IMG/VR virus record: IMGVR_UViG_3300011335_000494
Coordinates: 1-41,403 of that record
Reading direction: 5' to 3' (one strand)
Source of the DNA: a virus
Taxonomy: Duplodnaviria > Caudoviricetes
Length of the DNA: 41,403 nucleotides
The number at the start of each line of letters is the position of its first letter. The first letter of the stretch is position 1. Made by a program: the position numbers and the translations under genes. Under the pieces are notes generated by a model. That model worked only from the letters and a program-made list of their open reading frames with translations, made no database searches and was not told the origin of the DNA. Of this stretch, positions 1 to 41,403 are shown one piece after another.

Positions 1-145
1 CTAACGCTGTGCGCCAGTTGGTTGCCTCTCCCGCAGCTAGCAGCGTGGGTTCATCCCCGCTGAAATCAAATAGCTCTACCTTGTTGCGCTTCTTTCCTGC
101 CTGTATCACCACTGTAATAACGTGGGTAGTAGTCTCTTCTGTCAT
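1..145 (-). CDS. Hypothetical protein, 5' part (MTEETTTHVITVVIQ...); allele of 39658-39903, cut by the window edge
   Basis: ATG at 145 overlaps the upstream TGA; same reading frame content as the 39658-39903 ORF. Confidence 0.75.
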   Translation of the reverse strand, partial: MTEETTTHVITVVIQAGKKRNKVELFDFSGDEPTLLAAGEATNWRTAL

Positions 146-306
146 CACTCACCCTTCCCTTCTGAATATGTATCGATCATAGATAGTGCATAGGTCATTC
201 TCATTAGGTTCATCCCTGCTTCCTTCTCCGTCTCTTCATCTTGTATCTGTATCAGTGCAAGGTCACGACATAGATCTGCCTTAGCTTGCCAGTATTCTTT
301 ATTCAT
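145..306 (-). CDS. Early hypothetical protein, 53 aa (MNKEYWQAKADLCRDLAL...)
   Basis: Translated by hand; stop/start coupled on both sides; conserved in the second copy (40040-40201). Confidence 0.8.
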   Translation of the reverse strand: MNKEYWQAKADLCRDLALIQIQDEETEKEAGMNLMRMTYALSMIDTYSEGKGE

Positions 307-434
307 TAAGCTACTATCTCCCATCCGCTATTAAGCACCGCTTCCTGCCATTCTCCACAATATTCGCAGACATAATCTGCATTCACTGTAGATAATACGA
401 GTCCTCTTAATCCGCAAAATCTGCACTTATCCAT
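306..434 (-). CDS. Small Zn-finger-like protein, 42 aa (CRFC...CEYC), allele A only
   Basis: Hand translation MDKCRFCGLRGLVLSTVNADYVCEYCGEWQEAVLNSGWEIVA; TAATG coupling. Confidence 0.75.
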   Translation of the reverse strand: MDKCRFCGLRGLVLSTVNADYVCEYCGEWQEAVLNSGWEIVA

Positions 435-538
435 TAACTCTCCCCTTCCATTTCCTCTAGTGTATCGAACTCTTCGCCCAGCTCTTCACTCTCTTCTTCA
501 TAGAATGTAGGGTCATTTAACTCAGGCTCATAACTCAT
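434..538 (-). CDS. Very acidic 34-aa peptide (MSYEPELNDPTFYEEESEELGEEFDTLEEMEGES)
   Basis: TAATG coupling; allele at 40194-40304 keeps the frame. Confidence 0.7.
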   Translation of the reverse strand: MSYEPELNDPTFYEEESEELGEEFDTLEEMEGES

Positions 539-690
539 TAGATTACCTTGCTTCCGTAGCTTAATAACTCTCCCTCTTTGCTGAACTCAGCATCACAATT
601 ACCGCAATAGGTAGCGCCACACTTGCATTCGTGGTCATCAGTATCCATAGAATAAAGCTCAGTGCTATCACACTGCTTACAATTCTTCAT
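538..690 (-). CDS. Cys-rich 50-aa protein (CKQC...CKC...CGNC), allele A only
   Basis: Hand translation; ATGA and TAATG coupling with neighbours. Confidence 0.7.
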   Translation of the reverse strand: MKNCKQCDSTELYSMDTDDHECKCGATYCGNCDAEFSKEGELLSYGSKVI

Positions 691-935
691 TCCTCTTCCC
701 ACCCTTTCGCCATTAACTCTCTGACTTGATCGGTAATCTCATCAGCGCCGCAGCTTTGCCAGTACTCAGCTCTCTCAGCTCTCATAATTGCTTGAGCCCA
801 TAGCTCATCACTCACCACCACCCCTTCATTACTGTCAAATGCTGTCTCAGCAAACTCTTTATCCCAGTACGCCACTAGCAGCTCATCATCAGGACTATAA
901 CTCTCCAGCTGCTTAATCAATTCGCTTACCTTCAT
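687..935 (-). CDS. Hypothetical protein (MKVSELIKQLE... N-terminus), allele A only
   Basis: ORF track; common phage MKVxELIxxL start; coupled to neighbours. Confidence 0.8.
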   Translation of the reverse strand: MKVSELIKQLESYSPDDELLVAYWDKEFAETAFDSNEGVVVSDELWAQAIMRAERAEYWQSCGADEITDQVRELMAKGWEEE

Positions 936-1285
936 TCCTCTTCACCCTTCTCCATAGTTGCATTCTTCTCCAATAGCTGGCTCACTAGCTCAGCTGCTGC
1001 CAGTACGCCAGCTGCGTGAGCTTCTTCCAGTGCCTTGTTACTGTATCGGCTACAAGGGATAACACTTACTCGCGCCATAGTATCTTCAAACTGTCGCCAC
1101 TTCTCCATTACGAAGCTGCCGCTATAGCTTACGCTGCACTCCTTCACCACTGTAACGATAGCTTTACTCCCCTTATAGTGGGATGTATATACCTTCACCC
1201 TTCTCCCATTCTCTAGGTCATAGGTATCGGTAGCCTTGCGGCCTATGAAATCAGTGAACCTCTTGCACTCTGTAGCTGTAATCAT
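932..1285 (-). CDS. Early hypothetical protein, 117 aa
   Basis: ORF track; nearly identical protein at 40304-40654 with mostly synonymous changes. Confidence 0.85.
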   Translation of the reverse strand: MITATECKRFTDFIGRKATDTYDLENGRRVKVYTSHYKGSKAIVTVVKECSVSYSGSFVMEKWRQFEDTMARVSVIPCSRYSNKALEEAHAAGVLAAAELVSQLLEKNATMEKGEEE

Positions 1286-1441
1286 TTACTTCCCCTTCCC
1301 TTCTGTAAAGTAACACTCAGTAATTGAACCCCAGCACCAACCGTCACCAACCCAGTTAATATGCCCTGAAATATAGAATGAAGCTGCAATAAATAGCACA
1401 ATAGCTACTGCTCGCACTCTCTTTCCTCGCTTAGTAATCAT
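1286..1441 (-). CDS. Small membrane protein, 51 aa (MITKRGKRVRAVAIVLFIAASFYISGHINWVGDGWCWGSITECYF...)
   Basis: Basic N-terminus plus hydrophobic segment; allele at 40822-40977 with conservative substitutions. Confidence 0.8.
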   Translation of the reverse strand: MITKRGKRVRAVAIVLFIAASFYISGHINWVGDGWCWGSITECYFTEGKGK

Positions 1442-1795
1442 TTACTCTTCCTCCCTATTCACTGTATCCTGCCAAGTCTTATTGCCCCAATCAGTGTGAG
1501 ATCTGAAGCAGCTGCCGTAGTAGGCCACCTCTCCCAAGTCCTCACAATATACGCCAGTAAGCTCACCTTTGATAGTTACCTTACCGCTTCTAGTAAATAG
1601 TCTGCGTACTGTATAGGTATCGTTCCAAGCTAGGTCAATGGTTAAGCTGTATCCGTTACTTATCGGCAGCGTTACTCCAGTGCTGCGCTTAGTTACTCTC
1701 CCGCCACTTATAGCGAAGAGGTTATTCATTCCAAGCTGACTCAGCAGCTCTTCAGTATTGCAAGGCCTGAACTCTTCTAGCTTCACTGCTTCCAT
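1442..1795 (-). CDS. Conserved phage early hypothetical protein (LSQLG...AISGGRV...DTYTV...VYCEDL)
   Basis: ORF track; motif pattern recurrent in phage early regions; allele at 40978-41331. Confidence 0.85.
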   Translation of the reverse strand: MEAVKLEEFRPCNTEELLSQLGMNNLFAISGGRVTKRSTGVTLPISNGYSLTIDLAWNDTYTVRRLFTRSGKVTIKGELTGVYCEDLGEVAYYGSCFRSHTDWGNKTWQDTVNREEE

Positions 1796-1941
1796 TACGC
1801 TACCGCCTTTGTATAGATACCATAGACAGCGTACAGCTTAGCGATCCGCTTTACTGCAGCAGCTGTCATTACTGCAGCTGCTACCTCTTCGCCTGTCTCA
1901 ATATCTACTAGGCGGATATACTGCTTCTCTCTCCCTGCCAT
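1795..1941 (-). CDS. Hypothetical protein, 48 aa (MAGREKQYIRLVDIETGEEV...)
   Basis: Start moved to ATG 1941, which follows the SD-like GGAAGGGG; the upstream part of the ORF-track frame is the structured element. Confidence 0.75.
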   Translation of the reverse strand: MAGREKQYIRLVDIETGEEVAAAVMTAAAVKRIAKLYAVYGIYTKAVA

Positions 1942-2028
1942 TCTTTTACCCCTTCCAAGGTAGGTTATCCTAGTGCTTAGCTCTAGGCCACTGCCTACGG
2001 TATAGCTACCGTAGGCAATAGTCAAGCT
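1942..2028 (-). promoter_or_regulatory. Repeated structured intergenic element, copy 1
   Basis: AGCTTGACTA-[TTGCCTACGGTA gcta TACCGTAGGCAG]-TGGCCTAGAGCTAAGCACTAGGAT...ACCTTGGAAGGGGTAAAAGA-ATG. Confidence 0.7.
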
Positions 2029-2391
2029 CTAAGCTACCTCACGCGCTAAGCGTGGCGCATTCTCTCCCAGCTCTTCAGTGTCTGAAATATCAAACACATA
2101 GCGCCAGCTGAAGCGCAGCTTCTCTTCCCCTTCCTCATTCATATACTTACCGACAGGGACAAGGATAGCTGCGCCAGTGCTTCCCTTCTTTACGCTTCTT
2201 CCTGCGCTCTTCCAATCGTGGAAGCCAGCGCACTTTGTAGCTGTAGGCTTCTGCCATAGGATAAGCAGACTATTCCTCACGCTGAAATCTTCTAGCAGCG
2301 TTACTGGCGCGATAGTCCCGCGCTCTTCCATAATCTCCACTGCGTCCGATAGTGAGCGGATAAAGCTGGCCTTCTCTTCTTTGCTTCTCAT
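2029..2391 (-). CDS. ArdC-like N-terminal ssDNA-binding domain protein (DUF1738 type), candidate anti-restriction
   Basis: Motifs FSVRNSLLILWQKPTAT, GFHDWKSAGRSVKKG and VFDISDT match the ArdC-N pattern; no metalloprotease domain. Confidence 0.8.
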   Translation of the reverse strand: MRSKEEKASFIRSLSDAVEIMEERGTIAPVTLLEDFSVRNSLLILWQKPTATKCAGFHDWKSAGRSVKKGSTGAAILVPVGKYMNEEGEEKLRFSWRYVFDISDTEELGENAPRLAREVA

Positions 2392-2395
2392 AGTA

Positions 2396-2680
2396 TTACT
2401 CTCCCGCCAGCTCTAGCACTGCCCAGCTGCTGCCAGCGTTCAAGCGTTCAAGCTCAGCTATATCCTGCTCGCGTGTAGTGCTGGCGCTAATTGTGGAGAT
2501 ATCGCGTAGGCATTCTGCATTCATATCAGCGAAGCGGCCAGCTGGGAGATTGAGGACATTCTGTAGGCCGCGTGTATTAGCCTTCACCTTGCTATTGAAG
2601 CTCTTCCCAGCGTAAGAGAATGGGAAGATTACCCATTTAATAGCTGCTGTCTCTCCCTTTACTTCTAGTGCTGTAGTCAT
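2396..2680 (-). CDS. Early hypothetical protein, 94 aa
   Basis: ORF track; GGAAGGGG SD upstream. Confidence 0.8.
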   Translation of the reverse strand: MTTALEVKGETAAIKWVIFPFSYAGKSFNSKVKANTRGLQNVLNLPAGRFADMNAECLRDISTISASTTREQDIAELERLNAGSSWAVLELAGE

Positions 2681-2762
2681 TCTTTACCCCTTCCAAGGTT
2701 TAAGATCCTAGGCTAGCCCTAGGCCAGCGGCCAGCTCTTACGAGCTGGCAGCTAGTCAAGCT
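2681..2762 (-). promoter_or_regulatory. Repeated structured intergenic element, copy 2
   Basis: AGCTTGACTA-[GCTGCCAGCTC gtaa GAGCTGGCCGC]-TGGCCTAGGGCTAGCCTAGGAT...ACCTTGGAAGGGGTAAAGA-ATG. Confidence 0.7.
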
Positions 2763-2933
2763 CTAGCTTAGTGCTGCGATATCTGCTGCGTCTAGGTTAG
2801 TATCAAAGCTTGTCCCGCAATTAGGGCAGCTTATGACAGCTAAGAAGCTGCTGCCATAAGGCTCTAGCCATATGCTGGCGGCTAAGCTGTCGCAATCGCC
2901 GCAGATAGCTCTATGCTTCGCAATCGTGGCCAT
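2763..2933 (-). CDS. Small Zn-ribbon protein (CGDC...CPNC), 56 aa
   Basis: Two CxxC pairs; ATG 2933 chosen. Confidence 0.7.
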   Translation of the reverse strand: MATIAKHRAICGDCDSLAASIWLEPYGSSFLAVISCPNCGTSFDTNLDAADIAALS

Positions 2934-3027
2934 AGAAGAACTCTCCCGCTTCCTCTTCATTCAATAGATTAAATACGCGGCCACACTCTACGCAGCGGCT
3001 GCGTGTCTGCAGATTGAAAGTCTCCAT
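2911..3027 (-). CDS. First early gene, 38 aa (METFNLQTRSRCVECGRVFNLLNEEEAGEFFYGHDCEA), CxxC...HxC
   Basis: Hand translation; AAGGAAGG SD; lies directly downstream of the early promoter. Confidence 0.75.
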   Translation of the reverse strand: METFNLQTRSRCVECGRVFNLLNEEEAGEFFYGHDCEA

Positions 3028-3043
3028 TTACTTACCTTCCTTC

Positions 3044-3442
3044 AGCTGAGCTCTTCAGCTGATACCCTTAAAGTACGCTACCGTAATAAGCGTGTCAAGC
3101 TATAAGCTGCTAATTATGGTTACGATATTATAACGATTAGCTGGGAATTAGCTGGGAAGATCCTAGCTCTAGAAGCTGACAGCTGCGCCAGCTGGCCAGC
3201 TGCTAAGAAGCTGTAAAGCTGGGAGAAGCTGCGGGAAGCTGCGAGCTGATAGCTGGCCGCGAGCTTGAAGAGCTGCGAGCTGGCCGCGAGGATAGACAGC
3301 GGAAGCTGGCAGCTGTAGGCATTTATTAAATACAGCTGAGAGAATATATAGGGGAAGGGGTAGCCGCAGCTGTAGGCATCCCTGCGGGATATCCTAACCG
3401 TACTGGCAGCAGCGGCAGCAGCGCAGCTCAGCAGCGCAGCTG
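3044..3442. repeat. Non-coding AGCT(G) short-repeat array
   Basis: 27 AGCT in ~400 bp by hand count, 22 of them AGCTG on the plus strand. Confidence 0.9.
3070..3098 (-). promoter_or_regulatory. Housekeeping-sigma early promoter
   Basis: Minus strand TTGACA-17 nt-TACTTT, about 40 nt upstream of the first early ATG. Confidence 0.8.
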
Positions 3443-3525
3443 CTGCGGTTACGAGCAGGAGACCCCTAGGTGTTAAGTTTAGTGCGTGTGTAGTGTATGT
3501 ACCCTCTACAGATATATTTCCTAAA

Positions 3526-3585
3526 GTGAACCAGATCACTCATCAATGTCCTATTTTGTACCGATTTAATAGTGACGTTAGTCAC
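3526..3585. promoter_or_regulatory. Two GTGA-N6-TCAC palindromes (CRP/GlxR-type boxes)
   Basis: GTGAaccagaTCAC at 3526-3539 and GTGAcgttagTCAC at 3572-3585. Confidence 0.5.
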
Positions 3586-3838
3586 ATTATTAAAATACTT
3601 TATACCATAGGCAGGAAATGACTTTTTATTCCTGCCTTATATACAGTAGGGGCGGTAATTGTGATAGCCCCGTACAGTCTCGCTACGGTTACCCTACGCG
3701 AGTCCCTAGGACGAGCACTGACTTACCCCTCGCTACGCTGTAGCTTGCTCGGGAGTTACCGTAACCGCTTGTCGTGCCAAGCACGACTTTTAATCGGGTG
3801 TAGTCTACCTATAACCCAATGAGATTGTAGGAGACCCA

Positions 3839-5698
3839 ATGGCTGAGAACTCAGCAGATATAGCAAAGCGAATCATCTTAGGATGTGTAGCTGAGGGTAT
3901 GACCATTGAACAAGCCTGCCTATCGGCTGGCAAGTCTATGAAGACATACGAGTACTACCGACGTACTGACAAGATCTTCTGCGACAAGATTGACCGAACC
4001 CGCCTAGGACTAAAGGACAAGCAGTTCGCCGCAGGTGATGTCCACGACATCTCATTTGCCGAGTTCCGTGAACGCTTCCTTAACTCTAAGACCTTCCCAC
4101 ACCAGCAAAACCTAGTGGATATGATCGAAGGCAAAGAACCTTCCTGGCTACATCCTTCGATGAAGTTTGAGCAGGGTCTGGCTAACAACCGTATCCTTAT
4201 TAACATCCCGCCCAACCACGCCAAGTCCATCACGGTCACCGTAGACTATGTAACTTGGCAGGTTGCCCGTAATCCTAACTTTCGTGTGCTGATTGTCTCT
4301 CAGACTCAGCAACTAGCCGCCGACTTTCTCTACGCCATCAAGCAGCGTTTGACTCACCCAATGTATGAGAACCTTCAAAATGCTTATGCTGCTGGCGTAG
4401 GGTTTAACTCTAAGTCTGCCTCGTGGCAGGCTACCCGTATCACCTTCGGTGATGAACTACGTGAGTCATCTGAGAAGGACCCGAATATCGAAGCCGTTGG
4501 TATCAACGGTCAGATCTACGGTAAGCGTGCCGATATGATTATCGTAGACGATGCTGTAACCTTAAAGAACGCCAATGAGTTTGAACGCCAGATCAAGTGG
4601 TTGACACAGGACGTACGTTCTCGTCTAAACCCTACTGGCAAGTTGATTATCATTGGAACCCGTGTGGCAGCCGTAGACCTCTATCGAGAACTACGTAACC
4701 CAGACCGCTATCCAGGTGGCTTAGTCCCTTGGAAGTATCTAGCGATGCCAGCCCTGCTGGAAACAGATGAAGACCCTGATAAGTGGGTTACCCTGTGGCC
4801 AGCATCCGATGCTCCATTCGATGGGCAAGAAGAATCAGATCTTAATGAGGATGGACTATACCCACGTTGGAATGGTCGTAACCTCTACAACGAACGTCAA
4901 GCGATGGATGCATCTACTTGGGCGCTGGTCTACCAGCAACAAGATATTTCAGATGATGCTATCTTTGATCCAGTATGTGTGAGAGGTTCTATTGATGGAA
5001 TGCGTAAAGCAGGCAGGTTGGTTCCTGGCCACCCTGGTCATCCACGCGATACGAACGGCTTTAGTTTTATTTGTGGTCTTGATCCCGCTATGGTTGGTGA
5101 TACAGCCGCCGTTTGTTACGCTGTTGATAGGGTTAGCCATAAACGCTATATCGTTGACGCTATTAAAATTACTCGCCCAACGCCTGCTCAGATCCGTCAG
5201 TTAATATTTGACTGGACTAGCCTCTATAGTCCTAGTGAATGGATTGTAGAGAAGAATGCTTTTCAGTCGTTTCTTACGCAAGATGAGGGCATCCGTGCCA
5301 ACCTTGCATCCAGAGGCGTGTTACTGCGAGAGCATCACACGGGTAACAACAAGTGGGACTCAGGTTTCGGTGTTGCGTCTATGTCAACATTGTTTGGCAC
5401 CAAGCAACACGATGGAAAGCACCACCGCGATAATTTAATTCATATGCCTAGTGACCAAACGGAAAACATTAAGGCAATGATTGAACAGCTCATTACTTGG
5501 TCACCTACAACTAAGGGTAAGACCGATATGGTAATGGCTCTGTGGTTCTGTGAGATCCGCGCACGTGAGATGCTCAATCAAGGTATCCACGCTACGCACC
5601 ATATGAAAAATCCTTTCCTGTCTCGTTACGAACAGGGTAAGAGAACAGTCATTAACATTGATGAACTGCTCGCAGAACAAGAACGTACATTCATCTAA
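3839..5698 (+). CDS. terL: Terminase large subunit with an N-terminal HTH-like extension
   Basis: Walker A-like INIPPNHAKS, Walker B IIVDD, nuclease motifs GLDPA/EKNAFQ/DMVMALW; first gene of the morphogenesis operon. Confidence 0.93.
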   Translation: MAENSADIAKRIILGCVAEGMTIEQACLSAGKSMKTYEYYRRTDKIFCDKIDRTRLGLKDKQFAAGDVHDISFAEFRERFLNSKTFPHQQNLVDMIEGKEPSWLHPSMKFEQGLANNRILINIPPNHAKSITVTVDYVTWQVARNPNFRVLIVSQTQQLAADFLYAIKQRLTHPMYENLQNAYAAGVGFNSKSASWQATRITFGDELRESSEKDPNIEAVGINGQIYGKRADMIIVDDAVTLKNANEFERQIKWLTQDVRSRLNPTGKLIIIGTRVAAVDLYRELRNPDRYPGGLVPWKYLAMPALLETDEDPDKWVTLWPASDAPFDGQEESDLNEDGLYPRWNGRNLYNERQAMDASTWALVYQQQDISDDAIFDPVCVRGSIDGMRKAGRLVPGHPGHPRDTNGFSFICGLDPAMVGDTAAVCYAVDRVSHKRYIVDAIKITRPTPAQIRQLIFDWTSLYSPSEWIVEKNAFQSFLTQDEGIRANLASRGVLLREHHTGNNKWDSGFGVASMSTLFGTKQHDGKHHRDNLIHMPSDQTENIKAMIEQLITWSPTTKGKTDMVMALWFCEIRAREMLNQGIHATHHMKNPFLSRYEQGKRTVINIDELLAEQERTFI

Positions 5699-5707
5699 GG
5701 AGAAACA

Positions 5708-7465
5708 TTGTTATCAACTAAAGAGGTCGTAGCGAAGGTATCCCGCCTTCAAACACGCTACGCCGCACGTGACCAGAGAATGCGTGACGTTCTCTCAGTG
5801 CGTCAAGGTGATATCTCAAAAGTTTATCCAGCAATGTTCTCAGAGGAATACCCAAAGCCTCTAGTTGCTAACTTCGTAGATGTAGCAGCACGTGACTTAG
5901 CAGAAGTAATGGCACCGCTTCCATCCTTTAATTGCGCTGCTACCAATATGGTTTCTGACTCTGCACGTAAAGCTGCAGATACACGCACACGTATTGCTAA
6001 TTACTACGTCTCATCTTCTGAATTACAGATCCAAATGTATACAGGTGCTGACTGGTTCAATACCTACGGTATGTTGCCAGCGATGGTAGAGATGGACTAT
6101 GAAACCAATAATCCGAGAATACGTCTGCTTAATCCTTTTGGTACTTATCCTGAAATTGATAGATTTGGTCGTACTCTTTCCATCACGCAGGTTATCTCAA
6201 CGGATGCAGAACAACTAGCTTCTCAGTATCCAGAGTTCTATGACCAGATTATGCCACGTGATGCATTCACACCAGGTTCACCTTATGTATCTTTGGTTCG
6301 CTACCACGATGCAGACCAAGACTTAATCTTTATTCCAGAGCGTAAGAACCTAGTTCTATCTAATACACCTAACCCAGTAGGCAAATGCTTAGCACGTGTT
6401 GCTATGCGTTCATCTATTGATGGCGAAGCACGTGGACAGTTTGACGATATCTTGTCAGTACAACTTGCTCGTGCTCGCTTTGCAGTATTGCAGATCCAAG
6501 CAGCAGAAAAATCTATCCAAGCACCTATTGCTATTCCACAGGATGTGCAAGAACTTGCATTAGGTCCTGATGCGATTATGCGTTCTGCTAACCCACAAGG
6601 TATTCGTCGTGTTCCACTAGAACTTCCTAACGGAGTATTCACCGAGTCTGGTGTTCTAGAACGTGAACTACGTACAGGTGCTCGTTACCCAGAAACTCGC
6701 TCAGGTAATATTGACGCATCTATCGTCACAGGTCGTGGCGTTCAAGCATTACAAGCTGGCTTTGATACACAGATCAAGGCAGCACAAGCACAGTTTGCTC
6801 GTTTGTTTACAGACCTTGTATCTCTCTGCTTTGAAGTAGACGAGAAGATCTTTGGTGATATGACCAAGGAAATCAAGGGAGTAGATGACGGTACTCCATT
6901 CAATATGAAGTACATTCCATCCAAGCAAATCGCAGGTAACTTTGGCGTAGATGTTCGTTACGGCATTATGTCTGGTATGGATCCAAACCGTGCAATCATT
7001 GCACTACTACAAATGCGTTCAGACAAGCTCGTATCTCGTGACTATGTACGTCGTGAGATCCCAATGGAACTTAATGTTACGCAGGAGGAACAACGTGTTG
7101 ATATCGAAGAAATGCGCGATTCTTTGCGGGTGGCTGTTGCTCAGTATGCTCAGGCCATTCCAGCGTTGGCAGCGCAAGGTCAAGACCCTAGTGAGATTAT
7201 CTCCCGTCTTGCACAAGTTATCCAAGGCCGTCAAAAGGGTCTTCAGTTAGAAACAGTTATTGAAAAAGCATTTGCACCTAAAGAACAACCAGCAGCGCCA
7301 GAGGCTCCTATGATGCCAGGCGTACCAGGAACTCCAGCAGCAGGTGCGGCCCCCGTACCTGCCTCGCAGCCAACTCCAGAACAAGGCGGAGCGGCCCCTG
7401 CTGCTGGTCCAGAACAACGTCCAGATATAGCAACCCTGCTAGCTTCTATTAGCGGCGCAGCATAA
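5708..7465 (+). CDS. Portal protein
   Basis: Directly after terL, 585 aa, Pro/Ala/Gln-rich C-terminal tail typical of podovirus portals; AGGAG SD before TTG. Confidence 0.85.
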   Translation: MLSTKEVVAKVSRLQTRYAARDQRMRDVLSVRQGDISKVYPAMFSEEYPKPLVANFVDVAARDLAEVMAPLPSFNCAATNMVSDSARKAADTRTRIANYYVSSSELQIQMYTGADWFNTYGMLPAMVEMDYETNNPRIRLLNPFGTYPEIDRFGRTLSITQVISTDAEQLASQYPEFYDQIMPRDAFTPGSPYVSLVRYHDADQDLIFIPERKNLVLSNTPNPVGKCLARVAMRSSIDGEARGQFDDILSVQLARARFAVLQIQAAEKSIQAPIAIPQDVQELALGPDAIMRSANPQGIRRVPLELPNGVFTESGVLERELRTGARYPETRSGNIDASIVTGRGVQALQAGFDTQIKAAQAQFARLFTDLVSLCFEVDEKIFGDMTKEIKGVDDGTPFNMKYIPSKQIAGNFGVDVRYGIMSGMDPNRAIIALLQMRSDKLVSRDYVRREIPMELNVTQEEQRVDIEEMRDSLRVAVAQYAQAIPALAAQGQDPSEIISRLAQVIQGRQKGLQLETVIEKAFAPKEQPAAPEAPMMPGVPGTPAAGAAPVPASQPTPEQGGAAPAAGPEQRPDIATLLASISGAA

Positions 7466-7482
7466 ACGAGGGAGGTGTAAAT

Positions 7483-7623
7483 ATGAACAAAGGATCACGT
7501 GCAGCAGCACCTATGTCAAAGCCTGTAGAGGGCAAGAAGGATACCTCAAAGCCAGCAGGCGGTAAGGTATTCTTTGGCTTGATGCCAGCAGGTCGTAAAG
7601 GATCAGCAGTAAAGAAGGGCTAA
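7483..7623 (+). CDS. Small basic protein, 46 aa (MNKGSRAAAPMSKPVEGKKD...)
   Basis: Strong GGAGGT SD; hand translation. Confidence 0.7.
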   Translation: MNKGSRAAAPMSKPVEGKKDTSKPAGGKVFFGLMPAGRKGSAVKKG

Positions 7624-7652
7624 GCAAATTCTAATTAACGGAGGTACTGGGC

Positions 7653-7874
7653 GTGGATAATAATAACAAGGTTCCACGCTCAGTATACTTCGCTGATTTT
7701 TTAGTAGTCCTTGCAGGTTTTGTACATAACATTGCAAGTTCTGTACAAACTGCAACAGAAGAGTTAATGGAGATAGCTGTCTATAACGCTAACCGTAACT
7801 CAGAAGTCAATAAGGCTTGGGAACAATTTTCAAACGATTTAGAAAAGATACAGGAGGATACCGATGGCAGATAA
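7653..7874 (+). CDS. Hypothetical protein, 73 aa
   Basis: GGAGGT SD before GTG; ORF track. Confidence 0.7.
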   Translation: MDNNNKVPRSVYFADFLVVLAGFVHNIASSVQTATEELMEIAVYNANRNSEVNKAWEQFSNDLEKIQEDTDGR

Positions 7875-8226
7875 CGCATTGCAGATAGGCGGTCCAGGAA
7901 AATTCTCCGTACGTGAAGACCTACCACCGTCACAAAACTACGGTGATCGTAAGGCAATGGCAGAACAAATTGCAGGTGCGCCAACTACTGGCAAGCCATC
8001 TGCACAACCAGTTCCTGCTAGTGATATTAAGCAAGCAGTTAAGGCAGAACCATTGGTTGGAATGTTTGCTCCAACACAACGCCCTAACGAAGATATTATG
8101 ACTATTGCTGGTCCACCAAAGCCAGCCGAAGGTAAGTTGTCAGATACACTTGCAGCATTACTTCCATACGATACAACTGGAGAAGTTTCCGTTCTCTATC
8201 AGATGGCTTTATCTAGAGGTCAGTAG
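7864..8226 (+). CDS. Hypothetical virion-associated protein
   Basis: GGAGG SD; operon position. Confidence 0.75.
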   Translation: MADNALQIGGPGKFSVREDLPPSQNYGDRKAMAEQIAGAPTTGKPSAQPVPASDIKQAVKAEPLVGMFAPTQRPNEDIMTIAGPPKPAEGKLSDTLAALLPYDTTGEVSVLYQMALSRGQ

Positions 8227-11200
8227 TGGGATCAACTTCCAATAACCTTAAAGCTATCTCTGCTCAGGCTGGATTAACTCCAGAACAACAGCAGCAGATC
8301 AATGGATACGTTAAAGCCGTAGATACACATCAGAAGTTGTCATCTCTTCCAGCAGACGTTGCTAAGAAGGAGTATGCAAAACTAACTCCTGAGCAACAGA
8401 AGTCTTTGAAGGACAACTTTGGCAACGTAGAACAAAAGCGTGGATGGCTAGGAACAGCACTTCACTACACAGTAGAGCCAGTGTTTAACACTATTGCCGC
8501 TCCTGTGAAGTTAGCATTTAAGGGCGTTCAAGAACTTTCAGATTTAACTACACGTGCTTATCGCACAGCAGCTATCGCACTTGACCAGAATGTCAACATT
8601 GGTAAGGCGTGGACTACAGCAAACGATAAGGGCGATAAGGTCTTTAGTCCATCACGTATGGCTGAGGCAACAAGAATTTTTGGTTCAGGTTATATGTCTG
8701 TGGCACAAAAGGTCGCAGAAGGTATGACACTAGATCAGGTTATTGCAACTGGTACTGAAGAAGAAAAACTAATTGCATCTAAGGCTGCACAAAAGCAGGA
8801 TCCTTTATTCCAAGATGCACTAGATGCAGCACAGGCTGCTAAGTATTCTCCAGGTCGTGCTCTTGCTAACGCACTACTTCCTCAGAAGTGGGAAGGATCA
8901 GGTGCTGCATACAAGGCAATCTCTGGTCTTGGTGATGCAGCGTTTCGTGTATTCCTAGATCCAACTCTTATGCTTGGTAAAGCCAAGAAGACATATGACA
9001 TTGGAAAGTATGCGCTAGATAATATCGTTGGCGATGCAGGAAATGTACAAAAGGCATTTCAAACAGCAAGCGTACAACGATTTGATACAGCCTATGTTGG
9101 AGCGTTGAAGAATTATTCAGCAGCTCGCAAGGCAATCAAAGAAGGAACTGTAGATCCAAAGGCTTTAGTAGAAGCATCTATTCAACTCAAGCGCATTGCA
9201 CCAGAGTTTGGTGATGATGTTATTGAGGCTATGCTTAAAGAAGGCGTAGTCGAAGCAGGAACTATGAAGAACTTTCTTGCCAATAGCGAAGACGCATTGC
9301 GTACTCTCAAGGGTCAAGCAGGTCGTCAGGTTCAGTTGCTTCCACGTATGGACTTAGCACGTCAAACTCGTATCGCAGCATTGACTACTGGTAACAAAGT
9401 TCTTCGCTTTGACCAATCAGGTCGTCGCATTAGCCGTGAAGTGTTCAGTGACCAGACCAGCATTGGTGGCATTGAAGCACAACTAGCAGCACGAACAAAG
9501 TTTATTGATACACGCACAGGTGAGGCAGCAACTGCTAATACTCCACAGGAGTTCTTGAAGCAGGTTGAGAAGAGCATCATTGGTGAGGTTGAGCGCAAGA
9601 CTGCAAAACTTCGTGCAGATGGTGCATTCCGTATGCCACTGGATTATGTCCAAGATCGCATTGACCGCTTTGCATCTAAGTTTACAAAGGTTCCATTTTT
9701 CCGTGATAACTTCTTTGACCCTAACGCAGTAGATTCTGCTGAGAAGGTCTATCAGTTAGCACGTCTTGCTAATACTCGTTACAACTCACGCCTGTTTGCA
9801 GAAGCATTCAAGGCTGGAGATGAAGCACAGAAGCGTCAGATTATGATGGGTGTCTTCAATACAGTAGCTGAGATCCGCGGACTTAACAAAGTTCCTGGTG
9901 GCAAGAACATCCTAGACGATTTGGCTAACTCATCACGTGAGCAACTTTTTGCTCCACGTATCCTAGTTCGTGATGCTAAAGGTAAGCCAGTTCTTAATGA
10001 TGATGGTACCTATCGCTACTTTGAACCATCTAACTTTAACGATCAACAGTTTGCTATCTTTGATTTCCAACTAGCATCTGGTATGAGCGTTCCTAAGATT
10101 ACAGATCTTGATGGAGTCGTTGACCGCTACCAAGTAGCAAGCAAGTTAATGAATTGGTCACACTCTAAGTGGGCTGAGAATCTAACATCTGCTTGGTCAT
10201 TCTTAACTCTTGCTGGTCCTCGCTTTGCTGTACGTAACTCTATTGAAGACCTAATGGTTCACCTTGCTGTAGGCGATGGTGCTTGGGGATTAGTCGCAAG
10301 CAAGCGTCTATCTACTAAGCTACGCCTTGGTCAAGGTGGCGAAACTCTAGGTGTTATCAACAAACTCGTTAAGCGTTCAGATCGTGAACTCTACGCTGCA
10401 AAGATAAAAGATGCTAAGACCGTACAAGATGCTCGCAAGGTTATGGCAGATGCTGTTATGGCAGATAAGTACCTTGGTAAGTTAGATCCAGATGCACGTG
10501 CAATCATTGCTGAAATGGCAGAGTTTGGTGCTATTGATGATCTACTTGCAGGCGTTGCAGAAGGTGGCAAGAAGGGCATCACTGGTGCAGACCACTGGAC
10601 AGATGCACTTCGTAGCGTAGATAAGTACGGTACATCTCGTGAATATAAGATTGATGGCGTTACATATGCCAAGCAAAGCGGTGGAAACTACCGTGAGTAT
10701 TCTCCAATTAGTGCAGAAGGTCGTATTGCTTGGGTAACAAGCATTGCTGCAATCGGTAATGACCCATTGGGTTCTATTGCACTTCGCTATATTGAGAATC
10801 CTGTTTACGCTAAGAAGGCTATCGCTGACTTTATTAACTCTCCAGAGTATGCAGCACAGAAGGCTCGCTATCAACTGTATCGTCCAGGCAATAACGCTGA
10901 CGTTGCAGTTCACGCTGAGAATGTATACGCAGCTACTCGCAATCTATTTGTTAACAGCCAAGATGTACTTAACCAAAAGTTACTCAAGCAGGTTCGTATT
11001 CGTACACCTGAAGGTGGCATCAAAGTTAATACTCGTGACTTAGGTATTGATGATCTACCAAAGTTAGCAGAAGATGCACCACAGTTTGTATCTGGTCCAA
11101 GCATTATGCCTATCGCAGATGGTAATCCTGCTGGCAAAATCGTAGGAAAGCACTGGGATTGGGTTGGCGAGATGAATGCTCGCTGGTCACGTGAGCCAAT

Positions 11201-12989
11201 GGTTCTCTCTGCTGCTATTGATATGCGTAAGCGTTGGAAATCAGGCGGTCTAGAAGAGCGTTATATGAAGATGCTTACAGATCCTATCCGCAATAACTCT
11301 AAGTTGACTGCTGCTGAGAAGGAAGTCTTAATCAAAGACGCTGAACTCAAAGGTAAAGTCAAGATTATTGAGATGACTCAGGACCTTGCTAAAGAGCGAG
11401 TGCTTGCATATGTAGATAATCCAGAGGTTCGTACACAGTTAGCATTCACAATGCGTAACTTTGCTCGTTACTATCGTGCAACTGAAGACTTTTATCGCCG
11501 TGCGTTGCGTGGAGTTCGCTATAACCCAGAGTCAATCGCACGTATGTCATTGACTTATGAGGGTGTATCACACTCTGGCTTCGTTCAGAAGGACGATCAG
11601 GGTGAGGCTTACTTCATCTATCCAGGAATGCAGCCAGTTTACGCAGCAATGTCTAAACTTGCTACAGCATTTGGTATTAAAGGCGCATTTGTTGCACCTA
11701 TGCCAGTGGAATTTGGTGCAAAGCTCAATATGATTTCACCATCTATGAATCCAGACTCGTTGTTCCCAACATTTTCTGGTCCATTGGCAGCATTGCCAGT
11801 CAAGATGATGTACGAGTTGATTCCATCTCTGAAAGAATCAGAGAAGTACCTATTTGGTACCTATGGAGAAGACCAACCAATCATTAACGCTATCCTTCCA
11901 GCGCACATCAACCGTGCAATGGCAGCATTAAACAAGGATGAGCGTGATTCACAATACGCATCAGCTTTCCGTAAGGCAGTTACCTATCTAGAGGCTACTG
12001 GTCACGGGTTAAAGATTACAAAGGATGCACAGGGCAACGATATTCCACCAACTCCTGGTGAGTTAGAGGAATATCAGGACAAGTTGAAGTCAACAACCCA
12101 GACAGTATTGGGTATGCGCTTCTTCAGCGCCTTGGTATTGCCAGCATCACCTACAGTTCAGCTCAAGTCTGAGATGGCTGGATGGGTTCGTGATAACGAA
12201 CGTACAAGTTTCAAGCAAGTATTCTCTAACCTAGTTACTGAGTACAACGGTGACTATACCCGTGCTACTGAGGAATGGATCAAACTATTCCCAAAGCAGA
12301 TGCCATATACAGTCTCTGAATCTAAGAAGAACACAGTTGCTGTTATCAAGTATGGCGAGGCAGCAGGTAACTGGGTAGATAACAACACTGAACTGCTTAA
12401 GAAGTACCCAGAAGCGGCAGCATTCTTGATTCCAAACATTGGCAAGTTCAGTTATGACTCTTACAAGACAATGATGAACGAAGGCTTCCTTGACAAGAAG
12501 CAGGTCGGTGATTTCCTACGTGAGACACAGATTGCTACTGACAAGCAGTATTACTTCCAGCAACGCAAAGATTATATGGAAGCTCTTGCATCTACAGCAT
12601 CAACAGATCAAAAGCGTATGATTAACGATAAGTGGGATTCTTGGTCTAAACAGTTTATGTCTGTTCGACCACAACTACAGACAGAGTTTGCATCAGGCGG
12701 TGCAAGTGATGTGCGTCGTGGCATAGCATTAGATGATCTTCGTCGTATGCTTACAACTGAAAAGAATCTTCCAAAGACAAAGACTGTTACAGTGCTTCGT
12801 CAGATGCTTCAATCTTATGACAACTTCAGCGCACAGTTCTCATCTATTACAGATAGAACAGATGCAGCACAGGATCGTAAGAATGCTCTTCAAGCAGGTG
12901 CTAAGGCTCAGCTACAAGAGTTAGCTAATAGCAATCCAAATACTAAATCAGCATATGATGTTTTGTTTGCATCATTGATCGGAGACTAA
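8226..12989 (+). CDS. Large internal virion/ejection (DNA transfer) protein, 1587 aa
   Basis: Size, Ala-rich helical composition and podovirus context; function inferred. Confidence 0.6.
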   Translation: MGSTSNNLKAISAQAGLTPEQQQQINGYVKAVDTHQKLSSLPADVAKKEYAKLTPEQQKSLKDNFGNVEQKRGWLGTALHYTVEPVFNTIAAPVKLAFKGVQELSDLTTRAYRTAAIALDQNVNIGKAWTTANDKGDKVFSPSRMAEATRIFGSGYMSVAQKVAEGMTLDQVIATGTEEEKLIASKAAQKQDPLFQDALDAAQAAKYSPGRALANALLPQKWEGSGAAYKAISGLGDAAFRVFLDPTLMLGKAKKTYDIGKYALDNIVGDAGNVQKAFQTASVQRFDTAYVGALKNYSAARKAIKEGTVDPKALVEASIQLKRIAPEFGDDVIEAMLKEGVVEAGTMKNFLANSEDALRTLKGQAGRQVQLLPRMDLARQTRIAALTTGNKVLRFDQSGRRISREVFSDQTSIGGIEAQLAARTKFIDTRTGEAATANTPQEFLKQVEKSIIGEVERKTAKLRADGAFRMPLDYVQDRIDRFASKFTKVPFFRDNFFDPNAVDSAEKVYQLARLANTRYNSRLFAEAFKAGDEAQKRQIMMGVFNTVAEIRGLNKVPGGKNILDDLANSSREQLFAPRILVRDAKGKPVLNDDGTYRYFEPSNFNDQQFAIFDFQLASGMSVPKITDLDGVVDRYQVASKLMNWSHSKWAENLTSAWSFLTLAGPRFAVRNSIEDLMVHLAVGDGAWGLVASKRLSTKLRLGQGGETLGVINKLVKRSDRELYAAKIKDAKTVQDARKVMADAVMADKYLGKLDPDARAIIAEMAEFGAIDDLLAGVAEGGKKGITGADHWTDALRSVDKYGTSREYKIDGVTYAKQSGGNYREYSPISAEGRIAWVTSIAAIGNDPLGSIALRYIENPVYAKKAIADFINSPEYAAQKARYQLYRPGNNADVAVHAENVYAATRNLFVNSQDVLNQKLLKQVRIRTPEGGIKVNTRDLGIDDLPKLAEDAPQFVSGPSIMPIADGNPAGKIVGKHWDWVGEMNARWSREPMVLSAAIDMRKRWKSGGLEERYMKMLTDPIRNNSKLTAAEKEVLIKDAELKGKVKIIEMTQDLAKERVLAYVDNPEVRTQLAFTMRNFARYYRATEDFYRRALRGVRYNPESIARMSLTYEGVSHSGFVQKDDQGEAYFIYPGMQPVYAAMSKLATAFGIKGAFVAPMPVEFGAKLNMISPSMNPDSLFPTFSGPLAALPVKMMYELIPSLKESEKYLFGTYGEDQPIINAILPAHINRAMAALNKDERDSQYASAFRKAVTYLEATGHGLKITKDAQGNDIPPTPGELEEYQDKLKSTTQTVLGMRFFSALVLPASPTVQLKSEMAGWVRDNERTSFKQVFSNLVTEYNGDYTRATEEWIKLFPKQMPYTVSESKKNTVAVIKYGEAAGNWVDNNTELLKKYPEAAAFLIPNIGKFSYDSYKTMMNEGFLDKKQVGDFLRETQIATDKQYYFQQRKDYMEALASTASTDQKRMINDKWDSWSKQFMSVRPQLQTEFASGGASDVRRGIALDDLRRMLTTEKNLPKTKTVTVLRQMLQSYDNFSAQFSSITDRTDAAQDRKNALQAGAKAQLQELANSNPNTKSAYDVLFASLIGD

Positions 12990-12990
12990 A

Positions 12991-13749
12991 GTGCCAGTAG
13001 GTAAAAGTAGTGGTGTAGGCAAGGTTACTAAGCAGCAACCTGCTGCTGGAACAGCAGATGCCACAACATCTGGCGGCTGGAGTAGTGGTGGTATTGGTGA
13101 TGTTTCATACATCACTTCAAGTATTCCTACTGCAGCAAACCCAAACAATGTAGAAAAGACTACTCAGAAAGAACTTATCCGTAAGTTCCTAGAGATGTCA
13201 CCACAAGAACGCATTGGCATTGGTAATCGTCTCAAGTCTGCTGGATATAGCATTGGAGCATTGACTGGTCAGGCTACTAAAGATCTTCGTAACGCCTATC
13301 TCAAGGCTTATGACGACCTTAATCAAGAAATCCTTATTGGTCAGCAACTAGATTTCAACACCTTCCTTTCTCGTGAAGCAGGTGCAGGTGCTGGTACAGG
13401 TGCTGGTCCACGTAAGCCATATACACAGGCAGAAGAGATTAACGATACTGCTGCTAAGACTTTGATTGATGGAATTGTTAAGAGCCTTACTGGTCGTCCT
13501 ACAGCAACTCCAGATGAGGTTGCTAAATATACAGCGATGATTCGTGCTCAACAGAAGAAGAACCCATTGGTTACTACATACACAACCAGCGGAAGTCAGA
13601 CTACTGGGTCAAAGACTACTGGTGGTTTTGGTGCTCAAGAAGCACAGCAATTCTTAATTGACAAAATTTCACAAGGTGATGAAGCCAAGGCAACTCGTGC
13701 TTTGGATGCATACTCAACCGTAGTAGGTATGTTTGGAGGGTTGCGCTAA
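12991..13749 (+). CDS. Probable internal virion protein
   Basis: Coupled to neighbours; Gly/Thr/Ala-rich. Confidence 0.55.
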   Translation: MPVGKSSGVGKVTKQQPAAGTADATTSGGWSSGGIGDVSYITSSIPTAANPNNVEKTTQKELIRKFLEMSPQERIGIGNRLKSAGYSIGALTGQATKDLRNAYLKAYDDLNQEILIGQQLDFNTFLSREAGAGAGTGAGPRKPYTQAEEINDTAAKTLIDGIVKSLTGRPTATPDEVAKYTAMIRAQQKKNPLVTTYTTSGSQTTGSKTTGGFGAQEAQQFLIDKISQGDEAKATRALDAYSTVVGMFGGLR

Positions 13750-15428
13750 TGGCATTACAACCAACACAAACAAATCTAGAACAACGCCTGCGTATGCAGT
13801 TATTACGTGACAAGGCAAGCCTTGAAACAAAGAAGAGCAGCAAGCAAATAGCATTAGACATTTCTACAGATCCTAAAGCATCTGCTGCACGTCGTGCTGA
13901 GTTCAGAGCCAAGTATGAAAAACTTGTTAAAGAAGTATCTGATCTTGAAGATAAGATTGATAGCACTACAAAAGAAGTTAATAAAGCTAAGGCTAGCAAG
14001 AATTTAGATAAATATGACAAGGTAGAAGGTCAACAAAAGATTGCTGATATTAAAGAGCAATATGGTCTTTTAGCAGAAGCCTATAAACTCGATCAGGATC
14101 CTGGAATTAAGACAAAGATTGATAGTCTTATTCAAGACTACAAAGATGTCTCTACTAGCATAAGTGGACGGCCTATCTCACTTGCTGCTGCAAGAACAGA
14201 ACTTACAAAGGTTGTACCTACGTTTGGTTCACCTACAAAGGTAGGTTCTCCAGATATTGCACCTGCTGGTCCTACAGGAACTCCAGCACAAAAGCCAAAG
14301 GTAACCACTGGTGGTACAACTGGAGGAACTACAGGTGGCACCACAGGCGGTGCAACAGGTGGTATTGCTCCAATTATAGGTACAGGACAAGCAGCACCAT
14401 CTACATTTAATGTAGGAACATTCCGTGCTGCAGATGAAGCATCTATGGCTAAGGCAGCGGGTGTAACTCCAGGATCCGTTGTTGCTAAATACGATGCACT
14501 TCTTGCTAAGGTGCAAGCAGACTATAGCCTTCCAGATATTATCTTTAGTAATGTTAAGTCGCTAGGAGATATTCTCAACAAGTATGTCAATGGAAAGATT
14601 GACCTTGACCAGTTCAAGCAAGAAGTTGCTAAGGATCCTTGGTATCGCCAAAACTCTACTGAGATTAAGGCTCGTTACCTACAAAAGTTTAACTATGACG
14701 ATCTAGTCAAATCTGGTCAGGCTAAGGGAACCACTGACTATGAGATGCAGATTGCCAAGATTACTCGTAACCTGCAAGCAAAGGCACGTGAACTAGGTTC
14801 TGCCATTGATGAAGGTCAAGCAAAGCTCATTGCTGAAGATCTATATATTCATAATCAGGATGCAGATGAGGCAGTAATTGCTCGTCGTCTTGCTACTGGT
14901 ATTCGTCCTATTGCTGGAATGATTGCTGGAAAGATCACAGAAGATTACAGTGGTCAAGCACTCCAGAACTACCAAGGACTTCAAGCACTTGCTAAGCAAA
15001 ATGGATTTAGGTTAGAAGATATCCTTCCACGTGATGCTGCTGGTAAGCCAATGACAGCACAGGGAACATTACAGGCTTTAGCATTGGGAGAAATAGACCC
15101 AACTCGTATTGCACAAGATGTTCGCAAACTTGCAGCTATTGGTCAACCACAATTTGTACGCGACTTACTTGGTCAAGGTGTTAACCTAGAAGATATTTAT
15201 GCTCCATACAAGAAGACTATGGCTAATGTTTTAGAACTAGACCCAGGTCAAATTGATCTTAATGATCCAACGCTTCGTATGGCTATCAATGAAAAGGGCG
15301 ATATGAACCTTTACGATTATTCAAAGATGTTGCGTCAGGATTCTCGCTGGCAGTACACAGGTGATGCACGTGAAAAGGTATCAGATGGCGCTCTTACGGT
15401 TCTTCGTAACTTCGGATTTCAGGGGTAA
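13749..15428 (+). CDS. Probable internal virion protein with coiled-coil N-terminus and GGTT linker repeats
   Basis: ORF track; (GGTT)n at ~14305-14362; coupled starts. Confidence 0.55.
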   Translation: MALQPTQTNLEQRLRMQLLRDKASLETKKSSKQIALDISTDPKASAARRAEFRAKYEKLVKEVSDLEDKIDSTTKEVNKAKASKNLDKYDKVEGQQKIADIKEQYGLLAEAYKLDQDPGIKTKIDSLIQDYKDVSTSISGRPISLAAARTELTKVVPTFGSPTKVGSPDIAPAGPTGTPAQKPKVTTGGTTGGTTGGTTGGATGGIAPIIGTGQAAPSTFNVGTFRAADEASMAKAAGVTPGSVVAKYDALLAKVQADYSLPDIIFSNVKSLGDILNKYVNGKIDLDQFKQEVAKDPWYRQNSTEIKARYLQKFNYDDLVKSGQAKGTTDYEMQIAKITRNLQAKARELGSAIDEGQAKLIAEDLYIHNQDADEAVIARRLATGIRPIAGMIAGKITEDYSGQALQNYQGLQALAKQNGFRLEDILPRDAAGKPMTAQGTLQALALGEIDPTRIAQDVRKLAAIGQPQFVRDLLGQGVNLEDIYAPYKKTMANVLELDPGQIDLNDPTLRMAINEKGDMNLYDYSKMLRQDSRWQYTGDAREKVSDGALTVLRNFGFQG

Positions 15429-15431
15429 ATA

Positions 15432-16769
15432 ATGGCTAATTACAATTCAGATGTAATGCAACTTGATGAAGGGTCTACTGGCGCACCACGAGTTTCTGGT
15501 CCACGTAGCACTCCACTTACAGAAGAACAACTTGCTAAATTACTAGAAGAAGAAAATGCCAAATATGATCCAGTAACTGGTATGCCTTTAGATCTTCTTA
15601 CAAGCGATATTCCAGAGATTCGTCAATCTTTTACTAAGCCAGGATTTACACCTGGGCCATATCCTAAAGAGTTTGAAAAGTTCTTTGGTGCTGCAGATCC
15701 TAATATGCTCGGCTATAAGATTATTACTAATGCTGATGGAAGCAAGCAATTAGAAGTTCAAACAGGGCCTAATTCAAGTCAAACATTTGGTGCTCCAATT
15801 AAGGTTAGTGCTGAGGGTGGAGTATCTTTATTTAATACACCAACTTTAGGAAGTGGAACAACATCTACTACCACAAGTTCTTCAACAAGTAATCTTTATC
15901 CACCAGGATCAGATGCAGCTAAGGCTTGGGATTCACGTAAATCTGCTTATGATTTGTTATACGAAGAGTTTAATAAATATGGACTTGGTTCATTAGTAAC
16001 ACCGCTAAAAGATCTCATTACATCAGGAGTGTCTCCATCAGAATTTACACTTCGTTTGCGTGAAACAGATGCATACAAGAAGCGTTTTTCAGCTAATGAG
16101 GCTCGCATTAAGAATGGTCTTCGTGCTCTATCTGAATTTGAATACATCACGAAAGAAGATGCTTACCAAGAGGTAATGCGCCGTAGGGGTTTACCACCAG
16201 AGTATTATGCAAAAGGTGACCTTGGTGTTCAAAAGGGATTTGATGCACTTATTTCTGGAGACGTATCTTCTACCGAATTAGAAGATCGTATTGTTACAGC
16301 ACAAGATCGTGTGCTTAATGCCAACCCAGAGATTGCTAAGACACTCAAAGAATTCTATCCAGGTATCTCCAATGGAGATATTTTGGCTTATGCACTAGAT
16401 CCCGCTAACGCTATCAACGCTATCAAGCGTAAGATTACTGCTGCTGAAATTGGAACTGCTGCTAAGGCAGAGGGACTAACTAGCGGATTAAGCCGTGCTG
16501 AGGAACTGGCAGCAATGGGTATCACTGGTGCCGCAGCGCAACAGGGTTACCAAACAATCGCTGGCATAACACCACGTGCTGGTCAGTTAGCAGATATTTA
16601 CAAGCAATCTCCATATACACAGCAAACAGCAGAAGCTGAAGTCTTTGGACTTGCTGGATCTTCTGAGGCTGTAAGACAGCGTAAGAAGTTAACACAACTA
16701 GAAACTGCAGCCTTCCAAGGAAGTGCAGGAGCTGGAGCAATCGCCAGAGATCGTGCTGGCGTACTATAA
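15432..16769 (+). CDS. Probable internal virion protein
   Basis: ORF track; Ala/Gln/Gly-rich C-terminus like podovirus ejection proteins. Confidence 0.55.
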   Translation: MANYNSDVMQLDEGSTGAPRVSGPRSTPLTEEQLAKLLEEENAKYDPVTGMPLDLLTSDIPEIRQSFTKPGFTPGPYPKEFEKFFGAADPNMLGYKIITNADGSKQLEVQTGPNSSQTFGAPIKVSAEGGVSLFNTPTLGSGTTSTTTSSSTSNLYPPGSDAAKAWDSRKSAYDLLYEEFNKYGLGSLVTPLKDLITSGVSPSEFTLRLRETDAYKKRFSANEARIKNGLRALSEFEYITKEDAYQEVMRRRGLPPEYYAKGDLGVQKGFDALISGDVSSTELEDRIVTAQDRVLNANPEIAKTLKEFYPGISNGDILAYALDPANAINAIKRKITAAEIGTAAKAEGLTSGLSRAEELAAMGITGAAAQQGYQTIAGITPRAGQLADIYKQSPYTQQTAEAEVFGLAGSSEAVRQRKKLTQLETAAFQGSAGAGAIARDRAGVL

Positions 16770-16779
16770 ATAAAGCCTG

Positions 16780-16865
16780 CCAATGGAACGACTGGTCCGT
16801 TGGAGTGATAACAAAACCAGTAGCAAGAGCCACACCACTTACCCCAAGGTGACTGTGAGGCTTGC
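16780..16865 (+). ncRNA. Candidate structured leader (H-type pseudoknot plus hairpin) upstream of the scaffold gene
   Basis: Stem CCAATGGA/TCCGTTGG; loop ACTGG pairs with downstream CCAGT (16817-16821); followed by a GCAAG...CTTGC hairpin. Confidence 0.5.
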
Positions 16866-16895
16866 GTCAAACTAACAAGAATGGGAGAAGGACCT

Positions 16896-17363
16896 ATGTC
16901 CAACTATGACTACGAGGACGATGACTTCAATTATGAAGACAGCGGAAATGACCTTGTAAAACAACTGCGTAAGGCTACTAAGCAAAAAGACAAAGAACTG
17001 GCTGAACTAAAGGCACAGTTTGAAACTCTTAATAAAACGCAAAGAGAACGAGCAATCAAAGATGCCCTCGAAAGTCGCGGGGTAAATAGCAAAATTGCTT
17101 CATTTATCCCACAGGACATTGACCCAACTGAGGAGTCTGTGTCTAAATGGTTAGCAGATTATGCCGATGTATTCGGTATTGAAACTAATCAAAACCAGGC
17201 AACACCTAATGTAGATCCAGCCCAAGCTGCTGCATATAAGCGTATGACTAATGCTGTCGAATCAGGAGCTTCTCCTGAACACAACGACAACATTATGCAA
17301 CGCCTAATGAATGCAAACAGCAAGGAAGAACTGGATGAAGTCATTAGATTGTCTGGACTCTAA
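16896..17363 (+). CDS. Capsid scaffolding protein
   Basis: Acidic N-terminus, coiled coil, directly upstream of the capsid gene; ATG 16896 follows GAGAAGGA. Confidence 0.8.
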   Translation: MSNYDYEDDDFNYEDSGNDLVKQLRKATKQKDKELAELKAQFETLNKTQRERAIKDALESRGVNSKIASFIPQDIDPTEESVSKWLADYADVFGIETNQNQATPNVDPAQAAAYKRMTNAVESGASPEHNDNIMQRLMNANSKEELDEVIRLSGL

Positions 17364-17395
17364 TCCGATCCTAAAACAGAAAGGCTAGACCACAA

Positions 17396-18580
17396 ATGGC
17401 TATCCCAACAGGTACCCCTACCACCACGTCTAGCATCAGCGCACTCGTAACTGCAGCATACGATCAGTATGTAAGAATGGCACTTCGTTCCATTCCAGTT
17501 ATGCGTTCACTAGCTGATGTTAAGCCAGTGCAACAGGCAATGCCAGGATCATCAGTTGTTTTCTCAATCTACTCAGATTTGGCACAAGCTACTTCTACAT
17601 TGAGCGAAGCATCAGATGTTTCAAGCATTGCACTAGGTAACCCATCACAGGTTACAGTAACACTGAACGAATACGGTTCAGCAGTTACAACAACAAAGAA
17701 GTTAAACCTAACTTCATTCAACGATGTTGATTCAGCTCTTGCTGACATCATCGCATACAACGCAGCAGATTCTATTGACAACGTTGTAGGTCAGGTCCTC
17801 TCAGCAGGAACTAACGTGATCTACTCAAACGGTCCTTCAGGTTCTGCACCAACATCATCTGCAGGTGTTCTACCTGTAGATACAATGACAGTTGCAGATA
17901 TCCGCAACGCTGTAGTATCACTTCGCACAAACAAGGCATTGCCTCGTATGGGCGAACTATACGCTGCATACCTACACCCACGTCAGTCAGCCGATCTTCG
18001 CGCTGAAACTGGTACAGGTGGATTCCAGGAGCTAACAAAGTACGTTGAGCGTACACCGTTCGTTGCTGGTGCAGTAGGCGTTATCGAAGGTGCATTCATC
18101 GTTGAGACACCACGTGTCCTAAACGGTGCTGTACAGTCAAACGGCCTTATCTCAACAACAGTTGGTACAGCAATCACTAACGTTGCAGCTGACGGAACAA
18201 ACGCAACAATCACAACATCAACCGCACACGGTATTGGTGTTGGACAGGTTGTTACAATCGCTTCATCTAACGCGTTGTTCAACGGAACCTTCACAACCAT
18301 CTCTGGTACAACAGGTTCAACAATCAAGTACGCTCTTGCTCAGACAGTTTCATCTGTTGCAGCAACAGGTACAGTTACATTCACCAATAACTACCGCGCA
18401 ATCGTCGCTGGTCGTGAAGCATTGGCTGAAGCACAGGCAGCAGACATCTCAACCGTTATCGGTCCAGAGATTGATGCGCTACGTCGTTTCCGCACAATTG
18501 GTTGGTACTACTTCGGAGGCTTTGCTCGCCTTCGTGAAGCTGCTCTCTATCGCATTGAGTCAGCAGCAACAAACGGATAA
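17396..18580 (+). CDS. Major capsid protein (N4-gp56-like HK97 fold) with an inserted beta-rich domain
   Basis: Motifs TLNEYG, YAAYLHP, VIGPEIDALRRFRTIGWY; strongly biased codon use; follows scaffold. Confidence 0.9.
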   Translation: MAIPTGTPTTTSSISALVTAAYDQYVRMALRSIPVMRSLADVKPVQQAMPGSSVVFSIYSDLAQATSTLSEASDVSSIALGNPSQVTVTLNEYGSAVTTTKKLNLTSFNDVDSALADIIAYNAADSIDNVVGQVLSAGTNVIYSNGPSGSAPTSSAGVLPVDTMTVADIRNAVVSLRTNKALPRMGELYAAYLHPRQSADLRAETGTGGFQELTKYVERTPFVAGAVGVIEGAFIVETPRVLNGAVQSNGLISTTVGTAITNVAADGTNATITTSTAHGIGVGQVVTIASSNALFNGTFTTISGTTGSTIKYALAQTVSSVAATGTVTFTNNYRAIVAGREALAEAQAADISTVIGPEIDALRRFRTIGWYYFGGFARLREAALYRIESAATNG

Positions 18581-18595
18581 TTCCCGTTATTGCTC

Positions 18596-18625
18596 GGCAG
18601 GGGGTAGGGAAACCTACCCTCTGTC
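18596..18625 (+). terminator. 13-bp GAAA-tetraloop hairpin after the capsid gene (terminator or mRNA stabiliser)
   Basis: GGCAGGGGGTAGG-GAAA-CCTACCCTCTGTC; no U-tract. Confidence 0.6.
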
Positions 18626-18643
18626 ACTTATGAAAGGTTGGAT

Positions 18644-18967
18644 ATGCCATACACATTAACAACACCGTACCAGTGGCAAACCTGGGGCGCAGGTAGTGGA
18701 GAGTTCACTCCATACTCACGCCTAGCAGGTCGTCGTTTAATCGGTGGAACTATTGATGGTGATATCGCACCTAGTATGACAGACATCCCACGAGGTCAAA
18801 CATTGCTAGTAACTGGATCTAATGTTGCTATCAATATGACTCCAAGCCAAGATGACTTGGCTGCTTGTGACTATTACTTCCTCGGTGGTCACGAGTACGT
18901 CATTGGAGATCAGCAAGCAGCAGTGCTTACTGCAGCAGGATATGGAAGTTGGTTAACTCCAGTATGA
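18644..18967 (+). CDS. Hypothetical virion protein
   Basis: GAAAGG SD; ORF track. Confidence 0.75.
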   Translation: MPYTLTTPYQWQTWGAGSGEFTPYSRLAGRRLIGGTIDGDIAPSMTDIPRGQTLLVTGSNVAINMTPSQDDLAACDYYFLGGHEYVIGDQQAAVLTAAGYGSWLTPV

Positions 18968-19236
18968 GTTTACATAGACGCACCACGCATCCAGAGTATG
19001 TCGAAGGTTGCTTTGGTTGCAAGATAGGCGAACTAGAGTTGAGTGTAGGTGTGGCTAACCACAGAGGTATACCTACAGCTAAGCAACACGATAAGGAACT
19101 ACAGTCTTATTATGATGCTACGAAGCAAGGTATAGAACCACGTTCAACAAAAAAGATAGACATAGATGCAGCAGTTCAACTTTCCAACGAGGCTGGTAAA
19201 GCCTTCGATGGTATCTCAATGACATTTAAGGAGTAG
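18964..19236 (+). CDS. Hypothetical protein with H..H..CFGC metal-binding motif
   Basis: ATGA coupling; MSLHRRTTHPEYVEGCFGCK. Confidence 0.75.
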   Translation: MSLHRRTTHPEYVEGCFGCKIGELELSVGVANHRGIPTAKQHDKELQSYYDATKQGIEPRSTKKIDIDAAVQLSNEAGKAFDGISMTFKE

Positions 19237-19238
19237 CA

Positions 19239-19391
19239 ATGAAGAATTCAGAAAACGGAATGATGGATGATATGGGTATGGAAGAAGATCTAATGCCTTA
19301 TCCAGCTCCAGACAAGCAGTATCCAGGCGCAGCAAAGTATTCATCTTATGAATCAATCCAAACAGGAGCAATGGGAAAGGCGGCAAAGTAA
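19239..19391 (+). CDS. Small hypothetical protein, 50 aa (MKNSENGMMDDMGMEEDLMPYPAPDKQYPG...)
   Basis: AAGGAG SD; hand translation. Confidence 0.7.
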   Translation: MKNSENGMMDDMGMEEDLMPYPAPDKQYPGAAKYSSYESIQTGAMGKAAK

Positions 19392-19444
19392 TGGCAACAG
19401 CAAAGAAGAAGTGCAAGTCTTGCGGTAAAGGTTGTGGTCACTAA
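19391..19444 (+). CDS. 17-aa Cys/Lys micro-peptide MATAKKKCKSCGKGCGH
   Basis: TAATG coupling at both ends; paralogue at 19635-19691. Confidence 0.6.
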   Translation: MATAKKKCKSCGKGCGH

Positions 19445-19632
19445 TGAAGAAGGCTAAAGCACACCCAGGATTCAAAGCAGTTCAGAAGAAGATCGCAGCA
19501 AAACAAGGCGTAGGTATGGAACGTGCTGGCGCAATCCTTGCTGCAGGTGCTCGTAAGGCATCTAAGAAGGCTGTTAAAGCCAACCCAAACTTGAAGAAGG
19601 TTTCTGGTATGAACCGTAAGAAGGGAATGTAA
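19444..19632 (+). CDS. Lys/Ala-rich small protein (MKKAKAHPGFKAVQKKIA...)
   Basis: TAATG coupling; highly basic. Confidence 0.8.
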   Translation: MKKAKAHPGFKAVQKKIAAKQGVGMERAGAILAAGARKASKKAVKANPNLKKVSGMNRKKGM

Positions 19633-19634
19633 CA

Positions 19635-19691
19635 ATGGCCGTAAAGAAGTCTAAGAAGTGTAAGTCTTGCGGTAAGAACTGTGGTTGCTAA
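19635..19691 (+). CDS. 18-aa Cys/Lys micro-peptide MAVKKSKKCKSCGKNCGC
   Basis: Fills the gap exactly; TAATG coupled to the next gene; paralogue of 19391-19444. Confidence 0.6.
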   Translation: MAVKKSKKCKSCGKNCGC

Positions 19692-19870
19692 TGAAAAAAG
19701 CAAAGCCAAAGACTAAAGAAGCAAAGGTAATGCACGAGTTCAAAGCTGGAACTCTTCACTCTGGCAAGGGTGGTCCAGTAGTTAAATCTCGTAAGCAAGC
19801 AATCGCTATTGCTTTGTCAGAAGTTGGTAAATCAAAGGCTAAGACAAAGAAAATGGGAAAGAAGAAGTAG
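19691..19870 (+). CDS. Small basic protein, DUF6496-like
   Basis: KVMHEFKAGTLHSG...VKSRKQAIAIALSE motif. Confidence 0.8.
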   Translation: MKKAKPKTKEAKVMHEFKAGTLHSGKGGPVVKSRKQAIAIALSEVGKSKAKTKKMGKKK

Positions 19871-20149
19871 ATGGCAAAGTCTCCAGCGTGGCAGAGAGCA
19901 GAAGGTAAGAACCCAAAGGGTGGCCTGAATGCAAAAGGTCGTGCCTCTGCCAAAGCGCAGGGGATGAACCTCAAGCCTCCAGTCAAGAAGGCTGAGGCTG
20001 CTAAGTCTCCAAAATCTGCAGCAAGACGTAAGTCTTTCTGTGGTCGTATGTGTGGGATGAAAGCCAAAAATACTTCTAGCAAAACAGCTAGAGATCCAAA
20101 CTCAAGAATAAACAAGTCATTACGTGCTTGGGATTGTAGTTGTAAATGA
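19871..20149 (+). CDS. Small basic protein, DUF6321-like
   Basis: AWQRAEGKNPKGGLNAKGRAS...RRKSFCGRM...SLRAWDC motif. Confidence 0.8.
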   Translation: MAKSPAWQRAEGKNPKGGLNAKGRASAKAQGMNLKPPVKKAEAAKSPKSAARRKSFCGRMCGMKAKNTSSKTARDPNSRINKSLRAWDCSCK

Positions 20150-20310
20150 AAAAGAAAACAGCATTCTGGGATAAACCTAATCCTAAAGAGAAGTCAAAGA
20201 AGTTAACGCCAGCACAAAAGACTGCGGCGAAGGCACGGGCTAAGGCAGCAGGGCGACCTTATCCAAATCTAGTAGATAACGCAGCAGCATCTCGTAAAAA
20301 GAAAAAGTGA
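20146..20310 (+). CDS. Small basic protein, 54 aa (...AKARAKAAGRPYPNLVDN...)
   Basis: Hand translation; ATGA coupling. Confidence 0.75.
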   Translation: MKKKTAFWDKPNPKEKSKKLTPAQKTAAKARAKAAGRPYPNLVDNAAASRKKKK

Positions 20311-20319
20311 GGTAAATAG

Positions 20320-20604
20320 GTGGCACTAGGACAATACGGTACAACGCTATTAGATGAACTGAATCGTCTGGCTAATGGTGGCACCTATAGAGCACCAGGA
20401 GCGATGGTTGGCGAAGCCCTTGCTGCAAAGCAATGGGCAACCCAACGTTCAGTATCAACAAACTTAACAGACACAGTGGGAGTTCTAAATGCGATTGCGG
20501 GTACGTCTACTACTAATCGTCTTGATTACAATGGCGTATGCAATCTCATCGCTGGTACTTTTGAACTACCTGCAGCACAAGCTCTCAGAGCGGTGTCATC
20601 TTGA
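20320..20604 (+). CDS. Hypothetical virion protein
   Basis: GAGGT SD; ORF track. Confidence 0.7.
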   Translation: MALGQYGTTLLDELNRLANGGTYRAPGAMVGEALAAKQWATQRSVSTNLTDTVGVLNAIAGTSTTNRLDYNGVCNLIAGTFELPAAQALRAVSS

Positions 20605-20942
20605 GTGCTAAATACAACTTGGTTTGCGACCAAGCAACTACATTTAATTTTCAGTTCCAGATTCTCAACGACAATACTCCTTGGAATCTAACGAACTATG
20701 ATGTTGTAATGACAGTACGACCATTCGTTGGTGCGTCTACTACAACTGTAGTGGCAACCAATGACAATGGGCGTATCGTTGTTGATGGACCTAATGGTCG
20801 CATTACAGTAACTATTGATGCAGTAACTACTGGCAACATTGCAGCAGGTCGTTACTCATATGATTTAGTAGTAGATTCAGGTAGCGTAATCACACGCATA
20901 CTTGAAGGTAAATTTGTGGTGACAGGAGCCGTAACAATATGA
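20601..20942 (+). CDS. Fibre-attachment/adaptor beta-sandwich protein (BppU-N-like)
   Basis: Pattern Q.TTF...PWNLTNY...YSYDL...RILEGKFVV; precedes the collagen fibre. Confidence 0.6.
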
Positions 20943-22558
20943 CAACTGTAATCGTTATTGAAAATATCACACCACAAGTAGCGGTAGAATTCTCACAGGA
21001 CCAAGGCCCACAAGGATCTCCAGGTAATACTGGACCAACAGGACCTACTGGTCCTGCGGGAGCAACTGGACCAACAGGTGCTACAGGTGTACAAGGTGTC
21101 ACTGGTGCCACTGGTCCGACGGGAGTAACAGGTGATGTGGGAATTACTGGACCGATTGGCGCGACGGGTGCCACGGGTCCTATTGGAGCCACGGGTAACA
21201 CAGGACCTACAGGTGTTACGGGCGCAACGGGAGTTACAGGTCCGATTGGACCTCAAGGAGTTACAGGAAGCATCGGACCGACTGGACCAGTTGGTGCCAC
21301 GGGTTCCGTAGGTGTTACTGGAGTTACTGGCCCTATTGGTGCCACTGGTAATGTTGGGCCTACTGGTCCTATTGGAGCAACTGGAAGCACTGGACCTATT
21401 GGAGCAACAGGACCTATCGGTCCTACAGGACCAATAGGAGCAACTGGTCCTACAGGTGCAGCAAGCACTGTTCCAGGTCCTACGGGCGCTACAGGCCCTA
21501 CTGGACCTACTGGAGCAGATGGTCAGTCAGCTAGTTATTATGATTATTTAGCCAATACAACAGCAACAAGTGGTGATCCTGGCAATGGATATTTATTATG
21601 GAACAACGCAACTCAGACCTCAGCAACTAGTATTACTATTGACCATATCAACGCTGACAATGTAGACATAGATGTATTCCTAACGCTTCTTTCTGTTGGC
21701 GATGTTCTTATTATTCAAGATAAAACCAATTCTGCTAATTTCCAAAAGTGGGAAGTTTCAGGAACAATTACTATTGTAGCTAATAACTACGTTACAGCTC
21801 CAGTAACATTGGTATCTTCTGGTGGAACTGGAACAACAGGTTTTGCTAACAATGCAACAATTATTCTTGCTATCGTTAGTGCAGGTGTTGTTGGACCTAC
21901 AGGTCCAATCGGTGCTACAGGTCCTACAGGATCTACTGGTCCAGCAGGAGCCACTGGTCCTATCGGTGCTACTGGTCCCACAGGACCACAAGGTGTAACA
22001 GGTGATCTTGGTCCAGCAGGAGCAACTGGTCCTGCGGGTGCTACTGGTCCTATCGGTGCAACAGGTGCAACAGGACCTGCTGGTACAAATGGAACAGTTG
22101 GTGTAACAGGTGCCACAGGTCCAGCAGGAACAGCAGGCGCTGTTGGCGCTACAGGTCCAGTAGGTGCCACTGGTCCAATAGGTGCCACAGGACCTGCTGG
22201 TGCTACAGGACCACAGGGTGTAACTGGTTCGACTGGTCCGTCTGGTGATCCAGGACTGGTCATTAACTCTCAGACAGTTTCATATACGTTGGTTCTAACC
22301 GATGCAAGCAAGTTGGTTGAAATTAACTCAGCATCTGCAAACAATTTAACAGTCCCATTGAACTCAACAGTAGCCTATCCAGTAGGTACTCAGATCAGCC
22401 TTCTTCAAGTAGGTGCAGGTCAGATGACTGTAGTAGCAACTGGTGGTGTAACAATCAACGCTACCCCTGGTTTGAAACTACGTGCTCAATGGTCTTCTGC
22501 GACACTCATTAAACGCGCAACTGATACTTGGGTACTGGTTGGAGATCTTTCAGCGTAA
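20939..22558 (+). CDS. Collagen-like fibre protein
   Basis: Two long G-X-Y tracts (GPT/GAT/GPI), a central globular domain and a C-terminal ...WVLVGDLSA domain. Confidence 0.9.
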
Positions 22559-22567
22559 GATTCTCCT

Positions 22568-23629
22568 ATGAGATTCCACGTTATCAGTCTGCCTCACACG
22601 CAGACAACCAAAGATTATGTCAACTGCGCCTATACAGAAAAGGTACGCCGATTTTGTATAATGATGAAAGGGTTAGGCCATACGGTCTACCTTTATGCTG
22701 GTGAGGAAAATGAAGCTCCTTGTGATGAGTTAATTACTTGCATCACAAATGAGCAACGAGAAGAAGCATTAGATGGCAAGCACTACACAGAAGCTGCCTT
22801 TGATTCTAACCTTCCGCATTGGCAGATCTTCAATGGCAATGCTATCAAAGAACTTGAGAAGCGTTTAGAGAAGAAAGACTTTATTTGTGTTATTGGTGGT
22901 GCCTCACAAAAATCAATCGCTGATGCATATCCAGCACACATAACAGTAGAGTTTGGTGTTGGTTACGGTGGAATCTTTAGTCCATACAAAGTCTTTGAAT
23001 CATACGCTTGGATGCATAGCATCTATGCAATGTTCAAGAATCCAACAATGGTAGATGGTAACTTCTACGATGCTGTAATTCCAGGATACTTAGAACCTGA
23101 GATGTTCCCATTGCAGGAAAAGAAAGAAGATTATTACCTCTACGTAGGACGTATGGTAGATCGTAAAGGTCTAGTCATTGCTCAGCACGTATGTAAGGAA
23201 CTAGGACTCAAGCTCATTATGGCTGGTCCTGGTAAAGATCCAAAGATCGAATATGGCGAATGGGTAGGACCAGTTGGTCCTGAAGAACGAGCGAAGTTAA
23301 TGGGCGGTGCTATCGCTCTCTTTGCTCCAACACTATATATAGAACCTTTCGGTAATGTTGTTATCGAAGCACAGACCTGTGGAACTCCAACGATTACCAC
23401 AGACTGGGGAGCATTTACAGAGACTAATCCACAAGGTATTACTGGATACCGTTGCAGAAATGCAATGGAGTTTGCAGTAGCTACAGAGTGGGTTAAGGAC
23501 TTGGACCCAGTAGCAATACATAAGCGAGCAGTATCTCTTTATTCACTAGATGCTATCGCACCACAGTATGAACAATACTTTGCACGACTGCTAACTCTAT
23601 GGGGAGATGGCTGGTATGAGAGGAAATAA
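22568..23629 (+). CDS. GT-B glycosyltransferase (GT4/Glycos_transf_1 type)
   Basis: YVGRMVDRKG and EPFGNVVIEAQTCGTPTI signature. Confidence 0.9.
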   Translation: MRFHVISLPHTQTTKDYVNCAYTEKVRRFCIMMKGLGHTVYLYAGEENEAPCDELITCITNEQREEALDGKHYTEAAFDSNLPHWQIFNGNAIKELEKRLEKKDFICVIGGASQKSIADAYPAHITVEFGVGYGGIFSPYKVFESYAWMHSIYAMFKNPTMVDGNFYDAVIPGYLEPEMFPLQEKKEDYYLYVGRMVDRKGLVIAQHVCKELGLKLIMAGPGKDPKIEYGEWVGPVGPEERAKLMGGAIALFAPTLYIEPFGNVVIEAQTCGTPTITTDWGAFTETNPQGITGYRCRNAMEFAVATEWVKDLDPVAIHKRAVSLYSLDAIAPQYEQYFARLLTLWGDGWYERK

Positions 23630-24531
23630 TGCCAACACTGAACGAACTGGTAGATGAAGTAAAGGCTAACCTACAAGGTTATTCACTACGTCAAGACCGC
23701 ATTACCTATGTTGCTAACCCAAGTGGTCTATCAACTACTAGCACACAGATCACTGTTGGCTCATCTTCTAACCTAGCCAAAGGTCTTATTGAAATTGATG
23801 ACGAACTCATCTGGATTGATTCCTTTGATAAGGCAAATAACAACCTTAACGTAGTACCAGGATTTGGTCGTGGCTTCCAAGGAACTACAGCTTCGCCTCA
23901 CGCACAGTATGCTCAAGTAACTTTATCTCCAACCTTCCCACGTAACAATATCAAGAAGGCTATTAACGATACGATCAATAGTTTCTATCCTAAGCTCTGG
24001 ATTGCTAACTCATACACCTTTACCTTTAACGCATCTCAGACTACATACCCATTGCCTGATGATTGCGAAGATATCTTGTTTATCTCGTGGCAGACTACTG
24101 GCTCTAGCCAAGAATGGCTCCCAGTAAACCGCTGGCGCTTAGATGGTATGGCAAACGCTGCCACCTTTAATACACAGAATACGATCAATATCTATGAGAA
24201 CGTACAACCTGGTCGTACAATTCAAGTTTGGTATACCGCAACGCCGAACACTCTTGACGCAAACACAGATGATTTTGCTGACGTTACTGGCTTACCAGAT
24301 TCTTGTAAGGATGTTGTCGTACTCGGCGCAGCATACAAACTATTGTCTTACCTTGACGCTGGACGAATCAATCTCTCTTCAGCTGAGGCAGATCTAAATG
24401 ACTCTAAGATTCCTTCATCTGCTGGCGTTGCCGCATCTCGTTACATCTTTGCTCTCTATCAACAGCGTCTTAATGAAGAAGCATTGAAGTTAGCTGACAA
24501 GTATCCAATCCGTATTCACTACACCCGATAA
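23629..24531 (+). CDS. Probable head-tail adaptor (tail tubular protein A-like)
   Basis: MPTLNELVDEV start, YPLPDD and LPDSCKDVVVLGAAYK adaptor-like patterns; position. Confidence 0.6.
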   Translation: MPTLNELVDEVKANLQGYSLRQDRITYVANPSGLSTTSTQITVGSSSNLAKGLIEIDDELIWIDSFDKANNNLNVVPGFGRGFQGTTASPHAQYAQVTLSPTFPRNNIKKAINDTINSFYPKLWIANSYTFTFNASQTTYPLPDDCEDILFISWQTTGSSQEWLPVNRWRLDGMANAATFNTQNTINIYENVQPGRTIQVWYTATPNTLDANTDDFADVTGLPDSCKDVVVLGAAYKLLSYLDAGRINLSSAEADLNDSKIPSSAGVAASRYIFALYQQRLNEEALKLADKYPIRIHYTR

Positions 24532-24540
24532 GGAAAACCA

Positions 24541-25185
24541 ATGACACGTAAATACTCAAGCATCAGCGTTCAGACAACGCTAGCCTCTGGTATCTCAAAC
24601 TCTGCCTCATCTATGACTGTGGCTACTGGTACTGGTGCAGCCCTTCTCGGTGGTGTGACTTTGGCATCTGGCAATATTGACACCTTCTCGGTAGCCATTG
24701 ACCCAGATACTCAGAACGAAGAAATTGTCTTTATTACCGCTAACTCTAGCGATACCTTTACTATCCTTCGTGGTCAATCAGGCACTAGCGCAATTACTCA
24801 TTCAGGCGGTGCAACAGTAAAACACGTTTTTGTATCAGAAGCTCTTAATGCTTTTGAAGCAGGACTCAATGAGACTATTCCTTTGAATGCACAAACTGGT
24901 ACAACTTACACACTAACAGCAAATGATGCTGGTCAATTAGTAACTCTATCTAACGCTTCAGGAATTACTTTAACAGTGCCAACTAATGCTTCAGTTCCAT
25001 TTGCTATTGGAACTCAGATAACCATTACTCAGGCAAACTCAGGTCAAGTAACTGTTGCTGGTGCCGTTGGAGTTACAGTGTCTTCAGCAGACAATTTTCT
25101 TAAACTAAGAACTCAGTGGTCTGCTGGAACTCTTATTAAAACAAATACAAACTCTTGGATCCTGATTGGAGATATCAGCGCCTAA
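24541..25185 (+). CDS. Short tail fibre/anchor protein
   Basis: C-terminal domain (...WILIGDISA) is paralogous to the collagen fibre C-terminus. Confidence 0.7.
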   Translation: MTRKYSSISVQTTLASGISNSASSMTVATGTGAALLGGVTLASGNIDTFSVAIDPDTQNEEIVFITANSSDTFTILRGQSGTSAITHSGGATVKHVFVSEALNAFEAGLNETIPLNAQTGTTYTLTANDAGQLVTLSNASGITLTVPTNASVPFAIGTQITITQANSGQVTVAGAVGVTVSSADNFLKLRTQWSAGTLIKTNTNSWILIGDISA

Positions 25186-26294
25186 TGAGAATCCTAGGAA
25201 CAGTAGCATCTTCATCACGTGAAGTGCCTAATGCTCCAACCATTGGTACAGCTACCGACGTTGGAACAGGTCGTGCGTATAACAATGGTGCTGCAACTGT
25301 AACATTTACAGCACCTACATTTGATGGTGGTTTACCAATCACATCTTATACAGTTACTTCTAGCCCTGGTGGATTTACAGCATCAGGTGCTTCATCTCCA
25401 TTAACAGTAACTGGTCTTGCCTCAAGTACTTCATATACATTTACAGTAACTGCCACTAACTCTCGTGGTACAGGTGCTGCATCTTCTGCCTCTAACAGCA
25501 TTACTGCAACCACTGTTCCACAAGCTCCAACTATTGGTGCAGCAGCAGATGGTGGTACAGGCAGTACAGCAACTGTTGCATATACAGCAGGTGCTACAGG
25601 TGGTAAGGCAGTGTCTACGTACACAGCAACTTCATCTCCTGGATCACTAACAGGAACAGGTGCAAGTCCAATTACTGTATCTGGTCTTACTACTGGAACT
25701 GCCTATACATTTACAGTTACAGCAACTAATGCCAATGGAACATCTGCTGCATCTAGTGCATCTAACTCTGTAACTCCAGCAAGCCCAAGTTCATTTGAGT
25801 CTATTGCAACGGTAACTGGTACAGGGTCTTCTAATACTGTTACATTTAGTTCTATTCCAGGAACCTATAAATCATTACAAATTCGTTGTAATGTATTAAC
25901 AACAACAGATGCTGATGCTGGATTAAGAATAAGAGTAAATGGTGATACAGGTTCTAATTACAGTTATCATTATTTACAAAAATCTGGCGGTGGTGCAGTA
26001 ACTGCGGCAGGTGCTGCTTCGCAAAGCACTATTGTTGTTGGTGGCAGTGACTTGCTTTCAACATACCCTTGTACTTCGTTAATAGATATAGTTGATTATG
26101 CCTCAACTTCTAAAAATAAAACATTAAGAATGATGACTGGTATGTCATCAAATGGAACATTTAACGAAACACTTGCTATATCAAGCGGTGCGTGGCTTAA
26201 CACATCAGCAGTTACTTCAATTACTATTTATACAAGCGGTGCTAGCGATTACTTTAGCACTTCGGCTAAATTTGCTCTCTATGGAATTAAGTAA
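25185..26294 (+). CDS. Fibre-tip protein with two fibronectin type III domains and a C-terminal beta domain
   Basis: Two P.AP...YTVTSSPG...GL..T.YTFTVTATN..G repeats; ATG 25185 coupled by TAATG. Confidence 0.85.
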   Translation: MRILGTVASSSREVPNAPTIGTATDVGTGRAYNNGAATVTFTAPTFDGGLPITSYTVTSSPGGFTASGASSPLTVTGLASSTSYTFTVTATNSRGTGAASSASNSITATTVPQAPTIGAAADGGTGSTATVAYTAGATGGKAVSTYTATSSPGSLTGTGASPITVSGLTTGTAYTFTVTATNANGTSAASSASNSVTPASPSSFESIATVTGTGSSNTVTFSSIPGTYKSLQIRCNVLTTTDADAGLRIRVNGDTGSNYSYHYLQKSGGGAVTAAGAASQSTIVVGGSDLLSTYPCTSLIDIVDYASTSKNKTLRMMTGMSSNGTFNETLAISSGAWLNTSAVTSITIYTSGASDYFSTSAKFALYGIK

Positions 26295-26305
26295 GGTAGA
26301 ATAAT

Positions 26306-26806
26306 ATGGCAGCAACATACGAACCAATCGCTACCACTACTTTAGGTAGTGCAGCAGCATCTATTACCTTTTCCAGCATTAGTTCTGCATATACTGATTT
26401 ACGAGTTGCATTAACTTGCTCTACTAACGTAAGCAATACTATACTTATTCAATTTAATGGAAATGCTGGAACTTTATACTCTCAAACTTATTTGGGCGGT
26501 AATGGCTCTTCTGCTTTATCAGGAAGTGGAACATCTCAAACTAGCATTTATTATTCAAATTTAACAAATACTTATACTTCAACTCCGCAGTTTCTTACCG
26601 TAGATATATTTTCTTATGCAGGTTCTACAAATAAAACTGCATTGTTAACTGTCTCTGCAGACAATAATGGAAGTGGTATAACTGAAAATAATGTTGGTTT
26701 ATGGCGTTCAACTTCTGCGATAACAAGTGTTTCATTTACTGTTGGTGGAACAAGGACTTTTAACACTGGAACAACCGCAACCCTCTACGGAATTAAGGCA
26801 GCATAA
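26306..26806 (+). CDS. Ser/Thr-rich beta-domain protein (fibre-tip paralogue 2)
   Basis: Shares ITFSSI..YTDL...FNG...AITS...LYGIK with both neighbours. Confidence 0.75.
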   Translation: MAATYEPIATTTLGSAAASITFSSISSAYTDLRVALTCSTNVSNTILIQFNGNAGTLYSQTYLGGNGSSALSGSGTSQTSIYYSNLTNTYTSTPQFLTVDIFSYAGSTNKTALLTVSADNNGSGITENNVGLWRSTSAITSVSFTVGGTRTFNTGTTATLYGIKAA

Positions 26807-27336
26807 TGGCATCTACATACACTTTAATTTCTAGCAATGTCCTTTCATCTAGCGCAGCAAGCGTTACTTTTAGTTCTATTCCTAGCACCTATACGGATTT
26901 GGTATTGAGGATTTCTGCTAGAAATGATGGAGCAGCAACTACTGATAATGCTAAACTACAATTTAATGGTGATACTTCCAGCGCAAATTATTCTTGGAAT
27001 TATTTAAGAGGTAATGGTTCAACAGCATCTGCTGCTATTACTTCAACTGGCGTGATAGGTTATTTTCAACTTAATTGGTTTTCTAACGGCGCGGCATCCG
27101 TTGCTACAAATACGTTTACCAATAATGAGTTATACATACCCAGTTATACAGCCTCTCAAAAAAAGCAATTTAGTTGGTTTAATGCTCAAGAAGATAATTC
27201 ATCAACTGCAAATCTTTGGGGATATGCTTTGCTGTATCACAGCACTACGGCAATCTCATCTATAACTATTACTGGTTCAAGTTACAACTTTGTATCAGGT
27301 TCATCTTTTTACTTATACGGCATCAAAAACTCATAA
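26806..27336 (+). CDS. Ser/Thr-rich beta-domain protein (fibre-tip paralogue 3)
   Basis: Same motif set, ending LYGIKNS. Confidence 0.75.
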   Translation: MASTYTLISSNVLSSSAASVTFSSIPSTYTDLVLRISARNDGAATTDNAKLQFNGDTSSANYSWNYLRGNGSTASAAITSTGVIGYFQLNWFSNGAASVATNTFTNNELYIPSYTASQKKQFSWFNAQEDNSSTANLWGYALLYHSTTAISSITITGSSYNFVSGSSFYLYGIKNS

Positions 27337-27346
27337 GGAGCAATAA

Positions 27347-27577
27347 ATGACACAACCAACACGAATCGAAATCAACTGCGAAACAGGCGTTGAATCAATC
27401 ATTGAATTGACTGATGCCGAAATTGCACAGATGGAAGCAGATGCAGCAGAGTTTGCAGCACGTCAACACGAAGCAGAGGTTGAGGCGGCAGCAGTAGCTG
27501 CAGCAAAAGAAGCGGCACAGGCAAAGTTAGCTGCCCTAGGTTTGACAACAGAAGAAATCGCAGCACTATCTAAGTAA
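27347..27577 (+). CDS. Probable fibre assembly chaperone
   Basis: Acidic helical protein ending AKLAALGLTTEEIAAL, a type commonly found after fibre genes. Confidence 0.55.
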   Translation: MTQPTRIEINCETGVESIIELTDAEIAQMEADAAEFAARQHEAEVEAAAVAAAKEAAQAKLAALGLTTEEIAALSK

Positions 27578-27586
27578 GGGGAACAA

Positions 27587-29794
27587 GTGGCCTACGGCGA
27601 CGATATTACAGAAGGCATACCCTACGTACTTTCCAATCCTGTAGGAGCCACTAACTACTCATCTACTGGTGAAGCCTACGATGTAGCTATTGCTGGTCTA
27701 CCGTTCTTTCTATTGAACTCAGACGATGCACCATATCGTCGTGTAACAGCTCAGTATCGTAAGCAACAGATTGACCAAAGCCGTGAGCCAGGTGAGCAGA
27801 CGCTTACTGGTTGGTGGTTACGTAGCCAATCCTCATTCCACTATGGACAGGGCATCAAGTTCTTTGAACCTATCCAAGATGAAGGTCTTCGATTCCAGTA
27901 TACAGATTCAAAAGGTGTAGATGTCTGGACTAAAGGACAGGCCACCCTGCTTAACTCTTGCGATAGTCAGCATTTAACTACTGGTGGTATCAGAACTAAT
28001 GGTCGTCCGTGGCAGTTAATGCGTTCTATCCAGTGGGATAAGAACAACAACACCTACAACGGTGTGATGATAGTAGATGAGTACGATGCAGATAAGGTAT
28101 TTCCTGCAATCACTGTATCTATTACTAACAAGGCTTTGACTTCCAATGTAGCAACGCTGACAACAAGTGCAGCACACGGCTTATCTACAGGTATGCAGAT
28201 CACTATTACTGGAGTGGATGCAACCTTTAACGGTGAGTATCGCATTACATCTGTGCCTACCACTACAACATTTACCTATGCCAAGACTGCTAGCAATGTA
28301 GCATCTACTGCTGTTAGCCCAGTAGGTACAGGTGTGGCAGAGATTATCCACTTTATTGACTACAACTCAGGTAGTGATTATCCAGTGCAGGCACTATGTG
28401 ATGACGGAGTCTATGCCTACTGGGTAACTAACGTACTTAACGCTGGAACTCCACGTCTTAGAGTCTATAAGAAGCTGCTATCTGATGACAGTTCTGTATC
28501 ACCAACTCTAATGATTAGTGCTAACAGCATTACTGTAACTAACGCAGTTATGGAGTACACCAAAGAACGTATCGTATTGTGTGTTAACGATAGTGTCTAT
28601 GAGTTTGCATCTACTGCAACATCACTTCCTACCGCTGTCTATACACACAATGATCCAGACCACGTATTTACTAGCATTACATCAAGTGGTGCTGCTATCT
28701 ACATTGCTGGCTATTCAGGTATCCAGTCCAACATCTATAAGTTTACATTGTCTACAGCAGGTGCTATGCCTACGTTGACATCTGCCATTACTGCAGCTGA
28801 ACTTCCAGTAGGTGAAATTGTATTTAAGATTTCTTATTACCTTGGAAGTATGGCTATTGGTACATCTCAAGGTATGCGTATGGCTGATGCAAGTCAACTA
28901 GATGGTTCGATTACTTATGGTGCTTTAATCTTTGAATCAGACCAGCCAGTTTATGACTTTGCTTTCCGCGATAAATATATTTGGGCAGCAACAGGCGTTG
29001 ATGGTCAAGTTGGTGTAACTCGTATAAATATGGGTCAACCATTGGGCAACCTACAGTTCCCTTATGCTTGGGACCTATACGATCCAGCAGATACATTGGG
29101 TCATTACACAACAGCATCTGCATTTTTGGGTGATACAAACCGCTTGGCATTTTGTAACGCTGGCAATGGTTCTGATGGAACTATTTATATCCAATCTGCT
29201 ACAGAGTTAATGTCAGAAGGAACGCTACGTACAGGCTACATCCGTTACAATACGCTGGAATTGAAAATCTTTAAGATGATGCAAGCTCGTGTAGATACTA
29301 CTGATGGTGGACTATACGTTGACTCTATTGATTATGCTGAAAACTTCTACCGCATTGGTACATTCTCACAAGGTGCACTAGTACCTGAAATTAACGTGAG
29401 TTACCCACAGGCAGCACAAGAATACCTTGGCTTCCAATTTACTCTGACTCGTTCTGAAACAGACAATACTAAGGGTCCACTATTTACTGGATATCAAGTT
29501 AAGGCATTGCCTGCTATTCCACGCCAGCGACTTATTCAATATCCATTGTCTTGCTTTGACCACGAAAGCGATCACTTCGGCGTAGAGGTTGGTTATGAAG
29601 GTGCAGCTTATGCACGTATGAGCCAACTTGAAAATGTAGAAAATGCTGGCGACACCATTCGTGTTGAGGACTTTAGAACTGGTGAGTCTTTCATTGGACT
29701 TATCGAAGAAATGGATTTCAGAAATACCACACCATCAGATAAGCGGTTCACTGGATACGGTGGATTGCTCTTAGTAACCATTAGGACGGTCTAA
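27587..29794 (+). CDS. Probable tail nozzle (tail tubular protein B-like beta-propeller) with an inserted domain
   Basis: 735 aa, beta-rich, last structural gene before lysis. Confidence 0.65.
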   Translation: MAYGDDITEGIPYVLSNPVGATNYSSTGEAYDVAIAGLPFFLLNSDDAPYRRVTAQYRKQQIDQSREPGEQTLTGWWLRSQSSFHYGQGIKFFEPIQDEGLRFQYTDSKGVDVWTKGQATLLNSCDSQHLTTGGIRTNGRPWQLMRSIQWDKNNNTYNGVMIVDEYDADKVFPAITVSITNKALTSNVATLTTSAAHGLSTGMQITITGVDATFNGEYRITSVPTTTTFTYAKTASNVASTAVSPVGTGVAEIIHFIDYNSGSDYPVQALCDDGVYAYWVTNVLNAGTPRLRVYKKLLSDDSSVSPTLMISANSITVTNAVMEYTKERIVLCVNDSVYEFASTATSLPTAVYTHNDPDHVFTSITSSGAAIYIAGYSGIQSNIYKFTLSTAGAMPTLTSAITAAELPVGEIVFKISYYLGSMAIGTSQGMRMADASQLDGSITYGALIFESDQPVYDFAFRDKYIWAATGVDGQVGVTRINMGQPLGNLQFPYAWDLYDPADTLGHYTTASAFLGDTNRLAFCNAGNGSDGTIYIQSATELMSEGTLRTGYIRYNTLELKIFKMMQARVDTTDGGLYVDSIDYAENFYRIGTFSQGALVPEINVSYPQAAQEYLGFQFTLTRSETDNTKGPLFTGYQVKALPAIPRQRLIQYPLSCFDHESDHFGVEVGYEGAAYARMSQLENVENAGDTIRVEDFRTGESFIGLIEEMDFRNTTPSDKRFTGYGGLLLVTIRTV

Positions 29795-30030
29795 TGCAGG
29801 CACAAGACTATGCAACAGTAGCTGTTGCAGTAATGACAATCATTGGTGGTTTTGCAGGGGCAGTTCGTTGGCTCGTAAAACACTACCTCAATGAACTCAA
29901 GACTAATGGTGGTTCATCTATGAGAGATGATGTAGTTACAAACACGAAACGACTAGAACGTGTTGAGCAAAAACAAGATCAGCAAAGTGAACGAATTGAC
30001 GATATCTACAGATTGCTATGTGAGAAATGA
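29794..30030 (+). CDS. Membrane protein of the lysis module (one TM plus coiled coil)
   Basis: N-terminal TM, YLNELKTNGGSSMRD motif; precedes the endolysin. Confidence 0.7.
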   Translation: MQAQDYATVAVAVMTIIGGFAGAVRWLVKHYLNELKTNGGSSMRDDVVTNTKRLERVEQKQDQQSERIDDIYRLLCEK

Positions 30031-30036
30031 GTAACG

Positions 30037-30489
30037 ATGAAGCCACTTGTCAAGAAAGCCACGCCTGCCGCTATTGCTGTCCTTCGGCAAGCCACGGCGA
30101 TATTTCCTTCTCGGAAGAAAGTCTCCGATGGGTTACTACCGTCGGCAGCACATCAGGTACAGAATCCTAATTCAGATCACAACACTGGATATGGTGTTGA
30201 TTTAACACACGACCCAGTAGGTGGCATTGACTGCTTTGATATCTACGAAAAGATTAAAGCAGACCCACGTGTCAAGTATGTAATTTTCCACGGAAAGATC
30301 TGGTCTGCAAAGAACGGTGAATCCAAGTACGACGGCGTAAACCAACACAACCATCATCTTCACATCTCAATTAAAGAAGGATGTGGAGCTGACACATCAC
30401 CTTGGTTTGCCTGGTTAGGTAAGCCAAAGATGGTCAACAAAGTAAAGGCTAACTTCCCTAAGCCTTTACCTAAGAAGGAGAACAAATGA
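30037..30489 (+). CDS. Probable endolysin (Zn peptidase, M15-like)
   Basis: SDHNTGYGVD and HNHHLHIS metal-ligand motifs; lies between two membrane-protein genes. Confidence 0.7.
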   Translation: MKPLVKKATPAAIAVLRQATAIFPSRKKVSDGLLPSAAHQVQNPNSDHNTGYGVDLTHDPVGGIDCFDIYEKIKADPRVKYVIFHGKIWSAKNGESKYDGVNQHNHHLHISIKEGCGADTSPWFAWLGKPKMVNKVKANFPKPLPKKENK

Positions 30490-30674
30490 ACGCAAAGACA
30501 AAAGCAGTACTCGCATCATATCTTCGTGCAGCGGTAGCAGCAGTGATTGCTCTCTACCTAGCAGGAGAGACAGACCCAAAGAAGCTCAGCACAGCAGCAG
30601 TAGCTGCAGTTGCAGGCCCAGTACTCAAGTGGCTTGACCCAAAGGCTACAGAGTTTGGTCGTGGATCTAAGTAA
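30486..30674 (+). CDS. Holin-like membrane protein
   Basis: Two hydrophobic segments and a KWLDP...FGRG tail. Confidence 0.7.
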   Translation: MNAKTKAVLASYLRAAVAAVIALYLAGETDPKKLSTAAVAAVAGPVLKWLDPKATEFGRGSK

Positions 30675-30690
30675 GAAGTAACTGCGAGGC

Positions 30691-30728
30691 GAAGAGGCTC
30701 ACCCCGAAAGGGGTGGGCTTCTTTTTTT
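30691..30728 (+). terminator. Intrinsic terminator ending the late operon
   Basis: GAGGCTCACCCC-GAAA-GGGGTGGGCTTC followed by T7. Confidence 0.9.
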
Positions 30729-30739
30729 GTGCCACAAAA

Positions 30740-31021
30740 CTATTCAACGTCAGCAGGACAAGGCACTGTCACTAGGTTCCCGCAATTTACACAGGTACCA
30801 TCTAAGAACCACCAGACTAACTCGTGTTCTTCAAAGGCACACATCACGTTAAAGACCTGTGACCCACACGGACACACGTGAATAGGTCCCAAACCCCGCA
30901 GATCAGCCCCAAAAGGCTCAGGAAGGGTATGTTTAGACCAGAGTCTAGGCAGGGTGAGTAGACGGAACCACACAGACGGACGGCTAGGAGCTTCGCTCCC
31001 TGCTTCAGTAATTCGCCTCAC
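30740..31021 (-). CDS. Zn-binding hypothetical protein (CPCG...CVNC); start GTG 31021 (leaderless) or GTG 30973
   Basis: Cys motifs; divergent from the replication operon. Confidence 0.7.
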   Translation of the reverse strand: MRRITEAGSEAPSRPSVWFRLLTLPRLWSKHTLPEPFGADLRGLGPIHVCPCGSQVFNVMCAFEEHELVWWFLDGTCVNCGNLVTVPCPADVE

Positions 31022-31088
31022 GGCTCATATGGTAGCCATAGTGGGTGTCGCTAACGCGACGACACGCCGTTAGGTGTAGCCTTGCCCA
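31022..31088. promoter_or_regulatory. Back-to-back promoters GACAC-N10/11-TANNNT
   Basis: Plus: GACAC 31061-65, TAGCCT 31077-82, ATG 31089. Minus: GACAC 31049-45, TACCAT 31034-29, GTG 31021. Confidence 0.6.
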
Positions 31089-31646
31089 ATGACCACAATC
31101 GTTGGAGTAGAAGGAATTGACTACGCTGTTCTAGTAGCTGATAGTCAAATCACCGAAGATAACCTCGTCACCATTGCTACTTCCACGCCAAAGATTATTG
31201 AGGTGGGTAAGTATCTTATTGGAATCTCAGGGGATACGCGCCCTGGAGATATCCTTGCCTACAACTGGAAGCCGCCAGCCTATCGAGGTGAGGATCCAGC
31301 CCAGTTTATGGGACGCAAGATTATCCCAAGTATCAACCAAGCATTTACAGATAACAACTACGACTACAACAAGGTGGACAAAGATGGTGGCTTCGATTAT
31401 CTCATTGCTTTTAACGGCAATATCTTTCGTATTGCTTGTGATCTCTCTTTTTTCCAAGCAAATCACGGAACGTATGGCATTGGTAGTGGGGGTCAACTTG
31501 CTCTTGGCTACCTGTATTCAGCTATCAAACCTAATGTTGAACTAGCCTACGCCAAGAGACACGCCCGTAAAGCCGTTGAGATAGCTTCGGTTCTTGACGC
31601 TAACACCAACAAGCCTTTACAGTTGGTGGTACAGGAAAGGATGTAG
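31089..31646 (+). CDS. Proteasome-beta/HslV-like Ntn-hydrolase
   Basis: N-terminal MTTIVG (Thr1 nucleophile), VADSQIT, PKI, GIGSGG..ALG. Confidence 0.85.
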   Translation: MTTIVGVEGIDYAVLVADSQITEDNLVTIATSTPKIIEVGKYLIGISGDTRPGDILAYNWKPPAYRGEDPAQFMGRKIIPSINQAFTDNNYDYNKVDKDGGFDYLIAFNGNIFRIACDLSFFQANHGTYGIGSGGQLALGYLYSAIKPNVELAYAKRHARKAVEIASVLDANTNKPLQLVVQERM

Positions 31647-31766
31647 ATGAAGAAGTTATACAAGAAGTTTAAGTGTTGGGTATGGGGTCATATTTATTTT
31701 GCTGATGGACCTTCAGCCACTATAACCTGTGTTAATTGTGGGAAGGATATGTTCGATGGAATTTAA
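31647..31766 (+). CDS. Small C...GH...CxxC protein, 39 aa
   Basis: MKKLYKKFKCWVWGHIYF...TCVNCGKD; GAAAGG SD. Confidence 0.6.
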   Translation: MKKLYKKFKCWVWGHIYFADGPSATITCVNCGKDMFDGI

Positions 31767-31917
31767 TACATACGATTACGTAGCACCAGAGTTCAAAGAT
31801 GTTATTGCAACTGGTGAGTACGCAGCACACTATTGGTTTGAGCAGGGTTGGAGAGCTTGCAGACTTGCTTTCTTATTGCATAAACAAGCAGAAGAAGCTG
31901 GAGCGTTTAGAGTATGA
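31756..31917 (+). CDS. Hypothetical protein, 53 aa
   Basis: ATG 31756 after GAAGGA; ORF track. Confidence 0.7.
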   Translation: MEFNTYDYVAPEFKDVIATGEYAAHYWFEQGWRACRLAFLLHKQAEEAGAFRV

Positions 31918-32066
31918 CAACCACTGATCTACCTAGAAATGCAGAAGAAGCTGTCAATGCACTTCTTGCAAATGGTTGGAATTACTTTGTTGCTAAAGAG
32001 TTTGTAAGAACCAGCAAAGAAATGCAAGAGATGTTTGATTGGATGGTATCTAATGACACACGATGA
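31914..32066 (+). CDS. Hypothetical protein, 50 aa (MTTTDLPRNAEEAVNALLANGWNY...)
   Basis: Hand translation; ATGA coupling. Confidence 0.65.
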   Translation: MTTTDLPRNAEEAVNALLANGWNYFVAKEFVRTSKEMQEMFDWMVSNDTR

Positions 32067-32295
32067 GTTGCTGGCGTTAATTGAACCAATGACTATTGAT
32101 GACGCTATCTTTATGAAAGATGCCCTTCGTGCAGTAGTGGAATTACATAAGCCTGAGCCATTTGGTTTAGTTCCAAGTGGATTTATTTGTGCTGGTTGTG
32201 ATAACCGTTGTGGTTGTTACGAAGGAGATATCCTTAGTTACAATGATTGGTTCACCTGCCCAACTATTCAGGCTATTGAGAAGGAGTTAGAATGA
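32053..32295 (+). CDS. MTHxELL...LHK...CxxC...CPTIQAIEKEL protein, copy 1
   Basis: Paralogue at 37434-37661. Confidence 0.75.
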   Translation: MTHDELLALIEPMTIDDAIFMKDALRAVVELHKPEPFGLVPSGFICAGCDNRCGCYEGDILSYNDWFTCPTIQAIEKELE

Positions 32296-32450
32296 TTAAG
32301 ACAACATTAACTGGAGCAATACCAGTGGTAGCTTTTGTTTTAGGTCTTGTTTATGTACCAACTCTTATACTAGGCGTAATGCTGACAGTTGTAGTTTTTG
32401 GACTTTGTTTTGTTGTAGGGTCAATGATTCGTGGTGAGGTAATTCGATGA
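32292..32450 (+). CDS. Small two-TM membrane protein, 52 aa
   Basis: AAGGAG SD; strongly hydrophobic; ATGA coupling. Confidence 0.65.
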   Translation: MIKTTLTGAIPVVAFVLGLVYVPTLILGVMLTVVVFGLCFVVGSMIRGEVIR

Positions 32451-32533
32451 CACTTCCTCGATGCTGTCCTATTCACCACATACAGGGCAAGGTATCTTGC
32501 ACCTGCCAATGTCATAATAAGGAGTTAGCGTGA
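32447..32533 (+). CDS. 28-aa Cys/His-rich micro-peptide MTLPRCCPIHHIQGKVSCTCQCHNKELA
   Basis: GAGGT SD; ATGA and GTGA coupling. Confidence 0.5.
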   Translation: MTLPRCCPIHHIQGKVSCTCQCHNKELA

Positions 32534-33471
32534 CTGATCCAAAGGAACTACTACTCACTGCACTACGTGCAGGTGATGCTAAGCGTTCACGATCTACACA
32601 GGTACAGATTGGTCCATCAGAGTTAGGTGGCTGCCGTCGTAAGGTGTGGTATCGCCTGAACGATCAGCCAGAGACTAATGACAACGAGATGAAACTGGCA
32701 GCGATTATGGGTACTGCTATTCACGCAGCTATCGAAGAAGCTCTGGCAGATAACAAAGATGTACTCATTGAAACAGAAGTTGAATACAATGGGATGAAGG
32801 CACACGTTGACTGCTTCGTTCCTGGTACTGGCGATGTCATTGATTGGAAGACCAGCAAGGTACGTAACCTTTCATACTTCCCATCAACACAACAGCGTTG
32901 GCAAGTACAGACTTATGGTTATCTACTAGCCAAGAATGGTTACGATGTCAAGCGTGTATCTCTAGTTGCTATTGCACGTGATGGTGATGAACGAGATGTC
33001 AAAGTACACACAGAAGATTACGACGAGTCATTAGCACTAGAAGCATTGAACTGGTTAGAAGCTATCAAGGCATCAGAGACAGCACCAGAACCAGAGCGTG
33101 AAGAAAACTACTGTCAGTTCTACTGTAAGTTCTATGACGCAAGTGGGCAGTTAGGATGCGTTGGTCTAAAAAAAGAACGTATCGCAAGTGAAGAGGTGTT
33201 AATCCAAGACAAGGATGCCTCATCCAATGCGATGAAATACTTACAATTAGATGAGAAGATCAAAGAGTTGACAAAAGAAAAAGACTCACTAAAGTCAGCA
33301 CTTGAAGGTATCGCTGGAGTTACAGATACAGGTATCCAAGTTCGTTGGAACAAGGTAGCTGGTGCAACATCAGTAGACAAAGATGAAGTACTTGCTAAAC
33401 TTGGATTCGTACCAACGAAGCAAGGTGCAGATTCATTACGGTTAACAATCAAACAATCTGGAGGAAAGTAA
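32530..33471 (+). CDS. Cas4/RecB-like PD-(D/E)XK exonuclease
   Basis: IGPSELGGCRR, GTAIH, HVD...IDWKT, QVQTYG and C-terminal YCQFYC...C. Confidence 0.88.
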   Translation: MTDPKELLLTALRAGDAKRSRSTQVQIGPSELGGCRRKVWYRLNDQPETNDNEMKLAAIMGTAIHAAIEEALADNKDVLIETEVEYNGMKAHVDCFVPGTGDVIDWKTSKVRNLSYFPSTQQRWQVQTYGYLLAKNGYDVKRVSLVAIARDGDERDVKVHTEDYDESLALEALNWLEAIKASETAPEPEREENYCQFYCKFYDASGQLGCVGLKKERIASEEVLIQDKDASSNAMKYLQLDEKIKELTKEKDSLKSALEGIAGVTDTGIQVRWNKVAGATSVDKDEVLAKLGFVPTKQGADSLRLTIKQSGGK

Positions 33472-33852
33472 ATGGCTGCAAACGAAAACACAAAGTTCCA
33501 AGTTAACTTCAAGACTAACAACGGAACTCTTATCAATCTTTATGCAAGTGATGTTAAGGAACTAGAGACGGGTCTTACTGATCTATCAATGGTTGCATCT
33601 CTTATCAAGACCACTGACAAAGAACTTAATGGTGGACGTGCATCTGTTCCAGAACCAACTGTTGATTCAGTAGCACAGGCATTTAACGCAACACCAGTTG
33701 CTGCCCCTGCTGTTGTTGAAGGTCAAGCACCAAGTTGTAAGCACGGTGTGATGAGCTTCCGTACAGGTACTTCTGCTCGTGGCCCTTGGAAGGGCTGGAT
33801 GTGTGCTGCGCCAAAGGGTGCAACAGATAAGTGCTCAACTATCTGGGCTTAG
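33472..33852 (+). CDS. Recombination/replication-associated protein with a C-terminal CxHG...WMC...C finger
   Basis: Motif and position after the exonuclease, as seen in actinophages; function uncertain. Confidence 0.6.
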   Translation: MAANENTKFQVNFKTNNGTLINLYASDVKELETGLTDLSMVASLIKTTDKELNGGRASVPEPTVDSVAQAFNATPVAAPAVVEGQAPSCKHGVMSFRTGTSARGPWKGWMCAAPKGATDKCSTIWA

Positions 33853-33855
33853 CAA

Positions 33856-34125
33856 ATGCGGGAACCGCACGAGTTTGAGGTTCCTTTATGTGCTCAAGTA
33901 GGTGGCGATCTATTCTTTCCTGACAAGGAAAACGAAGGCAAGATGGTTCGTCTTAGTATCGCATCAGCAAAATCAATCTGTCGTAGCTGCCAGCACATCA
34001 CTGAGTGTGCTGAGTGGGGAATCCGTAAAGAACGCCACGGTATTTGGGGTGGACTTACAGATGGTGACAGACGCAAAATTCGCAAACAACGACGTATAAC
34101 TTTGGAAGAGGATAAGAGTGCTTAA
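33856..34125 (+). CDS. whiB: WhiB-family Fe-S transcription factor
   Basis: C...DLFFP...AKSICRSC...EC...GIWGG plus basic tail. Confidence 0.95.
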   Translation: MREPHEFEVPLCAQVGGDLFFPDKENEGKMVRLSIASAKSICRSCQHITECAEWGIRKERHGIWGGLTDGDRRKIRKQRRITLEEDKSA

Positions 34126-34957
34126 ACTTTCCCGCGCTTGGAGTGGAGTGACCACAAAGGCCACGCCATTACCTGATGTGTGGAAGAATCTTGTCAAGCA
34201 ATCTATTAAGTTTCGTCGTGGTCAAGTATGTATGGTAGCTGCAGCACCTAATGCTGGTAAGTCAATGTTCGCATTGATCTATGCAATCAAAGCTCAGGTG
34301 CCAACGCTGTTCTTCTCCGCCGATACAGACACTGCGACAGTAATGATCCGCGCTGCTGCACGCCTATCGGGCCATAGCCAGTTGGCTGTGGAACAGAACA
34401 TAGAAAAGAAATCAGATTACTATTCAGAACACTTAGCTAAGACATAACATATTCAATGGGTCTTTGACTCCAGTCCGTCTCTTGATGATATTGAGATGGA
34501 GATAAAGGCATACTTTGAGTTGTATGGAGTAGCACCTCAGTTGATTATCATAGATAACCTAATGAATGTATCTGCTGAGACAGACAATGAGTGGGCAGGG
34601 CTACGTGCAATTATGATGGAGTTGCACGATATGGCACGTAAGACAGAGGCTTGCGTCTTAGTACTCCATCACGTATCAGAACAATCAGAGTATGGTTCTC
34701 CTATGATGCCACCGCCTAGACGGGCTATCCACGGAAAGGTAAGTCAATTACCAGCGTTGATACTCACACTAGGTTATGATCCAACACAGGGTCTATTGCG
34801 TATCGCATCAGTCAAGAACCGTTTCGGTCCACACTTTGCTGATGCTTCTCAATGGGCATCGCTGTTTGTGAACTTTGGTGCTTGTCAAATAGGAGATGAT
34901 GATGCACAAGGTAGAGCATACCTTCGTGCTAATACGGAAAGCAGTGTCTATGGCTAA
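34118..34957 (+). pseudogene. DnaB-like replicative helicase interrupted by one in-frame TAA (34445-34447)
   Basis: Walker A AAPNAGKS, IIIDNL, VLHH and VKNRFG all in one frame; reads KT*HIQWVFDSSPSLDDIEME across the stop. Confidence 0.85.
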
Positions 34958-35300
34958 CAAGAATGGACGTAAAGGTTCTCAGTTTGAGACAGATGTAATG
35001 AAATGGTTACGCAGTAAAAGCGTAATAGCAGAACGTCTGACTAAAGCTGGGGCAAAGGATGAAGGGGATATGGTTGTTATCATATCTGGAGAAACCTACA
35101 TCCTTGAACTCAAGAATAGGCAGACCCTTTCCCTGCCTGAGTTCTGGAGAGAAGCACAAGTTGAGGCGCTTAACTACGCAAAGGCTAGAGGTCTTGGGGA
35201 AGTTCCTCTTTCCTACGTTGTAGTTAAGCGTCGCAACGCATCAATAGATCAGGCTTGGGTAATCCAAGACTTAACTCAATGGTTAAAGGAGAAACAGTAA
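34950..35300 (+). CDS. Holliday-junction resolvase-like PD-(D/E)XK nuclease (Hjc type)
   Basis: RKGSQFE...L...DEGD...LELKN. Confidence 0.8.
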   Translation: MANKNGRKGSQFETDVMKWLRSKSVIAERLTKAGAKDEGDMVVIISGETYILELKNRQTLSLPEFWREAQVEALNYAKARGLGEVPLSYVVVKRRNASIDQAWVIQDLTQWLKEKQ

Positions 35301-35407
35301 TGCCAGTACCAGAAGGTAACATCACAACATCAGACATACTTGTACCAGAAGTTGTACCAGTAGAAGAAGTGGAAGAAGTAGAAGATGATTTGCCAGAACT
35401 GTCTTAA
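35300..35407 (+). CDS. Acidic 35-aa peptide
   Basis: AAGGAG SD, TAATG coupling; 11 D/E and no K/R. Confidence 0.55.
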   Translation: MPVPEGNITTSDILVPEVVPVEEVEEVEDDLPELS

Positions 35408-35561
35408 AGGCGGAGAAGAGAACACTCTCGCTCACTACAAAAGAGCTGCTCATTGGCACGACAAGTGCGACTATAAGGGGTGTGTATGCCAGCACAAGAC
35501 TGGTCCAGGGTACGTAAAGCGGGTGCTAAAGGAAGAGTCGAAGCTAACTCCATCCCAATAG
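35385..35561 (+). CDS. Cys/His-rich 58-aa protein (MICQNC...HDKC...CVCQH)
   Basis: Hand translation; metal-ligand pattern. Confidence 0.6.
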   Translation: MICQNCLKGGEENTLAHYKRAAHWHDKCDYKGCVCQHKTGPGYVKRVLKEESKLTPSQ

Positions 35562-35860
35562 GTGTAATCGTTACTCACTACGGAGGTGAGGTACGAGAAG
35601 GTAAGTCAGCATCTGTTCGCTGTTGCATCCATAACGACAGTAGGCGCAGTGCTGTAATAAATACCTATGACAATTTGTACTACTGCCACACCTGCGGTAA
35701 GGGTGGAAGCGCAGTAGATGTGGTTATGGAAATAGAGAACTTGGAGTTCAAGGATGCCCTCAATCGTGCAATCGAAATCACTGCTGGAAGCGGCCAATCA
35801 TTACAGTCAGGCAATAAACGAAGAGGCTCTAAACTATCTCGAAGGACGTGGAATATCTGA
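35486..35860 (+). CDS. DNA primase zinc-binding (CHC2) part
   Basis: CCIHND...YYCHTCGKGG..VD.VM..E...F.DA. Confidence 0.85.
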   Translation: MPAQDWSRVRKAGAKGRVEANSIPIGVIVTHYGGEVREGKSASVRCCIHNDSRRSAVINTYDNLYYCHTCGKGGSAVDVVMEIENLEFKDALNRAIEITAGSGQSLQSGNKRRGSKLSRRTWNI

Positions 35861-36404
35861 TGCGGTTGCCCAACAGTATTCGTTGGGTGTTGTAACAGAT
35901 CCAATCAACGGCCACGAAATGCACACGGGCTGGCTTTCTATCCCATACATCACAGCTAATGGTCTATGTGTTGGCTTTAAGTTCAGACGATTAGATGAAG
36001 GCAAACCCAAGTACGGATCTCCAATGGGTCAGAAGGCACACCTATACAACGTAGGTGATATAACTATTGATAGCTCTTACATTGCAGTATGCGAAGGTGA
36101 GTTAGATACGGTGGTCTTGTCTGGTTTAGTTGGCATACCAGCAGTAGGTGTACCTGGAGTTCAGGCTTGGAAGCCACACTTTGTTAAGCTCTTTGCAGGT
36201 TATGACAACATCTTTGTTATTGGTGACAATGATATCAAAGAAGATGGCACTAACCCAGGTGCAGACTTCTCAAGGCGTGTCGCACAAGAGGTGACAAATA
36301 GTACAATAGTAACATTACCCCCATCAATGGACATCAATGACTACTACTTAGCCAATGGTGTAGATGCAACTAGAGCTTTGCTACTAGGTGAGAAGGATGA
36401 GTAG
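35754..36404 (+). CDS. DNA primase Toprim part
   Basis: YLEGRGI, IPY, KFRRL..PKY, VCEGELD, GDND. Confidence 0.88.
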   Translation: MPSIVQSKSLLEAANHYSQAINEEALNYLEGRGISDAVAQQYSLGVVTDPINGHEMHTGWLSIPYITANGLCVGFKFRRLDEGKPKYGSPMGQKAHLYNVGDITIDSSYIAVCEGELDTVVLSGLVGIPAVGVPGVQAWKPHFVKLFAGYDNIFVIGDNDIKEDGTNPGADFSRRVAQEVTNSTIVTLPPSMDINDYYLANGVDATRALLLGEKDE

Positions 36405-36513
36405 AGACGAATGGTTACAAATGGTACAGATTTTGCAGCATATGGGCTTCCAGATCCTGGAGATCAATATGGAAACCGAGACTTTATTAGTCCGTCCAAC
36501 ACCAGCAAGGTAG
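36397..36513 (+). CDS. Possible 38-aa protein overlapping the next gene (MSRDEWLQMVQILQHMGFQILEIN...)
   Basis: Start overlaps the primase end; amphipathic, protein-like sequence. Confidence 0.4.
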   Translation: MSRDEWLQMVQILQHMGFQILEINMETETLLVRPTPAR

Positions 36514-36812
36514 ATGAGGCGTTCGTCGCAGATGTCTGGCGCATTATGGATCAGGCTGGTAACTTACTGGTGCGTAAGCATCACGACTACGGTCCAAAGA
36601 ACATTGCTCATTCACCAGGTGGACCACTTAATGGTTTGCGTGTACGTATGTGGGACAAGATAGCTCGCATCAACAACTTATTAGACTCTGGCGTTAAGCC
36701 AAGCAACGAGTCATTACGTGACTCATTCATAGACCTATTGAACTACTCAGCTATTGCGATGATGGTACTAGATGGCAAGTGGCCAGAGGTTCTAGAGGCA
36801 GACTGTGACTGA
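36411..36812 (+). CDS. DUF1599/nucleotide-modification-associated domain protein
   Basis: KHHDYG..NI...VRMWDKIARI.NL...NESLRDSFIDLLNYS. Confidence 0.8.
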   Translation: MVTNGTDFAAYGLPDPGDQYGNRDFISPSNTSKVDEAFVADVWRIMDQAGNLLVRKHHDYGPKNIAHSPGGPLNGLRVRMWDKIARINNLLDSGVKPSNESLRDSFIDLLNYSAIAMMVLDGKWPEVLEADCD

Positions 36813-37437
36813 ACTACATAAATCTATCTACGACATAGCACCAAGTGTTGCAAGTGCAATAGCACGACGCTTTCGTGGCTACGTAGAACGAGATGATGTC
36901 CTGCAAGAGTGCCTTGCTTGGGCATTAACACGTGGTAGACAGTTCGACGAGATGCTTAATGAACCCAACGCAGTTCAACGTGTCATCAACGAGAAGCGTA
37001 TTGCTTGGCAGATGAAGCGTACTGCTGAGCGTTATGCTCGCAAAGAGAAGGCGGCTAAGTCTGGCTATCGCACAGGTGATGAAGCCTTTTACGATACAGC
37101 TATGATCGCACAGGTCTTGCCTCACGTGATTGCATCCATTGTAGATGGCACAGTATTAGAACAAGCACAGAACCTTATCAACGATGGTTCACCTAAGAAG
37201 CCTAGCGTTCCAGCAGAAGGTGGCAACCTGCTTGCTACCCTGATAGATGTCAAGCGTTCTTATCTGAAGCTGGAAGTAGAAGACCAGACTATCCTTCGCT
37301 TGCGCTACCACGAAGGACAGACCTTGCAACAGGTGGCAAACCTCTTAGAGTGTGCAGTATCTACCGCAGATCGCAGATGCACCAGCGCATTACGCAAGGT
37401 TCAGAATGGTTTAGGCGGTGACAACCCGTGGCAATGA
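36805..37437 (+). CDS. Sigma70-like (region 2 and region 4) transcription factor
   Basis: ERDDVLQE region-2-like segment; ILRLRYHEGQTLQQVANLLE...RRCTSALRKV HTH. Confidence 0.75.
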   Translation: MTELHKSIYDIAPSVASAIARRFRGYVERDDVLQECLAWALTRGRQFDEMLNEPNAVQRVINEKRIAWQMKRTAERYARKEKAAKSGYRTGDEAFYDTAMIAQVLPHVIASIVDGTVLEQAQNLINDGSPKKPSVPAEGGNLLATLIDVKRSYLKLEVEDQTILRLRYHEGQTLQQVANLLECAVSTADRRCTSALRKVQNGLGGDNPWQ

Positions 37438-37661
37438 CACACAATGAATTACTAGAAAAAGCACAGAGCGAAAGCGCAGATAGAGGTGGCGCAAGTATTG
37501 CCGCGCTTATTGCAGTAGTAAAATTGCATAAGGTTTTATTGGTAAAAGATTATGAGAACGATACTGACTGGTACGAATGTCAGGAATGTACGCGTGGGAT
37601 TAGTCCAAGTATTGCCTACCCTTGTCCAACTATTCAGGCTATTGAGAAGGAGTTGGGATGA
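37434..37661 (+). CDS. MTHxELL...CPTIQAIEKEL protein, copy 2
   Basis: Paralogue of 32053-32295. Confidence 0.75.
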   Translation: MTHNELLEKAQSESADRGGASIAALIAVVKLHKVLLVKDYENDTDWYECQECTRGISPSIAYPCPTIQAIEKELG

Positions 37662-38041
37662 AAGAGTTAGATCTATTCTTATTCCTAATGGACAGTAAGT
37701 ACCCTGACCTACAAAAGTCAGAGGGTATCTACGACTCCTTCGATTGCATTAGCCGTGACTCTGGTGCATACATAGAGTTGAAGTGTCGCAACACTCACTA
37801 TCCCACGTTACTGATTGAAGAGATGAAGTACCGCAAGTTGATTACCCAGGCAGCAGAGCGAGATCTCACCCCGTTCTACATTAACTCGACTCCAGAAGGG
37901 GTCTTTTCTTTTGACCTAATGGAAGTAGCAGAACCAGAATGGTTTAGTCATTGGATGCCAGCTACTACTGAGTTCTCACGTTCTAACAAGGTCAGTAAGT
38001 TAGTAGGTTATCTACCTATCGAAGAGGCGGTGAAGCTCTGA
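37658..38041 (+). CDS. PD-(D/E)XK-like nuclease
   Basis: FDC...YIELKCR...LLIE..KY. Confidence 0.65.
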   Translation: MKELDLFLFLMDSKYPDLQKSEGIYDSFDCISRDSGAYIELKCRNTHYPTLLIEEMKYRKLITQAAERDLTPFYINSTPEGVFSFDLMEVAEPEWFSHWMPATTEFSRSNKVSKLVGYLPIEEAVKL

Positions 38042-38214
38042 TGCAGTATGACTATCGTTGCACAGAATGCAATAGTGAATTAACTATAGAACGATCTATC
38101 CACGAGGATCCACGCGAACCTTCTTGCTTTGATTGCCACGTCCCTATGGTACGTAAGTGGGACTCACCTGCTATCACCTTCAAGGGTAAGGGATTTTATT
38201 CTACGGGTGGATAG
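38041..38214 (+). CDS. FmdB-like zinc-ribbon protein, 57 aa
   Basis: MQYDYRCTEC...CFDC...M.R.....ITFKGKGFYST. Confidence 0.8.
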   Translation: MQYDYRCTECNSELTIERSIHEDPREPSCFDCHVPMVRKWDSPAITFKGKGFYSTGG

Positions 38215-38262
38215 TGTTATGATTTGAGTACGTCGTGGCACCCGCCACGGAGTGCTGGCAAC

Positions 38263-38293
38263 AAGCTCTAGTCTTTAATGGCTAGGGCTTTTT
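38263..38293 (+). terminator. Intrinsic terminator, plus strand
   Basis: AAGCTCTAGTC/GGCTAGGGCTT stem followed by a T-run. Confidence 0.75.
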
Positions 38294-38302
38294 GTCTTTG
38301 GC

Positions 38303-38345
38303 AAACAAAGAACCCCACTGCGGAAGGGTGCAGTAGGGTTCTTTG
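38303..38345 (-). terminator. Terminator-like hairpin ending the early operon
   Basis: CAAAGAACCCTACTGC/GCAGTGGGGTTCTTTG stem followed by TTTG, at the convergence point. Confidence 0.65.
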
Positions 38346-38376
38346 GGCCAAGGAAGGAAGGCGTGTGCAGACTATA

Positions 38377-38853
38377 TCATAAAGGTTTCATAATAACTAT
38401 TGCTGATGGGAATGGCGCTGAGTTTTTTTGATCTCCAAACTTAAGCCGTCCCTTAATGAAACGTATGTCGTGGTGTATAACACTGTCCCACCACCATTGG
38501 GTGTCAGTACGTGAGGGTACCAAGCAGACGACTGTTGTACCTGCTTTACTTTCCTCATTAGCTTTAGCCATAAATGATTTAATCGCTCTTCCGTACGGTG
38601 GATTAAGCCACACGGTTCCACCGTTACTATCGTCATACCAGTTGCGAGTGAGCGCATCTTGACGTGACGACTCAGGATGATCTGGTCCGTACCAGTTACT
38701 CGGTACCAAAGTGGATACCTGCAAAGCGGCAGCGTCCAATACAAAATGAAACTCCCTGTCAAGTGCATCGAAAGTATCTCGTGGAGTTGTCCAACTATCT
38801 TGCTTGGAACTTTTGAGTCCGTCATTAAACATCCCTGCCACTATCAATACCAT
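38377..38853 (-). CDS. Phage DNA N6-adenine methyltransferase (Dam-like, PF05869 type); alternative start ATG 38832
   Basis: WTTP..F..LD.EF.F.LDAAA, WLNPPYG, LVPSRTDTQWW, GRLKF, APFPS. Confidence 0.9.
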   Translation of the reverse strand: MVLIVAGMFNDGLKSSKQDSWTTPRDTFDALDREFHFVLDAAALQVSTLVPSNWYGPDHPESSRQDALTRNWYDDSNGGTVWLNPPYGRAIKSFMAKANEESKAGTTVVCLVPSRTDTQWWWDSVIHHDIRFIKGRLKFGDQKNSAPFPSAIVIMKPL

Positions 38854-39272
38854 CCTCTTCTGTCGCTATGTTTGAGAGCGCGACACGCAGATTTTCCGTA
38901 GCGGTGTTCAATGTATCGTAAACCGTGAAGGACTTGTAGTTCAGGTTCTCTACTACGTTCTCCAAGGAGTTGAGCAATTCCGTAAGCTGACGAAGTTGGT
39001 TTGCCCTTAGAGTTCTTTGGGCTAGCAAGGTGGTCGAACCTGGACTCACGGGTCCAAAGTCTGACGAGACACTTGACCTGTTGTGTGCTGTAGCCAAGTG
39101 CTCGTGCGTAACTAATTGTAAGTGCCTTGTTCTCACGCTTCTCCTCCATTGTTGCCTTGGTCTGTATCGGTTTGGGTAAGGGTAATTCCCCTAGCCTTTG
39201 CACGTGCAATAGTACGAGGGCTAGCAGTAGAGCCGTTAAGATCAATCCACGTCTTGCCTTCTTGTTCATCAC
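38844..39272 (-). CDS. Membrane-anchored lytic transglycosylase (SLT-like)
   Basis: N-terminal TM; CL..LWTRES, SSAYGIAQ, GLRYIEHRYG, GWY. Confidence 0.85.
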   Translation of the reverse strand: MMNKKARRGLILTALLLALVLLHVQRLGELPLPKPIQTKATMEEKRENKALTISYARALGYSTQQVKCLVRLWTRESRFDHLASPKNSKGKPTSSAYGIAQLLGERSREPELQVLHGLRYIEHRYGKSACRALKHSDRRGWY

Positions 39273-39417
39273 TCACCTTCTCCTTCTCCAGCAATTCTTT
39301 GTAGTCCTCTGGGTGTAGGTGAGAGAGCTTGATTAACGCCCTGTCCCTAGCTCTTCGATAGTTACGGTAATAGACAGCTGCCTTTGCAGCACTGGCCAAT
39401 CTCTTCTCATCACTCAT
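39133..39417 (-). CDS. Hypothetical protein (RNYRRARDRAL..L...H)
   Basis: ORF track; ATGA coupling; 3' end overlaps the transglycosylase gene. Confidence 0.7.
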   Translation of the reverse strand: MSDEKRLASAAKAAVYYRNYRRARDRALIKLSHLHPEDYKELLEKEKVSDEQEGKTWIDLNGSTASPRTIARAKARGITLTQTDTDQGNNGGEA

Positions 39418-39665
39418 ACGCCTACCGCCAGTGCAGCAAAGATAACCTTGGTAATATCCAAAGGCTGACCTACCAAGTGAGCATCCTCTTCATCACTATC
39501 CCAGCCTGAGACTAGAACTCTGCAGTTGATAGGGCTTCTGCGTAGATATTCAATAGCTTCATTGGAACTATTGCCACCCCAGATCGCCACTCCCTTCTCA
39601 TCTACTACTTCATATAGGTTGATTAGATTAGACTGGCGTGGGTGGAATGCAATGACATCACTCAT
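39414..39665 (-). CDS. Hypothetical protein, 83 aa
   Basis: ORF track; coupled. Confidence 0.75.
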   Translation of the reverse strand: MSDVIAFHPRQSNLINLYEVVDEKGVAIWGGNSSNEAIEYLRRSPINCRVLVSGWDSDEEDAHLVGQPLDITKVIFAALAVGV

Positions 39666-39903
39666 TCTCCCCCTGCCCTTCTACTATATTTTTAACCTCA
39701 TCATTTATAGTTTTCTCAGGTAACTCTGAGGATAGTGAGATCTTTGAGAGAGCTTCGCCTAACGCTGTGCGCCAGTTGGTTGCCTCTCCCGCAGCTAGCA
39801 GCGTGGGTTCATCCCCGCTGAAATCAAATAGCTCTACCTTGTTGCGCTTCTTTCCTGCCTGTATCACCACTGTAATAACGTGGGTTGTTGTCTCTTCGCT
39901 CAC
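39658..39903 (-). CDS. Hypothetical protein, 81 aa
   Basis: ORF track; GGAAGG SD before GTG. Confidence 0.75.
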   Translation of the reverse strand: MSEETTTHVITVVIQAGKKRNKVELFDFSGDEPTLLAAGEATNWRTALGEALSKISLSSELPEKTINDEVKNIVEGQGENE

Positions 39904-40040
39904 TTACCTTCCCCCTTTGGGCAATCGTCATATGGATTTTCATTACCTTCATTATCTTCGCATAGGCAGAAGCTGAAATGCTCTACCTGCGTGGCGTGGG
40001 TTAGCTCAGCTAACTCTGACCAGCTTAGATCTACGCTCAT
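39900..40040 (-). CDS. 46-aa protein, allele B only (MSVDLSWSELAELTHATQVEHFSFCLCED...PYDDCP)
   Basis: Hand translation; TGATG and GTGA coupling. Confidence 0.75.
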   Translation of the reverse strand: MSVDLSWSELAELTHATQVEHFSFCLCEDNEGNENPYDDCPKGEGK

Positions 40041-40201
40041 CACTCACCCTTCCCTTCTGAATATGTATCGATCATAGATAGTGCATAGGTCATTCTCATT
40101 AGGTTCATCCCTGCTTCCTTCTCCGTCTCTTCATCCTGTATCTGTATCAGTGCAAGGTCACGACATAGATCGGCCTTAGCCTTCCAGTATTCTTTATTCA
40201 T
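40040..40201 (-). CDS. Allele of 145-306
   Basis: Near-identical sequence. Confidence 0.8.
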   Translation of the reverse strand: MNKEYWKAKADLCRDLALIQIQDEETEKEAGMNLMRMTYALSMIDTYSEGKGE

Positions 40202-40304
40202 TACTCTCCCCTTCCATTTCCTCTAGTGTATCGAACTCTTCACCCAACTCTTCACCCTCTTCTTCATAGAATGTAGGGTCATTTAACTCAGGTTCGTATC
40301 CCAT
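40194..40304 (-). CDS. Acidic peptide, allele of 434-538
   Basis: MGYEPELNDPTFYEEEGEELGEEFDTLEEMEGESNE. Confidence 0.7.
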   Translation of the reverse strand: MGYEPELNDPTFYEEEGEELGEEFDTLEEMEGESNE

Positions 40305-40654
40305 TACTCTTCACCCTTCTCCATAGTTGCATTCTTCTCCAATAGCTGGCTCACTAGCTCAGCTGCTGCCAGTACGCCAGCTGCGTGAGCTTCTTCCAGT
40401 GCCTTGTTACTGTATCGGCTGCAAGGAATAACACTTACTCGCGCCATAGTATCTTCAAACTGTCGCCACTTCTCCATTACGAAGCTGCCGCTATAGCTTA
40501 CGCTGCATTCTTTCACCACTGTAACGATAGCCTTGCTGCCCTTATAGTGAGAGGTATATACCTTCACCCTTCTCCCATTCTCTAGGTCATAGGTATCTAC
40601 TGCCTTGCGGCCTATGAAATCAGTGAACCTCTTGCACTCTGTAGCTGTAATCAT
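40304..40654 (-). CDS. Allele of 932-1285
   Basis: ORF track. Confidence 0.85.
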   Translation of the reverse strand: MITATECKRFTDFIGRKAVDTYDLENGRRVKVYTSHYKGSKAIVTVVKECSVSYSGSFVMEKWRQFEDTMARVSVIPCSRYSNKALEEAHAAGVLAAAELVSQLLEKNATMEKGEE

Positions 40655-40822
40655 TTACTTCCCTTCCTCTTCCTCGTTGATAGTTTCCTCGTATCGCTCT
40701 AATTCTATAAGCTGTAATGCTCTCTCCAGTAGGAAGATACTGTCTCGCACTTCCTTCTCTGTCGGGTTAGTAGTTAGGTTATGCGCCACAATATCCATTA
40801 AGTGAGCTGATGTCTGCGCCAT
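40655..40822 (-). CDS. 55-aa protein, allele B only (MAQTSAHLMDIVAHNL...)
   Basis: ATG 40822 coupled by TAATG. Confidence 0.75.
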   Translation of the reverse strand: MAQTSAHLMDIVAHNLTTNPTEKEVRDSIFLLERALQLIELERYEETINEEEEGK

Positions 40823-40977
40823 TACTTCCCCTGCCCTTCTGGGAAATAGCACTCTGAGATCGTCCCCCAGCACCATCCATCCCCCATCCAGTTAATATGC
40901 CCTGATAGATAGAATGCAGCTGCCATCAGTAATGCAATCGCTACTGCTCGCACTCTCTTTCCTCGCTTAGTAATCAT
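40822..40977 (-). CDS. Membrane protein, allele of 1286-1441
   Basis: Hand translation. Confidence 0.8.
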   Translation of the reverse strand: MITKRGKRVRAVAIALLMAAAFYLSGHINWMGDGWCWGTISECYFPEGQGK

Positions 40978-41331
40978 TTACTCTTCCTTCCCATTCACTG
41001 TATCCTGCCAAACCTTATTACCCCAATCAGTATGAGATCGGAAGCAGCTGCCATAGTAGGCCACCTCTCCCAAGTCCTCACAATATACGCCAGTAAGCTC
41101 GCCTTTGATAGTTACCTTACCGCTTCTAGTAAATAGTCTGCGTACTGTATAGGTATCACTCCAAGCAAGATCAATAGTTAAGCTGTATCCGTTACTTATC
41201 GGCAGCGTTACTCCAGTGCTGCGCTTAGTTACTCTCCCGCCACTTATGGCGAAGAGGTTATTTATTCCAAGCTGCGACAGCAGCTCTTCAGTATTGCAAG
41301 GCCTGAACTCTTCTAGCTTCACTGCTTCCAT
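40978..41331 (-). CDS. Allele of 1442-1795
   Basis: ORF track. Confidence 0.85.
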   Translation of the reverse strand: MEAVKLEEFRPCNTEELLSQLGINNLFAISGGRVTKRSTGVTLPISNGYSLTIDLAWSDTYTVRRLFTRSGKVTIKGELTGVYCEDLGEVAYYGSCFRSHTDWGNKVWQDTVNGKEE

Positions 41332-41403
41332 TACGCTACCGCCTTTGTATAGATACCATAGACAGCGTACAGCTTAGCGATCCGCTTTACTGCAGCAGCT
41401 GTC

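Follow-up and report, generated by a model that had tools for sequence, protein, structure and literature searches.

Loss of four-base words and gain of AGCT in the early arm of a freshwater relative of cluster BF podophages

Introduction

In the window analysed here, the 41,403-nt stretch of the viral record IMGVR_UViG_3300011335_000494 (Caudoviricetes), the tetranucleotide AGCT is packed into a non-coding tract and extends from there into the adjoining early genes, which raises the question of what could have selected for a single short motif in this part of the genome. The original prediction took the region for the first-injected DNA and proposed that the motif serves as a methylated self mark, as a decoy for a defence protein, as a loading or stop signal for a translocase or nuclease, or as safe filler left after the purging of other sites.

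Phage identity and the inferred genome end

The window is of freshwater origin, carries WhiB and is related to the cluster BF Streptomyces podophages. Its terminase large subunit is 42–43% identical to theirs over 97–99% of its length, the terminase and gene order match in the layout comparison, and by sequence the phage appears to be a distant relative of cluster BF (Beephvirinae).

3839..5698, + strand: terminase large subunit, outside the purge described below and the anchor for comparing relatives
3461..3499, + strand: conserved end motif; in four Streptomyces phages of cluster BF the physical right genome end aligns to 3499
38263..38334, no strand: terminator-like hairpins (consensus matches only) at the junction of the early and rightward arms, ~5 kb from the inferred end

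The alignment suggests a genome end at about 3499. The predicted position of the AGCT array at the leading end of the genome agrees with this, as the array adjoins the end placed by homology with the BF termini. The terminal repeats of Immanuel3 and WRightOn are exact (275 and 264 bp, respectively), and the BF repeats are themselves of low complexity (CACA, CATATG-like); the array probably lies partly within such a repeat, and the conserved end motif is outside the array. At the other end of the record, positions 39759–41403 are a second version of parts of 1–1867 (92–98% identical), and since these are two versions of the same DNA, their AGCT sites are not independent.

A Chitinophaga-related host was considered and rejected, as the GTDB scan returned two short contigs in such MAGs that are likely mis-binned, and a search with WhiB homologues yielded no host name. 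The protein encoded at 37658–38041 gave no useful match in the PDB, and two early proteins fell only into unnamed clusters in the ESM Atlas.

AGCT in the array and in the early genes

3044..3442, no strand: non-coding AGCT array, flanked by the early promoter and the inferred genome end
145..3027, − strand: early operon of 12 small ORFs, with the AGCT excess carried in synonymous codons
3070..3098, − strand: candidate early promoter of host type (TTGACA-17-TACTTT), recognised by eye

The recount reproduced the predicted numbers exactly, with 27 AGCT in the array (22 as AGCTG and 10 as CAGCT) and 62 in 1–3000, and likewise found 2 in the terminase and 5 in the portal gene where about as many had been claimed. 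Base composition would give 1.5 for the array and 10.9 for 1–3040, and 1000 dinucleotide shuffles gave a mean of 9.9 (maximum 17) for the array and a mean of 38.6 (maximum 53) for the early region, both below the observed counts. The claimed core spacing of 7–11 bp holds for 15 of the 17 spacings, the remaining two being 15 and 26 bp.

The excess also persists under amino-acid and codon control. Eleven early ORFs (2523 nt) contain 51 AGCT, while 16.9 are expected with fixed amino acids and late-gene codons, 28.7 when their own codons are permuted and 22.0 when codon order is shuffled; none of 2000 draws under any of the three models reached 51, which rules out amino-acid or codon bias as the source. 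Dipeptides that could accommodate AGCT do so in 50% of cases in the early ORFs versus 8% in the late genes, which are 2-fold depleted in AGCT (64 observed versus 133). All four NAGCT words are raised 8–15-fold, while words with AGCA or AGCC stay at about normal levels or fall below them; a general RRYY or RGCY preference was rejected because neither AGCC/GGCT nor the other RRYY words show a rise in the AGCT-type module.

The array itself is partly made by short local duplications, and a related strain carries a 12-bp indel at 3221. One contig of run X1 spans 2800–4300, two contigs of run X2 cover the array with zero differences (X1 and X2 are possibly the window's own source) and run X7 holds a variant of it, so an assembly artefact can be rejected. 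In X2 a depth step from 64 to 84 near 3207–3236 coincides with a strain branch (contig-only runs). Considered as a structured single strand, the array folds at z = −2.7 but has no stable centroid.

That the array is a decoy or sponge which soaks up an AGCT-reading defence protein has a very small probability in our estimate. Its density at the inferred leading end and the AGCT depletion of the late genes, as if AGCT were being read, would suit such a role, but a cutting enzyme would destroy the array DNA, and late-arm AGCT is similarly low in relatives that have no AGCT array.

Loss of four-base words along the early arm

A signal stronger than the gain of AGCT, overlooked in the original prediction, is the loss of four-letter words.

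1461..3460, no strand: strongly purged zone, with nine 4-mers at ≤0.15 of their late-arm frequency and AGCT ~10-fold over
1..1460, no strand: fading part of the gradient, with avoided words at ~0.3–0.6 of expectation

A 4-mer was called purged at ≤0.15 of the expectation from its late-arm frequency, with both strands counted. The words purged from 1461–3460 are AAAA, AAAC, AACA, AACT, ACCA, ACGT, CAAC, CATC and GACC, while among 17 late windows 15 have no purged word, one has one and one has two; the same test finds none in T7, CB5A, Immanuel3 and WRightOn. All nine belong to a pool of 33 words, out of 116 eligible, that are purged in 21 distant relatives (p = 5e-6). The missing words occur elsewhere in the genome. 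The purge begins at the inferred end, in each of the four module types found among close relatives the avoided words are back at ~0.8–1.1 by 5 kb, and the AGCT excess mirrors this gradient along the early arm, being ~4.6-fold in 1–1460 pooled with 39140–39758. In six of six genomes the leading 2.2 kb has the fewest distinct 5-mers of all windows. Across 28 leading regions the number of purged words correlates with the top enrichment (rho 0.65, the lineages not being independent); the top word is palindromic in 15 of the 28 versus 1 of 17 late windows, and is AGCT in seven and GATC in four, distant lineages included. Our literature search for early-region word loss accompanied by a palindrome gain found no description.

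Both strands show the depletion of those avoided words that are not palindromes, and it extends into the untranscribed DNA of the array. The depletion is therefore at the level of double-stranded DNA, both inside and outside genes, and an RNA-level target is rejected because both strands are affected.

A local mutational process, in which context-dependent editing and slippage produce both losses and filler without selection, appears improbable. Duplications and indels are visible in the array, AAC shows the strongest depletion and AGC the strongest enrichment of all trinucleotides in the AGCT-type module, and A>G changes at avoided words slightly exceed the background (0.33 versus 0.25). Compared with their counterparts in sister strains, however, avoided words differ at all positions and in all substitution classes, which does not support a single deamination process; both strands are depleted, AACA is lost with no rise of AGCA, the lost words differ between lineages, and the near-zero counts occur in coding DNA with frames intact.

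Module swaps among close relatives

We typed 37 close loci, having left out six of 43 distinct loci as too short. Among relatives with 95–98% identical terminase four early modules are swapped, each with its own purged words; the filler is AGCT in 11 loci, GATC/GGCC in 15, weak GATC/GGTCGG in four and none in seven. Orthologues common to the modules carry AGCT in the AGCT-type background (type A) and GATC in backgrounds of types G (GATC/GGCC) and T. The comparison with relatives that had been proposed for this locus thus shows a motif that is kept or exchanged at 95–98% terminase identity.

The absence of an array from 7 of the 37 close relatives disfavours the predicted loading or stop signal for a translocase or nuclease. 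A packaging, end-maturation or replication signal, with the coding gradient secondary, is improbable. The array does adjoin the inferred end, and the BF terminal repeats are low-complexity too, but arrays are unrelated or absent at 95–98% terminase identity, the conserved end motif is not part of the array, and the purge and the coding excess would be left unexplained. In the respects that mark a P1 pac-type signal, the motif cluster is neither conserved with the terminase nor tied to a cognate methyltransferase.

Candidate early promoter, candidate counter-defence gene and distal early arm

2029..2391, − strand: stand-alone ArdC N-terminal domain gene
38377..39758, − strand: distal early arm of conserved small genes, reached across the contig join, with the purge largely faded
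38377–38853, − strand: PF05869 methyltransferase, in the distal early arm
38844–39272, − strand: transglycosylase-like gene, in the distal early arm

The AGCT peak had been placed just upstream of an early promoter, and a conserved candidate leftward promoter is indeed found there, its arrangement shared by 7 of 11 AGCT-type loci (190-nt slot scanned). Its −10 element fits TANNNT but only three of six positions of TATAAT, which is why a consensus promoter scan of 2900–3900 found nothing.

The ArdC-like gene predicted in the early operon was confirmed by PF08401 (24.5 bits, cut-off 22.6), with a weak match to phrog_7245 (anti-restriction) and 35 homologues. It is present in 11 of 11 AGCT-type loci and in none of 26 others, being absent from the other three module types, and the purge relaxes shortly inward of it; it is a candidate for early counter-defence. 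A self mark methylated by a phage methyltransferase is not borne out, as only four of the eight AGCT-type loci whose length would reveal it have the PF05869 gene, which also occurs in a locus with no array; a phage-encoded AGCT methylase was rejected since the methyltransferase does not co-segregate with the AGCT filler.

Does avoidance predict the filler?

Penalising only the depleted words raises the expected early-gene AGCT from 17 to 21–38 of 52 observed (four thresholds), and hard avoidance to 22–53; rewarding AGCT alone leaves most depletions unexplained. In a maximum-entropy model AGCT ranks 1–2 of 77–115 free words in type A and 50–73 in type G, and for type G avoidance predicts GATC only at rank 2–14 and GGCC at rank 27–56. 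Over the first 2.2 kb, however, AGCT is predicted to rise 1.8–3.8-fold versus 7.6-fold observed, and GCGC, predicted to gain as much as AGCT, is actually up 1.7-fold. The models, which are partly circular because the depleted words were picked from the same data, place AGCT first or second among the gainers, yet yield only about half of its excess; the rest, ~1.4–1.7-fold in genes and ~2–4-fold over the whole first 2.2 kb, must come from local duplication or from a direct benefit. Safe filler after purging is thus the favoured one of the four proposed functions, although avoidance alone accounts for about half of the AGCT excess.

It is possible, though we think it unlikely, that the purge is real but AGCT, like GATC/GGCC in the sister modules, was also selected for itself, the dense palindromes on first-entering DNA recruiting a host or virion protein, or a modifying enzyme, that would shield this DNA or give it a self mark. 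The excess left by the avoidance models, the NAGCT-specific enrichment, suggestive of a preference for the AGCT word as such, and the recurrence of AGCT and GATC as top words in distant lineages are consistent with this. AGCT is well retained among type A strains (rank 3 of 133 words, 0.78 versus 0.61 overall), but the same would be expected if avoided words arise from AGCT by single changes, and in type G neither GATC (rank 31) nor GGCC (rank 50 of 130) is specially retained. Also against it, dipeptide opportunities for AGCT are barely higher early (12.2 versus 11.0 per 100 codons), seven of the 37 close relatives have no array, and no methyltransferase tracks the filler. In favour of the reading, AGCT and GATC are known to be methylated in aquatic prokaryotes, although the reports concern archaea and not actinobacteria (PMC6329791, PMC8919816).

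Proposed explanation

The explanation we consider moderately probable is restriction-type selection on the first-entering arm, with AGCT as the tolerated filler of the word purge. An arm of 2.5–5 kb would have been stripped of lineage-specific four-base words on both strands, likely because the first-entering DNA would be exposed to, and cut by, sequence-specific host defences before the early genes protect the rest. That the end at ~3499 enters first is suggested by analogy with T7, from the inward-facing host-type promoter and the small early genes. The cutting agents may be restriction-type enzymes that form a diverse pool and recognise short sites, and one of the genes within the first 2 kb, for example ArdC-N, might lift the pressure. 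AGCT would likely accumulate as other words go, and its surplus could be a safe palindrome reused and locally duplicated, which adds few new longer words.

Many of the purged words are non-palindromic, and non-palindromic 4-mers are unusual as classical type II enzyme sites; our literature search for non-palindromic 4-mer motifs found none. GAAC, GATC, GGCC and CAG, which are phosphorothioate motifs, are among the words purged. The likely hosts also seem poorly armed, which counts against the restriction reading, all the actinobacterial drafts (incomplete genomes) in the passage of Table 2 of PMC6329791 consulted being listed with 0 methylated motifs and 0 methyltransferases. More speculatively, and rather doubtfully, streamlined freshwater actinobacteria may hold an undescribed, variable defence pool that reads four-base, often non-palindromic words, perhaps with no methyl mark, to which the phages answer by recasting their entire first-entering arm in a reduced vocabulary of its own, based on a single palindrome that would also dock a protective protein, such dialect modules being swapped like host-range cassettes between phages that are otherwise alike.

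If restriction-type selection is the cause, the purged words would list host-defence specificities in a lake lineage that is abundant, mostly uncultured and reported to be poor in such systems, and the gradient would be a ruler for the DNA exposed before counter-defence works. The case is also a warning that a conspicuous excess of one motif at a phage terminus can reflect the removal of other words.

Comparison with known systems

The window resembles cluster BF phages (PMC9753666) in having the terminase first, small genes that run leftward at the right end, the end motif and a low-complexity repeat; the short direct terminal repeat of those phages is 253–275 bp, and the end motif is shared. 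Unlike the window, Immanuel3 and WRightOn have neither a 4-mer purge nor an AGCT excess at the matching end.

The terminal heptamer repeats of T7 and the GATC cluster of P1 pac are, like the array, short-motif clusters beside a genome end, but they are fixed signals confined to non-coding DNA, whereas the motif of the window, which close relatives have exchanged or lack, reaches into codons. The first 2 kb of T7 are mildly rich in TAAA, CCTA and AAAG.

In conjugative plasmids the leading region, as characterised in PMC13478746, is likewise first-entering DNA rich in anti-defence genes and of its own composition, but shows no systematic depletion of restriction-modification targets there, while depletion in the window is near-total for several words. 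In T5/BF23 first-step transfer, by the account in PMC10644984, restriction-modification sites are tolerated outside the first-entering segment and protection is credited to early genes; in T5 the repeat measures 9.7 kb and there is a hard stop, whereas the repeat inferred for the window is short and its purge fades gradually over 2.5–5 kb. Another close parallel is the T7-like Murciavirus under the type I restriction-modification system Mme2I, where, as described in PMC12455610, the loss of sites has an effect in the early end only; there too the early region is the most variable among close phages, with a host-type promoter and a short podovirus-like genome. In that case a single bipartite site of 13 bp is concerned, its enzyme is known and escape mutants exist, while in the present lineages as many as 13 four-base words each are purged and a palindromic filler accompanies the loss. 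Site avoidance limited to first-entering DNA is known for single enzymes in T5 and Murciavirus, and in the window and its relatives it appears as an extreme, graded, multi-word rewrite of 2.5–5 kb that reaches into codon choice and exists in four versions among close relatives.

The phage genome and its relatives

The virus record is 41.4 kb long and carries the following features:

145-3027, minus strand: block of small leftward genes, running on over the contig join to 38377
3839 (start): terminase
17396 (start): capsid protein
20939-23629: collagen-like Gly-X-Y protein, then a family 1 glycosyltransferase
31089-31646: proteasome-subunit-like protein (PF00227)
33856 (start): WhiB
36411-36812: nucleotide-modification-associated domain protein (PF07659)

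The best named matches of the terminase are Streptomyces phages of cluster BF (42-43% identity), a group of podoviruses whose genomes end in short direct repeats (PMC9753666). An actinobacterial host is suggested by WhiB together with the kinship to BF phages, and most of the runs containing the window or its relatives are metagenomes of rivers, lakes and estuaries. Parts of 1-1867 recur in 39759-41403 at 92-98% identity with differing gene content and insertions, and since alternative joints appear at lower depth in short contigs of runs X1 and X3, this segment most likely represents the early genes of a co-occurring second strain joined on by the assembler.

For comparison, the best 80 of 599 loci from a terminase scan were retained and a motif scan yielded 48 stretches, which after duplicate removal left 43 loci, the window among them. 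The 37 with at least 1.5 kb upstream were assigned to four early-module types; where known, the terminase identity of the typed relatives is 95-98%. Beyond the early arm, five longer records are 82-86% identical to the window at the nucleotide level.

Early-module types and the words lost from the first 2.2 kb
Type; array; loci typed (n=37); loci long enough for word loss; words lost
A; AGCT; 11; 10; ACGT (0.7 vs 8.4), CATC (2.3 vs 26), CAAA, AAAA
G; GGCC/GATC; 15; 14; TCAG, CAGC, CAGT (0.4-0.9 vs 18-26), CAAA, GAAC
T; GGTCGG/GATC; 4; 4; GAAG (0.8 vs 26), ATAT, ACGT
N; no array; 7; 7; ATAT, and more weakly GATC and ACGT

The genome end and early promoter

In the BF phages Immanuel3 and WRightOn the terminal repeats are exact and measure 275 and 264 bp, respectively. 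A motif whose start lies 40 bases from the right end was detected in three of the four fetched BF genomes by pattern and in all four by alignment. Its match in the window is at 3461, and in the alignment the BF ends fall on 3499, near which the genome end of the window would thereby be placed; by likeness to T7, this end probably enters the cell first. A candidate inward-facing promoter, TTGACA-17-TACTTT, lies at 3098-3070 and recurs in 7 of the 11 AGCT-type loci; it was picked out by eye with the promoter consensus TANNNT as guide, and a consensus promoter scan gave no match at this element. The AGCT array would thus occupy the interval between the predicted end and the early promoter.

The end motif is common to the BF Streptomyces phages (L081, L125, L126, L127) and the freshwater clade of the window. 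The BF terminal repeats are of low complexity, with CACA, CATATG-like and TGTCC words (L081 45820-46094; right ends of L125, L126 and L127). All four module types also have in common a scaffold of conserved blocks in the first 170 bases inside the predicted end (an AT-rich block, a G-run and a GTACGGTAC-like word), with the intervening sequence written in each type's own vocabulary. In the window the scaffold lies at 3386-3466 and is spanned by an imperfect 31-bp inverted repeat.

Loss of words in the early arm

The loss of words from the early arm is a stronger signal than the gain of AGCT. Each module type lacks its own specific set of words in the first 2.2 kb (see table), and the loss of non-palindromic words affects either strand. 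The depletion starts at the predicted end, is kept up for 2-2.5 kb and has faded by about 5 kb, where the early and rightward arms join at terminator-like hairpins; in types A and G the enriched word mirrors this gradient. Within the window, nine words are at or below 0.15 in 1461-3460, compared with 0-2 in each of 17 late windows. For the A-type avoided set, derived from the A-type loci with the window included, 250-bp bins hold 1-7 occurrences against 33 expected across 1751-3500 and 11-21 further inward, the relaxation beginning shortly inward of the ArdC-N gene (2029-2391, minus strand), a candidate counter-defence gene. Among more distant loci (terminase 80-87%, more than 2.5 kb upstream), 15 of 21 have lost at least three words, with the end position assumed and the late arm of the window as reference, and all nine words lost in the window fall within the 33-word pool of these loci. 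The same test gave no lost words in T7, Marinomonas phage CB5A, Immanuel3 or WRightOn.

The AGCT excess and its relation to word loss

The counts of the original prediction, 27 AGCT in 3044-3442 and 62 in 1-3000, were all reproduced, and both exceed the maxima of 1000 dinucleotide shuffles each (17 and 53, respectively). The early ORFs contain 51 AGCT against 16.9, 28.7 and 22.0 expected under three codon controls, whereas the late genes have half the expected number (64 vs 133) and AGCT is not in excess in the five distal early ORFs (9 vs 8). The enriched words reach into the early genes, with AGCT at 17-25 per kb in type A and GATC at 9-17 per kb in type G. A given orthologue changes its word with the background, bearing AGCT in type A and GATC in type G or T. 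In the 687-935 gene, whose products are 72-81% identical to the window's protein, A and T types have 6.6 vs 1.3 AGCT and 1.2 vs 3.7 GATC; in the distal shared genes the swap is weak or absent.

Word loss explains the AGCT excess in part. When amino acids are fixed and only depleted words penalised at four thresholds, the expected AGCT in 12 early ORFs, where 52 are observed, rises from 17 to 21, 30, 32 and 38, while rewarding AGCT alone leaves ACGT, AAAA, AAAC and CAAC in place. In a maximum-entropy model AGCT takes rank 1 or 2 of the gainers in type A and rank 50-73 in type G; the model predicts a 1.8-3.8-fold rise where 7.6-fold is seen, overpredicts GCGC and ranks GGCC poorly in type G. All four NAGCT words are raised 8-15-fold, AGCA and AGCC words are not raised, and short duplications are visible inside the array. 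Across 28 leading regions, stronger depletion accompanies a stronger top word (rho 0.65, the lineages not being independent), and the top word is palindromic in 15 of the 28 (AGCT in seven, GATC in four) compared with 1 of 17 late windows.

The residual excess could arise from reuse, as repeating a word already present and safe would cost nothing, and a palindromic core would halve the number of distinct flanking words. The leading 2.2 kb has the fewest distinct 5-mers of all windows in six of six genomes, which is compatible with reuse, although not specific to it. The pattern itself is real and no artefact. On balance, we favour the view that it represents a new and extreme form of early-region site avoidance, and that AGCT is most likely filler amplified by reuse.

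Methyltransferases, mutation and host defences

Among the loci reaching the relevant region, no methyltransferase was found to co-vary with the enriched word. The PF05869 methyltransferase gene (38377-38853, minus strand, in the window) occurs in 4/8 A, 1/6 N, 0/12 G and 0/4 T loci and is confined to the GATC-poor types A and N. A C5 methyltransferase gene closes the early arm in 4/4 T and 1/6 N loci (L004, L018, L022, L097 and L100). Types T and N, which both have C5 methyltransferase loci, both lack GGCC in the leading region. A single editing process was also considered; differences at avoided words cover all positions and substitution classes near background, with A>G slightly in excess, which argues against it.

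The avoided 5-mers of type A resemble BAAAA, ACAAA, CAAAT and GATGG, given as modified motifs of other organisms, marine prokaryotes, in the excerpted text of PMC8919816. Evidence counting against site avoidance comes from actinobacterial drafts, for which the Table 2 passage of PMC6329791 gives zero methylated motifs or methyltransferases, and from streamlined genomes, which according to an excerpt of PMC12143481 have fewer defence systems. Drafts could, however, miss restriction-modification genes, since in lake populations these are often deleted within a population, as stated in part of PMC9426551.

Genome-wide absence of CATG and CCGG

The complete window record contains neither CATG nor CCGG, against about 159 and 106 expected, respectively. 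The five closer records (G001-G005) have no CATG and 0-1 CCGG, and most relatives with 80-87% terminase identity lack CATG yet retain CCGG. This absence is a genome-wide pressure separate from the early depletion. A conserved 127-aa protein at 37658-38041 (83-96% in five relatives) appears PD-(D/E)XK nuclease-like by eye, with no match in Pfam or PHROG and no useful one in the PDB, and is a candidate for the factor behind the absence.

Comparison with known systems

The short repeats of T7, P1 pac and phosphorothioate motifs form the background for comparison. A literature search of incomplete coverage found no description of multi-word depletion with a swappable palindromic filler. In the leading regions of conjugative plasmids, systematic depletion like that of the window is not seen in the portion of PMC13478746 consulted. 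The early arm of the window would work like the early-injected region of Murciavirus (excerpt of PMC12455610) and the first-step-transfer region of T5/BF23 (excerpt of PMC10644984).
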